From the IMG/VR virus record IMGVR_UViG_3300009183_004565: a stretch of 64,000 nt of DNA. One strand, written 5' to 3'. Of the stretch, positions 1-64,000 are shown in pieces; position 1 is the first letter of the stretch; each line of letters starts with the position of its first letter. The translations under genes and the position numbers were made by a program. This DNA is from a virus (Duplodnaviria > Caudoviricetes). The notes under the pieces are model-generated. The model did not search any database, was not told the origin of the DNA, and saw only the letters and a list, made by a program, of their open reading frames with translations.

Positions 1-723
1 GGTGGTAACGTAAGCGAACCAACAATGACATCATTGTTACGCTTTATTCTTATGGCGCAACAAGTTGGACTTAACTGGTCATTGGATACCATGGTCAATG
101 AGAGTTTGGTTACTCGTGCCCGTAATAATCTAATGGCTAAAATGATGACCAACAAGTCTGCTACACACTTTATGTTTATTGATGCTGATATTCGTTTCCA
201 ACCTGAATCCATTCTACAAATGATGGCCTGTGATAAAGACGTTATTGGTGGATTGTATCCCAAGAAAGCATTACCAGTTAATTATGTTATTAACTTACGT
301 CGCGAAACTAAAGTACAAGGCGATATCTTTACTGTAGACACAATGGGCACTGGATTCTTGTTATTCAAGCGCCACGTATATGAACAACTGTGTGTAGCAC
401 ATCCAGAATGCAAGTATGTGGACGATGTTGGTTTAGGTAAACAGTATGAACCTACAATGTTTAGCATCTTTGATGTTGGCATTGACGAAAAAGGACACTA
501 CTTGTCTGAGGATTGGTTGTTCTGTCGTAGATGGTGTGCGCTAGGTGGCGAAATCTGGGCACATGGTAAAGTACTGCTGAATCACATCGGACACTATGAG
601 TTTGTTGGTGATCTAAGCAAGATGCCATCATTTACTCATCCTCCAGGCGAAACAGCAGATGTAGGTGCTGGTCCTGCTGCATTGCAGGATGCTATTAAAA
701 TGGCACAGAAGACACCTGCCTGA
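1..723 (+). CDS. GT-A fold (GT2-like) glycosyltransferase, 5'-truncated by window edge
   Basis: Frame is open from base 1 (GGNVSEPTM...). HFMFIDAD (DxD), VIGGLYPKK, GTGFLL, LSEDWLFC, HIGHYEF motifs. Confidence 0.75.
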   Translation, partial: GGNVSEPTMTSLLRFILMAQQVGLNWSLDTMVNESLVTRARNNLMAKMMTNKSATHFMFIDADIRFQPESILQMMACDKDVIGGLYPKKALPVNYVINLRRETKVQGDIFTVDTMGTGFLLFKRHVYEQLCVAHPECKYVDDVGLGKQYEPTMFSIFDVGIDEKGHYLSEDWLFCRRWCALGGEIWAHGKVLLNHIGHYEFVGDLSKMPSFTHPPGETADVGAGPAALQDAIKMAQKTPA

Positions 724-1199
724 TGAGTACAGAGACCCTCCATTTTAAAATTGGGTTGAGTACTAACTCAACTGCCAAAATGCCAGAATTTACCCTAGGT
801 GTAAACGGTACAACATATTTTAAAGGAACATTAAGTTCCGGGGGGTCCACTGAATATTTTGAGTTTGATGCTGAGATACAAGAAGGGGATGGGGTATTCG
901 AACTCTGTCTCCTTAATAAGCAGGAAACTGATACTGTAAAAGGTGACAACGGAGAGATCTTAGAAGATATGCTACTTAACGTAGACAGCGTTGAAATAGA
1001 TGATATTGGTCTGGGATTTTTGCTATGGACTCATAGCAAATATTTTCCAACGTACCCCGAAAGTTATATTGAATATTGTAAAACCGCTGGTAACGATTTA
1101 CCAGAATCCGTGTTAAACTGTGTGACCATGGGGTGGAACGGGACTTGGAAAATCCCTTTTACTAGCCCTTTCTTTGTTTGGCTATTAGAAAATCTTTAA
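723..1199 (+). CDS. hypothetical beta-rich protein; paralogue of 28120..28689
   Basis: 158-aa ORF coupled to upstream stop (TGATG). C-terminal WNGTWKIPFTSPFFVWL resembles FNGRLNFNFSTPIYDFL of 28120..28689. Confidence 0.6.
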   Translation: MSTETLHFKIGLSTNSTAKMPEFTLGVNGTTYFKGTLSSGGSTEYFEFDAEIQEGDGVFELCLLNKQETDTVKGDNGEILEDMLLNVDSVEIDDIGLGFLLWTHSKYFPTYPESYIEYCKTAGNDLPESVLNCVTMGWNGTWKIPFTSPFFVWLLENL

Positions 1200-1201
1200 A
1201 C

Positions 1202-1207
1202 TAAATA
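1202..1207 (+). promoter_or_regulatory. T4-like late promoter core TAAATA
   Basis: Intergenic TAAATA 21 nt before ATG 1229; the same hexamer recurs in many short intergenic gaps (T4 late consensus TATAAATA). Confidence 0.55.
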
Positions 1208-1228
1208 TAGCAATAGAATGGTAAAATC

Positions 1229-2131
1229 ATGTTTATTGCTAGTTTATTTGAAAATTATATTACTGAAGCTGGAGCAAACTTAGTAGTCCTATATCCTGGA
1301 AGATTTCAACCCTTTCATTTAGGACACAGAGAAGTATTTCAATCCCTTCAAGGTAAATTTGGACGCGATAGCGTGTATATTGCCACTAGCAATAAAACAG
1401 AATTACCAAAAAGCCCCTTTAATTTCACAGATAAAAGCATACTAATGCATGCCGCTGGTATTCCTGGCGATCGCATACTTGAAGTTGCAAGTCCTTATAA
1501 ACTCCCTGCTCAGTTTGATGCTGCAAATACTATCTTTATAGCCGCAATAGGTGCACCTGATGTGCAGCGCCTGTCGCCGGACAGTATTAAAAAGGATGGC
1601 ACAGAAGGATACTTTAAAACTTTTAAAAGTATAAAAGAATGTGCTACAGCTGACAAACATGGCTATGTTATTGTAGCCGAAGAACGTCACAAAGTCATTA
1701 ACATTGCCGGACAGCAGATAGATGTTAGTCACGGCACACAAACCCGCGAAGCATGGAATTTAGTAAGAGACAATCCCAAACAACGTAGCGAATTCTTGTT
1801 ACAAATGTACGGTAGAGATGATGCAGAACTAGGGCGTGTACTGGACAAAATTGCTCGCCCGGTCACTGAAGAAGCAGCCGGAGTTGGCGTAGTTAAAAAC
1901 GGTAATGATCCACGTTATAGCATGGCCACCATGGGCAACGATAATGATGTAACTGCTGCTACACTTCCCAAGATGATGAAGGGCTACCGTTTAACAGAAC
2001 GCTATAATAAATTACAAGAAGAAATAGCATCTTTAAAAGAAAAGTGGTCAACCAAGTATAAAAAAAGCATCAACTGCAATAACCCAAAAGGGTTCAGCCA
2101 GCGAGCACATTGCCAAGGTAGAAAAAAATAA
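1229..2131 (+). CDS. HxGH nucleotidyltransferase (cytidylyltransferase-like) with N-terminal putative capsid-targeting propeptide and C-terminal basic Cys module
   Basis: YPGRFQPFHLGH motif; domain starts right after MFIASLFENYITE; C-terminal KWSTKYKKSINCNNPKGFSQRAHCQGRKK. Confidence 0.75.
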   Translation: MFIASLFENYITEAGANLVVLYPGRFQPFHLGHREVFQSLQGKFGRDSVYIATSNKTELPKSPFNFTDKSILMHAAGIPGDRILEVASPYKLPAQFDAANTIFIAAIGAPDVQRLSPDSIKKDGTEGYFKTFKSIKECATADKHGYVIVAEERHKVINIAGQQIDVSHGTQTREAWNLVRDNPKQRSEFLLQMYGRDDAELGRVLDKIARPVTEEAAGVGVVKNGNDPRYSMATMGNDNDVTAATLPKMMKGYRLTERYNKLQEEIASLKEKWSTKYKKSINCNNPKGFSQRAHCQGRKK

Positions 2132-2439
2132 TGTTACAGCACATCAAAGCTGATGTACATTGTTTATGGGACGATCATTTACCAATCTATCGCATATTTG
2201 TAGACGACGATTTGATAACAGAAAGAACATTTATCTGGCACTGTTATCGAGTTGTAATACGTGAGAATTTAGTTTGTGATTTAGAACCCGGAATACACAC
2301 ACTCAGAGTTGAAGCTGTTAATATTAGCGAAAACGGTGGCTTTAGATTTGAAAATTTTATACTCGAAGGCCGGACTGATGCGGAACATCCTAATCATCAT
2401 GATCCACAATACAAACAGATCACCTTTATTGTAAACTAA
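2131..2439 (+). CDS. hypothetical protein
   Basis: 102-aa ORF overlapping the upstream stop (TAATG). Confidence 0.6.
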   Translation: MLQHIKADVHCLWDDHLPIYRIFVDDDLITERTFIWHCYRVVIRENLVCDLEPGIHTLRVEAVNISENGGFRFENFILEGRTDAEHPNHHDPQYKQITFIVN

Positions 2440-2445
2440 TAAATA
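2440..2445 (+). promoter_or_regulatory. T4-like late promoter core TAAATA
   Basis: AATAAATA in the 28-nt gap before 2468; AGGT SD-like site follows. Confidence 0.55.
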
Positions 2446-2467
2446 CTAATTATTATAGGTAATTGAC

Positions 2468-3415
2468 ATGAAACCAACAGAATTTATTGTAGAAACTAGC
2501 CAAATTGCACAAGAAGCAGATAACATGCATGCTGACCATGAAGTACAAATGGCCAGATCTGATTGCTATAGTGCAGCCAAATACGCCATTGAGCTACATC
2601 GTATGCTTAAAGAGATCAGCGAACAACAAGGACTGGATGGCTGGGTAAGCGAAAAGATTACACTAGCAAATGATTACTTACGCTCAGTGCATGAGTATCT
2701 AGGGCACGAAATGGCACATGGTCAAGAGCAGGCCATGATGAGCTTCACTGCAGAAGCTGCAGAGTATGCCGTTGATCAATTGCTAGTAGAAGATGATTAC
2801 GATGATGCTGTGGCTGATTTCTTATCCAAGAACAAACCTACAGTAGGTAAAACACACAAGCCAAGAAAATCAGAACGTTTAGGCGGTAGTAGACATATTG
2901 GCGGTGGTGGAGAAAAAATGAAAGCAAGTCGCACAGGAATAAGTTCTAAGCCAACAGGTAAAGCTGTTGCAGGTCAAGCTAGTCTAGGCGAGGATGGCCA
3001 GAAAGGCATGAGTCGTGCTGCTAAAGGCTATGAGAAGTACGGCAAAGAGGGCATGCAAGCATTAGCCAAGGCCGGACGTGAAGGAAAAGATTTAACTAAG
3101 ATTAGAGACAAGTACAACAAATACGATAAAGGTGTATCAGAAGTGGCAATGAGTCCTGCTCCAACTCCACAAAAAAGTGGCATTCCATCAGATGCAACAA
3201 CCACAGTACCAGGAATGAAGGCTACCCCGGCTGATTTAAAGAAAGCTAACTCAAGTGCAGTTATTGGCGAAATGGCCACAGGTGGTGGATCCAGTTCGGG
3301 CGGTATTGCTACAAGCATGGGCGGCCCAGGACATAAATCAACATCGGGCGTTCCCAAGAAGGTTGGTAATGTACACAAGTCAAAAAAAATTGCAGTGGGC
3401 AAAGGCGTTTACTAA
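2468..3415 (+). CDS. modular low-complexity protein, candidate internal head protein
   Basis: N-terminus MKPTEFIVE resembles T4 internal-protein signal MKTYQEFIAE; internal LVE/LGE/VSE/IGE module boundaries. Confidence 0.65.
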   Translation: MKPTEFIVETSQIAQEADNMHADHEVQMARSDCYSAAKYAIELHRMLKEISEQQGLDGWVSEKITLANDYLRSVHEYLGHEMAHGQEQAMMSFTAEAAEYAVDQLLVEDDYDDAVADFLSKNKPTVGKTHKPRKSERLGGSRHIGGGGEKMKASRTGISSKPTGKAVAGQASLGEDGQKGMSRAAKGYEKYGKEGMQALAKAGREGKDLTKIRDKYNKYDKGVSEVAMSPAPTPQKSGIPSDATTTVPGMKATPADLKKANSSAVIGEMATGGGSSSGGIATSMGGPGHKSTSGVPKKVGNVHKSKKIAVGKGVY

Positions 3416-3975
3416 TGAGCGACATGCGTGACCTACTAGAGAAGATGTCATTTGCCGGACAGGCAGCGGGGCAAAAGCCCGGTGACCAAGTTCGTGGCAG
3501 TGAACCAATGCCTAAAAAGGGCGGAGGTAAAAAACATCCTTACGCTGGTCGTCTAGTAGGTGGCACTGATGAAAGCATTGACTATTGTGATGCATGCGAT
3601 CGTGTTAAGAGTAAATGTATCTGTGATGAAAAATCATCATTGAAAGAAGAATTTGATCAGTATCTTGCTGAGTACGGTGCACCAGGGTCTGCTATTGGCA
3701 ACGATACTGGCACTAATCCTCAAGAACAGGCAGCATTACGTCAACAACAAACTGCACAAAAACAAGAAATAAACAATCAACTTGCGGGACTAGTGGCGCA
3801 AGTAACTGGTGCACGAGCACAAATTGCACAGATTAACAAACAATTTCCTCAGGGTGCTAATCCAGTGGAAAAATCAATGGCACTAAGAGATATGCAAGGT
3901 CAAAGAATAGGTTTGCAAAATCAAATTGAAGATCTAATGACCCAAATTGCAGCATTGCGCTCACAAGCATTATAA
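3415..3975 (+). CDS. modular protein with CxxC/CxC segment and Gln-rich coiled coil, candidate internal head protein
   Basis: MSDMRDLLE start; YCDACDRVKSKCIC; QQQ-rich helix; TAATG coupling. Confidence 0.6.
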   Translation: MSDMRDLLEKMSFAGQAAGQKPGDQVRGSEPMPKKGGGKKHPYAGRLVGGTDESIDYCDACDRVKSKCICDEKSSLKEEFDQYLAEYGAPGSAIGNDTGTNPQEQAALRQQQTAQKQEINNQLAGLVAQVTGARAQIAQINKQFPQGANPVEKSMALRDMQGQRIGLQNQIEDLMTQIAALRSQAL

Positions 3976-3986
3976 GAGAGATAGAA

Positions 3987-6023
3987 ATGTTTTTAGAAGA
4001 TTTTTACAATAAAAAGAATACACCCGAAGGCTTTGGTGCTGCAGTCAGTAATGTTGCCGCAAAGGTAGGTGACACATTGGCAAATGCATTGCCAAAAGAG
4101 ATGCAACCATTTAATAACGATACTGCTGCAAAAAATTATGCAAGTCTTAGGCCAGTAAAAAATCCTGTTAAAGAGAACTCAGGAGTTACCAAGCACAATG
4201 ATTACGATCGCTGGAGTGACGAAGTTGCCGCTGCAGGTGGTGAGATACACCCGCAGCGGGATGGAAATCGTTTGGTGGCACAAAGCTGGGACGGTGACGT
4301 CATTGGTGAATTTAATCTTAGAACCAATCAAGGTTATATTAACAGACAGCAAGGTGTGGCGGAAGGCAAAGGTGATTTTGCACAAGCCATTGAAAATCTA
4401 CACGGTTGGCATGAAGTAGAATCAAACAATCCTGACATAAGAATTTGGGAGTTTGATGATCGTGAAGGCGGTCACTACGCTCAAGGAACAGTGTATTACA
4501 TTGAGAAAACTGGTCGCATACAAATAGAGTTTGAAGACCATGACGGGTATCACGGTGGTGATGTAACTGATGCTTTTGATTCCATTGGTGATGCTATGAA
4601 TGTGTTAAAGAATATCACAGTGCAGATTAGACCAAACACCGGCAAAGCACGAGATTTTGATAAACTTGGTGGAAGAACTGTTGCAGGCCCAGATGATCTA
4701 TATAAAACTGATCGTGTAGGCCGGAAAGGTACCTTGAACAAGAGTCGCATGGATGCTATGAAAACATCTAGTCCGTATCGCAAGACAGGCCCCGAAGGTC
4801 AATTACCAGAGTCTGCTTTAGCAGAAGCCACAGGTGATCCAAAATTTGACAAGATGCTTAAAGGTATTACAGGTAAAAGGAAAGTAGCCAAACAACAAAA
4901 AACAGATACCAAACAACAGGCACGTGATGCTTTTGGTGGTATGTTTGGTGGCGGTAATCCTGCTGATAAACTTGGCATCAGAAAGAAAAACGTAGACGAA
5001 GGTAGTGAACTGCCTCCTAATGTAGTAGACATGATCAAGAAAATTGCTCAAAGTACTGCAGCTCCCGAACACAAAAAGGCCATGATCAACGCCTTGATAG
5101 CAAAATATCGTGACTCGGCCATGGCAGAAACTTACGGTGCTGAGTTACATACCAAGCACAAGAAGAATAGATTCAAACAACTTCAAAAAATAAAGAAAAC
5201 ACAGAAAAAAGCATTTGGTCTAGACGAAGCTGGCTGCACAATGACCAAGGAGGGTCGCGAATGCCCAATGCATGGTTTACAGGAATGCCCTGGTTACGGA
5301 ATGATGGAAACTTCTGCACAAAATAAATTGCACCAGCGTCATCAAGAAATTAGAAAGAAAAGTGGACTGCCACATCCTGATCATTACTTAAAGATGATGA
5401 AACAAAAGCAAGCAGAAATTGATGCATTACGATCAGAGATTGCTGCAGACAAGGCGAAAGGGCTAGGCGAAGCACGTAAGCCCGACTATAACTTTGATAT
5501 AGAAGATATCAAGAAACTTGAAAAAATAAGAGACTTGTCTACGTTAAAAACGTTAGCGTTTGATTTGATCAGTAAACCTAGTGCCAAGCCAATGAAGCCA
5601 GAAAAAGTTGAATGGTTCAGATCAGCTCTAGAGCGTATGGATAGTCCACTTAAAGTTATCAAGTTGATGTACGACTTGATGTTGAGTGGTGAAGGACATC
5701 AAGTGATTGGATCACGTAACAGCATGAAGGCCAACAGCTATCGCGGACGTTTTAGCGAACAAGAAGATATTAACGAACACATTGAACGTTACGTTGAGGA
5801 ACTTGGCCGTGCCGGATATGAAGTAGTTACTGAGTCGGCTATTGCTTGTCCTGAATGTGGCGGACCTGCATACAGCAATCCAATGTTGGCAGAGAAACAA
5901 GATGCTTGTTATCATAAAGTGAAAAGTCGTTACAAAGTATGGCCCAGTGCATACGCATCAGGTGCACTAGTTCGTTGCCGAAAAGTAGGCGCCAATAATT
6001 GGGGCAACAAGAGTAAAAAATGA
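3987..6023 (+). CDS. 678-aa modular polyprotein-like protein, candidate internal head protein
   Basis: About 15 [LIVMF]-x-E sites (e.g. GVAE|G, ALAE|A, NVDE|G, AMAE|T, GLDE|A, GLGE|A, VVTE|S, MLAE|K) separate compositionally distinct modules. Confidence 0.7.
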   Translation: MFLEDFYNKKNTPEGFGAAVSNVAAKVGDTLANALPKEMQPFNNDTAAKNYASLRPVKNPVKENSGVTKHNDYDRWSDEVAAAGGEIHPQRDGNRLVAQSWDGDVIGEFNLRTNQGYINRQQGVAEGKGDFAQAIENLHGWHEVESNNPDIRIWEFDDREGGHYAQGTVYYIEKTGRIQIEFEDHDGYHGGDVTDAFDSIGDAMNVLKNITVQIRPNTGKARDFDKLGGRTVAGPDDLYKTDRVGRKGTLNKSRMDAMKTSSPYRKTGPEGQLPESALAEATGDPKFDKMLKGITGKRKVAKQQKTDTKQQARDAFGGMFGGGNPADKLGIRKKNVDEGSELPPNVVDMIKKIAQSTAAPEHKKAMINALIAKYRDSAMAETYGAELHTKHKKNRFKQLQKIKKTQKKAFGLDEAGCTMTKEGRECPMHGLQECPGYGMMETSAQNKLHQRHQEIRKKSGLPHPDHYLKMMKQKQAEIDALRSEIAADKAKGLGEARKPDYNFDIEDIKKLEKIRDLSTLKTLAFDLISKPSAKPMKPEKVEWFRSALERMDSPLKVIKLMYDLMLSGEGHQVIGSRNSMKANSYRGRFSEQEDINEHIERYVEELGRAGYEVVTESAIACPECGGPAYSNPMLAEKQDACYHKVKSRYKVWPSAYASGALVRCRKVGANNWGNKSKK

Positions 6024-6409
6024 AATACCGAGAACTGCTAGAAGCCTGCTGGAAAGGATATCATAAAGAGGGCATGAAAACCATGTTCGGAAAAAGGTAT
6101 CCCAATTGCGTTAAAAATAAAAAATCCAACGAAGACATTGATACATCTCAGTTTGCAGAATCGGAACTAGAAGAAGATTTGCACAAATGGTTTAAAGAAA
6201 AGTGGGTGCGATTTGGCCCAGATGGAAAAATTCGTGGCGAGTGTGGCGGTCGAGATGACAGCGAAGGCAAACCAAAATGCTTGCCTGCTAGTAAAGCACA
6301 TGCCTTGGGTAAAAAAGGACGTTCCAGTGCCGGTGCTAGAAAACGCAGACAAGATCCAAATCCGGAACGCCATGGCAAGGCAATTAACGTAGCAACCAAA
6401 AAGAAATGA
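6020..6409 (+). CDS. basic Cys-containing two-module protein, candidate internal head protein
   Basis: MKYRELLE|ACWKGY...PNCVK and ELEE|DLHKWFKEKW...CGG...KPKCLP; ATGA coupling. Confidence 0.65.
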   Translation: MKYRELLEACWKGYHKEGMKTMFGKRYPNCVKNKKSNEDIDTSQFAESELEEDLHKWFKEKWVRFGPDGKIRGECGGRDDSEGKPKCLPASKAHALGKKGRSSAGARKRRQDPNPERHGKAINVATKKK

Positions 6410-6825
6410 GAAATTTAATTAGACTAGTTGAAGCTGCTGAAAAAGATTGCCCCATTGCCACTCACGACATTGATGTCAATTTGAAACACAGGCAGCGAGC
6501 CATAGATGAGTACTACTACGGTCCTGCCAATCCTGACAAGCCCGGCAGCTATTGGAAAGACGCTGCTCGACGTTGGAACATAGATGAAAAAACTGCCCGA
6601 ACTATGCAGTGTGGCAACTGTGCAGCATTTGATGTTTCGGACAAGATGTGGGCCTGTATGGAAGCCGGCATCAAAGGTGATGATCAAGCCGTAGATGCCA
6701 TGGCTACTGTACAAAAAGCCGATTTGGGCTACTGTAATTTTTTACATTTTAAATGTGCTGGTACTAGAAGCTGTACTGCTTGGGTGACAGGCGGATCAAT
6801 TGATAACAAGGATCGCACCGAATGA
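6406..6825 (+). CDS. Cys-rich putative metal-binding protein, candidate internal head protein
   Basis: MRNLIRLVE|A start; CGNC, GYC..FKC, RSC motifs. Confidence 0.65.
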   Translation: MRNLIRLVEAAEKDCPIATHDIDVNLKHRQRAIDEYYYGPANPDKPGSYWKDAARRWNIDEKTARTMQCGNCAAFDVSDKMWACMEAGIKGDDQAVDAMATVQKADLGYCNFLHFKCAGTRSCTAWVTGGSIDNKDRTE

Positions 6826-7235
6826 AAACTCATGAATTCGCATCAATAAGCAAAAAGAACCGTGGAATAAAAGAATCAAGAAGTAAATCAATTGAAGACT
6901 TCAAGCCTGCCAATCAAGCCTTGGACGATTTGAAAAGCCGATATTTGCCTGATTGGGAAATGATAGATCATCAAACACTACAGGCCAAATACGTGGCCCA
7001 AGATCATAGACATGCACTAAAGTTTGTGGCATTTATAAATCAACTTTGTGAACAGATGGATCATTTTGCCGAAGTAACTCAAGATGTAGCCGAGGTTGCT
7101 GTTAAAACAGCCACGTTTGATGTAAAAGGATTGACCATACTTGATTTTCAATTGGCAATGCGTGTAGATGCTTATGCTCGAATGCATAATATTGAGCAGG
7201 TACGCATGCAAGGTAATTTTGGGATGCATCCATAA
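6822..7235 (+). CDS. pterin-4-alpha-carbinolamine dehydratase (PCD/DCoH)-like protein with degenerate His motifs
   Basis: LPDWEM...HALKFVAFINQLCEQMDHFAEV...TFDVKGLTILDFQLA matches the PCD pattern; canonical HHP and TH read HFA and TF. Confidence 0.65.
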   Translation: MKTHEFASISKKNRGIKESRSKSIEDFKPANQALDDLKSRYLPDWEMIDHQTLQAKYVAQDHRHALKFVAFINQLCEQMDHFAEVTQDVAEVAVKTATFDVKGLTILDFQLAMRVDAYARMHNIEQVRMQGNFGMHP

Positions 7236-7238
7236 CTC

Positions 7239-7856
7239 ATGATAAAAGTTTGCGATTACAACATCTTGTTGGATCCTGTCTGTACCAAACCTAATCATAA
7301 CATATTTGATTCAGAAGATTTTCGATACTACGACAAAGACGGATTTGAATTAAACCGTGCCGAAATTGGATTTTACCAAGCCATGAATTACAAATTAGAT
7401 CGATCACTTAATCATCTCTGCTTTCAACAAGACTGGCTGAAAATAAACAGTGCTGGATTGTATCTTGATCATTGTTTGATTTTACATAGATGCAGATACG
7501 ATAAAGAAGCCCAAGATCAATTGTTTACGTTACGAAAAACTATACCAGCAGCCAGCTTGGTGATGAATACCATTGCCAAATGGGGATTTGATTTTGCTCT
7601 TGATGCTGTAGATGATGACTACAATCTTTATGAAGTGTTGCACGTCGAATGCGATTACACATCATATGACAAATTTTGCCATCAGCTTGATCATGTTCAA
7701 AACAAACTAATGCAAATTGACTGGCAAGATGCTGCTCAACAAATACTCAGCAATAAAGAAAAATGGAATGGTTTAAAAGGATTCGAGCAGAATCACTGGA
7801 AGGCTAATTTTTTGCTAGGTTGGAACAAGTCAGAGTACACCGAAAAAACAATTTAA
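7239..7856 (+). CDS. hypothetical protein
   Basis: 205-aa ORF in operon; YYDKDGFEL, KWGFDFALD, EVLHVE motifs; function not recognised. Confidence 0.6.
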   Translation: MIKVCDYNILLDPVCTKPNHNIFDSEDFRYYDKDGFELNRAEIGFYQAMNYKLDRSLNHLCFQQDWLKINSAGLYLDHCLILHRCRYDKEAQDQLFTLRKTIPAASLVMNTIAKWGFDFALDAVDDDYNLYEVLHVECDYTSYDKFCHQLDHVQNKLMQIDWQDAAQQILSNKEKWNGLKGFEQNHWKANFLLGWNKSEYTEKTI

Positions 7857-7870
7857 CCAAGGAGAATCAA

Positions 7871-8014
7871 ATGGCAAAAGCATCAACTAGCGGTAAAAAT
7901 GTAATTCAAAAAATTGTAAAATTAACTAGTCAGGGCGGTCGTAATCCCAAGACCAGTGCAATGAACAAGTCAAAAAGACAGAGTCATAAACAGAGTAGAG
8001 GACAAGGTAGATAA
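7871..8014 (+). CDS. small basic protein (47 aa)
   Basis: ATG 7871 preceded by AAGGAGA SD (better than the ORF-track start 7820); K/R/S-rich, ends SRGQGR. Confidence 0.65.
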   Translation: MAKASTSGKNVIQKIVKLTSQGGRNPKTSAMNKSKRQSHKQSRGQGR

Positions 8015-8017
8015 ATA
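8012..8017 (+). promoter_or_regulatory. T4-like late promoter core TAAATA
   Basis: Overlaps the stop of 7871..8014, 18 nt before dps. Confidence 0.5.
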
Positions 8018-8035
8018 CCTATTATAGGGTTCGTT

Positions 8036-8470
8036 ATGGAAGAATTAATCAAAACTAGTAAAGTGGCTTTTGCCAGCGAATATGCTTTTATGATCAAAGC
8101 ACAGTTTTTTCACTGGAACATAGAAGGTCCAAACTTTCCACAATATCATGAATTATTAAATACAATTTACAACGAAGTGCAGGAACAACTAGATCCCTTT
8201 GCCGAAAACATCCGCAAGCTTGGTGCATGGACTCCAGCTAGTTTTACAAGATTCAGTATGTTGAGTCAAATTGAAGATGAAACACAGATCATGCCTGCTG
8301 AAGCAATGTTGGCAGAATTGTATCAAGACTGTGAAAAAATGATCCAAATGTTTCAAGTGGTTTACATGCTAGCTGAGCAAAATAGAGAATTTGGACTAGC
8401 CAACTTCTACGCAGACCGTCAAGATGCTCACGCAAAACATTGTTGGATGCTTCGCTCAACACTTAAATAA
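8036..8470 (+). CDS. dps: Dps/ferritin-like DNA protection protein
   Basis: KAQFFHWNIEGPNFPQYHELL, QLDPFAENIRKLG, HAKHCWMLRS Dps signatures. Confidence 0.9.
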   Translation: MEELIKTSKVAFASEYAFMIKAQFFHWNIEGPNFPQYHELLNTIYNEVQEQLDPFAENIRKLGAWTPASFTRFSMLSQIEDETQIMPAEAMLAELYQDCEKMIQMFQVVYMLAEQNREFGLANFYADRQDAHAKHCWMLRSTLK

Positions 8471-8471
8471 C

Positions 8472-8496
8472 AATGCGGCTTAGGCCGCATTTTTTT
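8472..8496 (+). terminator. rho-independent terminator
   Basis: AATGCGGC-ttag-GCCGCATT 8-bp stem followed by a T run, directly after the dps stop. Confidence 0.85.
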
Positions 8497-8517
8497 AATA
8501 ATTATATTCAAGGTATT

Positions 8518-9093
8518 ATGCTAATTGTTTATATTCACGGCGCCAGCGCAACTGGAGAAAGTTTTAACTATATTCGTGATCATATTAAAGGTCACGAAGA
8601 ATTAGTCATTGACTACGACAGTCGCAATGGCTTTGAAAAGAATCTAGCCGATATGCGTTATCAATTAAGTGAGTTTCATAGTATGTTTTTTATATGTCAC
8701 AGTCTAGGTGGTATATATGCATTACATCTAGCCGACGAAATGCCTGAACGTGTTCTAGGTGCAATTACGTTAAGTACTCCATATGGCGGGGCTGAGATAG
8801 CTGATGTTGCAAAATACTTTTTGCCATACAGTAGATTATTAAAAGATATTGGGCCCAACTCATGGGCAATGCGGCAAGCAAGGAAGATAGAAATACATCA
8901 TCCTTGGACCAATGTAGTTACCGTTACAGGTAATGCGCCTTGGGTAGTACAACCAAATGACGGGGTAGTTACCATTGCCAGTCAGCGTCATCATGGTCAA
9001 GACATGGAGTTAGTAGAATTAGAATCCAACCACTATGAAGTGGTACTAAGTGATCAAACAGTAAAGATAATTCAAGAAAGGTTACCACAATGA
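8518..9093 (+). CDS. alpha/beta hydrolase
   Basis: VYIHG, CHSLGG nucleophile elbow, STPYGG, NDGVV, terminal NHYE; start moved to 8518 because ATG 8473 lies inside the terminator. Confidence 0.85.
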   Translation: MLIVYIHGASATGESFNYIRDHIKGHEELVIDYDSRNGFEKNLADMRYQLSEFHSMFFICHSLGGIYALHLADEMPERVLGAITLSTPYGGAEIADVAKYFLPYSRLLKDIGPNSWAMRQARKIEIHHPWTNVVTVTGNAPWVVQPNDGVVTIASQRHHGQDMELVELESNHYEVVLSDQTVKIIQERLPQ

Positions 9094-9287
9094 TAGGCGA
9101 AATGTTAGTATGGGGATTTTTCAGCGCACTAGGTTGGATGAGTGCAAACTACACAGTAGAAAAAGTGTTTCCCGAAAAACAAATTAAAGAAGAACAAGTG
9201 TGTTCCATATGGCAAGAAGAAAAACAGTCAGACGGCACTGTACATAGAACAAGAATCTGCGAACCAAACATAAAGACTTCACCTTAG
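9090..9287 (+). CDS. small membrane-anchored or exported protein
   Basis: Hydrophobic N-terminus, Cys pair; ATGA coupling. Confidence 0.55.
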   Translation: MIGEMLVWGFFSALGWMSANYTVEKVFPEKQIKEEQVCSIWQEEKQSDGTVHRTRICEPNIKTSP

Positions 9288-9346
9288 GACCGTGAGGGCG
9301 CGGCTGCTGCGCTACCCACGGGAGTCGTGCCCCAAGGGTTGAAGTG
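9276..9346 (+). ncRNA. putative structured cis-regulatory RNA (unassigned family)
   Basis: GC-rich island with nested stems ACTTCA/TGAAGT, CCTT/AAGG, CCGTG/CACGG, GCGC/GCGC and a 7-nt GGCTGCT loop; outer stem covers the GTG at 9344. Confidence 0.55.
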
Positions 9347-10237
9347 AGCAATAACATTTACGATACTATGCGAATTCAATTTGATTTTATACAAGGTCCA
9401 ATGAGTCTAGAGATTGCGTTACTAGACAATCCTGCTGTTCAGGAATGGGCCAGGAGATTTGTAGGAACAAATTTAAAATTAAGATCAAACTTCTTTGATA
9501 ATTTGTATGTTAGAGCGTGGGATCCTACATACGTACAACAATGTTTAGATAAACTATATATTGACTTATCAGAATTAGCATCCCTAGGATTCCCATATAC
9601 CGGTGTTATGCCAACATGCTTAGATGAAATTACGCGAACATGGACCAATCATTTGCATAGATATTTTACTCATACATTATGGGATGTATGCGAGCAATGT
9701 GATCATCACGCCTCTGATCGCATAAAAGATCTATTGCACGATGTTAACATTTATGTTCACGAAATAGAAGATCATTATCCAAACGAGGCCGAAGGGTTGG
9801 CTGTTGATAGTATTCCAGAAATTTACTTGTCGTCGGAACCAAGTTATAAAGAAAACATCTGGTGGACTATTCCCGACGAGCACAGGCAATACCACAGCAA
9901 AGAATATGCTGATGTAATTATGGGCTCACAGATTCAAGGCAAAACTCTACTCAGGAATTACTTAGATGGCGATAATCCCAACGATAGAGATACTACCGGT
10001 CATTGGGTCGCCGCTGGTGCGTTGAGAATAATGACTACCGACGCTAGGCAAAGAATATACCAAAGTGTAGGATTTAACAATTGGTTACAACGATGGGGAG
10101 TCAATCCTGACGCTGCATACTATGATTTTCCGCTTGGCAACATAACAAATAAAAATCTTTTTCCCCTTATTGTCGATGCTTTTAGTCACGACCACCAAAA
10201 GGGACGATCGCATGTTACAGCATCATATTTTGAATAA
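9344..10237 (+). CDS. hypothetical protein, paralogue 1 of a radical-SAM-adjacent His/Glu family
   Basis: LHRYF, NIYVHEIE, QIQGKTL...YLDGD, FNNWL, DFPLGNI align with 30750, 60641 and 63004 ORFs. Start may be GTG 9344 or ATG 9368. Confidence 0.65.
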   Translation: MSNNIYDTMRIQFDFIQGPMSLEIALLDNPAVQEWARRFVGTNLKLRSNFFDNLYVRAWDPTYVQQCLDKLYIDLSELASLGFPYTGVMPTCLDEITRTWTNHLHRYFTHTLWDVCEQCDHHASDRIKDLLHDVNIYVHEIEDHYPNEAEGLAVDSIPEIYLSSEPSYKENIWWTIPDEHRQYHSKEYADVIMGSQIQGKTLLRNYLDGDNPNDRDTTGHWVAAGALRIMTTDARQRIYQSVGFNNWLQRWGVNPDAAYYDFPLGNITNKNLFPLIVDAFSHDHQKGRSHVTASYFE

Positions 10238-10243
10238 CGTATA

Positions 10244-11398
10244 TTGTCAATGAATCCAAACTACTGCCCTGATTTATTTACTAACCTGTTTGTTCAAAAA
10301 TATGATGCTACACATGCAGAACTTGCATATTGTTGTATAAGCGAAAGAACTACTCCAACAAATAAAATAGACTTTTTTCATAAAAAATTGGAAGATGGAC
10401 GACAATATTTTTTATCAACCGGCGAGTTGCCCAAAGATTGTCAGGTATGTGTAGATTGTGAAAATAACGGAACAATATCACGACGTTTAGCAGAACTGTC
10501 GTATGAACATAGACCTTATACATTTGATCGAGACGTGCTGAGATTACAGTATAACTGTGACAACATTTGTAATTTAAAATGTATTGGGTGTGGTGGATGG
10601 TATAGTTCTGCTTGGATCGAAGATGAAATTAAACTTGGGAGCTTCGGAAGAATTGATCCTACCACCTCAGAAATATTTATTTTTAAACCAACTAAACACA
10701 ATTCAATAATATTAGATCTGGATGTATCTAAAGTGCATTCGGTATATTTCAATGGCGGAGAGCCATTGATGACCAAAGATCACTTAAGAGTATTACAATA
10801 TCTAGTAGAAAACGGAAAACCAAGTAATCAGATTCCAAAAGATATCCATGTTACTTATAATACAAATGCAACTCACCCACTAACAGATGAAATGATAAAA
10901 ATGTGGGAGCAATTTGCTTCTGTACACCTAGTGGCCAGTATTGACGGAATTCATGATTCGTTTGAATATATAAGATTCCCAGCTAATTGGAACAAGGTTG
11001 TAGAAAATATTAATAATTATAGAAATGCTGGAATCCAAACATCTTTTGGTATTAATATTGGTGTTCACAATGTGATGTATTATAAAGAGTTGGAGCAGTT
11101 TTGTTTTGATAATTCTATAGAGTTAACTTATCAGCATGATACCCAAGGAGTGTTATCCTTAGTAAATTTACCAAAACACTTAATACCAACGGTATTGGAG
11201 TATCTTGAAACTTTACCCCAAACCAAAACTAAAGAAATATTAATAAACTGTGTATCCAAGATTCAACAACCGGATGTTTCAGCGTGGGTCAATTGGCTTA
11301 GTAAATTAGATTCCATACGTGGGAATAATTGGAAAAAAAGTTTGCATCGCCTTTATGATTTAGACCCTAAATATTTTGACTCTATTGAAATATTGTAG
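10244..11398 (+). CDS. radical SAM protein with twitch/SPASM-type Cys cluster
   Basis: CNLKCIGC, YFNGGEPL, YNTNAT, ASIDG; N-terminal YCP...YCC...CQVC. Confidence 0.9.
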   Translation: MSMNPNYCPDLFTNLFVQKYDATHAELAYCCISERTTPTNKIDFFHKKLEDGRQYFLSTGELPKDCQVCVDCENNGTISRRLAELSYEHRPYTFDRDVLRLQYNCDNICNLKCIGCGGWYSSAWIEDEIKLGSFGRIDPTTSEIFIFKPTKHNSIILDLDVSKVHSVYFNGGEPLMTKDHLRVLQYLVENGKPSNQIPKDIHVTYNTNATHPLTDEMIKMWEQFASVHLVASIDGIHDSFEYIRFPANWNKVVENINNYRNAGIQTSFGINIGVHNVMYYKELEQFCFDNSIELTYQHDTQGVLSLVNLPKHLIPTVLEYLETLPQTKTKEILINCVSKIQQPDVSAWVNWLSKLDSIRGNNWKKSLHRLYDLDPKYFDSIEIL

Positions 11399-11404
11399 TA
11401 TAAT
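11376..11404 (+). promoter_or_regulatory. sigma70-type promoter
   Basis: TTGACT-17-TATAAT, then AGGAG SD before 11432. Confidence 0.85.
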
Positions 11405-11431
11405 CATATTCTTAACCTATAGGAGTCGCAG

Positions 11432-11692
11432 ATGACATCAAGAATGTTTAGTTCTGAGCAAAAAGCAAAACTTACACAAATTATCAACGAAGGGATGGCA
11501 GTCATGCAAGAAGTCGAAGATCTCAATGCAGGATTAGCCGATACTGTCAAAGCCATTGCAGAAGAAATGGAAATTAAACCAGCTATCCTTAAGAAAGCCA
11601 TTCGCATTGCACACAAAGCCAGACTCGGTGACGAAAATGCCGATCATGAGGAGCTTAACACTATTCTTGAAACAGTAGGCAAAACTCTTTGA
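11432..11692 (+). CDS. T4 DsbA/GapR-like dsDNA-binding protein
   Basis: 86-aa helical protein, ...DTVKAIAEEMEIKPAILKKAIRIAHK pattern, upstream of the polymerase. Confidence 0.6.
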   Translation: MTSRMFSSEQKAKLTQIINEGMAVMQEVEDLNAGLADTVKAIAEEMEIKPAILKKAIRIAHKARLGDENADHEELNTILETVGKTL

Positions 11693-11979
11693 ACGAGTTA
11701 TTGCATAAAACTTTTGCCTGGATACAAGAGGATTGGCGTAGCCACAAATTAAGATTTTTTGTTGAAATATTAGGCTGGGCATGTAGTATTGGGTGTGCGC
11801 TTACGTTTGCGCTCACTGTGCCCAATCCTCCTTTATTTGTGTTATATCCAATTTGGATCATTGGGTGTTTACTATACACATGGGCTTCATGGAGTCGACG
11901 TAGTTTTGGTATGTTACTTAATTACCTGTTATTAACAACTATAGACTCAATTGGTCTTGCAAGATTACTACTTAACTAG
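11689..11979 (+). CDS. small membrane protein
   Basis: Three hydrophobic segments; overlapping start/stop coupling. Confidence 0.65.
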   Translation: MNELLHKTFAWIQEDWRSHKLRFFVEILGWACSIGCALTFALTVPNPPLFVLYPIWIIGCLLYTWASWSRRSFGMLLNYLLLTTIDSIGLARLLLN

Positions 11980-11985
11980 TATAAT
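11957..11985 (+). promoter_or_regulatory. sigma70-type promoter, probably giving a leaderless polymerase mRNA
   Basis: TTGCAA-17-TATAAT, 5 nt before ATG 11991; no SD. Confidence 0.65.
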
Positions 11986-11990
11986 AAACT

Positions 11991-14651
11991 ATGAGTTACA
12001 TTGACGCCTTGTACGACAGAAATGCAGACCGTATCCACATTGTGGAACGAGTCAACGATGAACGAGTATATCGAGAATATCCAGCCAATCACATATTTTA
12101 CTACGATGACCCACGTGGGAAGTATCGCACCGTATACGGAACTCCAGTAAGTAGATTCTCTAGTCGTTCAAATAAAGAATATCAAAAAGAGTTACGCATT
12201 AACAGTAACAAACGTCTTTGGGAATCGGATATCAATCCTGTATTCCGTTGCCTTGAAGAAAACTATTCTGGAACAACCTCTCCAAAACTACACACGGCAT
12301 TCTTTGACATTGAGGTTGACTTTGATCCAGTAAAAGGATTTAGTAAGCCCGAAGATCCGTTTAATCCAATTACTGCTATTTCCATTTATATGGATTGGTT
12401 GGACAAAATGGTTACATTGGTTATTCCGCCAAAGAGCTATAGTTGGGAGACTGCACAAGAAATTTGCAATCAATTTGATAACTGTTTCTTATTTGAACGT
12501 GAACAAGATCTACTTAGTACATTCTTGGATCTCATTGACGATGCAGATATACTAAGTGGCTGGAACTCAGAAGGCTTTGATATTCCGTACATGACCATGC
12601 GTATTACTCGTGTGTTGAGCAAAGATGATACACGTAGATTCTGTTTGTGGGGGCAACTACCCAAGCAACGTACATTCGAACGCTTTGGTGCAGAGAACTT
12701 GACCTTTGACTTGATTGGTCGTGTGCATATGGACTATATGCAACTGTATCGTAAGTACACATATGAAGAACGTCACAGTTATTCACTTGACGCCATTGGT
12801 GAATATGAACTAGACGAGCGTAAAACACAATACGAAGGTACACTGGATCAACTGTACAACAAAGACTTTCCCGAGTTTATCAAGTATAATCGACAAGATA
12901 CTATGCTTGTTGCCAAACTAGATAAGAAATTACGATTCCTAGATCTAGCCAATGAACTTGCACATGATAATACTGTGCTACTGCCCACTACTATGGGTGC
13001 AGTGGCAGTTACCGAGCAGGCAATTATTAATGAAGCACATCAACGTGGTATGGTAGTACCTAACAGGAAAGGTAGAGATGATCAAGGTGACACGCAAGCG
13101 GCAGGTGCCTATGTTGCTTTTCCCAAAAGGGGCATGCACGACTGGATCGGAGCCATTGACATCAACTCGCTCTATCCCTCGGCTATTAGAGCCCTTAACA
13201 TGGCGCAAGAAAGTATTGTTGGGCAACTCCGACCAATAATGACAGACAAATATATTCAAGATAAAATGACTGCAGGCAGCAGTTTTGCTGATGCCTGGGA
13301 AAACATGTTTGGTAGTCTTGAGTATACTGCGGTAATGGCAGGAGAGCCAGGAACTGAAATTACCGTTGACTGGGAAGCCGGCGGATCGGATGTAATGAGT
13401 GCTGCTGATATATGGAGATTAATCTTTGACTCAAATAAACCTTGGATGCTTAGTGCAAACGGCACAATCTTTAGCTACGAACAAAAAGCCATTGTACCCG
13501 GATTACTGGAACGATGGTACGCGGAACGAAAAGAGCTCCAGGCAAAGAAAAAGGAATCCACAACCGACGAAGACAAAGCCTTCTGGGACAAACGACAACT
13601 TGTCAAGAAGATTAACCTTAACAGTCTCTACGGAGCAATCCTTAATCCTGGATGTAGATTTTTCGACAAAAGGATTGGTCAAAGCACTACTCTCACTGGA
13701 CGAATCATTGCTAGGCACATGGATGCATATATCAATGAGTGCATCATGGGGGAATACGACCATGTGGGCGAAAGCATCATCTATGGAGACACTGACTCAT
13801 GTTATTTTACAGCTTGGCCGGCTATCCGAAGTGAAGTTGAATCAGGACGAATGGAATGGAATAAAGAAATTTGTGCCCAACTGTACGACACCATTGCGGA
13901 ACAAGTTAACGACAGCTTCCCAGCATTTATGGAACGAGCTTGCCATGTGCCGAGGTCTATGGGTGGACTCATTAAAGGTGGTCGCGAACTCGTGGCCTCC
14001 AAAGGGCTCTTTATTAAAAAGAAGCGATATGCAGTCCTCATATATGATCTCGAAGGAGTCAGGCTTGACAGTCATGGCAAGCCCGGCAAGGTCAAGGCTA
14101 TGGGTCTTGACCTAAAGCGTTCAGACACGCCCAAGGTTGTGCAAGACTTCTTGAGTGAACTGTTAACTGCTGTGCTAACTGGTGCAGCACGGGAAGAAAT
14201 ATACGATCGTGTTCGTGAATTTAAAATAGCATTCCAAGACCGACCTGCATGGGAAAAAGGTACACCTAAACGTGTAAACAACTTGACCAAGTATGGCAAA
14301 GAAGAAGAACGTCTAGGCCGTGCTAACATGCCCGGACATGTTCGTGCTGCTCTTAACTGGAACAATCTACGTCGTATGCATGGCGATCAATACAGCTTGG
14401 CCATTGTTGATGGTATGAAAACCATTGTTTGTAAATTAAAAGATAATCCGTTAGGATATACTAGTGTTGGTTATCCCACAGATGAAACTCATATTCCGCA
14501 ATGGTTTAAGGATTTACCTTTTGATGATGGACTCATGGAAGCCACTATTGTAAATCAGAAGGTAGAAAATCTATTAGGTGTACTAGAGTGGGATATTCCC
14601 AATCATACTGATATCAAAACAACATTTGATAGCTTGTTTAGTTTTGAGTAA
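11991..14651 (+). CDS. polB: family B DNA polymerase (gp43-like) with 3'-5' exonuclease
   Basis: Exo FFDIEV, GWNSEGFD, YNRQD; pol DINSLYPS, KINLNSLYG, YGDTDS; no intein-sized insertion. Confidence 0.97.
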   Translation: MSYIDALYDRNADRIHIVERVNDERVYREYPANHIFYYDDPRGKYRTVYGTPVSRFSSRSNKEYQKELRINSNKRLWESDINPVFRCLEENYSGTTSPKLHTAFFDIEVDFDPVKGFSKPEDPFNPITAISIYMDWLDKMVTLVIPPKSYSWETAQEICNQFDNCFLFEREQDLLSTFLDLIDDADILSGWNSEGFDIPYMTMRITRVLSKDDTRRFCLWGQLPKQRTFERFGAENLTFDLIGRVHMDYMQLYRKYTYEERHSYSLDAIGEYELDERKTQYEGTLDQLYNKDFPEFIKYNRQDTMLVAKLDKKLRFLDLANELAHDNTVLLPTTMGAVAVTEQAIINEAHQRGMVVPNRKGRDDQGDTQAAGAYVAFPKRGMHDWIGAIDINSLYPSAIRALNMAQESIVGQLRPIMTDKYIQDKMTAGSSFADAWENMFGSLEYTAVMAGEPGTEITVDWEAGGSDVMSAADIWRLIFDSNKPWMLSANGTIFSYEQKAIVPGLLERWYAERKELQAKKKESTTDEDKAFWDKRQLVKKINLNSLYGAILNPGCRFFDKRIGQSTTLTGRIIARHMDAYINECIMGEYDHVGESIIYGDTDSCYFTAWPAIRSEVESGRMEWNKEICAQLYDTIAEQVNDSFPAFMERACHVPRSMGGLIKGGRELVASKGLFIKKKRYAVLIYDLEGVRLDSHGKPGKVKAMGLDLKRSDTPKVVQDFLSELLTAVLTGAAREEIYDRVREFKIAFQDRPAWEKGTPKRVNNLTKYGKEEERLGRANMPGHVRAALNWNNLRRMHGDQYSLAIVDGMKTIVCKLKDNPLGYTSVGYPTDETHIPQWFKDLPFDDGLMEATIVNQKVENLLGVLEWDIPNHTDIKTTFDSLFSFE

Positions 14652-14657
14652 ATATGA

Positions 14658-15620
14658 ATGTATACAATTATTGATAATGTATGGCATAAATCAATGAAAC
14701 TACATCAACTAGTAGGATTACGAAACGAATTGCAAGAATCAATTGAACTCTCTACGATTCTACAAGGTGTACAAAAAAATCAAGATACGTTAAATCACAT
14801 TATTTTTCAAGCAGACGAAAAGTATGGGCAGAGAATTGCTGACTTGTCCAAAAAGCATGCTCGAGTGATTGAAGTAGTACAAGAAGATTTACAAGAAATT
14901 AAACAGTTAGTTGAAGAGTTAAATGCCGAGATATCTCATGAAACTGCTCGTTTCTTTCATGAAAATTATCAAACAGAATGCATGTTTACAGATCCAAGAG
15001 AGATACGTAATCATAAATTGTTGGAAATGGCCGAAGGCAGCAGAGAAGTATTAGAATCAAGAGTAGGTCTATATTGTGACTGGAAATATGCCACGTTAGA
15101 AATAGGATGCAGGGATGGCGAATGGACCAAAAAACTAATTGCTGCAGATCCATTGTACATTACTGATATCAACGAGGAGTTTCTTATAAGCACTGTTAAT
15201 CAGTTTACCAAGGAATATCAAGCACGACTCCGAAAGTATTTGGTTAAAGATTATCAGATATCTAACTTACCTATAAACCAATTTGGATTTATTTTTAGTT
15301 ACAATTTTTTTAATTATCTAAGCCTAGACAGTATTAAACAATTGTTAATTCAAGCCAACCAATGGTTAAAACCTGGTGGCGTAATGATGTTTACTTATAA
15401 CAATGCCGACATGAGTGCCAGTGCTGGCATGTGTGAAGGTTACTTTATGACCTATGTTCCAAAAAGCATGTTGGCCCCAATGGTAGAAAGTCTAGGGTAC
15501 GAAATAATAAGTGCCCCGGACTATAATCCCTCGACTAGTTGGATTGAAATTAGGAAGCCCGGAATTTTAAAAACTGTCAAAGCTCACCAAGCATTAGGTG
15601 AAATAGTACACAGAGGTTAG
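14658..15620 (+). CDS. class I SAM-dependent methyltransferase with N-terminal coiled coil
   Basis: TLEIGCRDGEW (motif I), YITD, FGFIFSYNFFNY, LKPGG; true start may be 14694 (MKLHQL). Confidence 0.75.
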   Translation: MYTIIDNVWHKSMKLHQLVGLRNELQESIELSTILQGVQKNQDTLNHIIFQADEKYGQRIADLSKKHARVIEVVQEDLQEIKQLVEELNAEISHETARFFHENYQTECMFTDPREIRNHKLLEMAEGSREVLESRVGLYCDWKYATLEIGCRDGEWTKKLIAADPLYITDINEEFLISTVNQFTKEYQARLRKYLVKDYQISNLPINQFGFIFSYNFFNYLSLDSIKQLLIQANQWLKPGGVMMFTYNNADMSASAGMCEGYFMTYVPKSMLAPMVESLGYEIISAPDYNPSTSWIEIRKPGILKTVKAHQALGEIVHRG

Positions 15621-15649
15621 TTGACTTTTCTAAATACAATAGTTACAAT
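15621..15649 (+). promoter_or_regulatory. sigma70-type promoter with nested late TAAATA
   Basis: TTGACT-17-TACAAT; TAAATA at 15631-15636; AGGAG SD before 15674. Confidence 0.7.
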
Positions 15650-15673
15650 TACAAATATTCTTAGGAGAAATAA

Positions 15674-16405
15674 ATGCGAGATTACTTACTCGATATAGTA
15701 TCACACACTCATAGTTTGGGTGTTATTGATTTAGTTAAAATTACCGGTACTGATTCGTTGACTCTTGTTAACGCAGTTGGCGAAGAACGTGTGGCTATTG
15801 TGGAAGCACAATTTCATAATCCTGTTCCAGAGTTTATGGGTACCTTTGGTATGCCTAATCTGGGCAAACTTAATACCATTCTTAATATTCCTGAGTACAA
15901 GGAAGATGCCAAACTGTCTATTATCTCTAAAGACGTCGAAGGTGTCAAGACACCCGAAGGCATTCATTTTGAAAACAAAGAAGGAGATTTTAAAAATAGT
16001 TATCGATTCATGAGTGCCAATGTAGTAAACAACACTTTGCAAACAGTTAAGTTTAAAGGTGTTAAATGGGGAGTAGAAATTGAACCCAGCGTGACTTCGA
16101 TACAGAAACTTCGATTTCAAGCACAAGCCAATAGTGAAGAAACAAGTTTTATTGCCAAAGTTGAAAATGGTAATTTAGTATTCTATTTTGGTGATCATAG
16201 TAGTCATGCTGGTAACTTTGTGTTTGCACACGATGTAGCAGGAACATTGACCAAAGCATGGCATTGGCCAATTGCTGCTGTAATTAGTATTTTGGCATTG
16301 CCTGGTGATAAAATGATTAGATTCAGTGACGAAGGTGCAGCTCAAATTACGGTGGATTCTGGATTAGCCGTTTATAATTATATCTTGCCAGCACAAACCA
16401 AGTGA
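15674..16405 (+). CDS. probable DNA polymerase sliding clamp (gp45-like)
   Basis: 243 aa, alternating beta/alpha pattern ending YNYILPA, close to polB, own strong promoter and SD. Confidence 0.55.
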   Translation: MRDYLLDIVSHTHSLGVIDLVKITGTDSLTLVNAVGEERVAIVEAQFHNPVPEFMGTFGMPNLGKLNTILNIPEYKEDAKLSIISKDVEGVKTPEGIHFENKEGDFKNSYRFMSANVVNNTLQTVKFKGVKWGVEIEPSVTSIQKLRFQAQANSEETSFIAKVENGNLVFYFGDHSSHAGNFVFAHDVAGTLTKAWHWPIAAVISILALPGDKMIRFSDEGAAQITVDSGLAVYNYILPAQTK

Positions 16406-17046
16406 TAGATTTTATAGAATATTATAAAACAAAGGGTCATGTGTTCGGCGAATGTATGAGTAAAGCCGACACTGACCTTATGTACGTTAATATTCCTAAA
16501 AATGCCAGTTCATGGACCAAACCTAATTTAAAAGATTGGGGATGGGAGAATTACAACTATCATACTGATAATTTGTATCATAAACATGCTATAATAGTTT
16601 TGCGTAATCCAGTTGAACGTTGGTTAAGTGGCATTGCTGAATACATGTATCTGTACCATAGAAATTTAGATACAGCACATTTTTCAAATTGTTTTTTTGA
16701 TTTAGTATTTGATAGAATAGCATTTGACGATCACACCGAACAACAAGTATTATTCTTAGAAGGATTGAATCTTACTAACTGTACTTTCTTTTGGTGTGGA
16801 TCTCAATATAGAGAACTATTCAGTCATTTTTTAAATAATCGCGGAATGAGTAATAGATATTTCAATTACGATTATCAACATGTGACACAAGATGATCCTA
16901 TCAGAAGTCAATTCAAACAAACTTTTAAACAGGTACTAGATAAAAATTCTAAATACACTACGAATTTGGATAATTTTTTTTCTAAAGACTACAAACTAAT
17001 TAGATCTATTAATTTTTATGACAATCATTCAATCTTTTCAAATTAG
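16402..17046 (+). CDS. sulfotransferase family 2-like protein
   Basis: YVNIPKNASSW (5'-PSB-like) and LRNPVERWLSG (3'-PB-like). Confidence 0.65.
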   Translation: MIDFIEYYKTKGHVFGECMSKADTDLMYVNIPKNASSWTKPNLKDWGWENYNYHTDNLYHKHAIIVLRNPVERWLSGIAEYMYLYHRNLDTAHFSNCFFDLVFDRIAFDDHTEQQVLFLEGLNLTNCTFFWCGSQYRELFSHFLNNRGMSNRYFNYDYQHVTQDDPIRSQFKQTFKQVLDKNSKYTTNLDNFFSKDYKLIRSINFYDNHSIFSN

Positions 17047-17668
17047 AGGACTAATTGACCCAACAGAAAAATTTATATTCCTGGATGTATCAAAAAATGC
17101 CTCTACAAAGATTCTAAATACTCTGCGTAATGCCGAATGGACCAATTTGCCTGTTATGGAACGAAAAGAAAAAAATAATTTTCTTAACGACAAAATACTT
17201 TTTTCTGTACTAAGGGAACCATATGAGAGATGGGTAAGCGGATTTACAACATATGCTAAGTTGCCAGGAGCCAGGGGAACTCTTAATCTCTCGTTGTATA
17301 GATTATTAAACTCAGATCATTGGTACATTACTTTACAATCAATATTTGACTTTAGTGATAATTTTGAATTTGATATTCATACTCAATTACAATGCAATTG
17401 TTTTGACAGTTATAATGATACAAATACAGATATTAACTTTTTTCTACTTAACGAAAATGTTTGGTCCAATTTGCAAAATTGGTGCGATACTGTTAATTTA
17501 GAAATATTTTTTAACGATCGTTATGTAAATCAAACAGCCAAATCAAATTTAATATATAATCGAATAGTATCGTTTCTAGATACAAATCCTCGTTATAAAG
17601 AAAAATTAATGACTTGGTTACAACCTGATTACGATTTTTTTAACTCAGTGAAATTTGTTGCCCAATGA
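17018..17668 (+). CDS. sulfotransferase family 2-like protein
   Basis: FLDVSKNASTKI and LREPYERWVSG. Confidence 0.65.
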   Translation: MTIIQSFQIRGLIDPTEKFIFLDVSKNASTKILNTLRNAEWTNLPVMERKEKNNFLNDKILFSVLREPYERWVSGFTTYAKLPGARGTLNLSLYRLLNSDHWYITLQSIFDFSDNFEFDIHTQLQCNCFDSYNDTNTDINFFLLNENVWSNLQNWCDTVNLEIFFNDRYVNQTAKSNLIYNRIVSFLDTNPRYKEKLMTWLQPDYDFFNSVKFVAQ

Positions 17669-18309
17669 AATTAATAAAATACTGGTACGCGGACTCTCTA
17701 ATAGATCCAGATCAAAAATTTTGGTATCTTCCAATATATAAAAATGCCAGCACTAAGATTACCTCATGTTTAAAAAGAAAGAATTGGGATACACTAATTC
17801 GCACCAATATAATCAACGAAGATAAGTTTGTTAATAAATCTGTGCAATTTGCAATACTTCGCGACCCATACGAGCGTTGGATCTCTACTTATGTTTCTTA
17901 TATTAAAAATCCTATATTTGATCAATCTTCTTTGAATTCTCTGTTAGCATCAAAAAATAAAGATGATTTTGTTGAATTGCTATTTAATCGTGCACCTATT
18001 CAAGAATTTGATATGTATACCAATTTACAATCTGTAGCACTTTTAGATCATCCAGACTTAAAAAAAATTAACTTTTTTTGGCTCAATGGTCAGACTGGAT
18101 ATCAATTAAATAAATGGCTTCAGTCTCATAATGAAATAACATCATTGAATAACAGTATAGAAAACGGGATTGATAAAAAAGACCCACTATACCGAGAAGT
18201 AATTTCTTTTTTATTTAATTACAAGAATCATAAAATTAAAAACAAAATAATGGATTATTTACAACCAGACTACGATTTTATAAGCGGAATTAATTTTTAT
18301 GCAAGATAA
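17665..18309 (+). CDS. sulfotransferase family 2-like protein
   Basis: YLPIYKNASTKI and LRDPYERWIS. Confidence 0.65.
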   Translation: MKLIKYWYADSLIDPDQKFWYLPIYKNASTKITSCLKRKNWDTLIRTNIINEDKFVNKSVQFAILRDPYERWISTYVSYIKNPIFDQSSLNSLLASKNKDDFVELLFNRAPIQEFDMYTNLQSVALLDHPDLKKINFFWLNGQTGYQLNKWLQSHNEITSLNNSIENGIDKKDPLYREVISFLFNYKNHKIKNKIMDYLQPDYDFISGINFYAR

Positions 18310-19846
18310 TTTAACAAGTAAACAAAATGATTACGCAGTATTCTTACCTGCTATCTCGGGCTTCTATGCAACTTTTATAGGAAAGCAGCGTGTTAACAAC
18401 GACTATGTTGACCCTGCACGTTTTCCTGTAGGACTAACTGACTTAGAGCAAATGAATTGGCTTAACAGTCAGCAATCTTGGTTTCCGTATCGCTGGAGTT
18501 TGTATTCAGGTGGTCATGCCAATTTGGATTTAACCAAAGACGATCCAAGCGAGGACATGGTTCGTAAACGCGAACCGGGTACATTCATGTTAGGTGACTC
18601 AGGTGGATTCCAAATTGCCAAGGGTTTATGGGAAGGTGATTGGAAAGCCAACTCAGGTTGCCCCAAGGCTCAAGGTAAACGCGAAGCGGTACTTAAATGG
18701 CTGGATGGCATTGCTGATTACGGCATGATTCTTGATATACCTACCTGGGTAACTAAAGATCCCAAGGCCAGCGCCGCCTGTCAAATCAAAACAGTTCCTG
18801 AAGCTATTGCAGCAACAAAGTTTAACAATGAATACTTTATTGCAAACAGAAAAGGCAAAGACAACGGTGGTGCCAAGTTCTTAAATGTGTTACAAGGTTC
18901 TACACACACCAATGCAGAATCTTGGTATCAAGAAATGAAAAAGTATTGCGATCCTGCACAGTATCCTGGCAAACACTTTGATGGGTGGGCAATGGGCGGA
19001 CAGAACATGTGTGATGTACATTTAATCCTAAAGCGATTGATTGCATTACGTTACGACAATTTACTACAAGAAGGTGTTCATGATTGGATGCACTTCTTGG
19101 GTACTTCAAAACTAGAGTGGGCATTACTACTCACAGATATACAGAGATCAATACGCCGATATGTTAACCCTTCTTTTACTATTTCCTTTGACTGTGCTAG
19201 TCCTTTCCTTGCTACGGCGAATGGACAAGTCTACCACGAAATTGACCTTACCCCAGGACAAAAATGGTCCTATAGAATGAATCCCAGTGCCGACGATAAA
19301 AAATATTCCACAGATACTCGCAGTTACAAAGACGGCACTATACAAGACGGTTTCTGGAAACATTTTGACGAAAGTCCGATTAGCCAACGTTTACAAATGA
19401 AAGATATTTGTATATATAAACCCGGCGACCTAAATAAGAATGGCAAGGAAGGCAAGACTTCTTGGGATAGTTTCAGTTATGCATTGCTAATGGGGCATAA
19501 CGTATGGACGCACATTGAATCAGTTCAACGTGCCAATCGTGAATATGATGCCGGCAACTATCCTGCTATGATGCAGTATAGTGGCCCCGGACAAGATAAG
19601 TTTAAAGATATCATTGATAGTATTTTTGCTGCGCCTGACAAACAAACAGCACTTGATATCGTTGAACATTATAGTAAGTATTGGATGGAAATTGTTGGCA
19701 CTAGAGGCAACAAAGGTAAAAAAGCGTTGAATTCTGAAACAATGATGGATGTGCATTTTGAATTAGAAGGCAGTAGTGTTAAAGTAGAGAAGTCCAAGAA
19801 AGAAAAACCCTTGGCAATTTTAAATCCAGATCTTTTTGAGGTATAA
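18299..19846 (+). CDS. dpdA: TGT-fold guanine transglycosylase, DpdA-like (7-deazaguanine insertion into DNA)
   Basis: TGT motifs DSGGFQ, LDIP, NVLQG, GWAMGG, HFLG, SFDCAS; folE/queD/queE in the same region. Confidence 0.8.
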   Translation: MQDNLTSKQNDYAVFLPAISGFYATFIGKQRVNNDYVDPARFPVGLTDLEQMNWLNSQQSWFPYRWSLYSGGHANLDLTKDDPSEDMVRKREPGTFMLGDSGGFQIAKGLWEGDWKANSGCPKAQGKREAVLKWLDGIADYGMILDIPTWVTKDPKASAACQIKTVPEAIAATKFNNEYFIANRKGKDNGGAKFLNVLQGSTHTNAESWYQEMKKYCDPAQYPGKHFDGWAMGGQNMCDVHLILKRLIALRYDNLLQEGVHDWMHFLGTSKLEWALLLTDIQRSIRRYVNPSFTISFDCASPFLATANGQVYHEIDLTPGQKWSYRMNPSADDKKYSTDTRSYKDGTIQDGFWKHFDESPISQRLQMKDICIYKPGDLNKNGKEGKTSWDSFSYALLMGHNVWTHIESVQRANREYDAGNYPAMMQYSGPGQDKFKDIIDSIFAAPDKQTALDIVEHYSKYWMEIVGTRGNKGKKALNSETMMDVHFELEGSSVKVEKSKKEKPLAILNPDLFEV

Positions 19847-20053
19847 ATGTACAAAGCTAAAATTAAACAACTTGAAGAATCTCATCGTGTGTTAAACAAA
19901 CAGATAGACGACATGGAACGTAATCATCCTCATGTTGAAGTTGATCGACTTGCTGAAATGAAAAAGAAAAAACTACTTGTTAAAGACGAAATCAGCCGTC
20001 TTAATAAGTTACAATGGGATCACGATCATGAAACGGTACACGGCGATGAATAG
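19847..20053 (+). CDS. DUF465/YdcH-like small coiled-coil protein
   Basis: LEESHRVLNKQID...LKKKKLLVKDEI pattern. Confidence 0.7.
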   Translation: MYKAKIKQLEESHRVLNKQIDDMERNHPHVEVDRLAEMKKKKLLVKDEISRLNKLQWDHDHETVHGDE

Positions 20054-20555
20054 AAACGGACATAACAATGCAAGCCTTTTTGTAGGCACTGAAGTAGAAC
20101 ATACACCTGCATTTGATTTAAAGACACTATTTGTTGTTGATATACAATCTATAGAATTAATCGAAGCCGCATACCTTGCACATAAATGCGAACACATATA
20201 CTTTGGTGCTAATCAAAGTTTTGCACCCAACGGTACTGCTAATTATTTTACTTTATGGGAAGAAATGATTACCCATTTTCTTAAGAAAGATCGTTTGTGT
20301 ACGTTGGATTTTGATGTATCCCATGTTGAATATGTATTGGAATATGGGTTCACCGAATATCATAATTTTATCCCAATGATTTCGGTTAAATTGCCCTATA
20401 TACAACAATTAGGATATAATGCTATAATTAAGCTCGACGATAAAGATTTTAATGCAACCAATCCTGGTGTATGGTGTCATAGTGTACACAAGTTACAAAA
20501 TCGTCGAGTGTTCACTGACTGGTCTAAATACACCAAAGACGAGATTATTAAATGA
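20046..20555 (+). CDS. hypothetical protein in the dpd cluster
   Basis: In-frame ATG 20046 overlapping the upstream gene end; FVGTEVEHTP, HIYFGANQSF, NPGVWCH, FTDW motifs. Confidence 0.65.
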   Translation: MNRNGHNNASLFVGTEVEHTPAFDLKTLFVVDIQSIELIEAAYLAHKCEHIYFGANQSFAPNGTANYFTLWEEMITHFLKKDRLCTLDFDVSHVEYVLEYGFTEYHNFIPMISVKLPYIQQLGYNAIIKLDDKDFNATNPGVWCHSVHKLQNRRVFTDWSKYTKDEIIK

Positions 20556-20980
20556 ATCAAGAACAAAGACAAACAGCAGATAGAATTATAGAACGTGCCG
20601 AAAGACAAATTTGGGTAACTTTTAGGCGCGAAGGTATCCATAAATACCCAGCAGCATTGGAGGAACCACAACTTGCGGATGTATCTTTTCTTGGCTATCC
20701 TCATCGCCATATCTTTCATTTCCGGGTGTCAATTGATGTGTTCCACAATGACCGGGACATCGAATTCATCCAATTCAAACGCTGGCTCGAAGGGCTGTAT
20801 AGTGCTAGTACACTCATTTTAGATTATAAAAGTTGCGAAATGATTGCTGATGACTTATATGTCCAAATTGCTAGTAAATTTCCCGGACGTAATGTTATAA
20901 TCAACGTGAGTGAAGACGGCGAAAATGGCTGTACTATCACTTACAATACACACCAACCTTATCAATCAATGAAAATTTAA
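20552..20980 (+). CDS. dpdL: QueD-paralogue T-fold protein, DpdL-like (putative CDG decarboxylase)
   Basis: EGIHKYP, LGYPHRHIFHF (LxxxHRHxF), DRDIEF, SCEMIA, VSEDGENG; adjacent to dpdA, with a separate canonical queD present. Confidence 0.65.
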   Translation: MNQEQRQTADRIIERAERQIWVTFRREGIHKYPAALEEPQLADVSFLGYPHRHIFHFRVSIDVFHNDRDIEFIQFKRWLEGLYSASTLILDYKSCEMIADDLYVQIASKFPGRNVIINVSEDGENGCTITYNTHQPYQSMKI

Positions 20981-20981
20981 T

Positions 20982-21356
20982 ATGGTTAAAGCTCCTCCAT
21001 GTATAGTATTAGGGTGCGGAAGATCTTCTTCTTACATTAATAGAAACCAAGATGGCACAAAAAAATATCGAAATACCTGTAGCAAACATCATAAAACGAA
21101 TTTAAACATGTCTAAAAAAGATTATTGCGAAAATATTGATGGTCGCCTTGGATTTAAATGTACCACTACTATCTTAGGTCCGTATCAATTACAAGTAGAT
21201 CACGTTGACGGAGATCGTTACAATAACGATCCAAAAAATCTTCAGACTTTGTGTGCTTGTTGTCACGCTCATAAAACGCATAAAGAAAAAAATCATCTTA
21301 GACGTTACAATAAAAAAATACAAACTACATTTAATTCAATTTTCAACTTTCAATAA
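20982..21356 (+). mobile_element. free-standing HNH homing endonuclease
   Basis: LQVDHVDGDRYNNDPKNLQTLCACCHAHKT HNH motif plus Zn-binding Cys. Confidence 0.85.
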
Positions 21357-21373
21357 AAATCTAAGGAGCAACT

Positions 21374-22297
21374 ATGCCCCGAGTAAAAAAGTCTGCTGCA
21401 CTAGATGCCGAGCACGAAAAACTCATTGCGGTTTTAAAGTTTACACCACGTACCTATAAAATTTCATTGTGGGGATATGGTGGCGAATCTGTTATGGGTA
21501 CCGTACCTCGCGAAATCTACGATTACTTTAAACAGCGTAGACTTGATGTTAGTGGCTTTGCATGGGACAGCGACTACGCCGAAGAAAACAATATTCCCGA
21601 AGCGATGTGGCCATTCTCTCCTGGTTCATGGTACGAGTGTGATGATATAGCACATGTCAATGGTGTTGTATTAGATAGTGGCACTGTACACATTGAAGAT
21701 GAAAACGGTGACGAAATTCTCCAGTGTGGGATTGATGCTTTCCAAGACGAAGACTGTCCTGAATTAGATTACACAGACGAAACCTTTATTGACGATAAGC
21801 CGCCAGGCACTATAGTATTCATTGGCAACAGTAACGAAAAAGGTACGTTCTTTGAAGGCAGTATTGATCTTAGTGCCCCGTTTGATATCAACAAACTAAC
21901 TTTCAAAATTGAAGACGTAGACGGCAGTGAAGTTGTCTGCGGAATAGAATACGACGGCGAGTCGATTGATAACTATGGTGGCGATACCACTGGCAAGAGT
22001 TCAGAATTTGGATTCTATGTTGCAGGATCAATGAAGAATGGTAAGTGGGAACGTTATCGTAACGAAGATGATTGCACTTACGAAATGACTGCATGGTTTC
22101 CAAAAAACACCAAACCTGTGCGCGAAGGTGTTTATGAAATTGATGCAGGTAATAAAGAAAAATGGCCAAACTTTAGTCCAACTACAGCACGATGGACAGG
22201 CACACGATGGCTCAGTGTCTGGGCAGATGACACTCCCGAAACACCAGAAGTAAAAATAAAACAATGGCGTGGCATTGCCTACGATCCAAACAACTAA
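21374..22297 (+). CDS. acidic hypothetical protein
   Basis: 307-aa ORF with AAGGAG SD. Confidence 0.65.
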   Translation: MPRVKKSAALDAEHEKLIAVLKFTPRTYKISLWGYGGESVMGTVPREIYDYFKQRRLDVSGFAWDSDYAEENNIPEAMWPFSPGSWYECDDIAHVNGVVLDSGTVHIEDENGDEILQCGIDAFQDEDCPELDYTDETFIDDKPPGTIVFIGNSNEKGTFFEGSIDLSAPFDINKLTFKIEDVDGSEVVCGIEYDGESIDNYGGDTTGKSSEFGFYVAGSMKNGKWERYRNEDDCTYEMTAWFPKNTKPVREGVYEIDAGNKEKWPNFSPTTARWTGTRWLSVWADDTPETPEVKIKQWRGIAYDPNN

Positions 22298-22319
22298 CCT
22301 TAATAACTAGGAGAATAAA

Positions 22320-22538
22320 ATGGCCGCAGCATGGCTCAAGAAGTATCTAAAGATGAAACCCGAAGTCAATCAAATCTTTGAAGACCTCGAGAAATACAAA
22401 GAGTTTTGTGTAACATACGGTTACATCTACGACGAGCGTCACTTGTACAACGAAAAAACACCTTGGGGCGAGTTCGAACGTGTACAACGTGGCAAATGGC
22501 CCAAGATGAATTGGTATGCCAAGAAGGAACGTACCTAA
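22320..22538 (+). CDS. hypothetical protein
   Basis: 72-aa ORF with AGGAGA SD. Confidence 0.65.
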   Translation: MAAAWLKKYLKMKPEVNQIFEDLEKYKEFCVTYGYIYDERHLYNEKTPWGEFERVQRGKWPKMNWYAKKERT

Positions 22539-22542
22539 TTAA

Positions 22543-23088
22543 ATGAACGTTTTAACTTACGATCATGTACTCCCAACTTGGTTAGAGGAGTCTGGAGAAA
22601 ATCAGTTCTATAGATTTCCTTTAGAATATAATCATCGCACAAAAGATGAAAATCCTCCATTTTTTGGTAAGTGTCTATACAACAAAAAAACAGGAGTATA
22701 TGTTCAATCTCCTTATTTTGTAGATGCTTTGTGTGATTGTATTAGGTATGACCTTGTGAATAAAATTGACCCAAGTGCAACATTCAATGAATTTCAAAGA
22801 GTGATTGTAAACGGGCAGATAGGTGGTATGTCTCCTGGTAGACATCCTGACTATGATGATCGTAATATGTGGACTGCTGTTTATTTCCTGTTAGGAAATT
22901 CAGGAGACCTAGTATTTTATCTTGATAACACTACTAAGAAGATCAAGTTTAGAAAACATAGATTGGTAGTGTTTAATAGTCGTATAGAACACGAAGCACT
23001 AGCACCCAATGAAGGTGATTGGAGAATGAGCATTGGTATCAATTGGTATATGGATACCAAATTTAATGAAATTGTAAAAGGAAAATAA
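22543..23088 (+). CDS. 2OG-Fe(II) oxygenase
   Basis: HPD...TAVYFL...GDLVF...LVVFNSRIEHEA...RMSIG facial triad and RxS. Confidence 0.8.
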   Translation: MNVLTYDHVLPTWLEESGENQFYRFPLEYNHRTKDENPPFFGKCLYNKKTGVYVQSPYFVDALCDCIRYDLVNKIDPSATFNEFQRVIVNGQIGGMSPGRHPDYDDRNMWTAVYFLLGNSGDLVFYLDNTTKKIKFRKHRLVVFNSRIEHEALAPNEGDWRMSIGINWYMDTKFNEIVKGK

Positions 23089-24281
23089 TGCGTAAATTAT
23101 GGTATATGGGTCTAGAACCCTATAAAGCACGATACACTCTACAGTTACAAGAGTGGAATCGTGCTGTATTTGACCGCCGTGGCATCAACTACGAAATAGT
23201 AGAAGGCGAAACGCTAAGTAACGACCAAGCCATTGTAACCGGACAAGTGCTAGATGCACATGGTCGTACATACTTTGGTATGAGCCAACTGATGAATCTT
23301 GTTCGCAAGATGAAAGCAGGAGAAGTTACCAATGAAGATGTTGTATACTTCGAAGACATGTTTCAACCTGGTATCGAGAGCTTGCCTTATATCATGCAGC
23401 AGTGCGATCCTGCTATGCGTCCCAAGATTGCTGTTCGTTGTCTTGCACAAAGCATTGACCCAGATGACTTTGTTCATGTCTGGGGCATGCAACAGTGGAT
23501 GGGGCATTATGAAAAGATGGTAGATAGTTTTGCCGATATCGTTCTTGCCAGTAACGAAGAAATGGTTATGCACATGAAGGTTGCAGGATGGCAGGCTCCT
23601 GTGTATAATATTAGTGGACTGGCATTTGGCAAAGAGGAAGTACGTGGTCGTGTGGCCGGTGCACTAAAGCCATTCCATGGTCGTAAGTATCGTGTGGGAT
23701 TTGCTGCCCGATGGGATCAAGAGAAGCAACCAGACTTTTACATGGATCTAATAGAAGAATATCACCGTCGTGCCAGTTTTGTGTTTAATGATTGGCCCAA
23801 TGTTGAGTTCTGCGTATTCAGTGGCAGTAAACTAAAAAGCAATAACGACAGTTACATGGCTCGTACTCGACGTATGCAGGCTGAAGGTAAACTTGTCGTT
23901 CATGAGGACTTGGAAAAAAATGATTATTATAATTTACTCAATGATACTCGTGTGTTATTCAATTGCGCTTTACAAGACTGGGTTAGTAACACTGTCAGCG
24001 AAGCCGACACTCTGGGATGTAATGTGTTATATCCCGCATATCGTAGTTTTCCTGAGTCTTTTGCTAACGATCATGAAAGACTTTACATTCCTTGGAGTAT
24101 AGATGACGCAATTACTAAACTTAATAAGCTATTGGAGCATCCTCATCCCGGTATGGGCACCATTAGTGATTGGACTGGGGGTACCATTGATCGCATTGTG
24201 GACATTCTAGAAGGCAAGGGCGAACAGTGGCAGCGCATGAGTACCGACTATCGTAAACATACACACGAGCACAAGTATTAA
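23088..24281 (+). CDS. GT-B (GT4-like) glycosyltransferase
   Basis: VGFAARWDQEKQP, VLFNCALQDWVSNTVSEADTLGCNVLYP C-terminal GT1/GT4 pattern. Confidence 0.75.
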   Translation: MRKLWYMGLEPYKARYTLQLQEWNRAVFDRRGINYEIVEGETLSNDQAIVTGQVLDAHGRTYFGMSQLMNLVRKMKAGEVTNEDVVYFEDMFQPGIESLPYIMQQCDPAMRPKIAVRCLAQSIDPDDFVHVWGMQQWMGHYEKMVDSFADIVLASNEEMVMHMKVAGWQAPVYNISGLAFGKEEVRGRVAGALKPFHGRKYRVGFAARWDQEKQPDFYMDLIEEYHRRASFVFNDWPNVEFCVFSGSKLKSNNDSYMARTRRMQAEGKLVVHEDLEKNDYYNLLNDTRVLFNCALQDWVSNTVSEADTLGCNVLYPAYRSFPESFANDHERLYIPWSIDDAITKLNKLLEHPHPGMGTISDWTGGTIDRIVDILEGKGEQWQRMSTDYRKHTHEHKY

Positions 24282-25255
24282 TGAAAATAGTTATCACAGG
24301 AGGATGTGGCTACATTGGTAGTCACATCGCACGAGCACTAAAACAACACAATGCAGATAATTGTGTATACATTATTGACCGTGTGCGTAGAGATCATACA
24401 CTTCAAGATGTAGACGGCTACCTACACGAAGATTATGCCAGCAAGAACAGTTTGCTATGGATTACGGAACTAGAACCTGATGTTATTGTGCATTGTGCAG
24501 GCAGCAGTCTTGTTGGCGAGAGTATGACCAATCCTGCTGAGTATTATGAAAACAATATTGCAAAGACTATTACTCTATTGTCGCATGTAAAAGATCTACG
24601 TAAGAAACCTTTGATACTGTTTAGTAGTAGTGCCAGTGTGTACGGCAATCCTGCGACTGTTCCGGTATATGAGTCAGATCCCAAACTGCCTATCAGTCCA
24701 TATGGTGTTAGCAAACATGTTACTGAACGACTATTAAGTGACTATCATGCAGCATACGGTGTTCCTAGTGTGTGCTTTAGATATTTTAATGCAGCCGGAG
24801 CAGAACCTTTTGCACATGACCTTGGGCAAGCACCTGGTGCCAGTCATATCGTTGCTAGAATACTAGAAGCCAAACTTGCTGGGAAATCGTTTACGCTTAA
24901 TGGTGCAGATTATAACACACCGGATCGTACTTGTATTCGTGATTACATACACGTATGGGATTTGGCTGACGCACACATACGTGCCATTGAGTGGATGAAC
25001 AATGAGAATGAGAAACGTGCTGCAGTGATGAATCTTGGTACTCAACATGGTATTAGCAATCAAGAGATTATTGATTATGTAACAGTAAACTACGGTGGCA
25101 TTGATGTTGTAGTTGGGCCAAGGCGCCCCGGAGATCCAGATCGACTTGTTGCTGATGCAAGTGTAGCATATGCTTTATTAAAATGGAAACCTGTCTACTC
25201 AACGATCAATCAAATTGTTGATAGTGCATACAAATGGTATACTCGTGAGCTTTGA
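24281..25255 (+). CDS. galE: UDP-glucose 4-epimerase
   Basis: ITGGCGYIGSH, FSSSASVYG, PYGVSK (YxxxK), FRYFNAAGA, RDYIHVWDLADAH. Confidence 0.9.
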   Translation: MKIVITGGCGYIGSHIARALKQHNADNCVYIIDRVRRDHTLQDVDGYLHEDYASKNSLLWITELEPDVIVHCAGSSLVGESMTNPAEYYENNIAKTITLLSHVKDLRKKPLILFSSSASVYGNPATVPVYESDPKLPISPYGVSKHVTERLLSDYHAAYGVPSVCFRYFNAAGAEPFAHDLGQAPGASHIVARILEAKLAGKSFTLNGADYNTPDRTCIRDYIHVWDLADAHIRAIEWMNNENEKRAAVMNLGTQHGISNQEIIDYVTVNYGGIDVVVGPRRPGDPDRLVADASVAYALLKWKPVYSTINQIVDSAYKWYTREL

Positions 25256-25829
25256 TCGCATATTGGAGTTTGAACAAGCACTGGCCGAATACACAGGTGC
25301 GCCATACGCAATCATGACTGATTGTTGTACTCATGCTATTGAGTTGTGTCTAAGATTTCAAAAGCCCACTCATTGTGCATTTACTGCTTTTACCTATCTG
25401 TCTGTGCCAATGACCATGCACAAACTAGGAATTGAGTACAGATTGATTCCCGAAGTATGGACTGGCGAATATCAATTCCACGGAACCACAATTTGGGATA
25501 GCGCACGTAGGCTAGAGCGAGGAATGTATCGAGCAGGACAGATGCAATGTCTCAGCTTCGGTTACACTAAGCCTTTACAAATAGGCCGTGGTGGTGCTAT
25601 ACTGTTAGACAATGAACAAGCATACAACACTATAACGGAACAACGATATGATGGGCGCAAATTATCAGTTACACCCTGGCAGGAACAAAAAACCTTCATG
25701 GTGGGCTATCATTATAGACCGACTCCGGAAGAAGCTGCGATTGGATTAATAAAATTGCGCGATGTTAATGAACTGCCTAAATATCACGAATATCCTGATC
25801 TAAGAGATATTAAAATTATTGGAGAATAA
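25245..25829 (+). CDS. short DegT/DnrJ-like PLP-dependent enzyme
   Basis: FEQALAEYTGAPYAIMTDCCTHAIELC, WDSA, CLSFGYTKPLQIGRGGAIL; much shorter than a full DegT; GTG 25245 is the likely start. Confidence 0.7.
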   Translation: MSFDRILEFEQALAEYTGAPYAIMTDCCTHAIELCLRFQKPTHCAFTAFTYLSVPMTMHKLGIEYRLIPEVWTGEYQFHGTTIWDSARRLERGMYRAGQMQCLSFGYTKPLQIGRGGAILLDNEQAYNTITEQRYDGRKLSVTPWQEQKTFMVGYHYRPTPEEAAIGLIKLRDVNELPKYHEYPDLRDIKIIGE

Positions 25830-25830
25830 G

Positions 25831-26661
25831 TTGACCACAAAAGAATTTACACCAAATCCAGTATTAAACGAAACACCTGATAAAGAATTTGTTCCTATGG
25901 AACTGGAATCTATGTATGTGGCTTTACCACAAAAGGTATATGTGAAAGCTGGCGAAGCTGCTGCCGCTAAACAATCATATTTGTCGGATGCTATTCGTGC
26001 CAGGATGAAACGTGACGGTAAAAGATACTGGGCAGGAGATAACATCAGTGACTATCTAGCGGACAGTGACAAAGAACATCTAATCAGCGAAGCCGCAGAA
26101 GCATTTGAACTAGTACTAGACCGTTTGCTGATTGATCGCGAAAATGATCCTAACAGTCGAGGTACAGCACGACGCCTGGCTAAAATGTACTTCAACGAAA
26201 TAATGGCAGGTAGATATGAAACGGCACCAGACGCAACGGCTTTTCCAAATGATTCGGAGGAAAGATATGAAGGTATGCTTGTGGTTAGAAGTGAACTTCG
26301 CAGTATGTGTAGCCATCATCACCAGCCCGTTACTGGTGTTGCTTATATTGGTATTATCGCCGCTAATAAACTTATCGGTCTTAGTAAGTATACTCGTATT
26401 GCTCAGTGGTGCGCTCGTCGTGGCACACTACAAGAAGAGCTGTGTAATGATATCGCTAGAGAGATTATGAAGGCCACTGATGCTAAAGATGTAGCAGTAT
26501 ATGTACAAGCGATACATGGATGTTGCGAAAATCGCGGCATTATGGCACATAGTTCGTTAACTCAAACTACAGTATTAAAGGGAACATTCAAAGATGATCC
26601 TCATACTAAGAAGGAATTCTTCGACAACATTAAACTACAACAAGAATTTGCACCAAGGTAA
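25831..26661 (+). CDS. folE: GTP cyclohydrolase I
   Basis: SMCSHHHQP, GLSKYTR, LQEEL, HGCCENRG; TTG 25831 follows a GGAG SD. Confidence 0.95.
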   Translation: MTTKEFTPNPVLNETPDKEFVPMELESMYVALPQKVYVKAGEAAAAKQSYLSDAIRARMKRDGKRYWAGDNISDYLADSDKEHLISEAAEAFELVLDRLLIDRENDPNSRGTARRLAKMYFNEIMAGRYETAPDATAFPNDSEERYEGMLVVRSELRSMCSHHHQPVTGVAYIGIIAANKLIGLSKYTRIAQWCARRGTLQEELCNDIAREIMKATDAKDVAVYVQAIHGCCENRGIMAHSSLTQTTVLKGTFKDDPHTKKEFFDNIKLQQEFAPR

Positions 26662-26677
26662 TTTGCTCCAACCGCCT

Positions 26678-26683
26678 TAAATA
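26678..26683 (+). promoter_or_regulatory. T4-like late promoter core TAAATA
   Basis: Intergenic, followed by AAGGAG SD and ATG 26702. Confidence 0.45.
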
Positions 26684-26701
26684 TAAGGTAAAGGAGCAAA
26701 A

Positions 26702-27031
26702 ATGTCAGACGAACAAGAAGAGTTTAAAAAAAAATTACAAGCCCTAAAGCCCAAAAAAAAGAAGTTAGCCGTTCCTGAAGGTTTCTTAGACGATGCTAAA
26801 AGTTACGAAGGCAAATTAGAAGCTGTTAAAATAATCTCAGAGCGAGAAAAAGATCGAGTTATTTTGATATTTAAAAAAATGATTGCACAAGGTAAAGAAG
26901 ATGCAATACGTATTGAACGAGAAAAACTAGAAGCTAAACGAGCAGCTGAAGCTAAAGAAGCATTAGAAAGAGCAGCAAAGATAGCAAAAGAAAAGTTAGC
27001 CAAAAAATCATTATTTGGTAAAAAGAAGTAA
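26702..27031 (+). CDS. K/E/A-rich coiled-coil hypothetical protein
   Basis: 109-aa ORF with strong SD. Confidence 0.6.
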   Translation: MSDEQEEFKKKLQALKPKKKKLAVPEGFLDDAKSYEGKLEAVKIISEREKDRVILIFKKMIAQGKEDAIRIEREKLEAKRAAEAKEALERAAKIAKEKLAKKSLFGKKK

Positions 27032-27049
27032 ATTCAATTAATCAAGGAG

Positions 27050-27244
27050 ATGTATATGAAACTCAACGACAAGCTAGTAAAATGCAACGATCATTTTACT
27101 GTCTATATGTACGACAATGGCTATATGGTTGAAATTGGTGGACGTGACGACAACGACGAATGGGTTACTGCCAAAGTTCTTTGCACAGATTTTAAAGAAC
27201 TAACCAATCTTATCGAAGAAGCTACCATAATGGAACGTGACTAA
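27050..27244 (+). CDS. hypothetical protein
   Basis: 64-aa ORF with AAGGAG SD. Confidence 0.6.
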   Translation: MYMKLNDKLVKCNDHFTVYMYDNGYMVEIGGRDDNDEWVTAKVLCTDFKELTNLIEEATIMERD

Positions 27245-27777
27245 TGAAAAAGTTAATTATCTCGGATGCTGAATTTAAAAAATTAGTTCACAAGCTCTGC
27301 AGAGATATTGCCAATAGCGATTGGCGACCTGACTATGTTGTAGGTTTAACTCGTGGTGGACTTACTGCTGCTGCCATGATCAGTCATTATTTTGATGTTC
27401 CTATGGAAACATTGAAGCCAAGATCGGAAAGCAATTGCTGGATGGCTGAAGATGCATTTGGATATATTCCAGACGGTCCGCTACGTGAAGGCATAGATAA
27501 ACGCAGTGACGCTACATTTAAAAAGAAAATTCTTGTTGTCGATGACATTAACGATACCGGTTCTACACTTGAATGGATACGTGAAGATTGGCAATCAAGT
27601 TGTTTGCCCAACGACGAATCTTGGAAATATGTATGGAACAAGAACGTGCGTTTTGCTGTATTAATCAATAACGAATCCAGTAACTATGAGCATGTGGATT
27701 ATTCAGGTCGTAACATTAATAAACTTGATGATCCGTGTTGGGTAGTGTTCCCCTGGGAAAATTGGTGGGAGGCATGA
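27244..27777 (+). CDS. type I purine phosphoribosyltransferase
   Basis: VVGLTRGG, ILVVDDINDTGSTL PRPP loop, WVVFPWE (xanthine-guanine PRT-like). Confidence 0.9.
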   Translation: MKKLIISDAEFKKLVHKLCRDIANSDWRPDYVVGLTRGGLTAAAMISHYFDVPMETLKPRSESNCWMAEDAFGYIPDGPLREGIDKRSDATFKKKILVVDDINDTGSTLEWIREDWQSSCLPNDESWKYVWNKNVRFAVLINNESSNYEHVDYSGRNINKLDDPCWVVFPWENWWEA

Positions 27778-28112
27778 TTGCCTTACCGCCAGGCTGTACT
27801 GTTACCTATGCTGTTTGGGTCGATGTAAATCGACTCACCAACGAAATGGTTGAATGGTATCGTCAAGTTGATGGCAAGGTTTACGAAGATCGTTGGTATG
27901 ATACTCGAGGTAGAGAACAAACAGTAAACTACGTGAGTTATGGCAAGAGCAAACGATGCCATCATCATCACAACGGTCAAGGTGGTACTAGGTTACACTT
28001 CCACGGTGATGATGCTAGTGCGGCCAGTATGTTTATATTAAAGTTTTTCAATCACGTAACTAGTAATAATTTACAAGACGTAATGGAACGTCATGCTCAC
28101 GAGGTTGACTAA
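27774..28112 (+). CDS. hypothetical protein
   Basis: ATGA-coupled start at 27774 (MIALPPGC). Confidence 0.6.
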   Translation: MIALPPGCTVTYAVWVDVNRLTNEMVEWYRQVDGKVYEDRWYDTRGREQTVNYVSYGKSKRCHHHHNGQGGTRLHFHGDDASAASMFILKFFNHVTSNNLQDVMERHAHEVD

Positions 28113-28119
28113 GTAAATT

Positions 28120-28689
28120 ATGATCAATGTAGGAATATATCTAGAATCTAAGCCATTTAATGATAATTGGCCAAAAATTAAAATCTATCATAACAATAGT
28201 CTACTCGACGATGTAATTTGTCATCAGTCACTAGAGTTACATTATCAAATTAAACCTAGCGTTGATAACCTTCTCTCAATTGAGATGTACGGAAAAAGAT
28301 TCGGCGATGGCGGAATATATGATGTGGACAGTAACGGACAAGGACAAGAAATTCAAATTAAAGATATTACTTTTGATGATGTGTCAATTGATCACTTGTT
28401 GTCAAAAGTTGAATTTGAAACCCACTGGACTGAACACCAGCTTTCTTCACACAACGAAGAATTTAGATCTAAATATAATAGATATCAATCCAACGGTATG
28501 ATAGTCTTTAACGGAAGACTGAATTTTAATTTTTCAACTCCTATATATGATTTTTTAATTGATAAAAAGTATAAAGTTGATCATAACAAAGACATTGCTT
28601 ATTTTAGTAACAGCACGGAACTATTTAATTTTCATCTTGGATTAAGTAAATTAGAAGAAATTAAAAAAATTATTACAGAAAATGAATAA
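28120..28689 (+). CDS. hypothetical beta-rich protein; paralogue of 723..1199
   Basis: AT-rich ORF overlapping the B12 radical SAM start; shared C-terminal motif. Confidence 0.55.
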   Translation: MINVGIYLESKPFNDNWPKIKIYHNNSLLDDVICHQSLELHYQIKPSVDNLLSIEMYGKRFGDGGIYDVDSNGQGQEIQIKDITFDDVSIDHLLSKVEFETHWTEHQLSSHNEEFRSKYNRYQSNGMIVFNGRLNFNFSTPIYDFLIDKKYKVDHNKDIAYFSNSTELFNFHLGLSKLEEIKKIITENE

Positions 28690-30187
28690 AAAAGTTTTAG
28701 TATTATCAGTTCCGCGACTCGAACCACATCGCCCCCCAATTAGTGCTACTCTTGTTGCTACTGTATGCAAAAATCACGGTTGTGATGTTAAGTTACGAGA
28801 TCTAAATATTGAATTTTATCATTATTGTAAATTAAATAATATAGAATATCAAAAATTTGATCCAATTTGGGATAGATATGTAGAACCATCAAATTTAGAA
28901 CTATCACATATACACACTCATATAGATAATTTTATTGCAACTGAAGATTTGCATTCTTACGATATCATTATGATCAGTGTATTTGGCTCAAGTAGCCATT
29001 ACTTCACTGAAATGTTATTAAAAAAAATTGCAGTAGATAGATCTTATAAAATTTTATTAGGTGGTTCGGGAGCATTTGTGTCTATTATGAATCGTGGGCA
29101 TAATTCTTTTGTTGTGGAGATGCAAAAACAAAATCTAATAGACGATTTTATAAAAGGCGAGTGCGAAGAATCCTTAAAATATTATTTAGACGGTAAAGAA
29201 TATCCAGGAATTAATAACTATGATCCTGTGCAGATTGATGATTTAGATTCATTACCGTTAATTGATTATAGTTTTGTTGACTTAGATGCTTATGAATATC
29301 TCACTGAAACTAAAGATGTTTATGTAGAAGGTAGTAGGGGATGTGTACGTAAATGTACTTATTGTGATGTTCAGAAATTTTGGCCAAAATATCGTTTCAG
29401 AAGTGGTCAGCATATTGCACACGAGCTTATTAACAATTACGAAAAATTTGGCATTAAAAAATTTTACTTTACTGATAGCTTAGTTAACGGAAGTTTAAAA
29501 TCATTCAATCAGATGTGCGATATTCTTGCTAATTACCCATATAGCAAAGAAATTAGCTGGGGAGGACAATTTATTTTCAGAAATGAAAGAACTGTGCCAC
29601 CGGAGCATTTTGAAATGATCGCTAAGGCCGGCGGTACTAATACTTTTTACGTAGGAATAGAAACTGGCAGTGATCAAGTTAGAAAACAAATGGGTAAAAA
29701 TTTTACCAACGAAGATATTAGTTATCAACTTGAAGAATTTAAAAAGAATAAATTGAAATGTACTTTTTTAATGTTTCCTGGCTATATTACAGAAACTGAA
29801 AAGGATCATCAAGACACATTAGATATGTTTTTAAGATGGCAAAAGTATGTAGCCAGTGGAACTATCAATGGTTTAGAATTAGGTAGTCCTTTGATAGTTC
29901 TCGAAGGAACCCCACTAGCTAGTATGATTGATGAGTATCAAATTGCATTTTTAGAGAGTGATAGAATTACTACTGGTAATTTCTGGGTATCAAAATTAAA
30001 TCCAAGTTTTGATTTTGAGCAGCGAGCTATTAGGCAAATCAGACTATACGAAGAAGCTGCAAAATATAAATGGCCTATTTGGAGATTTGAATCAAGAGCT
30101 GAAGAATTAAAACAAACTCTAATTAGATTTTATGAAATAAAAGAAAAAAATCCAACATATAAGATAACACCAATTAAAATTAATTAA
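28682..30187 (+). CDS. cobalamin-binding radical SAM enzyme (class B methyltransferase-like)
   Basis: N-terminal B12-binding pattern (HRPP, DLN, ILLGG), EGSRGCVRKCTYCD, FTDSLVNG, VGIETGS, FPGYITET. Confidence 0.85.
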   Translation: MNKKVLVLSVPRLEPHRPPISATLVATVCKNHGCDVKLRDLNIEFYHYCKLNNIEYQKFDPIWDRYVEPSNLELSHIHTHIDNFIATEDLHSYDIIMISVFGSSSHYFTEMLLKKIAVDRSYKILLGGSGAFVSIMNRGHNSFVVEMQKQNLIDDFIKGECEESLKYYLDGKEYPGINNYDPVQIDDLDSLPLIDYSFVDLDAYEYLTETKDVYVEGSRGCVRKCTYCDVQKFWPKYRFRSGQHIAHELINNYEKFGIKKFYFTDSLVNGSLKSFNQMCDILANYPYSKEISWGGQFIFRNERTVPPEHFEMIAKAGGTNTFYVGIETGSDQVRKQMGKNFTNEDISYQLEEFKKNKLKCTFLMFPGYITETEKDHQDTLDMFLRWQKYVASGTINGLELGSPLIVLEGTPLASMIDEYQIAFLESDRITTGNFWVSKLNPSFDFEQRAIRQIRLYEEAAKYKWPIWRFESRAEELKQTLIRFYEIKEKNPTYKITPIKIN

Positions 30188-30193
30188 TAAATA
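30188..30193 (+). promoter_or_regulatory. T4-like late promoter core TAAATA
   Basis: AATAAATA immediately upstream of the queD leader RNA. Confidence 0.5.
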
Positions 30194-30204
30194 CTGTTCT
30201 ACAC

Positions 30205-30273
30205 AGCGGCCTTTCTGGCATTCATCCCGCTTTACAAATTCTGCAAGCCTATGCTAAAATCTTAACATAGGAG
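30205..30273 (+). ncRNA. candidate preQ1-I-like riboswitch variant in the queD 5' leader
   Basis: P1 AGCGG/CCGCT, loop ending CATC, A-rich tail; loop TGGCAT can pair with ATGCTA, which competes with an SD-sequestering CCTATG/CATAGG hairpin. Confidence 0.55.
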
Positions 30274-30280
30274 AAAAACA

Positions 30281-30778
30281 ATGCAACCTGTTGTATATAA
30301 ATTTACTAGTACCAAAGAGTATCACGACGCCTTTCCTTGCGCTTACCGGCAATGGCGTGCCGATAGTCATTGTAATCTAATACACGGCTATTCATTTAGT
30401 ATGAAGTTCTACTTTGGTACTAACGACTTAGACGTTCGTAATTGGGCAGCTGACTACGGTGGACTTAAAGAACTTAAAAAGATTCTTGAAGATCAATTTG
30501 ACCACACATTAATTGTAGCCGAGGACGATCCCGAACTTGCAACATTTAAGTTGTTACAAGAACGGAACATGGCCAAGATTGTCATACTACCACGTTTAGG
30601 CTGTGAAGGCCTAGCTGACTCGCTGTACAAATATGTGAATGGTGTTTATATTCCTGATATGTGGGGACCTAGTGAAGCTGAACGCTTATGGTGTTATCGT
30701 GTAGAGGTTAGAGAGACACAAGCAAACATGGCGTACCGAGAAGGTCACCGTGAATGGAACGAGGATCTGTTTGCGTAA
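30281..30778 (+). CDS. queD: 6-carboxy-5,6,7,8-tetrahydropterin synthase
   Basis: CAYRQ, SHCNLIHGY, DYGGLKELK, FDHTL, VEVRET; AGGAG SD. Confidence 0.9.
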   Translation: MQPVVYKFTSTKEYHDAFPCAYRQWRADSHCNLIHGYSFSMKFYFGTNDLDVRNWAADYGGLKELKKILEDQFDHTLIVAEDDPELATFKLLQERNMAKIVILPRLGCEGLADSLYKYVNGVYIPDMWGPSEAERLWCYRVEVRETQANMAYREGHREWNEDLFA

Positions 30779-31592
30779 GTTCGTTATACGATGTGCCCGG
30801 AATCCGGATGGTCAAGAATTCTTAGACTTAGAATTCAATATTCGTCCGGGCTCTTACTCCGGCAAATGGATAGACTGCATACGTAGTGTGGAACACTTAC
30901 CTCCACATCAATACGGATTTCCCAAATGGCTAGAACACGATGCCGGTGTATACGAGCAACGTATTGCAGATGCATTAAACAACAACACAGATATACAAGA
31001 GTTTTTATTAGACTCTAACATTGATAGAACCGTGATCAATCAAGACTTGGTCAATGCTGTCCATAGATATATTGAGCACAATCATCAACATGCCGCCGAA
31101 CATCTTGTGTTACACAATGACATACATTACTTAGAAAGTATTTGGGAAGGTGCAACTGATGTTGTGTTCAAGAAGTTACAGTGGGTACCACCAGGGCTAA
31201 TAATTGACATGACCTTGGATGACTATAAAGAATTTACTACAGAACCATGCACTAACTTTATACAAGACGATTTTAGTCATGTAGGACGTAGTCCACATAA
31301 CAGTTACCTATATCAAGATGACTCCAGTCTGTACACTAGTTGTGTTATACAACATAAAGTTGGTTCAGGTGCTAAATGGTTTATTCCTGATGATAGTCAT
31401 ATCTTTAAGGACGAACGTGGATTCAGATCGTGGGTCAGTGAACATCAAGCGTTTTTTAAAAAGCAATGGGCGATAGAAACTAATAACGATCCTAGGCTTT
31501 GTTTTGGCCGTATTATTATTGCCGAAGGTGTGGAAGATTATAGTCGGATTGATAGGACATTTGACTTCGTAGTAAAAGCTTTTATTATCTAA
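30750..31592 (+). CDS. hypothetical protein, paralogue 2 of the radical-SAM-adjacent His/Glu family
   Basis: VHRYIE, NDIHYLE, SHVGRSP...YLYQD, FRSWV, DPRLCFG; sits between queD and queE. Confidence 0.6.
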   Translation: MNGTRICLRKFVIRCARNPDGQEFLDLEFNIRPGSYSGKWIDCIRSVEHLPPHQYGFPKWLEHDAGVYEQRIADALNNNTDIQEFLLDSNIDRTVINQDLVNAVHRYIEHNHQHAAEHLVLHNDIHYLESIWEGATDVVFKKLQWVPPGLIIDMTLDDYKEFTTEPCTNFIQDDFSHVGRSPHNSYLYQDDSSLYTSCVIQHKVGSGAKWFIPDDSHIFKDERGFRSWVSEHQAFFKKQWAIETNNDPRLCFGRIIIAEGVEDYSRIDRTFDFVVKAFII

Positions 31593-31613
31593 ATATTTGT
31601 AGTATAATACATT

Positions 31614-32456
31614 ATGTCAAAAATTAAAATTGCAGAGCTGTTTTACAGCATACAAGGAGAAGGTCGTTACATGGGTGTGCCTAGTGTGTTCTTGCGAACA
31701 TTTGGGTGTAACTTTAAATGTGCCGGCTTTGGTATGCCTCGAGGACAATTAAGTACAGAGGCAGATTTGGTTGATCCGGAAAAATATAAATTCTACGATA
31801 AACTACCTTTAGTTAGCACAGGTTGCGATAGTTACGCTAGTTGGGATCCAAGATTTAAAGATCTTAGTCCCATGCTCGAAAGCGATGCTATTGCGGATCG
31901 TATCATGGAGATATTGCCTTTTAACGAGTGGCGAGATGAACACTTGGTTATTACAGGTGGAGAACCTTTACTAGGGTGGCAACGTGCTTATCCGGACTTG
32001 TTAAATCATCCTCGGATGGCAGGACTTAAAGAAATTACCTTTGAAACTAATGGTACTCAAAAGCTAACTCCAGAATTTAAACATTATTTAGGAGAGTGGA
32101 CTGCTGAAAACTGGGATAGAGAAGTTACATTTAGTGTAAGTGCTAAACTAAGTTGTAGCGGCGAAAGTAGAGAAGAAGCACTACAACCAGAAGTTGTTTG
32201 CGAATATCAATCTGTAGGAAATACCTATCTTAAATTTGTTGTAGCAACAGACGACGATGTAGAAGAAGCATTATGGACCGTACAAGTTTATAGACAAGCA
32301 GGATTTACAGGGCATGTATATCTGATGCCCACAGGTGGTGTTGAGAGTGTGTATGCATTAAACAATCGTCGTGTAGCAGAACTTGCTATGAAACACGGAT
32401 TAAGATACAGCGATAGATTACAAGTACCGCTATTTAAAAATGAATGGGGTACTTAA
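31614..32456 (+). CDS. queE: 7-carboxy-7-deazaguanine synthase (radical SAM)
   Basis: ELFYSIQGEG, FLRTFGCNFKC, CDS, ITGGEP, FETNGT, VSAKL. Confidence 0.93.
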   Translation: MSKIKIAELFYSIQGEGRYMGVPSVFLRTFGCNFKCAGFGMPRGQLSTEADLVDPEKYKFYDKLPLVSTGCDSYASWDPRFKDLSPMLESDAIADRIMEILPFNEWRDEHLVITGGEPLLGWQRAYPDLLNHPRMAGLKEITFETNGTQKLTPEFKHYLGEWTAENWDREVTFSVSAKLSCSGESREEALQPEVVCEYQSVGNTYLKFVVATDDDVEEALWTVQVYRQAGFTGHVYLMPTGGVESVYALNNRRVAELAMKHGLRYSDRLQVPLFKNEWGT

Positions 32457-32629
32457 TGGAATCGCATAAAAGAACTATAGCAAGATCAATAGTGTGGAGG
32501 ATCATTGCTACGCTAGTAACCGCTATATGGGCAGGATGGTCTGGTGCTATTCTTGCTAACATTGTTTTGACAGTACTACATTACATACATGAGCGTGTAT
32601 GGTTAAAAATTAAATGGGGAAGAGAATGA
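32456..32629 (+). CDS. DUF2061-like small membrane protein
   Basis: ESHKRTIARSIVWR...HYIHERVWLKIKWG; TAATG coupling to queE. Confidence 0.8.
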   Translation: MESHKRTIARSIVWRIIATLVTAIWAGWSGAILANIVLTVLHYIHERVWLKIKWGRE

Positions 32630-33024
32630 TTTTTGATTGGCTAACACGTAAACCTAAACAAGAACCTAAAGAAGAGAAACCCAAGACACATAAGATTAAG
32701 GCAAAGACTGCTAAAGAACTCGCAACAGAAGCGGGTGAACCTTATGTGAGTGTGGTCACTGTGGAACTAGATCCTGATGATGTAGGCAATGGTGCATTTG
32801 AATTAGACTGGAATGAAATTTTTATTGCACGATTAGTAAAGGCCGGGTTCCAGCAGAAAAAAGATGATACTGATGCTGATATTGTGGATCGTTGGTTTCA
32901 AACAGTATGTAAAAATATCATTGCAGAAAACTACGAACAATGGGAAGTTAATCAACCGTTAGATGCTCGACCACGTATGGTTGATCGAAGAGACCTTGGC
33001 GGAGGAAGAACCGAAGTCTCATGA
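32626..33024 (+). CDS. hypothetical protein
   Basis: ATGA-coupled; GAFELDWN motif. Confidence 0.65.
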   Translation: MIFDWLTRKPKQEPKEEKPKTHKIKAKTAKELATEAGEPYVSVVTVELDPDDVGNGAFELDWNEIFIARLVKAGFQQKKDDTDADIVDRWFQTVCKNIIAENYEQWEVNQPLDARPRMVDRRDLGGGRTEVS

Positions 33025-33698
33025 TTTTGTACGTGAATGGTGACAGTCATAGTGCAGGTGCCGAAGCAGTTAATGATTTTGGCTTTGCCGAGGACGACGG
33101 TTTGTATTACGGACTAGGTAGACAACCTCATCCTGACAACTTGCAGGTCAGTTATGGATGCAATATTGCTAACGAACTATCGGCTATATTGCATTGTGAT
33201 GCCGAATCGGCCAGTTCAAATACGAGAATTATAAGAACCACAAGACAATATCTTACGGAATATACTCCAGATGCCGTTATAATTGGGTGGAGTACCTGGG
33301 AAAGAGAAGAGTGGTTACACGAAGATGTTTATTGGCAGGTCAATGCCGGCGGTGTTGGACATGATTGGCCTGGCCCAATAAAAGAACGATACAAAGAATA
33401 TGTTGTCAACTTAGATTGGGACTTGGCAGAACAGCAGGCCCATAAAGCAATATACGAACTACATACTGAATTATCAGATCTCAAAATTCCTCATTTGTTT
33501 TTTAATACTTACAGTTATTTTAAACAACCAGTCGTTGATTGGCACGAGAATTATTTTTATCCGTACGACCAAAACTTAACTTATTATAAATGGTTAACCG
33601 ATTACGGCTTTGAATCAAAACCAAGCTACCATTTTGGAGCTGCTGCTCATAGAAAATGGGCAGAATTTCTTTTACCGCACTTGACACGATTGTTATAA
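33021..33698 (+). CDS. SGNH/GDSL hydrolase-like protein
   Basis: YVNGDSHSAG block I, SN..I.R, IIGWS, C-terminal HFGAAAH. Confidence 0.65.
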   Translation: MILYVNGDSHSAGAEAVNDFGFAEDDGLYYGLGRQPHPDNLQVSYGCNIANELSAILHCDAESASSNTRIIRTTRQYLTEYTPDAVIIGWSTWEREEWLHEDVYWQVNAGGVGHDWPGPIKERYKEYVVNLDWDLAEQQAHKAIYELHTELSDLKIPHLFFNTYSYFKQPVVDWHENYFYPYDQNLTYYKWLTDYGFESKPSYHFGAAAHRKWAEFLLPHLTRLL

Positions 33699-34295
33699 TT
33701 ATTTCTTATATCCTAAATTAGGTTTACCCAACTTAGCTTGGCGTATCTTTTCTTTAGTTTCATCTGATATTGGTCCTTTGATTTTACCTGACCAATGTCC
33801 AATTCTGTTTAATGCCTTACCTGTTTTTGAAATTTTATCTTTTATTTCTTGTGATTTTGGTCCGTGGGATTTGCCTTTGTTTGAAGAGGTACAGCCAGTC
33901 ATTATTTGTCGTAAATGCTCTTTTTGTTCTTCTGACATAGGTTTACCTTTGTTATGTGCTGGCTTTGATTTCTTTACACCTTTAAGTAATCCGCTAGTGC
34001 CACCGATGCCGCCTGCTGCAAGATTCCAACCAATGTGTATTGTCGGTCTTAATTCTTTTTCAAAATCATAACAGGATTCTTCTGTACCAATGTAAATAAT
34101 ATCGTATATTATTTCAGACTCATTATTTTTGATTTCCTCATGCAATCTATAACGTTGTTTTGAACTTTGATGTTCGGTAAATCGTCTTGATGGATCTATA
34201 GATACCCCAATATATCCATCATTCCAAGAATGATTTGATAAATGGATCCAATAAACTGAACAGATAAATTTTTGATGTAAATACATTGCTGACAT
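33699..34295 (-). mobile_element. GIY-YIG homing endonuclease with NUMOD3 repeats
   Basis: VYWI...GYIGVS...RF.EH; GWN...GG; repeated HxxEtKxKIS/GK NUMOD3-like units; opposite strand to neighbours. Confidence 0.85.
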
Positions 34296-34354
34296 TGCTC
34301 CATAATGTTAGAGTAGTTGGGAACGCCAATTCCGCGAACTACAATCTTATTTAT
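34291..34354 (-). promoter_or_regulatory. late promoter plus two-hairpin 5' leader of the GIY-YIG gene
   Basis: Minus-strand TAAATA (34353-34348), hairpin GTAGTT...GGAA/TTCC...AACTAC, then ACATT-atggagc-AATGT hairpin holding the SD in the loop and the AUG in the stem. Confidence 0.65.
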
Positions 34355-34372
34355 CCAAAATTTATTTTTTTG

Positions 34373-34401
34373 TTGACATTATTCAAATTAAATGCTACTA
34401 T
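34373..34401 (+). promoter_or_regulatory. sigma70-type promoter, probably giving a leaderless rnh mRNA
   Basis: TTGACA-17-TACTAT, 6 nt before ATG 34408; no SD. Confidence 0.7.
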
Positions 34402-34407
34402 TATTAA

Positions 34408-35403
34408 ATGAAAAAAAGATTCTTGGTCGTAGATACCGCAAATACATTCTTCCGAGCCAGACACAGTGCCCATCGTCAAAGCGATACTTGGGATAAACTG
34501 GGTTTTGCTATTCATGTAACACTTGGTAGTGTTAATAAAGCATGGCGCGATCAGAAAGCCGATCATGTTGTATTCTGCTTAGAAGGTCGCAGTTGGCGCA
34601 AAGACTTTTACGAACCGTATAAAAAGAATCGTGCTGTTGCCCGTGCCGCACTTACCGAAGCCGAAGCAGAAGAAGATCGACTGTTCTGGGAAACCTTTGA
34701 TGAACTTAAAACATTCTTAAGCGAAAAAACTAACTGTACAGTATTGCGTCACGAAAACTTAGAAGCAGATGATCTTATTGCTGGTTGGATACAAAGTCAT
34801 CCCGAGGATCATCATACTATTGTCAGCAGCGACACTGACTTCTATCAACTACTGGCATCAAATGTAAATCAGTACAATGGTATCAGTGATGAGCTTCATA
34901 CACTAGCGGGTATCCTGGACAAAAAGGGTAAACCGGTAATTGATAAAAAGACAAAAGAACCTAAAAAAATTCCAGATCCTTCGTGGATCTTGTTTGAGAA
35001 ATGTATGCGTGGTGATCCCACTGACAATGTGTTCTCGGCATATCCTGGTGTTAGGACCAAAGGCTCCAAGAACAAGGTTGGGCTCCAAGAGGCCTATGAG
35101 GATAGAGATAAAAAAGGATTCAACTGGAACAATCTGATGTTACAGCGGTGGACTGATCATAATGGCGAAGAACATCGTGTACTAGATGATTATCAACGCA
35201 ATGTACAGCTAGTAGATCTTACTGCACAGCCCGACGAAGTCAAAGCCAAAATTGCAGCAACTATTGCCGAAGGCGCAGTAAAGCGAAGTCGTCCCATGGT
35301 AGGCGCACAGTTCTTGAAGTTCTGTGGCAAGTATGAGTTGAATAAATTAAGCGAACACAGTCAACACTATGCAGAAATGCTAGGTACGGAGTATCCTGGA
35401 TGA
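34408..35403 (+). CDS. rnh: T4 RNase H-like 5'-3' exonuclease/flap endonuclease
   Basis: VVD.AN, WRKDFY..YK.NR, LEADDLIA, VSSDTDFYQL, MRGDPTDNV. Confidence 0.9.
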   Translation: MKKRFLVVDTANTFFRARHSAHRQSDTWDKLGFAIHVTLGSVNKAWRDQKADHVVFCLEGRSWRKDFYEPYKKNRAVARAALTEAEAEEDRLFWETFDELKTFLSEKTNCTVLRHENLEADDLIAGWIQSHPEDHHTIVSSDTDFYQLLASNVNQYNGISDELHTLAGILDKKGKPVIDKKTKEPKKIPDPSWILFEKCMRGDPTDNVFSAYPGVRTKGSKNKVGLQEAYEDRDKKGFNWNNLMLQRWTDHNGEEHRVLDDYQRNVQLVDLTAQPDEVKAKIAATIAEGAVKRSRPMVGAQFLKFCGKYELNKLSEHSQHYAEMLGTEYPG

Positions 35404-35774
35404 CCACGTGGTTGGTATTGACTTTATTGTTAGTTAAACACTGTCTGGCTGATTTTTGCTGGCAAACCAATCGTATGCTAAAAGACAAAGGACACTTTGG
35501 TAGACTTGGTGGCTTTCAACATGCTGGACTTCACGGTGCATTGACCTATGTTATCCTAATGCATTTTTTAAATCTGCAGGCCTGCGTTATGTTGGCTGCA
35601 TTTGATATGATTATACACTATGTCATTGATTGGGCTAATAGACGTATATCTGTTAGGTTAACTACAGAAGATAATGCGTATTGGGTATGGTTTGGCATTG
35701 ACCAATTACTACACTATTTGACTTATCTATTGATTGGGTTTACAGTTTCAATTTTATTAACAGAATATATATGA
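35400..35774 (+). CDS. DUF3307-like membrane protein
   Basis: KHCLADF.WQ, HAGLHG, HY.ID, GIDQLLH. Confidence 0.8.
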   Translation: MTTWLVLTLLLVKHCLADFCWQTNRMLKDKGHFGRLGGFQHAGLHGALTYVILMHFLNLQACVMLAAFDMIIHYVIDWANRRISVRLTTEDNAYWVWFGIDQLLHYLTYLLIGFTVSILLTEYI

Positions 35775-36127
35775 TTAAATCAATTGGTGGTGGAGAGTAT
35801 GTAATGGTACAAGGTGGTGTAACCATACCAAATAGTCTCCTTCACAGCAACGTACAGAACGAATTAAGAGTCACAGGCAATTTACGATATAATGCCAATG
35901 TTAGTCAACTTGAAGTATATGATGGCCACGATTGGCGCATGTTCAATACCTCGCATGCCGCTGTGGATCTAACTGCTCAAGCTAAAGAAATTCTTGGCTG
36001 GGCAGAACATAAAATGCACGAAGAAAAGAAACTACGGGCGATGATGGAGCGGCATCCAGGACTAAAAGACTTGCACGACAAGTTAGAAATGATGAAGATA
36101 CTTTGTTACAAAGAGGATAAAAAATAA
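35771..36127 (+). CDS. hypothetical protein
   Basis: Coupled ORF; GNLRYNAN..QLEVYDG..W. Confidence 0.6.
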   Translation: MIKSIGGGEYVMVQGGVTIPNSLLHSNVQNELRVTGNLRYNANVSQLEVYDGHDWRMFNTSHAAVDLTAQAKEILGWAEHKMHEEKKLRAMMERHPGLKDLHDKLEMMKILCYKEDKK

Positions 36128-36483
36128 TGAAATGGTTTAGACGAATTGTTTGGCGAATGACCAAACGTGCCTGGGAAGACAATGACGAGTTCGAACATGA
36201 ACAACAGCACAAAATATCAAGTAATTCACATTCAGTTTCTGTGCGGCGTAGTCGTGGCAATCTGTCAAGAATGTTTGATGAAGCTGATTCGGAACCTGCT
36301 CGACTACGTGCATCAAGTATGAACTTTAGACTGTATGCCTGTGTTGGTGGACACATACTTGAAACTTCTATCTATAATGAAAAAGACGATGAAACTGATC
36401 ATACCTTGTATATGATCAAAGACGATGAGGATTTTGCCAAACAAGTATCACAATCTATTATGTTGGAGATGATGAAACGATGA
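36127..36483 (+). CDS. hypothetical protein
   Basis: TAATG-coupled ORF; C-half resembles 36480..36746 (F....GG.I). Confidence 0.6.
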   Translation: MKWFRRIVWRMTKRAWEDNDEFEHEQQHKISSNSHSVSVRRSRGNLSRMFDEADSEPARLRASSMNFRLYACVGGHILETSIYNEKDDETDHTLYMIKDDEDFAKQVSQSIMLEMMKR

Positions 36484-36746
36484 GTAATTATAATATGTCT
36501 GCAACAGCAGTTGGTCCGTTGACTATGGGACAGATATCACCAATTGACATCGGAGGTTACTCTGACAAATCTAAATTACCTAATAAAAAAATATCCTTTG
36601 ATGTACATACTGCACACGGTGGTTATGTTATTAAAGTGTCAAAGGGATACGGTGCAGAAGATGATATGTATGTTGTCTCAGATGATCAAGACCTAGGCCA
36701 AGAACTTGGTAAAATTGTTACACATCACACACTGGCAAAAGAATGA
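36480..36746 (+). CDS. hypothetical protein
   Basis: ATGA-coupled 88-aa ORF. Confidence 0.6.
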   Translation: MSNYNMSATAVGPLTMGQISPIDIGGYSDKSKLPNKKISFDVHTAHGGYVIKVSKGYGAEDDMYVVSDDQDLGQELGKIVTHHTLAKE

Positions 36747-37219
36747 TAAACGAACGAATTGCAAAACCTGTTGTTAAAGATAAATTCTGGGTAGTCGAAG
36801 ATCAAGGACAAAAGATTGCTACCATCCAAGCACGTAACGATGGGGGTTTTGTTTACGTACACGACGATTTAAGAGAATACTTTCCATCAGTGAAAATTCT
36901 AAAACAAAAGTATCAGATTAAATTTTCCACTGTTGATAAAAATAAAACAAAAACTAATAATACAGTGTATGATTATCCAGTAACTGGGCGAGTGTACAAT
37001 CAAGTATTCGATATCCTAAGACGATTACCTATCTATACTAAAACACCCAAGAGTAAAAGTTTTTTCTGTGCAGGATATTACCTAATAGAATTAAACAATG
37101 CATGGACCGTACAATACTGTCCAAAAAATATTACCTTGTGTAGATACGACTTTGTTGGACCATACAAAAGTGAAGAAGAAGTTAACCAAGTGTTAAAGGA
37201 AAAAAATGCAAAATATTAG
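36743..37219 (+). CDS. hypothetical protein
   Basis: ATGA-coupled 158-aa ORF. Confidence 0.65.
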   Translation: MINERIAKPVVKDKFWVVEDQGQKIATIQARNDGGFVYVHDDLREYFPSVKILKQKYQIKFSTVDKNKTKTNNTVYDYPVTGRVYNQVFDILRRLPIYTKTPKSKSFFCAGYYLIELNNAWTVQYCPKNITLCRYDFVGPYKSEEEVNQVLKEKNAKY

Positions 37220-37421
37220 TCTAGCAATTCAAAACTTCAACAATCGTGTCAAGCAAATGAATCAAAGTGGTAGTAAACAACTTGTACTTAACATTGATGA
37301 AGCTCGTAATTTGCACTCGGATATATATGCTTTACTGGCCAATTTGGCAGAAGCAGTATCTACTCCTAGAAATACAGAAGAACCAGTCACACCCGGACTC
37401 GATGGCGGGGGCTTTAAGTAA
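37206..37421 (+). CDS. hypothetical protein
   Basis: 71-aa ORF ending GLDGGGFK. Confidence 0.6.
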   Translation: MQNISLAIQNFNNRVKQMNQSGSKQLVLNIDEARNLHSDIYALLANLAEAVSTPRNTEEPVTPGLDGGGFK

Positions 37422-37440
37422 TCTACGCCGTTTAAAGTCA

Positions 37441-37446
37441 TAAATA
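37441..37446 (+). promoter_or_regulatory. T4-like late promoter core TAAATA
   Basis: CATAAATA in the gap before 37469; AAGGA SD follows. Confidence 0.55.
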
Positions 37447-37468
37447 CACAGTTCAAGGAAAGTCTACG

Positions 37469-37756
37469 ATGTCCAGACCTAAACCAACAGTGTTGTTAGA
37501 ACACGTTAATAAAACTAACTTCAAGAGCGATCAGGTATTAAGCAGCGAAGGAATCTGGGCGGTTTTCTACGACAATAAACCCATTAATCTTAAAACTCAT
37601 AATATTCTATTGCACTATCCTGGTCCAAAATACAAAAAGGTCTCTTTTAGTAATAGCGGACATGCTATCAATCTTTGCAAAAAACTTAACACATTGTTCA
37701 AGACCGATAAATTCACCGTGGTCTTAATGAAACAAGGTGACCAAATCTACCCTTAA
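37469..37756 (+). CDS. hypothetical protein
   Basis: MSRPKP start; GPKYKKVSFSN.GHA motif. Confidence 0.65.
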   Translation: MSRPKPTVLLEHVNKTNFKSDQVLSSEGIWAVFYDNKPINLKTHNILLHYPGPKYKKVSFSNSGHAINLCKKLNTLFKTDKFTVVLMKQGDQIYP

Positions 37757-38102
37757 TCAATCGCATTATACTCGTGTCTTTTTAGAAGCTGCGGGTATAG
37801 GAATGGACAACTTTGAGTATTATCGTCGGGATTGGTGGTTTAATCATACTGTTCCCGCCAATCTCAGACTAAGCAAATCCGGCATCGTGTTTGTTGAAAA
37901 GTATGCCAAAATTACAACGTATCAAATTGAACTTGCCAACCCATTACTAAGCAGAACATTCGTACAATTGTCACGCCTGTTTACTTGTCCTTACTATATT
38001 AAAAAAAATAATAAAATTGTATTACTTGGAGAAGAAGAAACTGTGTTGCTAAGTTTGCATGCCAACAATCTACAGCAATATTTGGATAACTTGCAACTTT
38101 AG
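37737..38102 (+). CDS. hypothetical protein
   Basis: 121-aa ORF overlapping the upstream gene end. Confidence 0.6.
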   Translation: MTKSTLNQSHYTRVFLEAAGIGMDNFEYYRRDWWFNHTVPANLRLSKSGIVFVEKYAKITTYQIELANPLLSRTFVQLSRLFTCPYYIKKNNKIVLLGEEETVLLSLHANNLQQYLDNLQL

Positions 38103-38108
38103 CAACGG

Positions 38109-38137
38109 TTGACAGTAATTTTCTTTTTTTATATACT
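38109..38137 (+). promoter_or_regulatory. sigma70-type promoter
   Basis: TTGACA-17-TATACT; AAGGAG SD before 38173. Confidence 0.8.
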
Positions 38138-38172
38138 ACACTTCTTTAAATAACTTCATTAAAGGAGTAGCA

Positions 38173-39345
38173 ATGTCTGCGGATAATGTAAATCAATTGC
38201 GTACAGTGGTTCGAGGAGCAAATCCTTTTGCTCCTATTGCAAAAATTAAAAATCAACAGTTGTCAAATAAAAAAGGCAAATACGAAGCATTGCCACAACG
38301 AGCACAACCGTTAATTGCTTCTTCTAAAATTCAAGAAGCAATTAATATTCTGAAACAACGACTAAACGGTGAAGTATATATTCAAGAACATTTTGGACGT
38401 CTGATGGAAGTTGATGAAAGTTTAATTGACATCAATATTGATATACAAAGGTTTTTGGAAGAACTTCATATTGCTGATAATATTATTACTTTATTTGATC
38501 CGCGTATTATGCAACCTCTTAATGTTATCTTTATTAAAGAGACTGGACGTTACAGTTCATGGGAGGGGCAACAAAGTGGTACAGCGTTTTATCTCATGAA
38601 ACATTTTGGATTAATTGCACCTGGTACTAAGATTCAATGTAAGGTAGTTGACGACGATCTTGTTGTGCCAGGAAGCACTGATGTTGGAGAAGCTGTTGGT
38701 AATTATGGATTTAGACGGCTTGGCGGCAGTGGTCGTAAATCTATTGATGCTTTCTTTGTCCATCGTAGTCGTGTTAACGGCAAAAGACTTTACGGATCAA
38801 ATTTGACCGAAGATGTACAGAGCCACGAGTTACAAGAGATACTAGAGAAAAATAATATGTTTCCTGCTCCTGCAGTAGAAGCAAAAGGTCAGCAGGCACA
38901 GCCAGGAATGGTTACTTATATTACTGGTGTAAACAATATCGGACATCACGGTGCAGAAACAGAAGAAATCTTTGAAATGGGTAAGGAAGATTTACAATGG
39001 GCACTAAACTGGCATAATACTTATTTTGCTAACGAAAAAGGTGTTGATGGTGGTTTTATTCTTGCATTTGGTCGTTTAAGTGCAGAAGCTCGTGATGAGA
39101 ATGTTGAACTTACTCCCGAACTTGAACTTGATTTATATAATCATATTCGTGCTACTTACGGAAGCCCAAAAGGATTTCATGCAGACTGCAAAACTAGACT
39201 CAAGAAATTTCAAATTGCAAATAATCTTAAAGATTCCTGGTCTGATTCCTGTCTTACTCCTATTTTAATTATTGATTATCTAAATGCGGGCGGACAATGT
39301 GCTGTTCCTCAAGTGAAAGGCATGACAACATATGGTGGAATCTAA
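38173..39345 (+). CDS. putative ParB/Srx (DGQHR-like) domain protein
   Basis: IDIQR...FDP..MQPLNV...YSSWEGQQSG resembles the DGQHR-type ParB-N core. Confidence 0.45.
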   Translation: MSADNVNQLRTVVRGANPFAPIAKIKNQQLSNKKGKYEALPQRAQPLIASSKIQEAINILKQRLNGEVYIQEHFGRLMEVDESLIDINIDIQRFLEELHIADNIITLFDPRIMQPLNVIFIKETGRYSSWEGQQSGTAFYLMKHFGLIAPGTKIQCKVVDDDLVVPGSTDVGEAVGNYGFRRLGGSGRKSIDAFFVHRSRVNGKRLYGSNLTEDVQSHELQEILEKNNMFPAPAVEAKGQQAQPGMVTYITGVNNIGHHGAETEEIFEMGKEDLQWALNWHNTYFANEKGVDGGFILAFGRLSAEARDENVELTPELELDLYNHIRATYGSPKGFHADCKTRLKKFQIANNLKDSWSDSCLTPILIIDYLNAGGQCAVPQVKGMTTYGGI

Positions 39346-39703
39346 TTTAGATTATTACTTTTACCTTTGGCGTAATCGGATTGTGCTAGATGATGATCTT
39401 ATAGTCACTCGAACCTGTTTCGGAATTACTGGCAATCCGTTTGGCCCAAACGGTCGTCTCAACGGATACGAAGGACACAACGGAAAATTAATTCAGTTTG
39501 CAGATATGTGGATTGGTCCAAAACGTCCTATTAAAGATCTTGAAGACCATATAAAGGCAGAATTCTATGATTATGCAGTCACGGGCCATTTAGGATTTAG
39601 ATACGAATGGATAAACGAAGAAGTCGAGTACGATCAAATTAAATCTTGGGTAGAGTGGGAAGTTAGTGGACATCCAAGCATTAGCAAATATGTAATAGTG
39701 TAA
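39332..39703 (+). CDS. hypothetical protein, weakly GIY-YIG-like
   Basis: YYFYL...CFGIT.N...RL..Y; overlaps the end of 38173..39345. Confidence 0.45.
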   Translation: MVESNLDYYFYLWRNRIVLDDDLIVTRTCFGITGNPFGPNGRLNGYEGHNGKLIQFADMWIGPKRPIKDLEDHIKAEFYDYAVTGHLGFRYEWINEEVEYDQIKSWVEWEVSGHPSISKYVIV

Positions 39704-39715
39704 AATTAACAACCG

Positions 39716-39744
39716 TTGACCAAAAATGCCCGTTTTGCTATAAT
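39716..39744 (+). promoter_or_regulatory. strong sigma70-type early promoter (copy 1)
   Basis: TTGACC-17-TATAAT with TG-extended -10; AACCGTTG...CCCGTTTTGCTATAAT. Confidence 0.85.
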
Positions 39745-39801
39745 AATAGAGTAGTAAAGCGGGCATTGCTTTTGTAGCAACTAGTTGTTAAAAAGTAACC
39801 G

Positions 39802-39830
39802 TTGCACATAATTCCCCGTTTTGCTATAAT
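39802..39830 (+). promoter_or_regulatory. strong sigma70-type early promoter (copy 2)
   Basis: TTGCAC-17-TATAAT; same AACCGTTG...CCCGTTTTGCTATAAT frame as copy 1. Confidence 0.8.
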
Positions 39831-39860
39831 GTTTGTACGTTAACTAATAAGGAGTCGTAA

Positions 39861-40241
39861 ATGTCTAAACTTTTTACTTTTGCCGGCACTTGTACAGAAA
39901 AAGGCGCTACTGTTTACAAATTTGCTAACGACGCTAAACGTGCCAAAGCATTAGAGCGTTTTGGTTGCACAGATGTTAACATGATTGAGCTGCCGTTTGC
40001 AATGGGTAAAGAAGCGGCTGTTGATTATCTTGGTACACAAGGCATTACAGCAGGCAAAATGCCCCGTGTTGCTAAAACTGCAACTGTTGCTAAAGTAGCA
40101 AAGGTTGCTAAAACTGCAACTGTTGTTAAAACGGCAAAGCGTGTTGGCGACAAGCCGCGCAAAAATCAAAGCCCAGAGGATTTTGCTATTGCATGGTTTG
40201 CAGACAAAGAAGCTCGCGTTAATGCAAAATTTGGATTCTAA
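39861..40241 (+). CDS. basic Ala/Lys-rich early protein with histone-like repeats
   Basis: AAGGAG SD; VAKTATVAKVAKVAKTATVVKTAK. Confidence 0.7.
   Translation: MSKLFTFAGTCTEKGATVYKFANDAKRAKALERFGCTDVNMIELPFAMGKEAAVDYLGTQGITAGKMPRVAKTATVAKVAKVAKTATVVKTAKRVGDKPRKNQSPEDFAIAWFADKEARVNAKFGF
40068..40125 (+). repeat. 22-bp intragenic direct repeat
   Basis: GTTGCTAAAACTGCAACTGTTG at 40068 and 40104. Confidence 0.9.
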
Positions 40242-40250
40242 TAGTTTGAT

Positions 40251-40282
40251 AGTCTGTGGTGTAACAGCCACAGACTTTAATT
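40251..40282 (+). terminator. hairpin, probable terminator or processing stem
   Basis: AGTCTGTGG-tgtaacag-CCACAGACT 9-bp stem then TTAATT. Confidence 0.55.
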
Positions 40283-40330
40283 CACTGTTTAACTATAATA
40301 TGTTTTCACATGTTGACAAGGAGAACTTAA

Positions 40331-41437
40331 ATGGCAGTAACTGAAAGTCGTACTGTAACACCCGAAGAAGCACGTAGTCGTATGTTGCGCTGCTTCAAGC
40401 ATAAGCGTCCTGTGTTCCTCTGGGGGCCGCCAGGCGTAGGCAAATCCGAAGTAGTAGCAGACATTGCTACAGAGCTCGGTGGCTACATGATTGACTTGCG
40501 ACTATCGCAAATGGAGCCAACTGACATTCGCGGCATCCCGTTCTTTAACAAGAACAACGAGAAGATGGATTGGGCACCACCCATTGACTTGCCCGACGAC
40601 GAGCTCGCTGCACAGTATCCTATTGTTGTGTTGTTGCTTGACGAGATGAACTCAGCGGCACCTGCAGTGCAGGCAGCGGCCTATCAGTTGATTCTGAATC
40701 GACGCATTGGCAAATACAAGTTGCCGGACAATGTTGTTATGGTAGCTGCAGGCAATCGTGACAGCGACAAAGGTGTTACGTTCCGTATGCCTAGTCCGTT
40801 GGCAAATCGTTTCTTGCACTTAGAAGTACGTCCAGACTTTCAATCATGGCAGAACTGGGCTGTTAAAAACAAGATCCACTCGGATGTTGTTGGTTACTTG
40901 AGTTTTGCCAAAGCCGACATGTTTGACTTTGATCCACGTAGTAACAGTCGTTCATTCGCTACACCACGTACTTGGACCTTTGCTAGCGAGTTCTGTCATG
41001 ACAAGGATATGTCTGACGCAGAATTGACTGACTTGATTGCAGGTTGTGTTGGCGAAGGTACTGCTGTTAAGTTTATGGCGCATCGCAAACATGCTGCTAA
41101 CTTGCCCAAGCCCGAAGACATTCTGGCAGGCAAGGTCAAAGAGTTAAAGACCAAAGAAGTTTCGGCAATGTATTCTTTGACTACGAGTATGTGTTATGAG
41201 TTGCAAGACTACTACACCAAGAACGGCAAAGACAAGTTGGCTGAGTTCCACAAAATGGCAGACAACTTCCTGCGATTTATGATGGATAACTTTACAACTG
41301 AAGTTACTGTTATGGGTGCTCGTGTTGCATTGACTACATACAATCTGCCAATGGTTCCTGGCAAGATGCCTAGCTTTGACGAGTTCCATCAGCGTTTTGG
41401 CAAGTATGTTTTAGCAGCAGCAGGCAGTTCTAAATAA
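40331..41437 (+). CDS. MoxR-like AAA+ ATPase
   Basis: Walker A GPPGVGKS, Walker B LLLDEMN, VAAGNR, LANRF, TPRTW. Confidence 0.9.
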   Translation: MAVTESRTVTPEEARSRMLRCFKHKRPVFLWGPPGVGKSEVVADIATELGGYMIDLRLSQMEPTDIRGIPFFNKNNEKMDWAPPIDLPDDELAAQYPIVVLLLDEMNSAAPAVQAAAYQLILNRRIGKYKLPDNVVMVAAGNRDSDKGVTFRMPSPLANRFLHLEVRPDFQSWQNWAVKNKIHSDVVGYLSFAKADMFDFDPRSNSRSFATPRTWTFASEFCHDKDMSDAELTDLIAGCVGEGTAVKFMAHRKHAANLPKPEDILAGKVKELKTKEVSAMYSLTTSMCYELQDYYTKNGKDKLAEFHKMADNFLRFMMDNFTTEVTVMGARVALTTYNLPMVPGKMPSFDEFHQRFGKYVLAAAGSSK

Positions 41438-41491
41438 TCTGAGTCGCGTGTGAGGCAGGGGCAGGACCTGGTCCGTAAGACCCTTTTTATT

Positions 41492-41821
41492 ATGCAATTT
41501 ATTCTTGAAAAATTAGACGGGAGGCATACCGGACACGAACTGTGGAAGTATCGTGTGTATATGCTACAGTATGTGTTATACCAGCACAGCAACGATAGAT
41601 TCAAAGGTTTTCACGATTTGAGAGTTTGGATGACCGAGCAATATGGTCCGAGTTGTGAACGAAATTACTATATAAACACAGCCGAAGCACATAAAGCCTA
41701 CAAAGGGCACGAACTGTTTAATCCGCCTTGGTGTTGGCACATAGATGTCAGCCAAGGAGACTTGTACATCTACATTAAAGATGATGCAACATTGAGTAAT
41801 ATCCAATTAAAATGGCTTTGA
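41492..41821 (+). CDS. hypothetical protein
   Basis: Likely start ATG 41492 (MQFILEKLDGRH) after a T-rich tract. Confidence 0.6.
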   Translation: MQFILEKLDGRHTGHELWKYRVYMLQYVLYQHSNDRFKGFHDLRVWMTEQYGPSCERNYYINTAEAHKAYKGHELFNPPWCWHIDVSQGDLYIYIKDDATLSNIQLKWL

Positions 41822-41846
41822 CAGTAAATCCATTTTGTTATATAAT
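41818..41846 (+). promoter_or_regulatory. strong sigma70-type early promoter
   Basis: Consensus TTGACA-17-TATAAT; AAGGAGG SD before 41871. Confidence 0.9.
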
Positions 41847-41870
41847 ATGTTTACACGTTAAGGAGGCGAC

Positions 41871-43130
41871 ATGGCAGAATCTACTGTAATTGACAAAGCA
41901 AAAGTTAAGACTGTAACTAACCCAAAGACGGACGCGGCTGCTCGCGAAAAACTTACTACTGCTCGCATTGGCTTGCTGCTAAAGGCTCCGTTCTTTGGAC
42001 AGTTGGCTACACGTATGACGCTTACTAATGCCGACGAATGGTGCGGTACTGCTGCTACAGACGGACGCAAGTTCTATTACAATAGCGAGTTTGTTAACAA
42101 CATGCCGCTTAAACAACTTGAGTTCTTGGTTGGACACGAGATCCTGCATGCTGTATATGATCACATGGGACGCCGCGGCGACCGACTGCCTCGGCTGAGT
42201 AATATTGCTGCTGATTATTGTGTTAACCAAGACTTGGTTGAACAACGTATTGGCGAAAAGATTAGTGTAGTACCTATCTTGTTTGATTCTAAGTTCAAAG
42301 GGCAAAGCTACGAAGAAGTATATGATTACTTGTACGAGAACGCAGACAAGATCAATATGGAACAGCTGGAGCAGATGATTCTCGACGAGCACTTGGAAGA
42401 TGACGGTGACGGTGACGGTGACGGCGACGGTGAAGATGGCAAAGGTCGCCCTCGACTGAGCAAAGAAGAAGCACAGGCTATCCGCGATGAGATCAAAGGT
42501 GCTGTTATTGCTGCGGCACAGAGTGCAGGTGCAGGTAACTTGCCTAGCGGTGTCAAGCGTTTACTCAAAGACATGACTGAGCCAGTAATTGGCTGGAAGG
42601 AATTATTACAGCAACAGATTCAAAGTGTTGTCAAGAATGACTTTAGCTGGGCACGGCCAAGTCGTAGGGGTTGGCACATGGATGCCATATTGCCTGGCTT
42701 GAAGCCCGGTGAGATGATTGATGTGTGCATTGCCATGGACCAGTCGGGCAGTATCAGCGAAGAAGATAGCAAGGCATTTTTGGGTGAGATCAAAGGTATC
42801 ATGGAAGCATTCGACGAGTACAAGATTACACTGTGGTGCTTTGACACAGACATCTATAACGTGCAGACATACACGTCAGACAACATTGACGACATCATGG
42901 AGTATGAACCTCAAGGCGGTGGCGGCACTGACTTTATGGCCAATTGGGAGTTCATGAAAGCGAATGCGATTGAACCCAAGAAGTTCATTATGTTTACTGA
43001 TGGTATGCCGTTTGGTGAGTGGGGCGAAGAGCAGTATTGCGAAACTGTTTGGATCATTAAAGGTAACCCAGGTTGCGAACCACCATGGGGCATTTGGGCA
43101 CATTACGAAGAAGCAGCGAAAGGACGTTGA
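41871..43130 (+). CDS. metallopeptidase-like (HExxH) plus VWA domain protein, MoxR partner
   Basis: TAATDG, GHEILH, acidic DG linker, MIDAS-like DQSGS, GGGTDF, FTDG. Confidence 0.9.
   Translation: MAESTVIDKAKVKTVTNPKTDAAAREKLTTARIGLLLKAPFFGQLATRMTLTNADEWCGTAATDGRKFYYNSEFVNNMPLKQLEFLVGHEILHAVYDHMGRRGDRLPRLSNIAADYCVNQDLVEQRIGEKISVVPILFDSKFKGQSYEEVYDYLYENADKINMEQLEQMILDEHLEDDGDGDGDGDGEDGKGRPRLSKEEAQAIRDEIKGAVIAAAQSAGAGNLPSGVKRLLKDMTEPVIGWKELLQQQIQSVVKNDFSWARPSRRGWHMDAILPGLKPGEMIDVCIAMDQSGSISEEDSKAFLGEIKGIMEAFDEYKITLWCFDTDIYNVQTYTSDNIDDIMEYEPQGGGGTDFMANWEFMKANAIEPKKFIMFTDGMPFGEWGEEQYCETVWIIKGNPGCEPPWGIWAHYEEAAKGR
42402..42431 (+). repeat. (GACGGT)n hexamer tract encoding an Asp-Gly linker
   Basis: Five units, one of them GACGGC. 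Confidence 0.9.
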
Positions 43131-43131
43131 T

Positions 43132-43407
43132 ATGAAACGAGCTTGGCGATTTATTAAATGGTGTTTTGTTGGTATGGGGTTGGCTGAATGGTACCTGCTG
43201 TCAGGAAGTTTTTGTTTAGGCTCCGGACTAGCTGCAATAGCACAAGGTGACAATGAGTCTAAGCAATTTTGGTTTGGTGCTGCTGCAGTTATAGCAATAA
43301 TTGCTATGCTTAGTTTTATCTTACAAGGTATCAAGTCAATGTGGAATCGTTTCAAAGAAGATGACGAACGAGCCTTTAACATACTTAAAGATAAAGATCT
43401 AAAATGA
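43132..43407 (+). CDS. small membrane protein
   Basis: Start ATG 43132 (MKRAWRF); two hydrophobic helices. Confidence 0.6.
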   Translation: MKRAWRFIKWCFVGMGLAEWYLLSGSFCLGSGLAAIAQGDNESKQFWFGAAAVIAIIAMLSFILQGIKSMWNRFKEDDERAFNILKDKDLK

Positions 43408-43595
43408 AAGAATCAACAATTATATGGATTGCTGTTGTGCTATTAATAGCAACATTGTGTGTAGTTCATTTAATGAATAAACCTCAAGGTATGTGGATTA
43501 ATTGTGACATAGCAGAAATTAGTCCAGACTATACCAACGCAATCAAGGAAGCCTGTAGAAAAGCAAGGAGTGATAATGATTATAGACCTAAATAA
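43404..43595 (+). CDS. small membrane-anchored protein
   Basis: N-terminal TM helix; INCDIAEISPDY...C. Confidence 0.6.
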   Translation: MKESTIIWIAVVLLIATLCVVHLMNKPQGMWINCDIAEISPDYTNAIKEACRKARSDNDYRPK

Positions 43596-43794
43596 TGAAG
43601 CAGTGGATGGCCTTATTAAAAGCATCTTGATTCAAGACTACAAAGGATTACTTGAAGATACTGATCGTTTAAACAAGCTCAAAAATAAAGGAGCACATCA
43701 ACTAAAAGATATCGAACACAACTTGCGTTATATTGAGGCAATGGAAACACTAATGGAATATTATGTTGGATTCCAATGGAAGGATCAACTGTGA
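43570..43794 (+). CDS. hypothetical protein
   Basis: 74-aa helical ORF in the early operon. Confidence 0.55.
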   Translation: MIMIIDLNNEAVDGLIKSILIQDYKGLLEDTDRLNKLKNKGAHQLKDIEHNLRYIEAMETLMEYYVGFQWKDQL

Positions 43795-44195
43795 AACACG
43801 TAGGCATAGCTGTTGGTATGGACATGTTCGAACGTATTGATCGTGTTCGCGAACTGGCTGATCATTATGGATTCAGACTAGGCAAGATACCATATAACAG
43901 TTATGGTGCAACTGACAATATTGACAATATTGCACTATATCCAAAAGATCAAAGTCTACCTGTGTACAGTCGTGATGCTTGTTTTTTTAGTGGCAACTTG
44001 GTCGAACTTGAAAACTTCTTCGAAGGTATTCGTTGGTCAAGAAACTATGATCAAATGATTGGTGCAATGTCTGCACAACGTCGCGAACAGTTTGAAGCAA
44101 AAGAGATTGCAAGATTAGCCAAAATACAGTATAATCAAGAACGTGCAGAAACTTTTAAAACACTTAAAAAGGAATTTGATAATGGAACCGATTGA
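43791..44195 (+). CDS. hypothetical protein
   Basis: GTGA-coupled start at 43791. Confidence 0.6.
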   Translation: MKHVGIAVGMDMFERIDRVRELADHYGFRLGKIPYNSYGATDNIDNIALYPKDQSLPVYSRDACFFSGNLVELENFFEGIRWSRNYDQMIGAMSAQRREQFEAKEIARLAKIQYNQERAETFKTLKKEFDNGTD

Positions 44196-44475
44196 CTTCA
44201 ACAATGTTAAAGCCAGCAAAAAAGTAAAGAAGTTGATTGCTGAATTGCAATATCGTGTACTGCAAACAGAGGATGCACTCGAAGATATTGCTCGTGCTGC
44301 TGAGATTGCCGAAGTAACCGGACAAGTTGAAATGATGAGTATCTTTGTACAACAGGCAAATGAATTACTTCGAGATCGTATTGTTCGCCCGGATTCAAGT
44401 ATTGCTGCCGACAATTATAAAATGACTATTGTTACAGACGACGATCCGGTAGAGGACAATAAGAATGTTACGTAA
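44182..44475 (+). CDS. hypothetical protein
   Basis: ATG 44182 after AAGGA; coiled-coil. Confidence 0.6.
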   Translation: MEPIDFNNVKASKKVKKLIAELQYRVLQTEDALEDIARAAEIAEVTGQVEMMSIFVQQANELLRDRIVRPDSSIAADNYKMTIVTDDDPVEDNKNVT

Positions 44476-44755
44476 CGGTGAAGCTAATCCGTTAAATGTA
44501 CACGGGCTTCGCGAACTAGAGCGTTGCCCGCCTCATTTTGTACAAGTACAATTTGATCTAAGGTGTTCCCGTAAACAAATCACTGATTGGATTTGGGAAA
44601 ACTTTGAAGGTCGTTTTTGGTTTGGTGATTGGTTTTATACTAACAATACTGGTGTCATTGCAATGGATACTTGTGCCGCATTTGAACTACCTGGCGAAGC
44701 AAGTATGTTTGGATTATGTTTGGACCAAATACAGGCTAATACCTACTACAAATAA
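44465..44755 (+). CDS. hypothetical protein
   Basis: NPLNVHGLR...PPHF...WIWENFEGRF...FE motif. Confidence 0.6.
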   Translation: MLRNGEANPLNVHGLRELERCPPHFVQVQFDLRCSRKQITDWIWENFEGRFWFGDWFYTNNTGVIAMDTCAAFELPGEASMFGLCLDQIQANTYYK

Positions 44756-44781
44756 AAATATTCCTGTGGTTATTGTTTGAG

Positions 44782-44787
44782 TAAATA
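44782..44787 (+). promoter_or_regulatory. T4-like late promoter core TAAATA
   Basis: Intergenic, followed by GGAG SD and ATG 44812. Confidence 0.5.
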
Positions 44788-44811
44788 ATAGTAGTTATTT
44801 ACGGAGAACAT

Positions 44812-45042
44812 ATGGAACAAGAAACTCAACCAGAAGCACCAAGTTTATCACTAAACGATTTGGTACTTCTTCTTAATCTAGTCAGAGTCACTGCAGACCG
44901 CGGTGCAATCAAAGCAGAAGAAATGTCAGCTGTGGGCGCAGTCTACGAAAAGCTGGGCAAATTTCTGCAAGCAAGTGGTGCATTAAATCAATCTGCACCT
45001 ACACCCCCAGAATCTGAAGCATCAGACGATTCAAACGCATAA
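44812..45042 (+). CDS. hypothetical protein
   Basis: 76-aa ORF with GGAG SD. Confidence 0.65.
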   Translation: MEQETQPEAPSLSLNDLVLLLNLVRVTADRGAIKAEEMSAVGAVYEKLGKFLQASGALNQSAPTPPESEASDDSNA

Positions 45043-45058
45043 TACCTAGGAGACTTAT

Positions 45059-45757
45059 ATGTTAAAGCACGTTGGCAAACACAACGATAAAAGATGTGTT
45101 ATTGTATTTCGAAAGATACCTGAACTTGAGCATATGGCTCTTGTTGTTTACAGTGATCTATTACCACGTATGACACACGATGAAATTATGCGGGCAGTTG
45201 AAAGTCCTCAAGGACAAGAGGCAATGGACATCTCCGAAGTTCTATTTAGAACTATCATGGCAGACGGAAACAACTGCCTAGAGAGTCTACATCGCAACGG
45301 ACTAATGAAAAAAGTTCCAACTAATCAAGTGTTAGTGACACCTACCACTACTTCAAGTGTACGTCTTGATGAACTCAACGACATCTTAGATGAAATGGCC
45401 AAAGGTAAAGAAGCAATGGAACGATTACAGAACATCGATTCTAATCGCGGATTTACAGGTAAAAAGAATAACACTGACAAGAATCAACCACGACGTGCCG
45501 AAATCCAAGAACTTGGTGAGCGTAAAATGCGTGAAGCCCAAGGAAATACTAGCGCAGCCGACATGCTAGCTGGTATGCTAAGTGACAACGATCTAGCCGT
45601 ACAACGACTAGAACAAGCACAAAGAATGGAAGCTAGTGCTAAACAACTTTTAGAAGAAGCAGCACGTCTTAAAGCAGAAGCAGGCAGTCTAGATCCTAAG
45701 GTAAACAATGTCGGAACAAAAACCAAAAAAACCACGACAAAAAAGCAAACGGCTTAA
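45059..45757 (+). CDS. hypothetical protein with C-terminal coiled coil
   Basis: AGGAG SD; MLKHVGKH start; basic tail. Confidence 0.7.
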   Translation: MLKHVGKHNDKRCVIVFRKIPELEHMALVVYSDLLPRMTHDEIMRAVESPQGQEAMDISEVLFRTIMADGNNCLESLHRNGLMKKVPTNQVLVTPTTTSSVRLDELNDILDEMAKGKEAMERLQNIDSNRGFTGKKNNTDKNQPRRAEIQELGERKMREAQGNTSAADMLAGMLSDNDLAVQRLEQAQRMEASAKQLLEEAARLKAEAGSLDPKVNNVGTKTKKTTTKKQTA

Positions 45758-46049
45758 CTTAAACAGCAAAGCAAAATGGGAATCTATTTTAAAATCCGTA
45801 GAGAAAAAAGAGATCCCAATTGCTATGCTGGAAAGTATAAATGTTAATCTTGCAGACGGTACTATAGTTAAAATCAATATACGTGAACTATTATCCGAAG
45901 GTGCTGATCCTGATGATCTAGAGCATGAGATAAAAGATAAACTCAGAGCACTAGACAATATAATTGATGATATTGATTTTTTCATCAGTGTAAAAGAGGT
46001 AGCCAAGATTGTTCAACCAGCTACCGACGAACTATTAAAAAATTTATGA
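45708..46049 (+). CDS. hypothetical protein
   Basis: 113-aa ORF upstream of DHFR. Confidence 0.6.
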   Translation: MSEQKPKKPRQKSKRLNLNSKAKWESILKSVEKKEIPIAMLESINVNLADGTIVKINIRELLSEGADPDDLEHEIKDKLRALDNIIDDIDFFISVKEVAKIVQPATDELLKNL

Positions 46050-46555
46050 TTTGTACTATATTTGCTACAGACCAAATGGGAACATTTGGTAACCGAGGTA
46101 CTTTACCTTGGCCAATGGATCCTGAGGATATGTCTTGGTTTCGAGAACATACTCATGATCAAATTGTTGTAATGGGACGACGTACATGGGACGATCCTAA
46201 AATGAAGAAGCCGTTACCTAATAGAGTTAATTGTGTTATTAGCAATAGCCCTATTGTAGGGTACCCTAGTGTACGACGACTGTCGGGTGATTATAAAAAA
46301 CAAATCAAGGATCTACAAACGTTATTCCCAAATAAAAATATTTTTATACTCGGCGGTCCTGAACTCATAATGGACTGTAAAGATTTAATAGACTATGCTT
46401 ATGTAACACATCGCAAAGGTGCAGCACATAGTGACGTTCGTATTGATCTTCGAGCGTTTATGACCGGAATGCGAATAACTAGTAGTCGACCTAGCACAGA
46501 TAAAATGTTAAACTTTAGTATCTACAAAAATATAGATATCTTCAGACCTTTATAA
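46046..46555 (+). CDS. folA: dihydrofolate reductase
   Basis: GTLPWP...EDMSWF, VVMGRRTW, PLPNRVN, FILGG. Confidence 0.92.
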   Translation: MICTIFATDQMGTFGNRGTLPWPMDPEDMSWFREHTHDQIVVMGRRTWDDPKMKKPLPNRVNCVISNSPIVGYPSVRRLSGDYKKQIKDLQTLFPNKNIFILGGPELIMDCKDLIDYAYVTHRKGAAHSDVRIDLRAFMTGMRITSSRPSTDKMLNFSIYKNIDIFRPL

Positions 46556-47473
46556 ATGGAACAACAATACTTAACAGCATTGCGTGAAGTTTTAGAAACT
46601 GGAACACGCAGAGATGATCGCACGGGTGTGGGTACCATATCTAAATTTGGTATGCAGCAACGATACGATCTGTCCCAGGGATTTCCTGCTGTCACTACCA
46701 AGAAATTAGCGTGGCGGGCTTGTGTAGGTGAACTACTTTGGTTCATCGAAGGCAGTGGTAGCGAGCGCAGGCTTGCAGAACTCACACACGGCATTGCTGA
46801 CGGTAAGGCGACTATATGGACTCCCAATGCACTTGCTCCTTATTGGAAACCCCGGGCCAAATTTGATGGTGACTTGGGTCGGGTATACGGAGTACAATGG
46901 CGTCATTGGCGTACAATTAAACCGCGTGAACCAAATGCTACATTCAAAGACGGTTTTGGATCTACTTATCGTAGGATAGGTAGTGAAGTAGAATTACGAG
47001 AAGTAGACCAATTACGCCAATTGATTGACGGTATTCGCAAAGACCCATATGGTCGTAGACATATATTAACAGCATGGAATCCTGGTGAGCTAGATCAAAT
47101 GGCTCTACCACCTTGTCATTGCTTTGCGCAGTTTTATGTCTCCGACGGTCGGTTGTCGTGCCAAATGTACCAGCGTTCTTGTGATATGTTTTTAGGTGTA
47201 CCTTTTAACATAGCAAGCTATAGTTTACTAACACATATGATTGCTCATGTGTGCGGTCTTCAGGTAGGCGAGTTCGTTCACGTACTCGGCGACGCACATA
47301 TATATTTGGATCATATAGATCAGGTAAACGAACAATTGAAGCGTGAACCATTACCTGCTCCACGACTACTGCTAAGTCCGGGTATACAAGAAATCACAGA
47401 GTTTACCATGGGTGATATTGTGCTACATGACTATCAATCGCATGGTGCTATTAAAGCCCAAATGGCGGTATAA
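46556..47473 (+). CDS. thyA: thymidylate synthase (classical)
   Basis: DRTGVGT, ELLWFI, YGVQWR, MALPPCH, YQRSCD, PFNIASY, GDAHIY. Confidence 0.97.
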   Translation: MEQQYLTALREVLETGTRRDDRTGVGTISKFGMQQRYDLSQGFPAVTTKKLAWRACVGELLWFIEGSGSERRLAELTHGIADGKATIWTPNALAPYWKPRAKFDGDLGRVYGVQWRHWRTIKPREPNATFKDGFGSTYRRIGSEVELREVDQLRQLIDGIRKDPYGRRHILTAWNPGELDQMALPPCHCFAQFYVSDGRLSCQMYQRSCDMFLGVPFNIASYSLLTHMIAHVCGLQVGEFVHVLGDAHIYLDHIDQVNEQLKREPLPAPRLLLSPGIQEITEFTMGDIVLHDYQSHGAIKAQMAV

Positions 47474-48435
47474 TGATTACTATGCTAGTGGGCGATACAA
47501 CAGAATATCTATCTGTTGCGGCAAAAAAATATAGTAATAATGCAAGTTTGATTACCGAAGATAATTTCAGAAATATTTCAAACGGAGTTTATTATATTAG
47601 TCTTGGCGATTTTACATCTATTAAAAATTTTGTATTGGCTTTACATAGCGCAAATAGATTAATTTATTGTCCACCAAAATACTGGACCGACACTGATAGA
47701 AATAATTTTAGTTATATGCAAAAGTGGACGGAATTTTACTTACATGCATATAGTGGTTATAAAAAAGTCGAGGGAATAGAGCAAGTATCTAATATCAGTG
47801 ACACTGATGCAATGTTGTCACTTGTTGATACTAGAAAAGTTGATTCTCAGCAATTATGGGTTGCAGGATGTAGTGTGTCTGCCGGTGACTGGTTAAACCC
47901 CGAAGACAGATATGGTCAAATATTATCGAACAAATTAGAAATTCCTGTATCATTTTTAGCGAAAAGCGGAAGTTCTATTAAATGGGCTTCGGATCAGATT
48001 TTACGTTCTGATATACGAAAAGATGATATTGTAATTTTTGGATTGACTTCTGCATGCAGATTCAATTATTATCAAAATAAAAAAGTTCTACATGTCAATA
48101 GTTCTTTTTATGAATCATTTCCAGAATTTAATAATTTAATTAATATTACCACACTTGACAGCGAAAATAGTATATATCAATCAATAATAAGTGTTTATCA
48201 GGTAATTAATTTTTGCAAGGCAATTGATGCCAAATTGATACTGGCGGGAATATTCGTTGAAAATGAAGAACTATCACACTTTTCGTCTATACCAGGTTAT
48301 CGTCACTTGTACGGATTTTTTGGCCTAAATATCGACGACATGTTTATTGATTTTGCGGACGACAATCTGCATCCTGGGCCACTAATGCACCAATGGTACG
48401 CAGACCAAATATTGAATTTTATAAAAGAAAAATAA
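47473..48435 (+). CDS. SGNH hydrolase-like protein with N-terminal extension
   Basis: WVAGCSVSAG, GSS..W, FGLT, DNLHPG...H. Confidence 0.65.
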   Translation: MITMLVGDTTEYLSVAAKKYSNNASLITEDNFRNISNGVYYISLGDFTSIKNFVLALHSANRLIYCPPKYWTDTDRNNFSYMQKWTEFYLHAYSGYKKVEGIEQVSNISDTDAMLSLVDTRKVDSQQLWVAGCSVSAGDWLNPEDRYGQILSNKLEIPVSFLAKSGSSIKWASDQILRSDIRKDDIVIFGLTSACRFNYYQNKKVLHVNSSFYESFPEFNNLINITTLDSENSIYQSIISVYQVINFCKAIDAKLILAGIFVENEELSHFSSIPGYRHLYGFFGLNIDDMFIDFADDNLHPGPLMHQWYADQILNFIKEK

Positions 48436-48439
48436 CTTT

Positions 48440-48670
48440 ATGGTACTACATTCATTTACAATGGGAGATGTAGAAGATCCTTATCTCTACGCAGGGTTCC
48501 CAATCTCTGAATGGCAGCAAACAGAAATGGGACAATGGGTTATGGCGAATGTAATAGAAGAACCAGTGTTTACTATAGCACCTGATATTCTTAGCATGGG
48601 GCATCGTGTAGTAATAACAGGTAAACTTACCCCCGAAGCAGAAACTTATTTCACACTAAAATATCGATGA
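48440..48670 (+). CDS. hypothetical protein
   Basis: GDVEDP.LYA..PI..W motif; coupled to the epimerase. Confidence 0.6.
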   Translation: MVLHSFTMGDVEDPYLYAGFPISEWQQTEMGQWVMANVIEEPVFTIAPDILSMGHRVVITGKLTPEAETYFTLKYR

Positions 48671-49638
48671 AAATACTTGTAACTGGTGCTGCTGGTTTTA
48701 TTGGGCATAACGTTGTTCGTTTTTTAGAGCAACAAGAAAACGAAATCTTTGGATTAGATAATAGAACAAACTATGGATTTATTCCCAAAGACGAAGCAGA
48801 ATATTTGTTTAAAGAACGTGCTAAAAGAATACATACGTTTCCAATGGTTGGGGATATACGCAATAACGATGATATACAACAGCGTGTAGGAATGTTTGGT
48901 ATTAAGACTATTGTTCATCTTGCCAGTTTTCCAAGACAGAAGGTAGTAGAACAAAATCCAGCACTAGCCAGTGAAGTTATGAGTACCGGATTAATTAATT
49001 TACTTGAGGCTGCTAGAACACATCGGATTAAACGTTTTGTATACATTAGTAGCAGCATGGTATACGGAGACTTTGAAAATGATGTTGATGAAGCTTCCCC
49101 GTGTAATCCAATTGGCCAATATGGCATCATGAAGTACATGGGCGAGAAGTTGGTTGAAGATTATGCTCGCAAATACGGATTTGAATATGTAATTATACGT
49201 CCCAGTGCTGTATACGGTGAATATGATGTAGAGGATCGTGTGGTCAGTAAGTTTATGTTAGGTGCCATGCGTGGCGAAACATTACGAGTTAAAGGTGCCG
49301 GAGAAGTATTAGACTTTACCTATGTAGAAGATGCTGCAATGGGCATTGCACAGGCCACTACAAATAACCTAGCTGCAAATAAAATTTATAATATCACTCG
49401 CAGCGATACAAAATTAACTACATTACGCGAAGCAGCAGAAATAGCAATCGCAATAGCAGGCAAAGGCTCAATTGAAATACAAGATAGAGATCTGAGTTTT
49501 CCTAAACGTGGTCGTTTAAATATTGAACGTGCAGTGAAAGATTTTAATTATAACCCAACAGTTAATGTAGAAGAAGGATTCCGTCGTTACTACGATTGGT
49601 TTCAGAGATCATATTACTGGCAGCAAAAAATAGGATAA
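48667..49638 (+). CDS. NAD-dependent sugar epimerase/dehydratase
   Basis: VTGAAGFIG, HLAS, YISSSMVYG, YGIMK (YxxxK), RPSAVYG, DFTYVED. Confidence 0.92.
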   Translation: MKILVTGAAGFIGHNVVRFLEQQENEIFGLDNRTNYGFIPKDEAEYLFKERAKRIHTFPMVGDIRNNDDIQQRVGMFGIKTIVHLASFPRQKVVEQNPALASEVMSTGLINLLEAARTHRIKRFVYISSSMVYGDFENDVDEASPCNPIGQYGIMKYMGEKLVEDYARKYGFEYVIIRPSAVYGEYDVEDRVVSKFMLGAMRGETLRVKGAGEVLDFTYVEDAAMGIAQATTNNLAANKIYNITRSDTKLTTLREAAEIAIAIAGKGSIEIQDRDLSFPKRGRLNIERAVKDFNYNPTVNVEEGFRRYYDWFQRSYYWQQKIG

Positions 49639-49641
49639 TAT

Positions 49642-50232
49642 ATGAATAAATTGTCGTACGACTGGTGGTTAGATATGTCAGATATGGAGTTCTTTGCTTG
49701 GTACGAAGATATTTTTACTAACGAAGAACTAGATACAATAGAAAAATTAGTGTCCGATAATGATCTTTATATTGGGGAAATATCAGGCGACACTAAAGAT
49801 ACTACTATTAGAGATAGTAAAATTAATTTTATAGAATCTAACATTGAATCTAATAAATGGATATTTGAAAGATTTACTGGATTAATCAACAATGCCAATG
49901 AACGATTTTTTAAATTTGAATTAAGTCGATTAGAATCATTACAATACACTGTGTATAACAAAGGACAATTTTATCGGGATCATATGGATCTTGGATATAA
50001 AAATCCAAATAATGCTATTCGTAAATTGAGCTTTACTATGCAATTATCTAATCCTGCTGATTACGATGGTGGCGAACTATTGATCAAACATGGATCAACT
50101 CCTGACGTTGCACGTAAAAATCGAGGTGCTATTACAGTCTTTCCTTCGTATATTATGCATGAAGTGACTCCTGTTACACGAGGTACACGTAAAAGTATTG
50201 TTGGTTGGGTAACTGGTCCTCGCTGGCGATGA
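49642..50232 (+). CDS. 2OG-Fe(II) oxygenase (prolyl-hydroxylase/PKHD-like)
   Basis: FYRDHMD, RKLS...L....YDGGEL, FPSY..HEVTPVTRG.RKSIVGW. Confidence 0.88.
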   Translation: MNKLSYDWWLDMSDMEFFAWYEDIFTNEELDTIEKLVSDNDLYIGEISGDTKDTTIRDSKINFIESNIESNKWIFERFTGLINNANERFFKFELSRLESLQYTVYNKGQFYRDHMDLGYKNPNNAIRKLSFTMQLSNPADYDGGELLIKHGSTPDVARKNRGAITVFPSYIMHEVTPVTRGTRKSIVGWVTGPRWR

Positions 50233-51329
50233 GCATAATTCCTTTTTTTGGTGTTGCTAGACAATATGCAAACTTGCGAGAGGAAATACTTGATGTTACT
50301 GATCGTGTATACTCTACTGGTCGGGTTTTAGACGGCGAATACACTAGAGAGTTTGAATTACAGATAGCAAGACGATGCCAGAGAGCGTATGCACTTGCAG
50401 TCAACTCCGGCACTCAGGCCTTAATCTTTGCACAGATGGCCACCATGGATCGCCCGCCATATTCAGTTTTAATTCCCACAGTTAGTTTTGTAGCCACTAT
50501 TAATAGTGTGCTTATGAATAATCATACCCCGGTATTCTGCGATGTTGATTATAAAGGATTACTGGATCTTGATTCATATTCGTATAAGCTAGATCAAAGT
50601 GTTGGTGCAGTTATGTATGTAAATCTATTTGGTAACTGCCTTGACTGGGATAGATTCCAAATGCATACCAAGTTCTTTAATGATGATCTAGTTATAATCG
50701 AAGATGCTGCACAAAGCTTTGGTGCCAGTTATAAAGGTACGCCTAGTGGCAAGATGGGTGATGTAAGTGTGTTAAGTTTTGACCCAACCAAGAATCTAAA
50801 CAACTACGGATCGGGTGGTATGATACTTACAGACGATTTTCAAATATACGAAACCGTTCGCGGACTTAGAGACAACGGCAAAATCATACACGACACCCCA
50901 GGCACTAACAGTAAGATGAGCGAGGCTGACTGTGCTCAGATGTTGATTAAACTAGGACACTTTGACGCATGGCAGCGTCGTAGATCGGAAATTGCCAACT
51001 ACTACATACAAGAACTATATCAATACGTAGACATTCTTACTTCCAACGAAGGAGTAGAACATGCCTGGCATAAGTTTGTTATTAGAACAGAACATAGATC
51101 TGCATTAATGAGTCACTTATCATATCAAGGAATTGAAACCAAGGTACACTACGACTATGCATTATACGATCTAGGTGTAGGATTTAATTATGTAGATTAT
51201 AGTCGAGATTTATACACAGAAACAAGTACTTTTACTAGAGAATGTTTAAGTTTACCCGTATATCCTGAACTGTCCGATGCAGAAGTAGAAACTGTAGTAG
51301 AAAAAATTAAGCAGTATATAGATTATTAA
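50229..51329 (+). CDS. DegT/DnrJ/EryC1/StrS sugar aminotransferase
   Basis: VNSGTQAL, SFVAT, IEDAAQSFG, SFDPTKNL...GSGGM; ATGA-coupled start 50229. Confidence 0.92.
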   Translation: MSIIPFFGVARQYANLREEILDVTDRVYSTGRVLDGEYTREFELQIARRCQRAYALAVNSGTQALIFAQMATMDRPPYSVLIPTVSFVATINSVLMNNHTPVFCDVDYKGLLDLDSYSYKLDQSVGAVMYVNLFGNCLDWDRFQMHTKFFNDDLVIIEDAAQSFGASYKGTPSGKMGDVSVLSFDPTKNLNNYGSGGMILTDDFQIYETVRGLRDNGKIIHDTPGTNSKMSEADCAQMLIKLGHFDAWQRRRSEIANYYIQELYQYVDILTSNEGVEHAWHKFVIRTEHRSALMSHLSYQGIETKVHYDYALYDLGVGFNYVDYSRDLYTETSTFTRECLSLPVYPELSDAEVETVVEKIKQYIDY

Positions 51330-53523
51330 ATCTATTCTTCAACCAAGCCCATTCAAAACTTAACATAAGTTTATCGTAGTCCCCCGCAACTTCTTCGTAG
51401 TAATTTACAGCATCAGCTGATCCACGCAAGCACCATTCGGCATAATCACCATCTGCTACTGTTAACCAAGTGTTTAATCTGTGCTCAGTCTCTAGTGTAG
51501 GTTGTGTGGCCATAAAGTGTTTTAACTTAACTACTTCACGGAATGCTGTGCGCCAAGTCATCCAAGGATCTTGATTGAATCGTGCTATTCCACTTAATAA
51601 AGGTACACTCTCATGAGGCTGACTTAATGTAAAGTCAATACCAGGATTGTTATTCTCTAGTACTAGTTTCTTATTATACGCAATCATACCTTGATGTCCA
51701 TACACCAATCCGTTGACAGGATTTTGTGCATTAAAGATATAGTGTTTGGGCTCTTGCCAATAGTCTGGTTGCCAATCATACCAAGGAAAACTTCCGCCCG
51801 CTACTTCAAGTTTGGCAAATACAGCAAAGAACCAAGGCGTGGCGCTTGCACGGGCTGCTGCTTGATATGCTGCCACACGGCCGTCGACTCCCTGTATCCA
51901 TGTAACTGCACTGTTTGTCATGTATTCAGTGTGACGATACATCATTTCTTCATCAGGTTCGCCGTTACTAATGAATACGATATCCAGCGGTGGCACACTT
52001 GAGTAACGTTTAATCTCTTTGTTTATGTAAGGATAATCATATACTTGTCGCTTAATATAACTTTTTGCTTCCCTAGGCACAAGAGATGTAGATCCACTTT
52101 GACTTATTGGAATAATAGTTCTGTCTTCGGCTCTCCAAAGACACGGAACAGTGTAATTATTCATGATATAATCTCCAACACTAGAAAAAATAGCATACGG
52201 AAAATCAAATTGATACTGTTGTATTGCATCAACAATAGTATCTTCAGAATAGTTTACTAACGTGGGAGGAAATCTTTCTACTTGTTGGTCAGTGCAATAA
52301 TTAATTACATTAAACCAATCAAGTATTGCTAATTCATACAATTGGCGTTTAAACGATTCAACGTGAATAAAGAAAGTGTCTCCCCTTCGTTGATTGTCGC
52401 TAGCAAATACATGAACCATTTCTTTTTGTGATGGATCTGGGTGCCATGTAAAGTCAAAATCTGTGTAATCGCAGATACTACTAATAATCCAAACAAACTC
52501 AGTAGTTGCTAGATTGACTATACGCTTAAAAACATTTAAATGATTATCAACATAACGTGTTAATTTGATATCAGGATAAGATTCTTGTAGTGTTTTGAAC
52601 TGATTGTTGCTTTGTGGATTTAAAAAATCCATGTAAAAGATTTGCGTGGCATTGTTACGTATGCGCTGATTACTCATATACTTGATACCTGCGGTTCCGC
52701 GATATACAGGACCACCATCACGTTGCCATTGTGTAGGAAAATGATATTCGTAGTCCGGTTCATCTAAATCAGGGTGCCATGAATAGTCAAAATCTGAGTC
52801 ATTGATTCCGCTAGGAATATCCCAATTGCTGCGATCTTCTAACTTACTTACTTGTTGACTATACACATACTTGATACCTGCAGATCCGGGATATACCGGT
52901 CCTCCATTACGTTGCCATTGTGTACCAAAACGATATTCGTAGGGCGGATCTAAGGGATTAGGATGCCAGGAATAATCAAAGTTGGTATCATTGATGTTGC
53001 TGGGTATAATCCAGTTGCGTTTATCTTCAGTGACTGTAACAGTAAAATCATTACATAACTTAATTCCAGTTGCACCTGGTACATGATAAACTAATCCGCA
53101 ACTGGTTTGATGTTGACTGGCAAAGTGATACGTGTAAGGAGGGTCGTGCGAATCAGGATGCCAACTACGATCTATGCCCAAGTAGCACAATAGTTTTGGG
53201 ACAAGTAATTTCCAGTTTTCTTCATTGCTCAATCTTGTTACAGATTGTTCTGTGCGCCAATTCCATTCTTTATTATGCGCAGTATCTTTGTTTGCTAGAT
53301 ACACATCGCCGTTGCGTTGCCACTGACTAGAGAATACATGAACATGATCTTGTTCCCAAGGTGCCGGATTCCAATCAAAATCAAAATTGGTGTAATCATT
53401 ACCACCATAAATATACCAGTAGAATCGAGTTCTACTCTTATCAGCAGCATCCTCTAAACTGTTAGCAGGCTGTTCATGTGCAAATCTATTGGGCTTGGGC
53501 CCAAAATAAAAAACATCAAACAT
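51307..53523 (-). CDS. repeat-containing glycosyltransferase-like protein
   Basis: Six F(D/P)xxW(H/N/Q)P modules; C-terminal LDIVFISNGEP...YG..G...WRTAFRE GT-A-like domain. Confidence 0.65.
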   Translation of the reverse strand: MFDVFYFGPKPNRFAHEQPANSLEDAADKSRTRFYWYIYGGNDYTNFDFDWNPAPWEQDHVHVFSSQWQRNGDVYLANKDTAHNKEWNWRTEQSVTRLSNEENWKLLVPKLLCYLGIDRSWHPDSHDPPYTYHFASQHQTSCGLVYHVPGATGIKLCNDFTVTVTEDKRNWIIPSNINDTNFDYSWHPNPLDPPYEYRFGTQWQRNGGPVYPGSAGIKYVYSQQVSKLEDRSNWDIPSGINDSDFDYSWHPDLDEPDYEYHFPTQWQRDGGPVYRGTAGIKYMSNQRIRNNATQIFYMDFLNPQSNNQFKTLQESYPDIKLTRYVDNHLNVFKRIVNLATTEFVWIISSICDYTDFDFTWHPDPSQKEMVHVFASDNQRRGDTFFIHVESFKRQLYELAILDWFNVINYCTDQQVERFPPTLVNYSEDTIVDAIQQYQFDFPYAIFSSVGDYIMNNYTVPCLWRAEDRTIIPISQSGSTSLVPREAKSYIKRQVYDYPYINKEIKRYSSVPPLDIVFISNGEPDEEMMYRHTEYMTNSAVTWIQGVDGRVAAYQAAARASATPWFFAVFAKLEVAGGSFPWYDWQPDYWQEPKHYIFNAQNPVNGLVYGHQGMIAYNKKLVLENNNPGIDFTLSQPHESVPLLSGIARFNQDPWMTWRTAFREVVKLKHFMATQPTLETEHRLNTWLTVADGDYAEWCLRGSADAVNYYEEVAGDYDKLMLSFEWAWLKNRFNNLYTA
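52681..53058 (-). repeat. tandem 189-bp (63-aa) intragenic duplication
   Basis: CTTGATACCTGC...ACGTTGCCATTGTGTA...GATATTCGTAG begins at 52681 and again at 52870. Confidence 0.8.
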
Positions 53524-54733
53524 GTATAATATTCACAGTCATTACGAACATATCTTTTCTTTTTTAAAAACTGTTGTTAAAGATCCTGTACTTCTAAGTT
53601 TTTATCCATTTGGCTCTACTAAATTTGAAAATGTTGAATACATGCATTGCAACGGTGATGGAACATCACCGGTAATAGTTTGCTATGATCAAGAACCAAT
53701 ATTGGATAGTTGTGTTGAAACATTTAGACAAGTTAAACAAATGTATTCACCGGGCGGAGATCGAAGCATAATACTACTTAATACAGAAACAAATAGCAAA
53801 ATAAAAAACAAACTGCTAGAAGAATTTAAATTTGGCGATTGTTCTTGCTTCTTTCATATCTTTGCTGCAGCAGATTGGTATCGCGGGTACCAGCATTGTG
53901 TCGAATTAATAGACCCTTCAAAGCGTAAAATTAAAAAGAAATACATAACCTTTAATCGTATTACTGGTAACAGTCGAGCTTATCGTAGTCTTTTTGTTGC
54001 CGAACTTGATAAGAATAATCTAATAGAGCACGGGCATGTTAGTTATAGCGATACTTGTCCAGAACACGGACACTATAGCACAAGTATACACGAAATAATT
54101 GAAAAACACAATGTTTCTACGGAGTACGTGTTAGCATGTAAAACAATTTTGGATAGTATTACCTTTCCGTTGCGTATTGATTTTAAAGATACTGCTCTTA
54201 TACCAAACGGTAGCCAAACACTAAATGCTATACCAGAAATGATGGAAAGTTTTTTACATGTAGTAACTGAAACATGCTTCTGGGAAACTAAAGATCATTT
54301 AACTGAAAAAATATTTAAACCTATTGTGGCCAGACAACCTTTTGTATTACTTGGGTGTGCCAATAATTTAAAATATTTAAAAAACTACGGATTTAAAACG
54401 TTTGATTCCTGGTGGGATGAGAGTTACGATAAAATTCAAGATCCTGTAGAAAGAATTCAAGCTGTGGTAAAAATTATCAAAGACATATGTGCAATGCCCG
54501 AGGACGAATTGGAAGCAACGCTTCGTGGCATGCAATATGTTTTAAATTACAATTACAATTTATTTTACAGTAAAGAATTTGTTCAACGTGAGTGGAATAA
54601 TTTAAAACAAAGTCTTACACAGGCAGTTGTTCAACATCCACCCCGCTCGCCTGGAGGAACTCCAATCCTAGATCATCTCTATATTTCTCTTGATAATACA
54701 CCTGCTGAATACCAGACTGGTATATCAGTTTAG
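53522..54733 (+). CDS. GT-B-like protein with GT10 (fucosyltransferase)-like motif
   Basis: FLHVVTET...HLTEKIFKPI...PFVLLG resembles the GT10 FxxxENxxxDYxTEK...VP..G motif; the last ~39 aa overlap dCMP deaminase antisense. Confidence 0.55.
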   Translation: MYNIHSHYEHIFSFLKTVVKDPVLLSFYPFGSTKFENVEYMHCNGDGTSPVIVCYDQEPILDSCVETFRQVKQMYSPGGDRSIILLNTETNSKIKNKLLEEFKFGDCSCFFHIFAAADWYRGYQHCVELIDPSKRKIKKKYITFNRITGNSRAYRSLFVAELDKNNLIEHGHVSYSDTCPEHGHYSTSIHEIIEKHNVSTEYVLACKTILDSITFPLRIDFKDTALIPNGSQTLNAIPEMMESFLHVVTETCFWETKDHLTEKIFKPIVARQPFVLLGCANNLKYLKNYGFKTFDSWWDESYDKIQDPVERIQAVVKIIKDICAMPEDELEATLRGMQYVLNYNYNLFYSKEFVQREWNNLKQSLTQAVVQHPPRSPGGTPILDHLYISLDNTPAEYQTGISV

Positions 54734-55037
54734 CGCATTCAAGACAAGGGCTATGAGTAACAAATAAAGTAGCTTGATCCCCGGAATCGTTTGACTTTGC
54801 CAACTTTGCAATAGCATTTGATTCGGCGTGTAGTACTTCTGCTTTTGTTTTTAATGATCCATCTTCGGATACATCCTCACAAACATTGCTCCATCCGGCT
54901 GGCATTCCATTATATCCAATGGAAATAATTCTATCATCCTTGACTACGATAGCACCAACTTTTAATCTACGTGCGTGACTTAATTCAGCAAATGTGTGTG
55001 CTGTCTGCATATAAGCACGTTTAAACTTTTCCTTCAC
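54615..55037 (-). CDS. dCMP deaminase
   Basis: VGAIVV, GYNG, HAESNA, SPCLEC. Confidence 0.93.
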   Translation of the reverse strand: MKEKFKRAYMQTAHTFAELSHARRLKVGAIVVKDDRIISIGYNGMPAGWSNVCEDVSEDGSLKTKAEVLHAESNAIAKLAKSNDSGDQATLFVTHSPCLECAKLIYQSGIQQVYYQEKYRDDLGLEFLQASGVDVEQLPV

Positions 55038-55402
55038 TCTACACCCATTTGCTTTCTAATTGCAGTTGCCGATATTGCCTGTGTGGTATCATCAAACGTT
55101 TCTTGTTCTATTAGGTATCCTACATCTCTACCATACGTAATATTTACAATATTAGGAACCACTAAAATTTCATACATTCCTTTGTAAATAGGATCAAGAT
55201 CTGCACGAATATAATTCTTTACTTCTTCTAGACCAAAAGGGTTACTATAGTTCCATCCTTGACAATCTCGTATCATAATGCAGACCTGCCCGGTCTTAGC
55301 AATAGCACGTTCAAATAATGCACGATGACCTGCATGCCAAGGTTGCCACCGTCCTAGCATTTGTACTGTAGGCTTTTGCCAATCAAAAGTTTTTTCTGTC
55401 AT
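55034..55402 (-). CDS. minimal HxGH nucleotidyltransferase
   Basis: GRWQPWHAGH, IMIRD, NPF, YGRDVGY, ISATAIR; coupled to APS kinase. Confidence 0.85.
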   Translation of the reverse strand: MTEKTFDWQKPTVQMLGRWQPWHAGHRALFERAIAKTGQVCIMIRDCQGWNYSNPFGLEEVKNYIRADLDPIYKGMYEILVVPNIVNITYGRDVGYLIEQETFDDTTQAISATAIRKQMGVE

Positions 55403-56034
55403 GGTTTACCCCATTTAATTTTATGCCATATACGTTCATGAAAATAGTATAAAACAATCTTTGTAAAAAATTCAATGCTGGCTATTCCTGCTGCAAGATG
55501 AGGTTGCCCGGTTAATAACCAACTAACAACAAATGTATCAAGGCTGCCAGTGAATCTCCATGTAACTGCTTTGGTAATAGATCTGATACGACTCTCTTGT
55601 CGCTGTTTAAAATTCATTGCAAGTTTATTTGCAATCGTATTGGCCCAGCGTTCGGCGCTTTTCGCCATAATACGATAATCGTATTGCTCGGGTGCTACAA
55701 ATACTCTATTAGTATCTTCATAACGACTAGTATCAATAGTATCCAACCAGATAACCAAATTGGCTCCATATGCCTCCCTCATTGCAGGTAAAGGAGCAAC
55801 AAAGTCACTAATTACAAAGTCTGCACTAGACTTTTCTGCCAGGTCTCGCATACGGTGCCCTTGGCGTATACGACCTGCTTCACTAAAATCCCAATCGTCG
55901 AATCGTTCACGTACCTCATCAGCATTAAACCATTCAACCGTAAAACCTTTATTGTGTAATTCTGTTTGAAGGGCTGTGGCTAGATAAGTTTTACCCGAAC
56001 CAGGAAGTCCCATTATTAATATTCGAACGCTCAT
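55399..56034 (-). CDS. cysC: adenylyl-sulfate (APS) kinase-like protein fused to a C-terminal DUF2061 domain
   Basis: MGLPGSGKT, NADEVR, DFS..GR..Q, FVAP; C-terminal ES..RS..KA.TWR...YYFHERIW.KIKWG. Confidence 0.75.
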   Translation of the reverse strand: MSVRILIMGLPGSGKTYLATALQTELHNKGFTVEWFNADEVRERFDDWDFSEAGRIRQGHRMRDLAEKSSADFVISDFVAPLPAMREAYGANLVIWLDTIDTSRYEDTNRVFVAPEQYDYRIMAKSAERWANTIANKLAMNFKQRQESRIRSITKAVTWRFTGSLDTFVVSWLLTGQPHLAAGIASIEFFTKIVLYYFHERIWHKIKWGKP

Positions 56035-56035
56035 A

Positions 56036-56698
56036 TTAATTCCATTTTTGTATCCATTGATTGGATAATAAATTAAATTTACTTATATCTAAATTAACTT
56101 CGCCAATCTGATAGTTGCTAATTAACTGAAATAATTGTTGTGCTAACTGGTTATTGTTACTCCTACTAAGGTGATTTGGTCTTTTGTCGTTAACGAGACT
56201 GCCATCTTTAGATGCTATTTCATCTAAGCTGATTGCTGATAAACTCGGAGAGACTTTCATACCATTAAGCACATATTTTTGATTCTGGGGAAACGAAAAT
56301 AAATGTACAACTTTAATGTTATTCCATTGTTGATTTATTTCTTCAAACCATTTTAACTGCGCCCAACTTAAAAACATTTCGTTGTGTATATACTTATAAT
56401 ATAAACCAATTGCACGATTTAACTCATTGTTTGACTCTAAATTTGAAAAATTTACTTGATTAATTTCCTCATCAGTTGTCGGTATACGTTGTGCATTTGT
56501 ATGTACAAATACGATTATTTCACAGTTATCAATATGTTCCGGGGGCAATCTCTCTAAAAAACTTTTTACACTCCACCAAGAGCCTCCAGCTAAACCAAAA
56601 TTAATAAGATTCATGTCTAGTGACTTAGCCAGTAGTCTAGGCCAGAAATTTGGAGTAGTACAAAAACTATCACCAACTATAATTATATTTTTCAACAC
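56036..56698 (-). CDS. SGNH hydrolase-like protein
   Basis: IVGDSFC, GLAGGS, RPNHL. Confidence 0.6.
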   Translation of the reverse strand: MLKNIIIVGDSFCTTPNFWPRLLAKSLDMNLINFGLAGGSWWSVKSFLERLPPEHIDNCEIIVFVHTNAQRIPTTDEEINQVNFSNLESNNELNRAIGLYYKYIHNEMFLSWAQLKWFEEINQQWNNIKVVHLFSFPQNQKYVLNGMKVSPSLSAISLDEIASKDGSLVNDKRPNHLSRSNNNQLAQQLFQLISNYQIGEVNLDISKFNLLSNQWIQKWN

Positions 56699-56769
56699 TA
56701 AAACCTTTATTGTCTAATTTCTTTTAAAAGGCTGCTAGACTAGTAGTCCCATTATTAATATTTGAATGC

Positions 56770-58038
56770 TCATTGTTCTTCCAACCATGGAAATAAGCTA
56801 CGCCAATTGGTATTGCGTCTACGATCTATTTCATCTAAATAAATTTTTAATGTTTCGATCATATCATTGTTTGCTGGTGTAGTATCTACTTGTTTGTAAA
56901 TTCCCGTCATATGCTCATAGTTTTGATTTTGATAATCTGTGTCTCTTGGCATTAAATTTAAAATTTGTTCAAATTCGTTTTTGAATAATCCAGGAACAAA
57001 AATATCAGGCATCATGTACGGAGGAGCATTTGCTGTCATGAAACTGAAACTGATTTTTCTTTTAGGATCATTGTTCCATGATGCTAGTCTAATGGTATTC
57101 CATTCATTTATTTTGGCAATATATTCGGGCATTGTTTTAATGCTTAACGCATTAATTGCAGCATTTACACAAAGAACAATATCCTTGTCCAACAGATACT
57201 CCATGTTAGCAGTATACTCATTTAAATCTAATCCGTATCTAATATACTCTTGCTGTGGTCCCCAGCAATCCAAACTTCCGGTAATTTGCAATTCCTTAAT
57301 TTTTTTATCTTGTTTAAGTTTTATCATCTTATTGATAATATTTTTAAACTTATTAGGATTTACTTTTAAATTACTGATCAAAGTAAATCTCATATTAGGT
57401 GCTGGAAATTTTTCAAAAAAATCTAAACACATTTCTAATTCAGGCTGATGAAAAGGTTCGCCACCCAGTATATGTAGATCTTGTAGGCCATGACCATATT
57501 TTTCTAACCATTGAAAAAACTTTTCTCGCATTTGGTCATATTCTTTATTAAATCCTACTTGTTCAGTGGTCTTTAAAAGAATCTGCTTATTTTGAAAATT
57601 TCCAAATCTATTATTTTCTGCTTCCCACATAGAACTAAAATGCGGTCCGCAATATAAACAACTCATGTTACATGTATTAGAAAAATAAACTTCTAGTATT
57701 TTTGGAGTTACAACATTTGTACTATTATCTTCAAGAAGTTCATCCGGAACTTCGTAATGCATGCTAGACAATTGAAATTGTCTGTCGCTAACACCTCCTG
57801 CTTCTTCTATTTTTTGACAGTATTCGCATCCTGCTTTTGGCCATTCGCCTTGGCGCATCATCTCTCGAGTTGCAATTTTACGAGGAGTATTATGAAATGA
57901 ATCAAATGTGTCAACTGTAATTTTATCGTGATTGACTCTATGACAACTGCTAGTGGTTCCTATGTTTAAAAAAACGGTGGACCAAGTCCATTTTAAAAGA
58001 CACGCTGTATCTGATTTGATTGGGAATATTTGTTTCAA
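56770..58038 (-). CDS. radical SAM protein with twitch/SPASM-type Cys cluster
   Basis: ACLLKW...SCH...CEYC; CNMSCLYC; ILGGEP; LISN; GSLD. Confidence 0.9.
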   Translation of the reverse strand: MKQIFPIKSDTACLLKWTWSTVFLNIGTTSSCHRVNHDKITVDTFDSFHNTPRKIATREMMRQGEWPKAGCEYCQKIEEAGGVSDRQFQLSSMHYEVPDELLEDNSTNVVTPKILEVYFSNTCNMSCLYCGPHFSSMWEAENNRFGNFQNKQILLKTTEQVGFNKEYDQMREKFFQWLEKYGHGLQDLHILGGEPFHQPELEMCLDFFEKFPAPNMRFTLISNLKVNPNKFKNIINKMIKLKQDKKIKELQITGSLDCWGPQQEYIRYGLDLNEYTANMEYLLDKDIVLCVNAAINALSIKTMPEYIAKINEWNTIRLASWNNDPKRKISFSFMTANAPPYMMPDIFVPGLFKNEFEQILNLMPRDTDYQNQNYEHMTGIYKQVDTTPANNDMIETLKIYLDEIDRRRNTNWRSLFPWLEEQ

Positions 58039-59519
58039 CTTAATACCTTTACTTTATATAGTTGTTCAAATCTATCTGCGTCTACTCGGTCGTTGACCAT
58101 TGGCTCACCTCGAATATTTAAGCTAGTATTAAGTAACATAGGACAGTCAGTCATTACAAACCATTTCTCTAAGAGTTCTCTAATCCCTGAACCATCTCGT
58201 GGTACCGTTTGTACTCGGCTGGTCCCATCATAATGGCAGATAGCAGGAAACAAGTCAGGATACCAACAACGAGCAACTGACTGCATATAACGGCTAGTAG
58301 TCCACCCAGGGCTGAAATCAAAATACTGATCAGCCATCTCTTCCAATATGACCGGGGCAAAAGGTCTAAATTTTTGACGTCGTTTAATTTCATTTACACG
58401 ATCCTTTATGTCTGCACCGCGTGGATCTGCTAATAAACTACGATTGCCTAAGGCTCTTGGCCCAAATTCTGCACGACCGTTAGCAACACCAACAATGCCA
58501 TTAGCCAGTAGGCAATCAAGAAGGGCATTAACTGGATACTGCCCAGGTATATCATGCCCAAGATAAGCATTGCGCCAGTTGAGACGATGACCGTAGGCCA
58601 GTGCCGCAGCACCAAGGCTGCTACCAGCATCACCAGGATTAGGCATAATCCATATATGTTCAAAGTATTCTCCTAAGTTTCTATTTGCTAAACAGTTAAG
58701 GGCAACACCACCCATATAAACTAAATTTGTGCTCCATTTAAAATTTCTAGCACGACGCATTACATTATATACAAGAGTCTCTAATAGGTCTTGTGCTCCG
58801 GCGGCAATGTCTGTATTGTGTACGTATTCAAGATAATCAGACGGGATACCAGCATGGAAGTTTTCCTTGAATAAAATGTCAACTTCGTCATGTACAAATC
58901 TATGACTCATTAAATCACTAATGTCTCGTTTACCATATGCACTCATGCCCATTAAGATATATTCATCCTCATTGGGTTTAAGGCCGGCACGTTCGGTCAT
59001 TGCACTATACATTAACCCTATGCTATGTGGATATCGTTGTCCCCATAATTTTTTATAGTGTGCCTGACCTCTACTATCATATTCTGCACCGTATATACTA
59101 ATAGTGTCAGACTCGCCAATGGCATCTATTACTACCACTGTGGCACGATCATACGGACTGGTTTGAAAGCCAGCGGCAGCATGACTTAAATGATGGCCAA
59201 AGCTGACTATGTTCTTGGGTGTATTACGTAACCAAGGTCGTGTTTGATCATGAACAATTTGTTTTACGGTTAACTTGTTTAGTTCGATGCCTTCGCCAGA
59301 AACTAATCTACGTAATTGTTTACGCCAAGGGATTTCGTAATACGCAACGGTATCAAGTTCATACCCACATATTTCTTCCATTAGATCCGGAGAGATATCT
59401 GTATCGTTTTTTAATTTACTATAACGCTCACTATGTCCGGCAAACAGTATATCACCTCGACGATTAATTACACTAATCGCTGCGTCGTGAAAACCAGCCG
59501 AGATGCCTAATATGTTCAT
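58035..59519 (-). CDS. carbamoyltransferase (NodU/CmcH/TobZ family)
   Basis: HDAA, HSERYS, HHLSHAA, VIDAIGE, GGVALN, NPGDAG, EFGPRALGNRS, RPFAP, LNTSLN. Confidence 0.95.
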   Translation of the reverse strand: MNILGISAGFHDAAISVINRRGDILFAGHSERYSKLKNDTDISPDLMEEICGYELDTVAYYEIPWRKQLRRLVSGEGIELNKLTVKQIVHDQTRPWLRNTPKNIVSFGHHLSHAAAGFQTSPYDRATVVVIDAIGESDTISIYGAEYDSRGQAHYKKLWGQRYPHSIGLMYSAMTERAGLKPNEDEYILMGMSAYGKRDISDLMSHRFVHDEVDILFKENFHAGIPSDYLEYVHNTDIAAGAQDLLETLVYNVMRRARNFKWSTNLVYMGGVALNCLANRNLGEYFEHIWIMPNPGDAGSSLGAAALAYGHRLNWRNAYLGHDIPGQYPVNALLDCLLANGIVGVANGRAEFGPRALGNRSLLADPRGADIKDRVNEIKRRQKFRPFAPVILEEMADQYFDFSPGWTTSRYMQSVARCWYPDLFPAICHYDGTSRVQTVPRDGSGIRELLEKWFVMTDCPMLLNTSLNIRGEPMVNDRVDADRFEQLYKVKVLS

Positions 59520-60048
59520 TTATTTTTTCTGCTATTCGTTGATGTCCTAGTTCCAACGGATGACCACCAACACCCTTAGGACAGTCTCCCATCCATTCAA
59601 CTAGTCCTTCTTTGGGCCATCCTGGCCATGGTAAGTTTGTTTCCCCTTGTGCCCACGTTTGTATACCAAATGCACTAACAAAAAAATGCGGCACTAAGCG
59701 CATATACAAAAATTCATGCAGTAATTGAACTTGGGTTAAGAATTTCTTTTGAGCCCATTCTTCGTCCCAATCATGAAATACTTCATCAACTACTGCATTA
59801 CCGTACCGACGATTACTAGTTGGTGTTAGGTGTTTATTTGATATTTCAATCCTGTTAGGAGTTGTCCAGGCTACAATAACTTTTAATTGATAATTGCTAG
59901 TGTCATTGACATAATCTACTGTACTACGCAATATATAATCATTACTGGCTCCTGCAACTGCAATATTAACAGAATTCTGTATCAGACTTGGCCAGGCGAT
60001 AGGGCTTTCTTCGCCACTGGTAAAGCTACACCCGTTTACTAAAATCAT
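59473..60048 (-). CDS. SGNH hydrolase-like protein
   Basis: VNGCSFTSG, GASN..I.R, VAWT, GGHPLELGH. Confidence 0.7.
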   Translation of the reverse strand: MILVNGCSFTSGEESPIAWPSLIQNSVNIAVAGASNDYILRSTVDYVNDTSNYQLKVIVAWTTPNRIEISNKHLTPTSNRRYGNAVVDEVFHDWDEEWAQKKFLTQVQLLHEFLYMRLVPHFFVSAFGIQTWAQGETNLPWPGWPKEGLVEWMGDCPKGVGGHPLELGHQRIAEKINEHIRHLGWFSRRSD

Positions 60049-60146
60049 TTGTAAATAAATGGATCTCTTTTACGTAATTCACGTAGTTTACGTCGATACT
60101 TGATTTCTAGTTTAATTCTATTGTAAACGTTTCGTAACCAGTTCAT
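60045..60146 (-). CDS. 33-aa basic peptide missed by the ORF track
   Basis: Manual translation MNWLRNVYNRIKLEIKYRRKLRELRKRDPFIYK*; its stop overlaps the next ATG (ATGA) and it fills the only gap in the operon. Confidence 0.65.
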   Translation of the reverse strand: MNWLRNVYNRIKLEIKYRRKLRELRKRDPFIYK

Positions 60147-60666
60147 TGAATTTTCCTTTTATAAGGTCTGCTGCATCAGAATGGGCTTGTTCCAATGGAT
60201 GTTGTTGTATACCGCACTTGTACTTATTCTCCACAGCCCACTGGTAAAAACCTCTTGGACTTTCTGTTTGGTCCTCCCCTTGGCCCGGAGGAAAGAAAAA
60301 CCAGTTACGGTAATCTAAGTTATCTGTTACTACGCAATTATCTGCACATGTAAACAAATACGGAATATTGTGATACAACAAATATTCTTCTAAATTTTTA
60401 ATATGAAAATCACTGTCTAATGTATAATCTCTACTGGGCCAAGTCCAACACACAATAACAATGTCAACTTTGGACCAGGTCAAGTAATCACGTACACGTT
60501 GAGCTATTTCTCTATTACCCAGTCCAGGGTATGCTGCACACAAGTAATCGTCGGCCAACAATGCAGGAAAGGTTCGACGACTGTACCCATCAGGGCCGCC
60601 ATTGGGACTATCAGCAAGTTCACTACCCCATACAAAACTATCACCTCCAGCTAGAACTGTAGTCAT
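60118..60666 (-). CDS. SGNH hydrolase-like protein
   Basis: AGGDSFVWG, GLGN, VCWT, HPLEQAH. Confidence 0.7.
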   Translation of the reverse strand: MTTVLAGGDSFVWGSELADSPNGGPDGYSRRTFPALLADDYLCAAYPGLGNREIAQRVRDYLTWSKVDIVIVCWTWPSRDYTLDSDFHIKNLEEYLLYHNIPYLFTCADNCVVTDNLDYRNWFFFPPGQGEDQTESPRGFYQWAVENKYKCGIQQHPLEQAHSDAADLIKGKFNELVTKRLQ

Positions 60667-61765
60667 ATCCTGGCTTCATCATATCTATTTGCATCTGTTT
60701 ATAATTATTGTCCGACCAGCTATAATCAAATGTACTACTAACTCCATCTACTTCAATTTTATAGATATCCAAGTGACTGCTTAGTGTATTCCAAACATCT
60801 TGATAATCTGTTGTACCAAAACTTGATTGTAAATCTATTTGTCCAATTGGTAAATACCCGCAACTTAATTTTGGGTCGCGATAATCTCTACCGTTGTCTG
60901 TTAACCATTTTCTAAATTTATCTTGTTCAATGTTGTGCCACGGATGAGGGCCACCATACACAACATCATTTCCCCATTCAACATCAAATTCGCCGCTGTA
61001 ATATTTTAACTCAGTAATTGCTTCGCACACTGTCGCTGTTAGTGGAGGTGCATCTTCATCACGGAACACTTCGTATACTGTTTTTCCTATTTGTGTCCAA
61101 TGCATATATACTCCACCCAATACACGGTCATATCCATTAACAGAAAATAGTTTTCTATGTTCATCAGTTAATTCATATCGTTGAGCATTAATAAATGTTG
61201 TAATTTGACTAGGACGCACCCAGAACGGCAATGTTGCAGCTTTACGCTGACTTAGAATCAAGTTTTCCATTTCATGGCAGATATTGTTTAACTGCCGAAT
61301 AGCATACTTTGTTTCATAGTCTGCCTTGCGATAGTACTCACTTAAATCCCAAACTGTACCTTGTAGTATTTCAAAATGATTATGCAATTTATTTAAGACT
61401 TCATGATTGAGACCATTGTCTGCGTAATCAAATGCTACAACATTTTCTGTTGTATATACATCATCAATTTGATAATCCGTGAAAAAGTTATTGATAGTCG
61501 CTACGGCAGAATTTAATTCATTGCAAAGGTATTCTAGAGTTCTTGCTGTTTGCGGAAACCCCATAAAACAAAAATTCTTTTCTAGTAGATTTTTGTTAGT
61601 TAATAACACTTTTAACGCATCAATCCAATTTTTAGATAATTCGTTATTATGCGAGATTATATTATAATCAAATTGATCGTTATAATCCAATGGGTTGCGT
61701 AATACAACTTTAACTGATGGCGTTCCACCACTCATATACATCTGCTCTTTTTGAAAGTATTTCAT
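60641..61765 (-). CDS. hypothetical protein, paralogue 3 of the radical-SAM-adjacent His/Glu family
   Basis: LHNHFE, NNICHEME, TQIGKT..EVFRDED, FRKWL, DPKLSCGYLPIGQI; start uncertain (61765, 61741 or 61735). Confidence 0.7.
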   Translation of the reverse strand: MKYFQKEQMYMSGGTPSVKVVLRNPLDYNDQFDYNIISHNNELSKNWIDALKVLLTNKNLLEKNFCFMGFPQTARTLEYLCNELNSAVATINNFFTDYQIDDVYTTENVVAFDYADNGLNHEVLNKLHNHFEILQGTVWDLSEYYRKADYETKYAIRQLNNICHEMENLILSQRKAATLPFWVRPSQITTFINAQRYELTDEHRKLFSVNGYDRVLGGVYMHWTQIGKTVYEVFRDEDAPPLTATVCEAITELKYYSGEFDVEWGNDVVYGGPHPWHNIEQDKFRKWLTDNGRDYRDPKLSCGYLPIGQIDLQSSFGTTDYQDVWNTLSSHLDIYKIEVDGVSSTFDYSWSDNNYKQMQIDMMKPGYDYSSSWR

Positions 61766-63026
61766 CCATAGTAATAGATTGACTACGAATAGCTTCTAAT
61801 TGTAACACGCGAGCCTTACCTCGAGCAATACCTAAACGGTATGCTTCTTCACCATATTGCTCTTGAAAAGTAGGGCGTGTTTTAAGTTGAACTAGTATAT
61901 CCTTTAACGGGCCGAGGGGTGTGGTTGGGCCATCCAAAATTTCATCTACCCATACATTTAATATCTTTCTAGGTAGTACTAAAGGTGACATAACTATGTC
62001 CGGGCTAAAACTAAAGACAACTTTGGCTAGTATGTCTACGCCCAAATCGTTACCTAACTGCTGTATATTACCAACTTCAAACATACCCGGAAGGGTAAGT
62101 GTAAAGTCCAATCTCATTTGACGTCTGTTTGTAGCGAGGCCAACTCCTCTTTTAAAGTTTTCAAGCCATTCTGTATAGTTAAGGCCTGTTCGTATATACT
62201 CTCCAATTCTTTCTGTGCCATCGATGCTTGCACATATCTGCCAATCCCGTAACCTACAAAGTATATCACTGTACAAATCAATATTCCGATACCGTACGCG
62301 GCTAAGGTTTGTGTTATATCTTGCATAGACATTTGGTCCATCTCCTAGTTCAATTATACGCTGCATATACCGCCAATGTTGTTCGTACATTAACGGTTCT
62401 CCTCCCACCCAGTACACTTCTTCGATACGGTGGTCCTCTACTGCTGCTGCGAACTCGGCTTCAATTTGAGTTGTTTGGAATTTTTCAATTTGATGTTTGA
62501 TCTCGGGTTTCATCCAATTATTCTTTGGATCCGCCCAGTTGATCATGTTGTGTTGGCGTTGCTCACTTTCCCAAGCACTGCTTAACATGTCTCCACACAT
62601 GCGACATTTGAAGTTACAGAGATTACTGAATCTGTAATCCCACGATACTGGCTTCATTGTGGTATAGCCAGTTGCGTCTGTTTCTTCTACTATTTTATCA
62701 TACTTATGTCCGAATAATTGATTAAAATAACTGCGGTAAACGTCAGTGTTTAATAGTTTATCGTTACATACTTCACACTCAGATAATGTTTCACCGGCCA
62801 TCATGCGGCGGCGCACACTGCGCATACGATCACTGTTCCAGTGTTGTTCTAATGTAACGGGAATATATTTTCCAGTACCAGCACTGGTATCAATATACTG
62901 TTCAAAGTTTTGTGCAGGCTCACGACTGGCGCAGCATAGCCTACGTTCAGTTTGCGGACTTAGATACGTATGCGTCCACGGTGCCATGCATAATGTAGTA
63001 GGTTTAGTTGAATTCAAGTTTTTCAA
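61710..63026 (-). CDS. radical SAM protein with twitch/SPASM-type Cys cluster
   Basis: LCMAPW...LCC...CEVC; CNFKCRMC; YWVGGEPL; YNTN; ASIDG. Confidence 0.92.
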   Translation of the reverse strand: MKNLNSTKPTTLCMAPWTHTYLSPQTERRLCCASREPAQNFEQYIDTSAGTGKYIPVTLEQHWNSDRMRSVRRRMMAGETLSECEVCNDKLLNTDVYRSYFNQLFGHKYDKIVEETDATGYTTMKPVSWDYRFSNLCNFKCRMCGDMLSSAWESEQRQHNMINWADPKNNWMKPEIKHQIEKFQTTQIEAEFAAAVEDHRIEEVYWVGGEPLMYEQHWRYMQRIIELGDGPNVYARYNTNLSRVRYRNIDLYSDILCRLRDWQICASIDGTERIGEYIRTGLNYTEWLENFKRGVGLATNRRQMRLDFTLTLPGMFEVGNIQQLGNDLGVDILAKVVFSFSPDIVMSPLVLPRKILNVWVDEILDGPTTPLGPLKDILVQLKTRPTFQEQYGEEAYRLGIARGKARVLQLEAIRSQSITMDEILSKRADVYEWWNAIS

Positions 63027-63795
63027 ATTCTAAAATTGGTTGTTTTACGATATACATTAAGTCATCTAAATTTGTAACTTTTCCAATTACAGGATAGCCT
63101 GTGTATCTTAAGATTTTTTCTGGGCCATGTAGATGGTAAAAATTATTATCGTTCTTCTTAATATCGTCTAATAATTTTTGATGCTCTGTAAATTTTTTAA
63201 AATTATTAATGACAATATTGATCCCGGGTCTAATAACACTATGAAATTTACACGTCTGTGATATTTTTTGATAATCTTTTTCTAAATAAAGTTGCAACGG
63301 GCTTGCACCAACAAATGGATATTGTAGTTTAATATCACCAATTGTTGTTGAATCTTGAAATTTAAAAAAATCGTCGATTGGTATTGTATTATTGTTATAC
63401 CATTCAATTTGTAACCAATCTTGTCTTGTCACTAAGTGATTTCTTCCTTCATTTAGTAAATGCAAGCACTGATGAATTTCGTGTACCAATTCGTCGCAAT
63501 CTGCAGGTATACTATCAAACCCTTTTTCTAATAATACTTCAATGTCTTTATGTAACCTAGATGCAACTTCATGGTCGCCAGGTGTATAATCCCAATCCCA
63601 GCCAAGTTTATAGTTGGCTTCCTTAACTAAATCACTCATGTACTCAATGGTATATTTTGCTGGATCCCTAAAAATAGGCATTTGATTATTATAATTTTTG
63701 TAAAGTAAATTATAATAATTCTTGCCAGTTACAGAATCTTCTAATTCTACTGTTAGTGCAGGTAGATCCTTAAAAAAAATTTTAAAATCAAACAT
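63004..63795 (-). CDS. hypothetical protein, paralogue 4 of the radical-SAM-adjacent His/Glu family
   Basis: LHKDIE, LHLLNE, YPFVGASPLQLYLEKD, GYPVIGKV. Confidence 0.6.
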   Translation of the reverse strand: MFDFKIFFKDLPALTVELEDSVTGKNYYNLLYKNYNNQMPIFRDPAKYTIEYMSDLVKEANYKLGWDWDYTPGDHEVASRLHKDIEVLLEKGFDSIPADCDELVHEIHQCLHLLNEGRNHLVTRQDWLQIEWYNNNTIPIDDFFKFQDSTTIGDIKLQYPFVGASPLQLYLEKDYQKISQTCKFHSVIRPGINIVINNFKKFTEHQKLLDDIKKNDNNFYHLHGPEKILRYTGYPVIGKVTNLDDLMYIVKQPILEFEKLEFN

Positions 63796-64000
63796 AGCCC
63801 ATTGCCCGTGCTATTTCCGGATGCGTATTAATAAAGTTCTGTTTTCTGTATGCATCAGTCTGTTGCATCTTACGACAAAATTCTTTACCATCGCTTCCAG
63901 CGCCATTTTTAATAAAGTTTATTATATTATTAATTTCAAGTTGATAACGATTAGATGACCAGAAAGTAGTTGTTAATTTATCAAGCACCAATTCTTGTGC
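63788..64000 (-). CDS. C-terminal fragment of a probable radical SAM/twitch protein (5' end beyond window)
   Basis: ...F..KM..TD.YR.QNF...HPE terminus parallels the ends of the other twitch radical SAM proteins (LD.IR..NW/NF...). Confidence 0.5.
   Translation of the reverse strand, partial: AQELVLDKLTTTFWSSNRYQLEINNIINFIKNGAGSDGKEFCRKMQQTDAYRKQNFINTHPEIARAMGYV

Follow-up and report, generated by a model that had tools for sequence, protein, structure and literature searches.

A conserved preQ1-I-like pseudoknot in the queD leader of large lake phages, a candidate translational ON switch

What does the spacer ahead of queD do in a large lake phage, and might it hold an RNA switch? The spacer lies in a stretch of 64,000 nt (hereafter the window, meaning the whole stretch of DNA that was analysed), which belongs to a 144-kb IMG/VR virus record (IMGVR_UViG_3300009183_004565). 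It separates an upstream ORF for a B12-type radical SAM protein, whose stop is at 30187, from the queD ORF at 30281-30778 on the + strand, which matches both Pfam PTPS and the PHROG QueD-like family. This 93-nt leader is non-coding, since an ORF scan found no ORF of at least 40 aa covering it. The phage encodes a family B DNA polymerase of the large-phage kind, and relatives that bear the motif described below reach 350-380 kb. A preliminary description of the leader had proposed a phage variant of the preQ1-I riboswitch, in which a loop-tail pseudoknot and a helix burying the Shine-Dalgarno (SD) sequence exclude one another. All the strings that it named are in place: TAAATA (30188-93), AGCGG (30205-09), CCGCU (30227-31), UGGCAU (30216-21), AUGCUA (30251-56), CCUAUG (30248-53), CAUAGG (30266-71), AGGAG (30269-73) and the ATG (30281), as is a 17-nt loop between the two P1 strands that ends in CAUC.

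A protein-guided scan found 592 QueD relatives in viral contigs, and a DNA pattern made from the conserved core of the leader matched at least 119 stretches. The full motif is present at about 180 phage loci, with 125 distinct aptamer cores, one of which is a chance match. A covariance model trained on 31 diverse motif copies matched 101 distinct leaders at 30-65 bits (100 of these at 37-65 bits), and found one copy in the phage's own 144-kb record. Of 177 ORFs downstream of the motif, 173 encode a QueD homologue; in the few exceptions to this adjacency, an extra small ORF is inserted between the motif and queD. The QueD proteins behind the motif are 35-100% identical to that of the window, indicating that the RNA has been retained across at least two deeply diverged QueD lineages. 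At one locus (L089) we observed a degenerate second copy of the motif at positions 6-53 (30 bits), with P1 as ACCAG/CUGGU and with the P2 complementarity lost; it precedes a 309-aa ORF, methyltransferase-like by eye, which is inserted upstream of an intact motif-queD unit.

GenBank phage DNA gave no match to the locus. The nearest QueD proteins of cultured phages are at most ~51% identical, and the genes for these proteins abut or overlap the upstream ORF, which leaves no space for a leader. Among the matches listed from a pattern scan of bacterial genomes, all look like chance and none contains the full motif; the covariance model likewise had no match in 3 + 151 genomes, a sample that does not prove absence. 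The public runs containing the locus are DNA from lake and freshwater metagenomes, with no RNA runs listed.

We regard as real a conserved structured leader ahead of phage queD, which folds as a 45-nt H-type pseudoknot at 30205-30249 (Table 1). Folding of the single sequence was uninformative (window z-score -0.55, with P1 absent from the minimum-energy fold); the alignment of leaders gives a different picture. P1 is 99.8% paired over the 101 distinct leaders, with double-sided changes at four of its five pairs (variants AGAGG/CCUCU, AGUGG/CCACU, ACCGG/CCGGU and UGCGG/CCGCA), and the closing G-C pair is present in 101/101. P2 joins the hairpin loop to the tail right after a near-invariant UCUGC. 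It is 84.5% paired, with double-sided changes at six of the seven pairs counted and 58 haplotypes; those of P2a include GGCA/UGCC, GGCG/CGCC, GGCU/AGCC, GGUG/CACC and GACA/UGUC, and also GACAU/AUGUC, GACGC/GUGUC, GACUU/AAGUC, AGUGU/ACACU and others. The P2a of the window pairs GGCAU (30217-21) with AAGCC (30245-49), leaving A30220 and A30246 mismatched; the window's own P2 has two mismatches. A mutual-information scan found a further covarying pair, A30224-U30242 (the A of the loop's CAUC and the U of UCUGC), which is A-U in 91 leaders and G-C in 7, never changes on one side only, and is seen in several P1/P2 backgrounds. We take this to mean that P2 extends beyond the invariant U30222/C30244 mismatch into C30223-G30243 and A30224-U30242. 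Over the structure as a whole, pairing holds in 90.9% of cells and both sides have changed at 10 of 12 pairs; none of 500 shuffles reached that covariation, and slid controls were 24-54% paired. The presence of G-U pairs in P2 indicates that the RNA is read from the + strand.

Table 1. Features of the queD leader in window coordinates
Feature	Position	Strand	Remark
TAAATA, late-promoter-like core	30188..30193	+	11 nt before P1; putative promoter
P1 5' strand AGCGG	30205..30209	+	pairs with 30227-31
L1 CCUUUCU	30210..30216	+	length variable, about 2-11 nt; nt 2 and 3 (C, U) 98% conserved (alignment columns)
P2 5' strand: GGCAU (P2a), U30222 (conserved mismatch), C30223 and A30224 (P2b)	30217..30224	+	pairs with 30242-49
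L2 UC	30225..30226	+	C30226 invariant, candidate ligand-pairing base
P1 3' strand CCGCU	30227..30231	+	closing pair G30209-C30227 invariant
L3 UUACAAAUUC	30232..30241	+	10 nt, A-rich, near-fixed length, invariant UC end
P2 3' strand: UG (P2b), C30244 (conserved mismatch partner), AAGCC (P2a)	30242..30249	+	from covariation
SD-sequestering hairpin CCUAUG 30248-53/CAUAGG 30266-71	30248..30271	+	shares C30248-C30249 with P2
UGCUA	30252..30256	+	conserved; at most 22 nt after L3 in 118/140 leaders, all platform classes
Shine-Dalgarno AGGAG 30269-73 and queD start codon 30281-83	30269..30283	+	from the sequence

Several bases outside the helices are fixed. The L2 C is present in 100/100 leaders and is preceded by U in 83/100; three A's of L3 together with U30240 and C30241 are 100% conserved, and a fourth A is 95% conserved. 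By alignment columns L3 ends in (U/C)UC. The first base of L1 varies (U in 42, C in 42 and A in 16 of 100 leaders). Such invariant unpaired bases resemble those of aptamers. The preliminary description is borne out in having seen a small H-type pseudoknot, which proves to be conserved with compensating changes, and in its 5-bp P1, its loop-final C before the P1 3' strand and its A-rich tail.

At least four unrelated classes of expression platform are joined to this one aptamer. In class A, to which the window belongs, the sequestor masks the start of the AGGAG Shine-Dalgarno; among 34 leaders its pairing reaches 99.5%, with hardly any variation. Class B pairs (U)GYCAUC with GAUGGC(A), the latter including the start codon, class C pairs UGYCAUUG with CAAUGGCA, and in class D the SD contributes GAGAC, to which GUCUU pairs; ACUCC/GGAGU and CUCUAUU/AAUAGAG turn up as isolated cases. 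When the tails were folded to minimum energy, the SD or AUG was paired in 134 of 140 distinct leaders with the ten nucleotides that follow L3, which comprise the P2 3' strand and its neighbours. The nucleotides common to P2 and the sequestor number 2 in class A and 3-4 in the other classes; in the window they are C30248-C30249, and not 30251-53 as had been proposed. A duplex-energy swap between platform classes found own-class pairing to be clearly best for B, C and D and not for A, and we therefore take the evidence for the wiring from the fold-based count. The SD-hiding helix that had been proposed as the mutually exclusive alternative thus exists. Among the helices expected to covary, P1 does so, the loop-tail pairing as originally drawn is never compensated, and the anti-SD stem is paired but almost without variation.

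Other elements of the tail deserve mention. The UGCUA that follows the 5' arm of the sequestor occurs as UAUGCUA, CUUGCUAC or AUUGCUA across the four platform classes, and no covarying partner for it was found in the leaders compared. At the start codon of 35 of 89 class-A leaders (for example L001:2966-3003) stands AGCAU(G), which is complementary to the conserved (U)AUGCU and is absent from the window; one leader (L024) has a matching double change, AUGUU/AACAU, for this pairing. The AGCAUG/(U)AUGCU pairing may be a second lock on the AUG, and the helix would stay closed upon formation of P2. The sequestering hairpin of the window also contains a four-codon mini-ORF, AUG CUA AAA UCU UAA (30251-30265); its length is not conserved (two codons in many relatives), and it is thus probably incidental.

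The motif seems to begin its own transcript, probably a late one, judging from the promoter-like box just upstream. TAAATA is found no more than 40 nt upstream of P1 (mostly at 5-11 nt) in 91 of 142 distinct upstream sequences, where the expectation in the window is about 2.3% per 40 nt; other loci have TAAGTA or TTGAC/TATAAT-like boxes in its place. Late promoters of T4-type phages consist of a TATAAATA-like box a few nt before the transcript start, which is read by a phage late sigma factor; the window sequence at the box is AATAAATA. TAAATA occurs 37 times on the + strand of the window, often right after stop codons (for example at 2440, 14649, 26678 and 31590), a distribution that fits a T4-like set of late promoters.

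We propose, with a probability of about 0.6, that the queD leader is a translational ON riboswitch composed of a pseudoknot aptamer and a competing helix that hides the ribosome-binding site. The late queD mRNA would carry in its 5' leader the aptamer (30205-30249) and then the hiding helix, and these two structures would compete for the P2 3' strand. Once P2 had formed, C30248-C30249 would be occupied, CCUAUG/CAUAGG could not close over the Shine-Dalgarno, and queD together with the genes behind it would be translated. The ON direction is suggested by the design itself, in which the P2 3' strand overlaps the helix hiding the SD or AUG; the preliminary description had raised ON logic as a possibility, and the 134 of 140 leaders with this overlap make it likely. 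By nearest-neighbour energies for the window, P1 is worth -4.9, the sequestor -5.6 and the bare P2 helix -0.8 kcal/mol, such that the closed OFF fold should win unless P2 is stabilised from outside. Something must therefore stabilise P2, which is too weak unaided, and the stabiliser would most likely be a small molecule that stacks where P1 and P2 meet and pairs with C30226. One aptamer connected through a common strand to variable platforms, here at least four, is a general mark of riboswitches. The adenine riboswitch of Vibrio vulnificus add is a translational ON switch built on a three-way junction, with a known ligand. Formation of its aptamer, as we propose for P2, withdraws a strand that otherwise pairs with the ribosome-binding site, although the two folds are unrelated.

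Some observations sit uneasily with the ON riboswitch. First, if the product of the pathway were the ligand, it is hard to see why it should switch a biosynthetic gene on. Second, with only 2 nt common to P2 and sequestor in class A, a shortened P2 could coexist with the closed hairpin. Third, the window's P2 has its two mismatches, and the start-codon helix of the 35 class-A leaders and the conserved UGCUA are left unexplained.

What the ligand might be can be approached through the gene neighbourhood. folE lies ~1.6 kb upstream in 82 loci, a purine-type phosphoribosyltransferase gene directly upstream in 37 (the window copy is at 27244-27777), and queE downstream in 71; between queD and queE are variable genes, including glycosyltransferase-like, methyltransferase and B12 radical SAM genes. 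The commonest gene right behind queD encodes a ~278-aa protein (L108:6859-7695 and 54 other loci) that matches no Pfam family and only weakly a PHROG glycosyltransferase; the window has in its place a 280-aa ORF (30750-31592) found in just two other loci. Pfam QueC had no full-length match in the record, nor in any of 14 large contigs that bear the motif (two are at least 98% complete), in agreement with the earlier remark that no preQ1-forming enzyme is visible. These phages themselves thus make no preQ0 or preQ1, and their route seems to end at CDG or a derivative. Pfam TGT found nothing in five records (this one and four large relatives), which leaves a DpdA-type DNA transglycosylase unconfirmed and the suggested link to genome modification without support. 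Together with the phosphoribosyltransferase, the lack of QueC and TGT matches indicates that the phage may process the deazapurine at the nucleotide level instead of having a DpdA exchange it into DNA. Since the tailoring genes vary while the pocket bases are constant, the signal would appear to be a metabolite common to these phages and not the final modified base.

The candidate ligands would be an intermediate between GTP and 7-deazaguanine, guanine, or preQ0/preQ1 made by the host. The retained C suggests a guanine-like or pterin-like Watson-Crick face, and the change in the bases reading the other edge suggests that preQ1 is not the compound bound or that the binding mode differs. An ON switch would suit a substrate or early intermediate (7,8-dihydroneopterin triphosphate, CPH4 or CDG), or a purine signal of a general kind, more than it would the final product. 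Taken at its most specific, this leads to a tentative proposal, to which we give well under even odds: a new riboswitch class on a preQ1-I-like scaffold, whose altered pocket would sense a compound not yet known as a riboswitch ligand (for example 7,8-dihydroneopterin triphosphate, CPH4 or CDG) and would turn on the translation of queD, queE and tailoring genes in jumbo lake phages.

A possible objection to a new class is that the motif is a divergent subtype of the true class I preQ1 riboswitch, binding preQ1 or preQ0 made by the host with its output inverted to ON. Class I preQ1 riboswitches are H-type pseudoknots with a 5-6-bp P1 and a G-C floor, in which a strictly conserved C before the P1 3' strand pairs with the ligand, and the other edge of the ligand (N9, N3, N2) is read by a conserved U in L1 and a conserved A in L3; in type I members P1 is preceded by 'UC' and the A-rich tail is broken by a C, and all described members of the class respond by turning genes off (PMC11625349). 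The phage motif has the same topology as these (RF00522, types I-III; for example B. subtilis queC, T. tengcongensis, C. antarcticum, E. coli), with a 5-bp P1 and a P2 made from the loop and the 3' tail (PMC11625349, PMC10622847). It also has the invariant G-C closure, the invariant C before the P1 3' strand and, ahead of that C, the U of type I. L3 is A-rich, 9-10 nt long in this comparison (10 nt in the window) and ends in C, as in real type I examples (PMC11625349), and its composition would fit an L3 lying in the minor groove of P1. Both are associated with que genes. The real type I examples that we collected read AGAGG-UUC...UC-CCUCU-AUAAAAAAC-UAAGG, and some phage variants have an identical P1, AGAGG/CCUCU, together with an AUAAAAA tail.

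The differences are as definite as the likenesses. The phage P2 has 8 positions and a conserved U-C mismatch, against 3-5 in preQ1-I; L1 is mostly 4-9 nt long, against 1-3, and does not begin with a conserved U; and L3 has pyrimidines (YUC) where preQ1-I has the ligand-reading A. In preQ1-I the P2 3' strand holds the SD or favours a terminator, which gives OFF, whereas in the phage leader this strand is the anti-SD, the SD lying 20 nt downstream. The phage motif, moreover, was found in uncultured phage contigs only. Rfam at gathering scores had no match anywhere in the window, and at E<=10 the leader had only chance-level matches to MIR390 and freshwater-2, the latter resting on the SD/AUG stretch. 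RF00522 at E<=10 matched neither the leader, nor the most similar variant (L028, whose one Rfam match of any kind was a chance match on the minus strand), nor this site in a whole-genome search, and Rfam 15 has no family for the motif. RF00522 itself finds 43 of 61 genomes of a Bacillota order, which supplied our real preQ1-I examples, none having been found in one phylum tried; on these genuine sites our own covariance model gave 7.9 bits or less. As the phages have no QueC, any preQ0 or preQ1 would not be of their own making. We conclude that the motif would work like a preQ1-I-type pseudoknot yet, on the features tested, falls outside the preQ1-I family in which the preliminary description had placed it. 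A divergent preQ1-I subtype is accordingly doubtful, at something like one chance in a handful.

Less likely again is a translational operator bound by a protein, with QueD itself or a general repressor or activator of phage or host recognising the pseudoknot and so shifting the balance of the sequestor. Conserved single-stranded bases with varied downstream helices would fit an operator too, protein-binding operators giving the same comparative signature, and a conserved UGCUA with no covarying RNA partner is also in keeping with one. T4-type phages do use leader pseudoknots and translational repressors, the leader of gene 32 being an example. That leader, like ours, is a 5' leader pseudoknot of a large phage that governs translation of the following gene, but it is read by a protein, represses translation and has no sequence resemblance to the queD leader; we know of no report of a conserved pocket-like junction in it. 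Against an operator, the conserved bases of the queD leader are concentrated where P1 meets P2, the very site at which preQ1-I holds its ligand, the motif is unchanged while QueD diverges to 35% identity, and no candidate partner gene is always adjacent.

An element that works with no ligand at all is improbable. It could be a co-transcriptional folding timer that leaves the SD accessible on newly made transcripts only, a thermosensor, or a stabiliser of the mRNA 5' end, and it is true that transcription reaches P2 ahead of the sequestor's 3' arm and that the motif stands a few nt after a promoter-like box, a position at which structure near the 5' end could shield the mRNA. Neither a timer nor a stabiliser would require, however, the invariant unpaired or mismatched bases (C and U in L1, the U-C mismatch, the C of L2, and the L3 A's with their UC), and the exclusive tie to queD (173/177) argues for a pathway-specific signal. 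Finally, we give almost no credence to the exact scheme of the preliminary description, in which UGGCAU (30216-21) pairs with AUGCUA (30251-56) and the rivalry with the anti-SD stem turns on 30251-53. The window does allow all six pairs, and UGCUA is conserved, but among 34 diverse class-A leaders the paired fraction is just 54.9% of cells and double-sided changes are absent. AUGCUA is fixed whereas the strand in the loop differs between leaders, and classes B, C and D show no counterpart of the pairing. We have rejected this pseudoknot; the loop-tail helix is that of 30217-24 with 30242-49.

In the PMC and bioRxiv literature we found no publication on this motif, nor any on a riboswitch for phage queD or for 7-deazaguanine, and the papers found on phage deazaguanine leave riboswitches unmentioned. 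Riboswitches that belong to viruses themselves are rare, and to our knowledge the known switches of the preQ1 family all turn genes off. In other riboswitch families, retention of the base that reads the guanine face with change of the readers of the other edge has marked an altered ligand specificity; the pocket of the phage motif keeps the base for a guanine-like face and changes those that read the other edge. A new class, if that reading is true, would be the first relative of the preQ1 fold to work as an ON switch, and also the first case of a riboswitch in control of a viral deazapurine pathway. At 45 nt the motif is small enough to make structure determination easy, and it is a candidate for a compact ON-type control part. 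Being small and abundant, the aptamer would offer a testable handle on how large lake phages time or meter the synthesis of 7-deazapurines, and on which metabolite they monitor in doing so.
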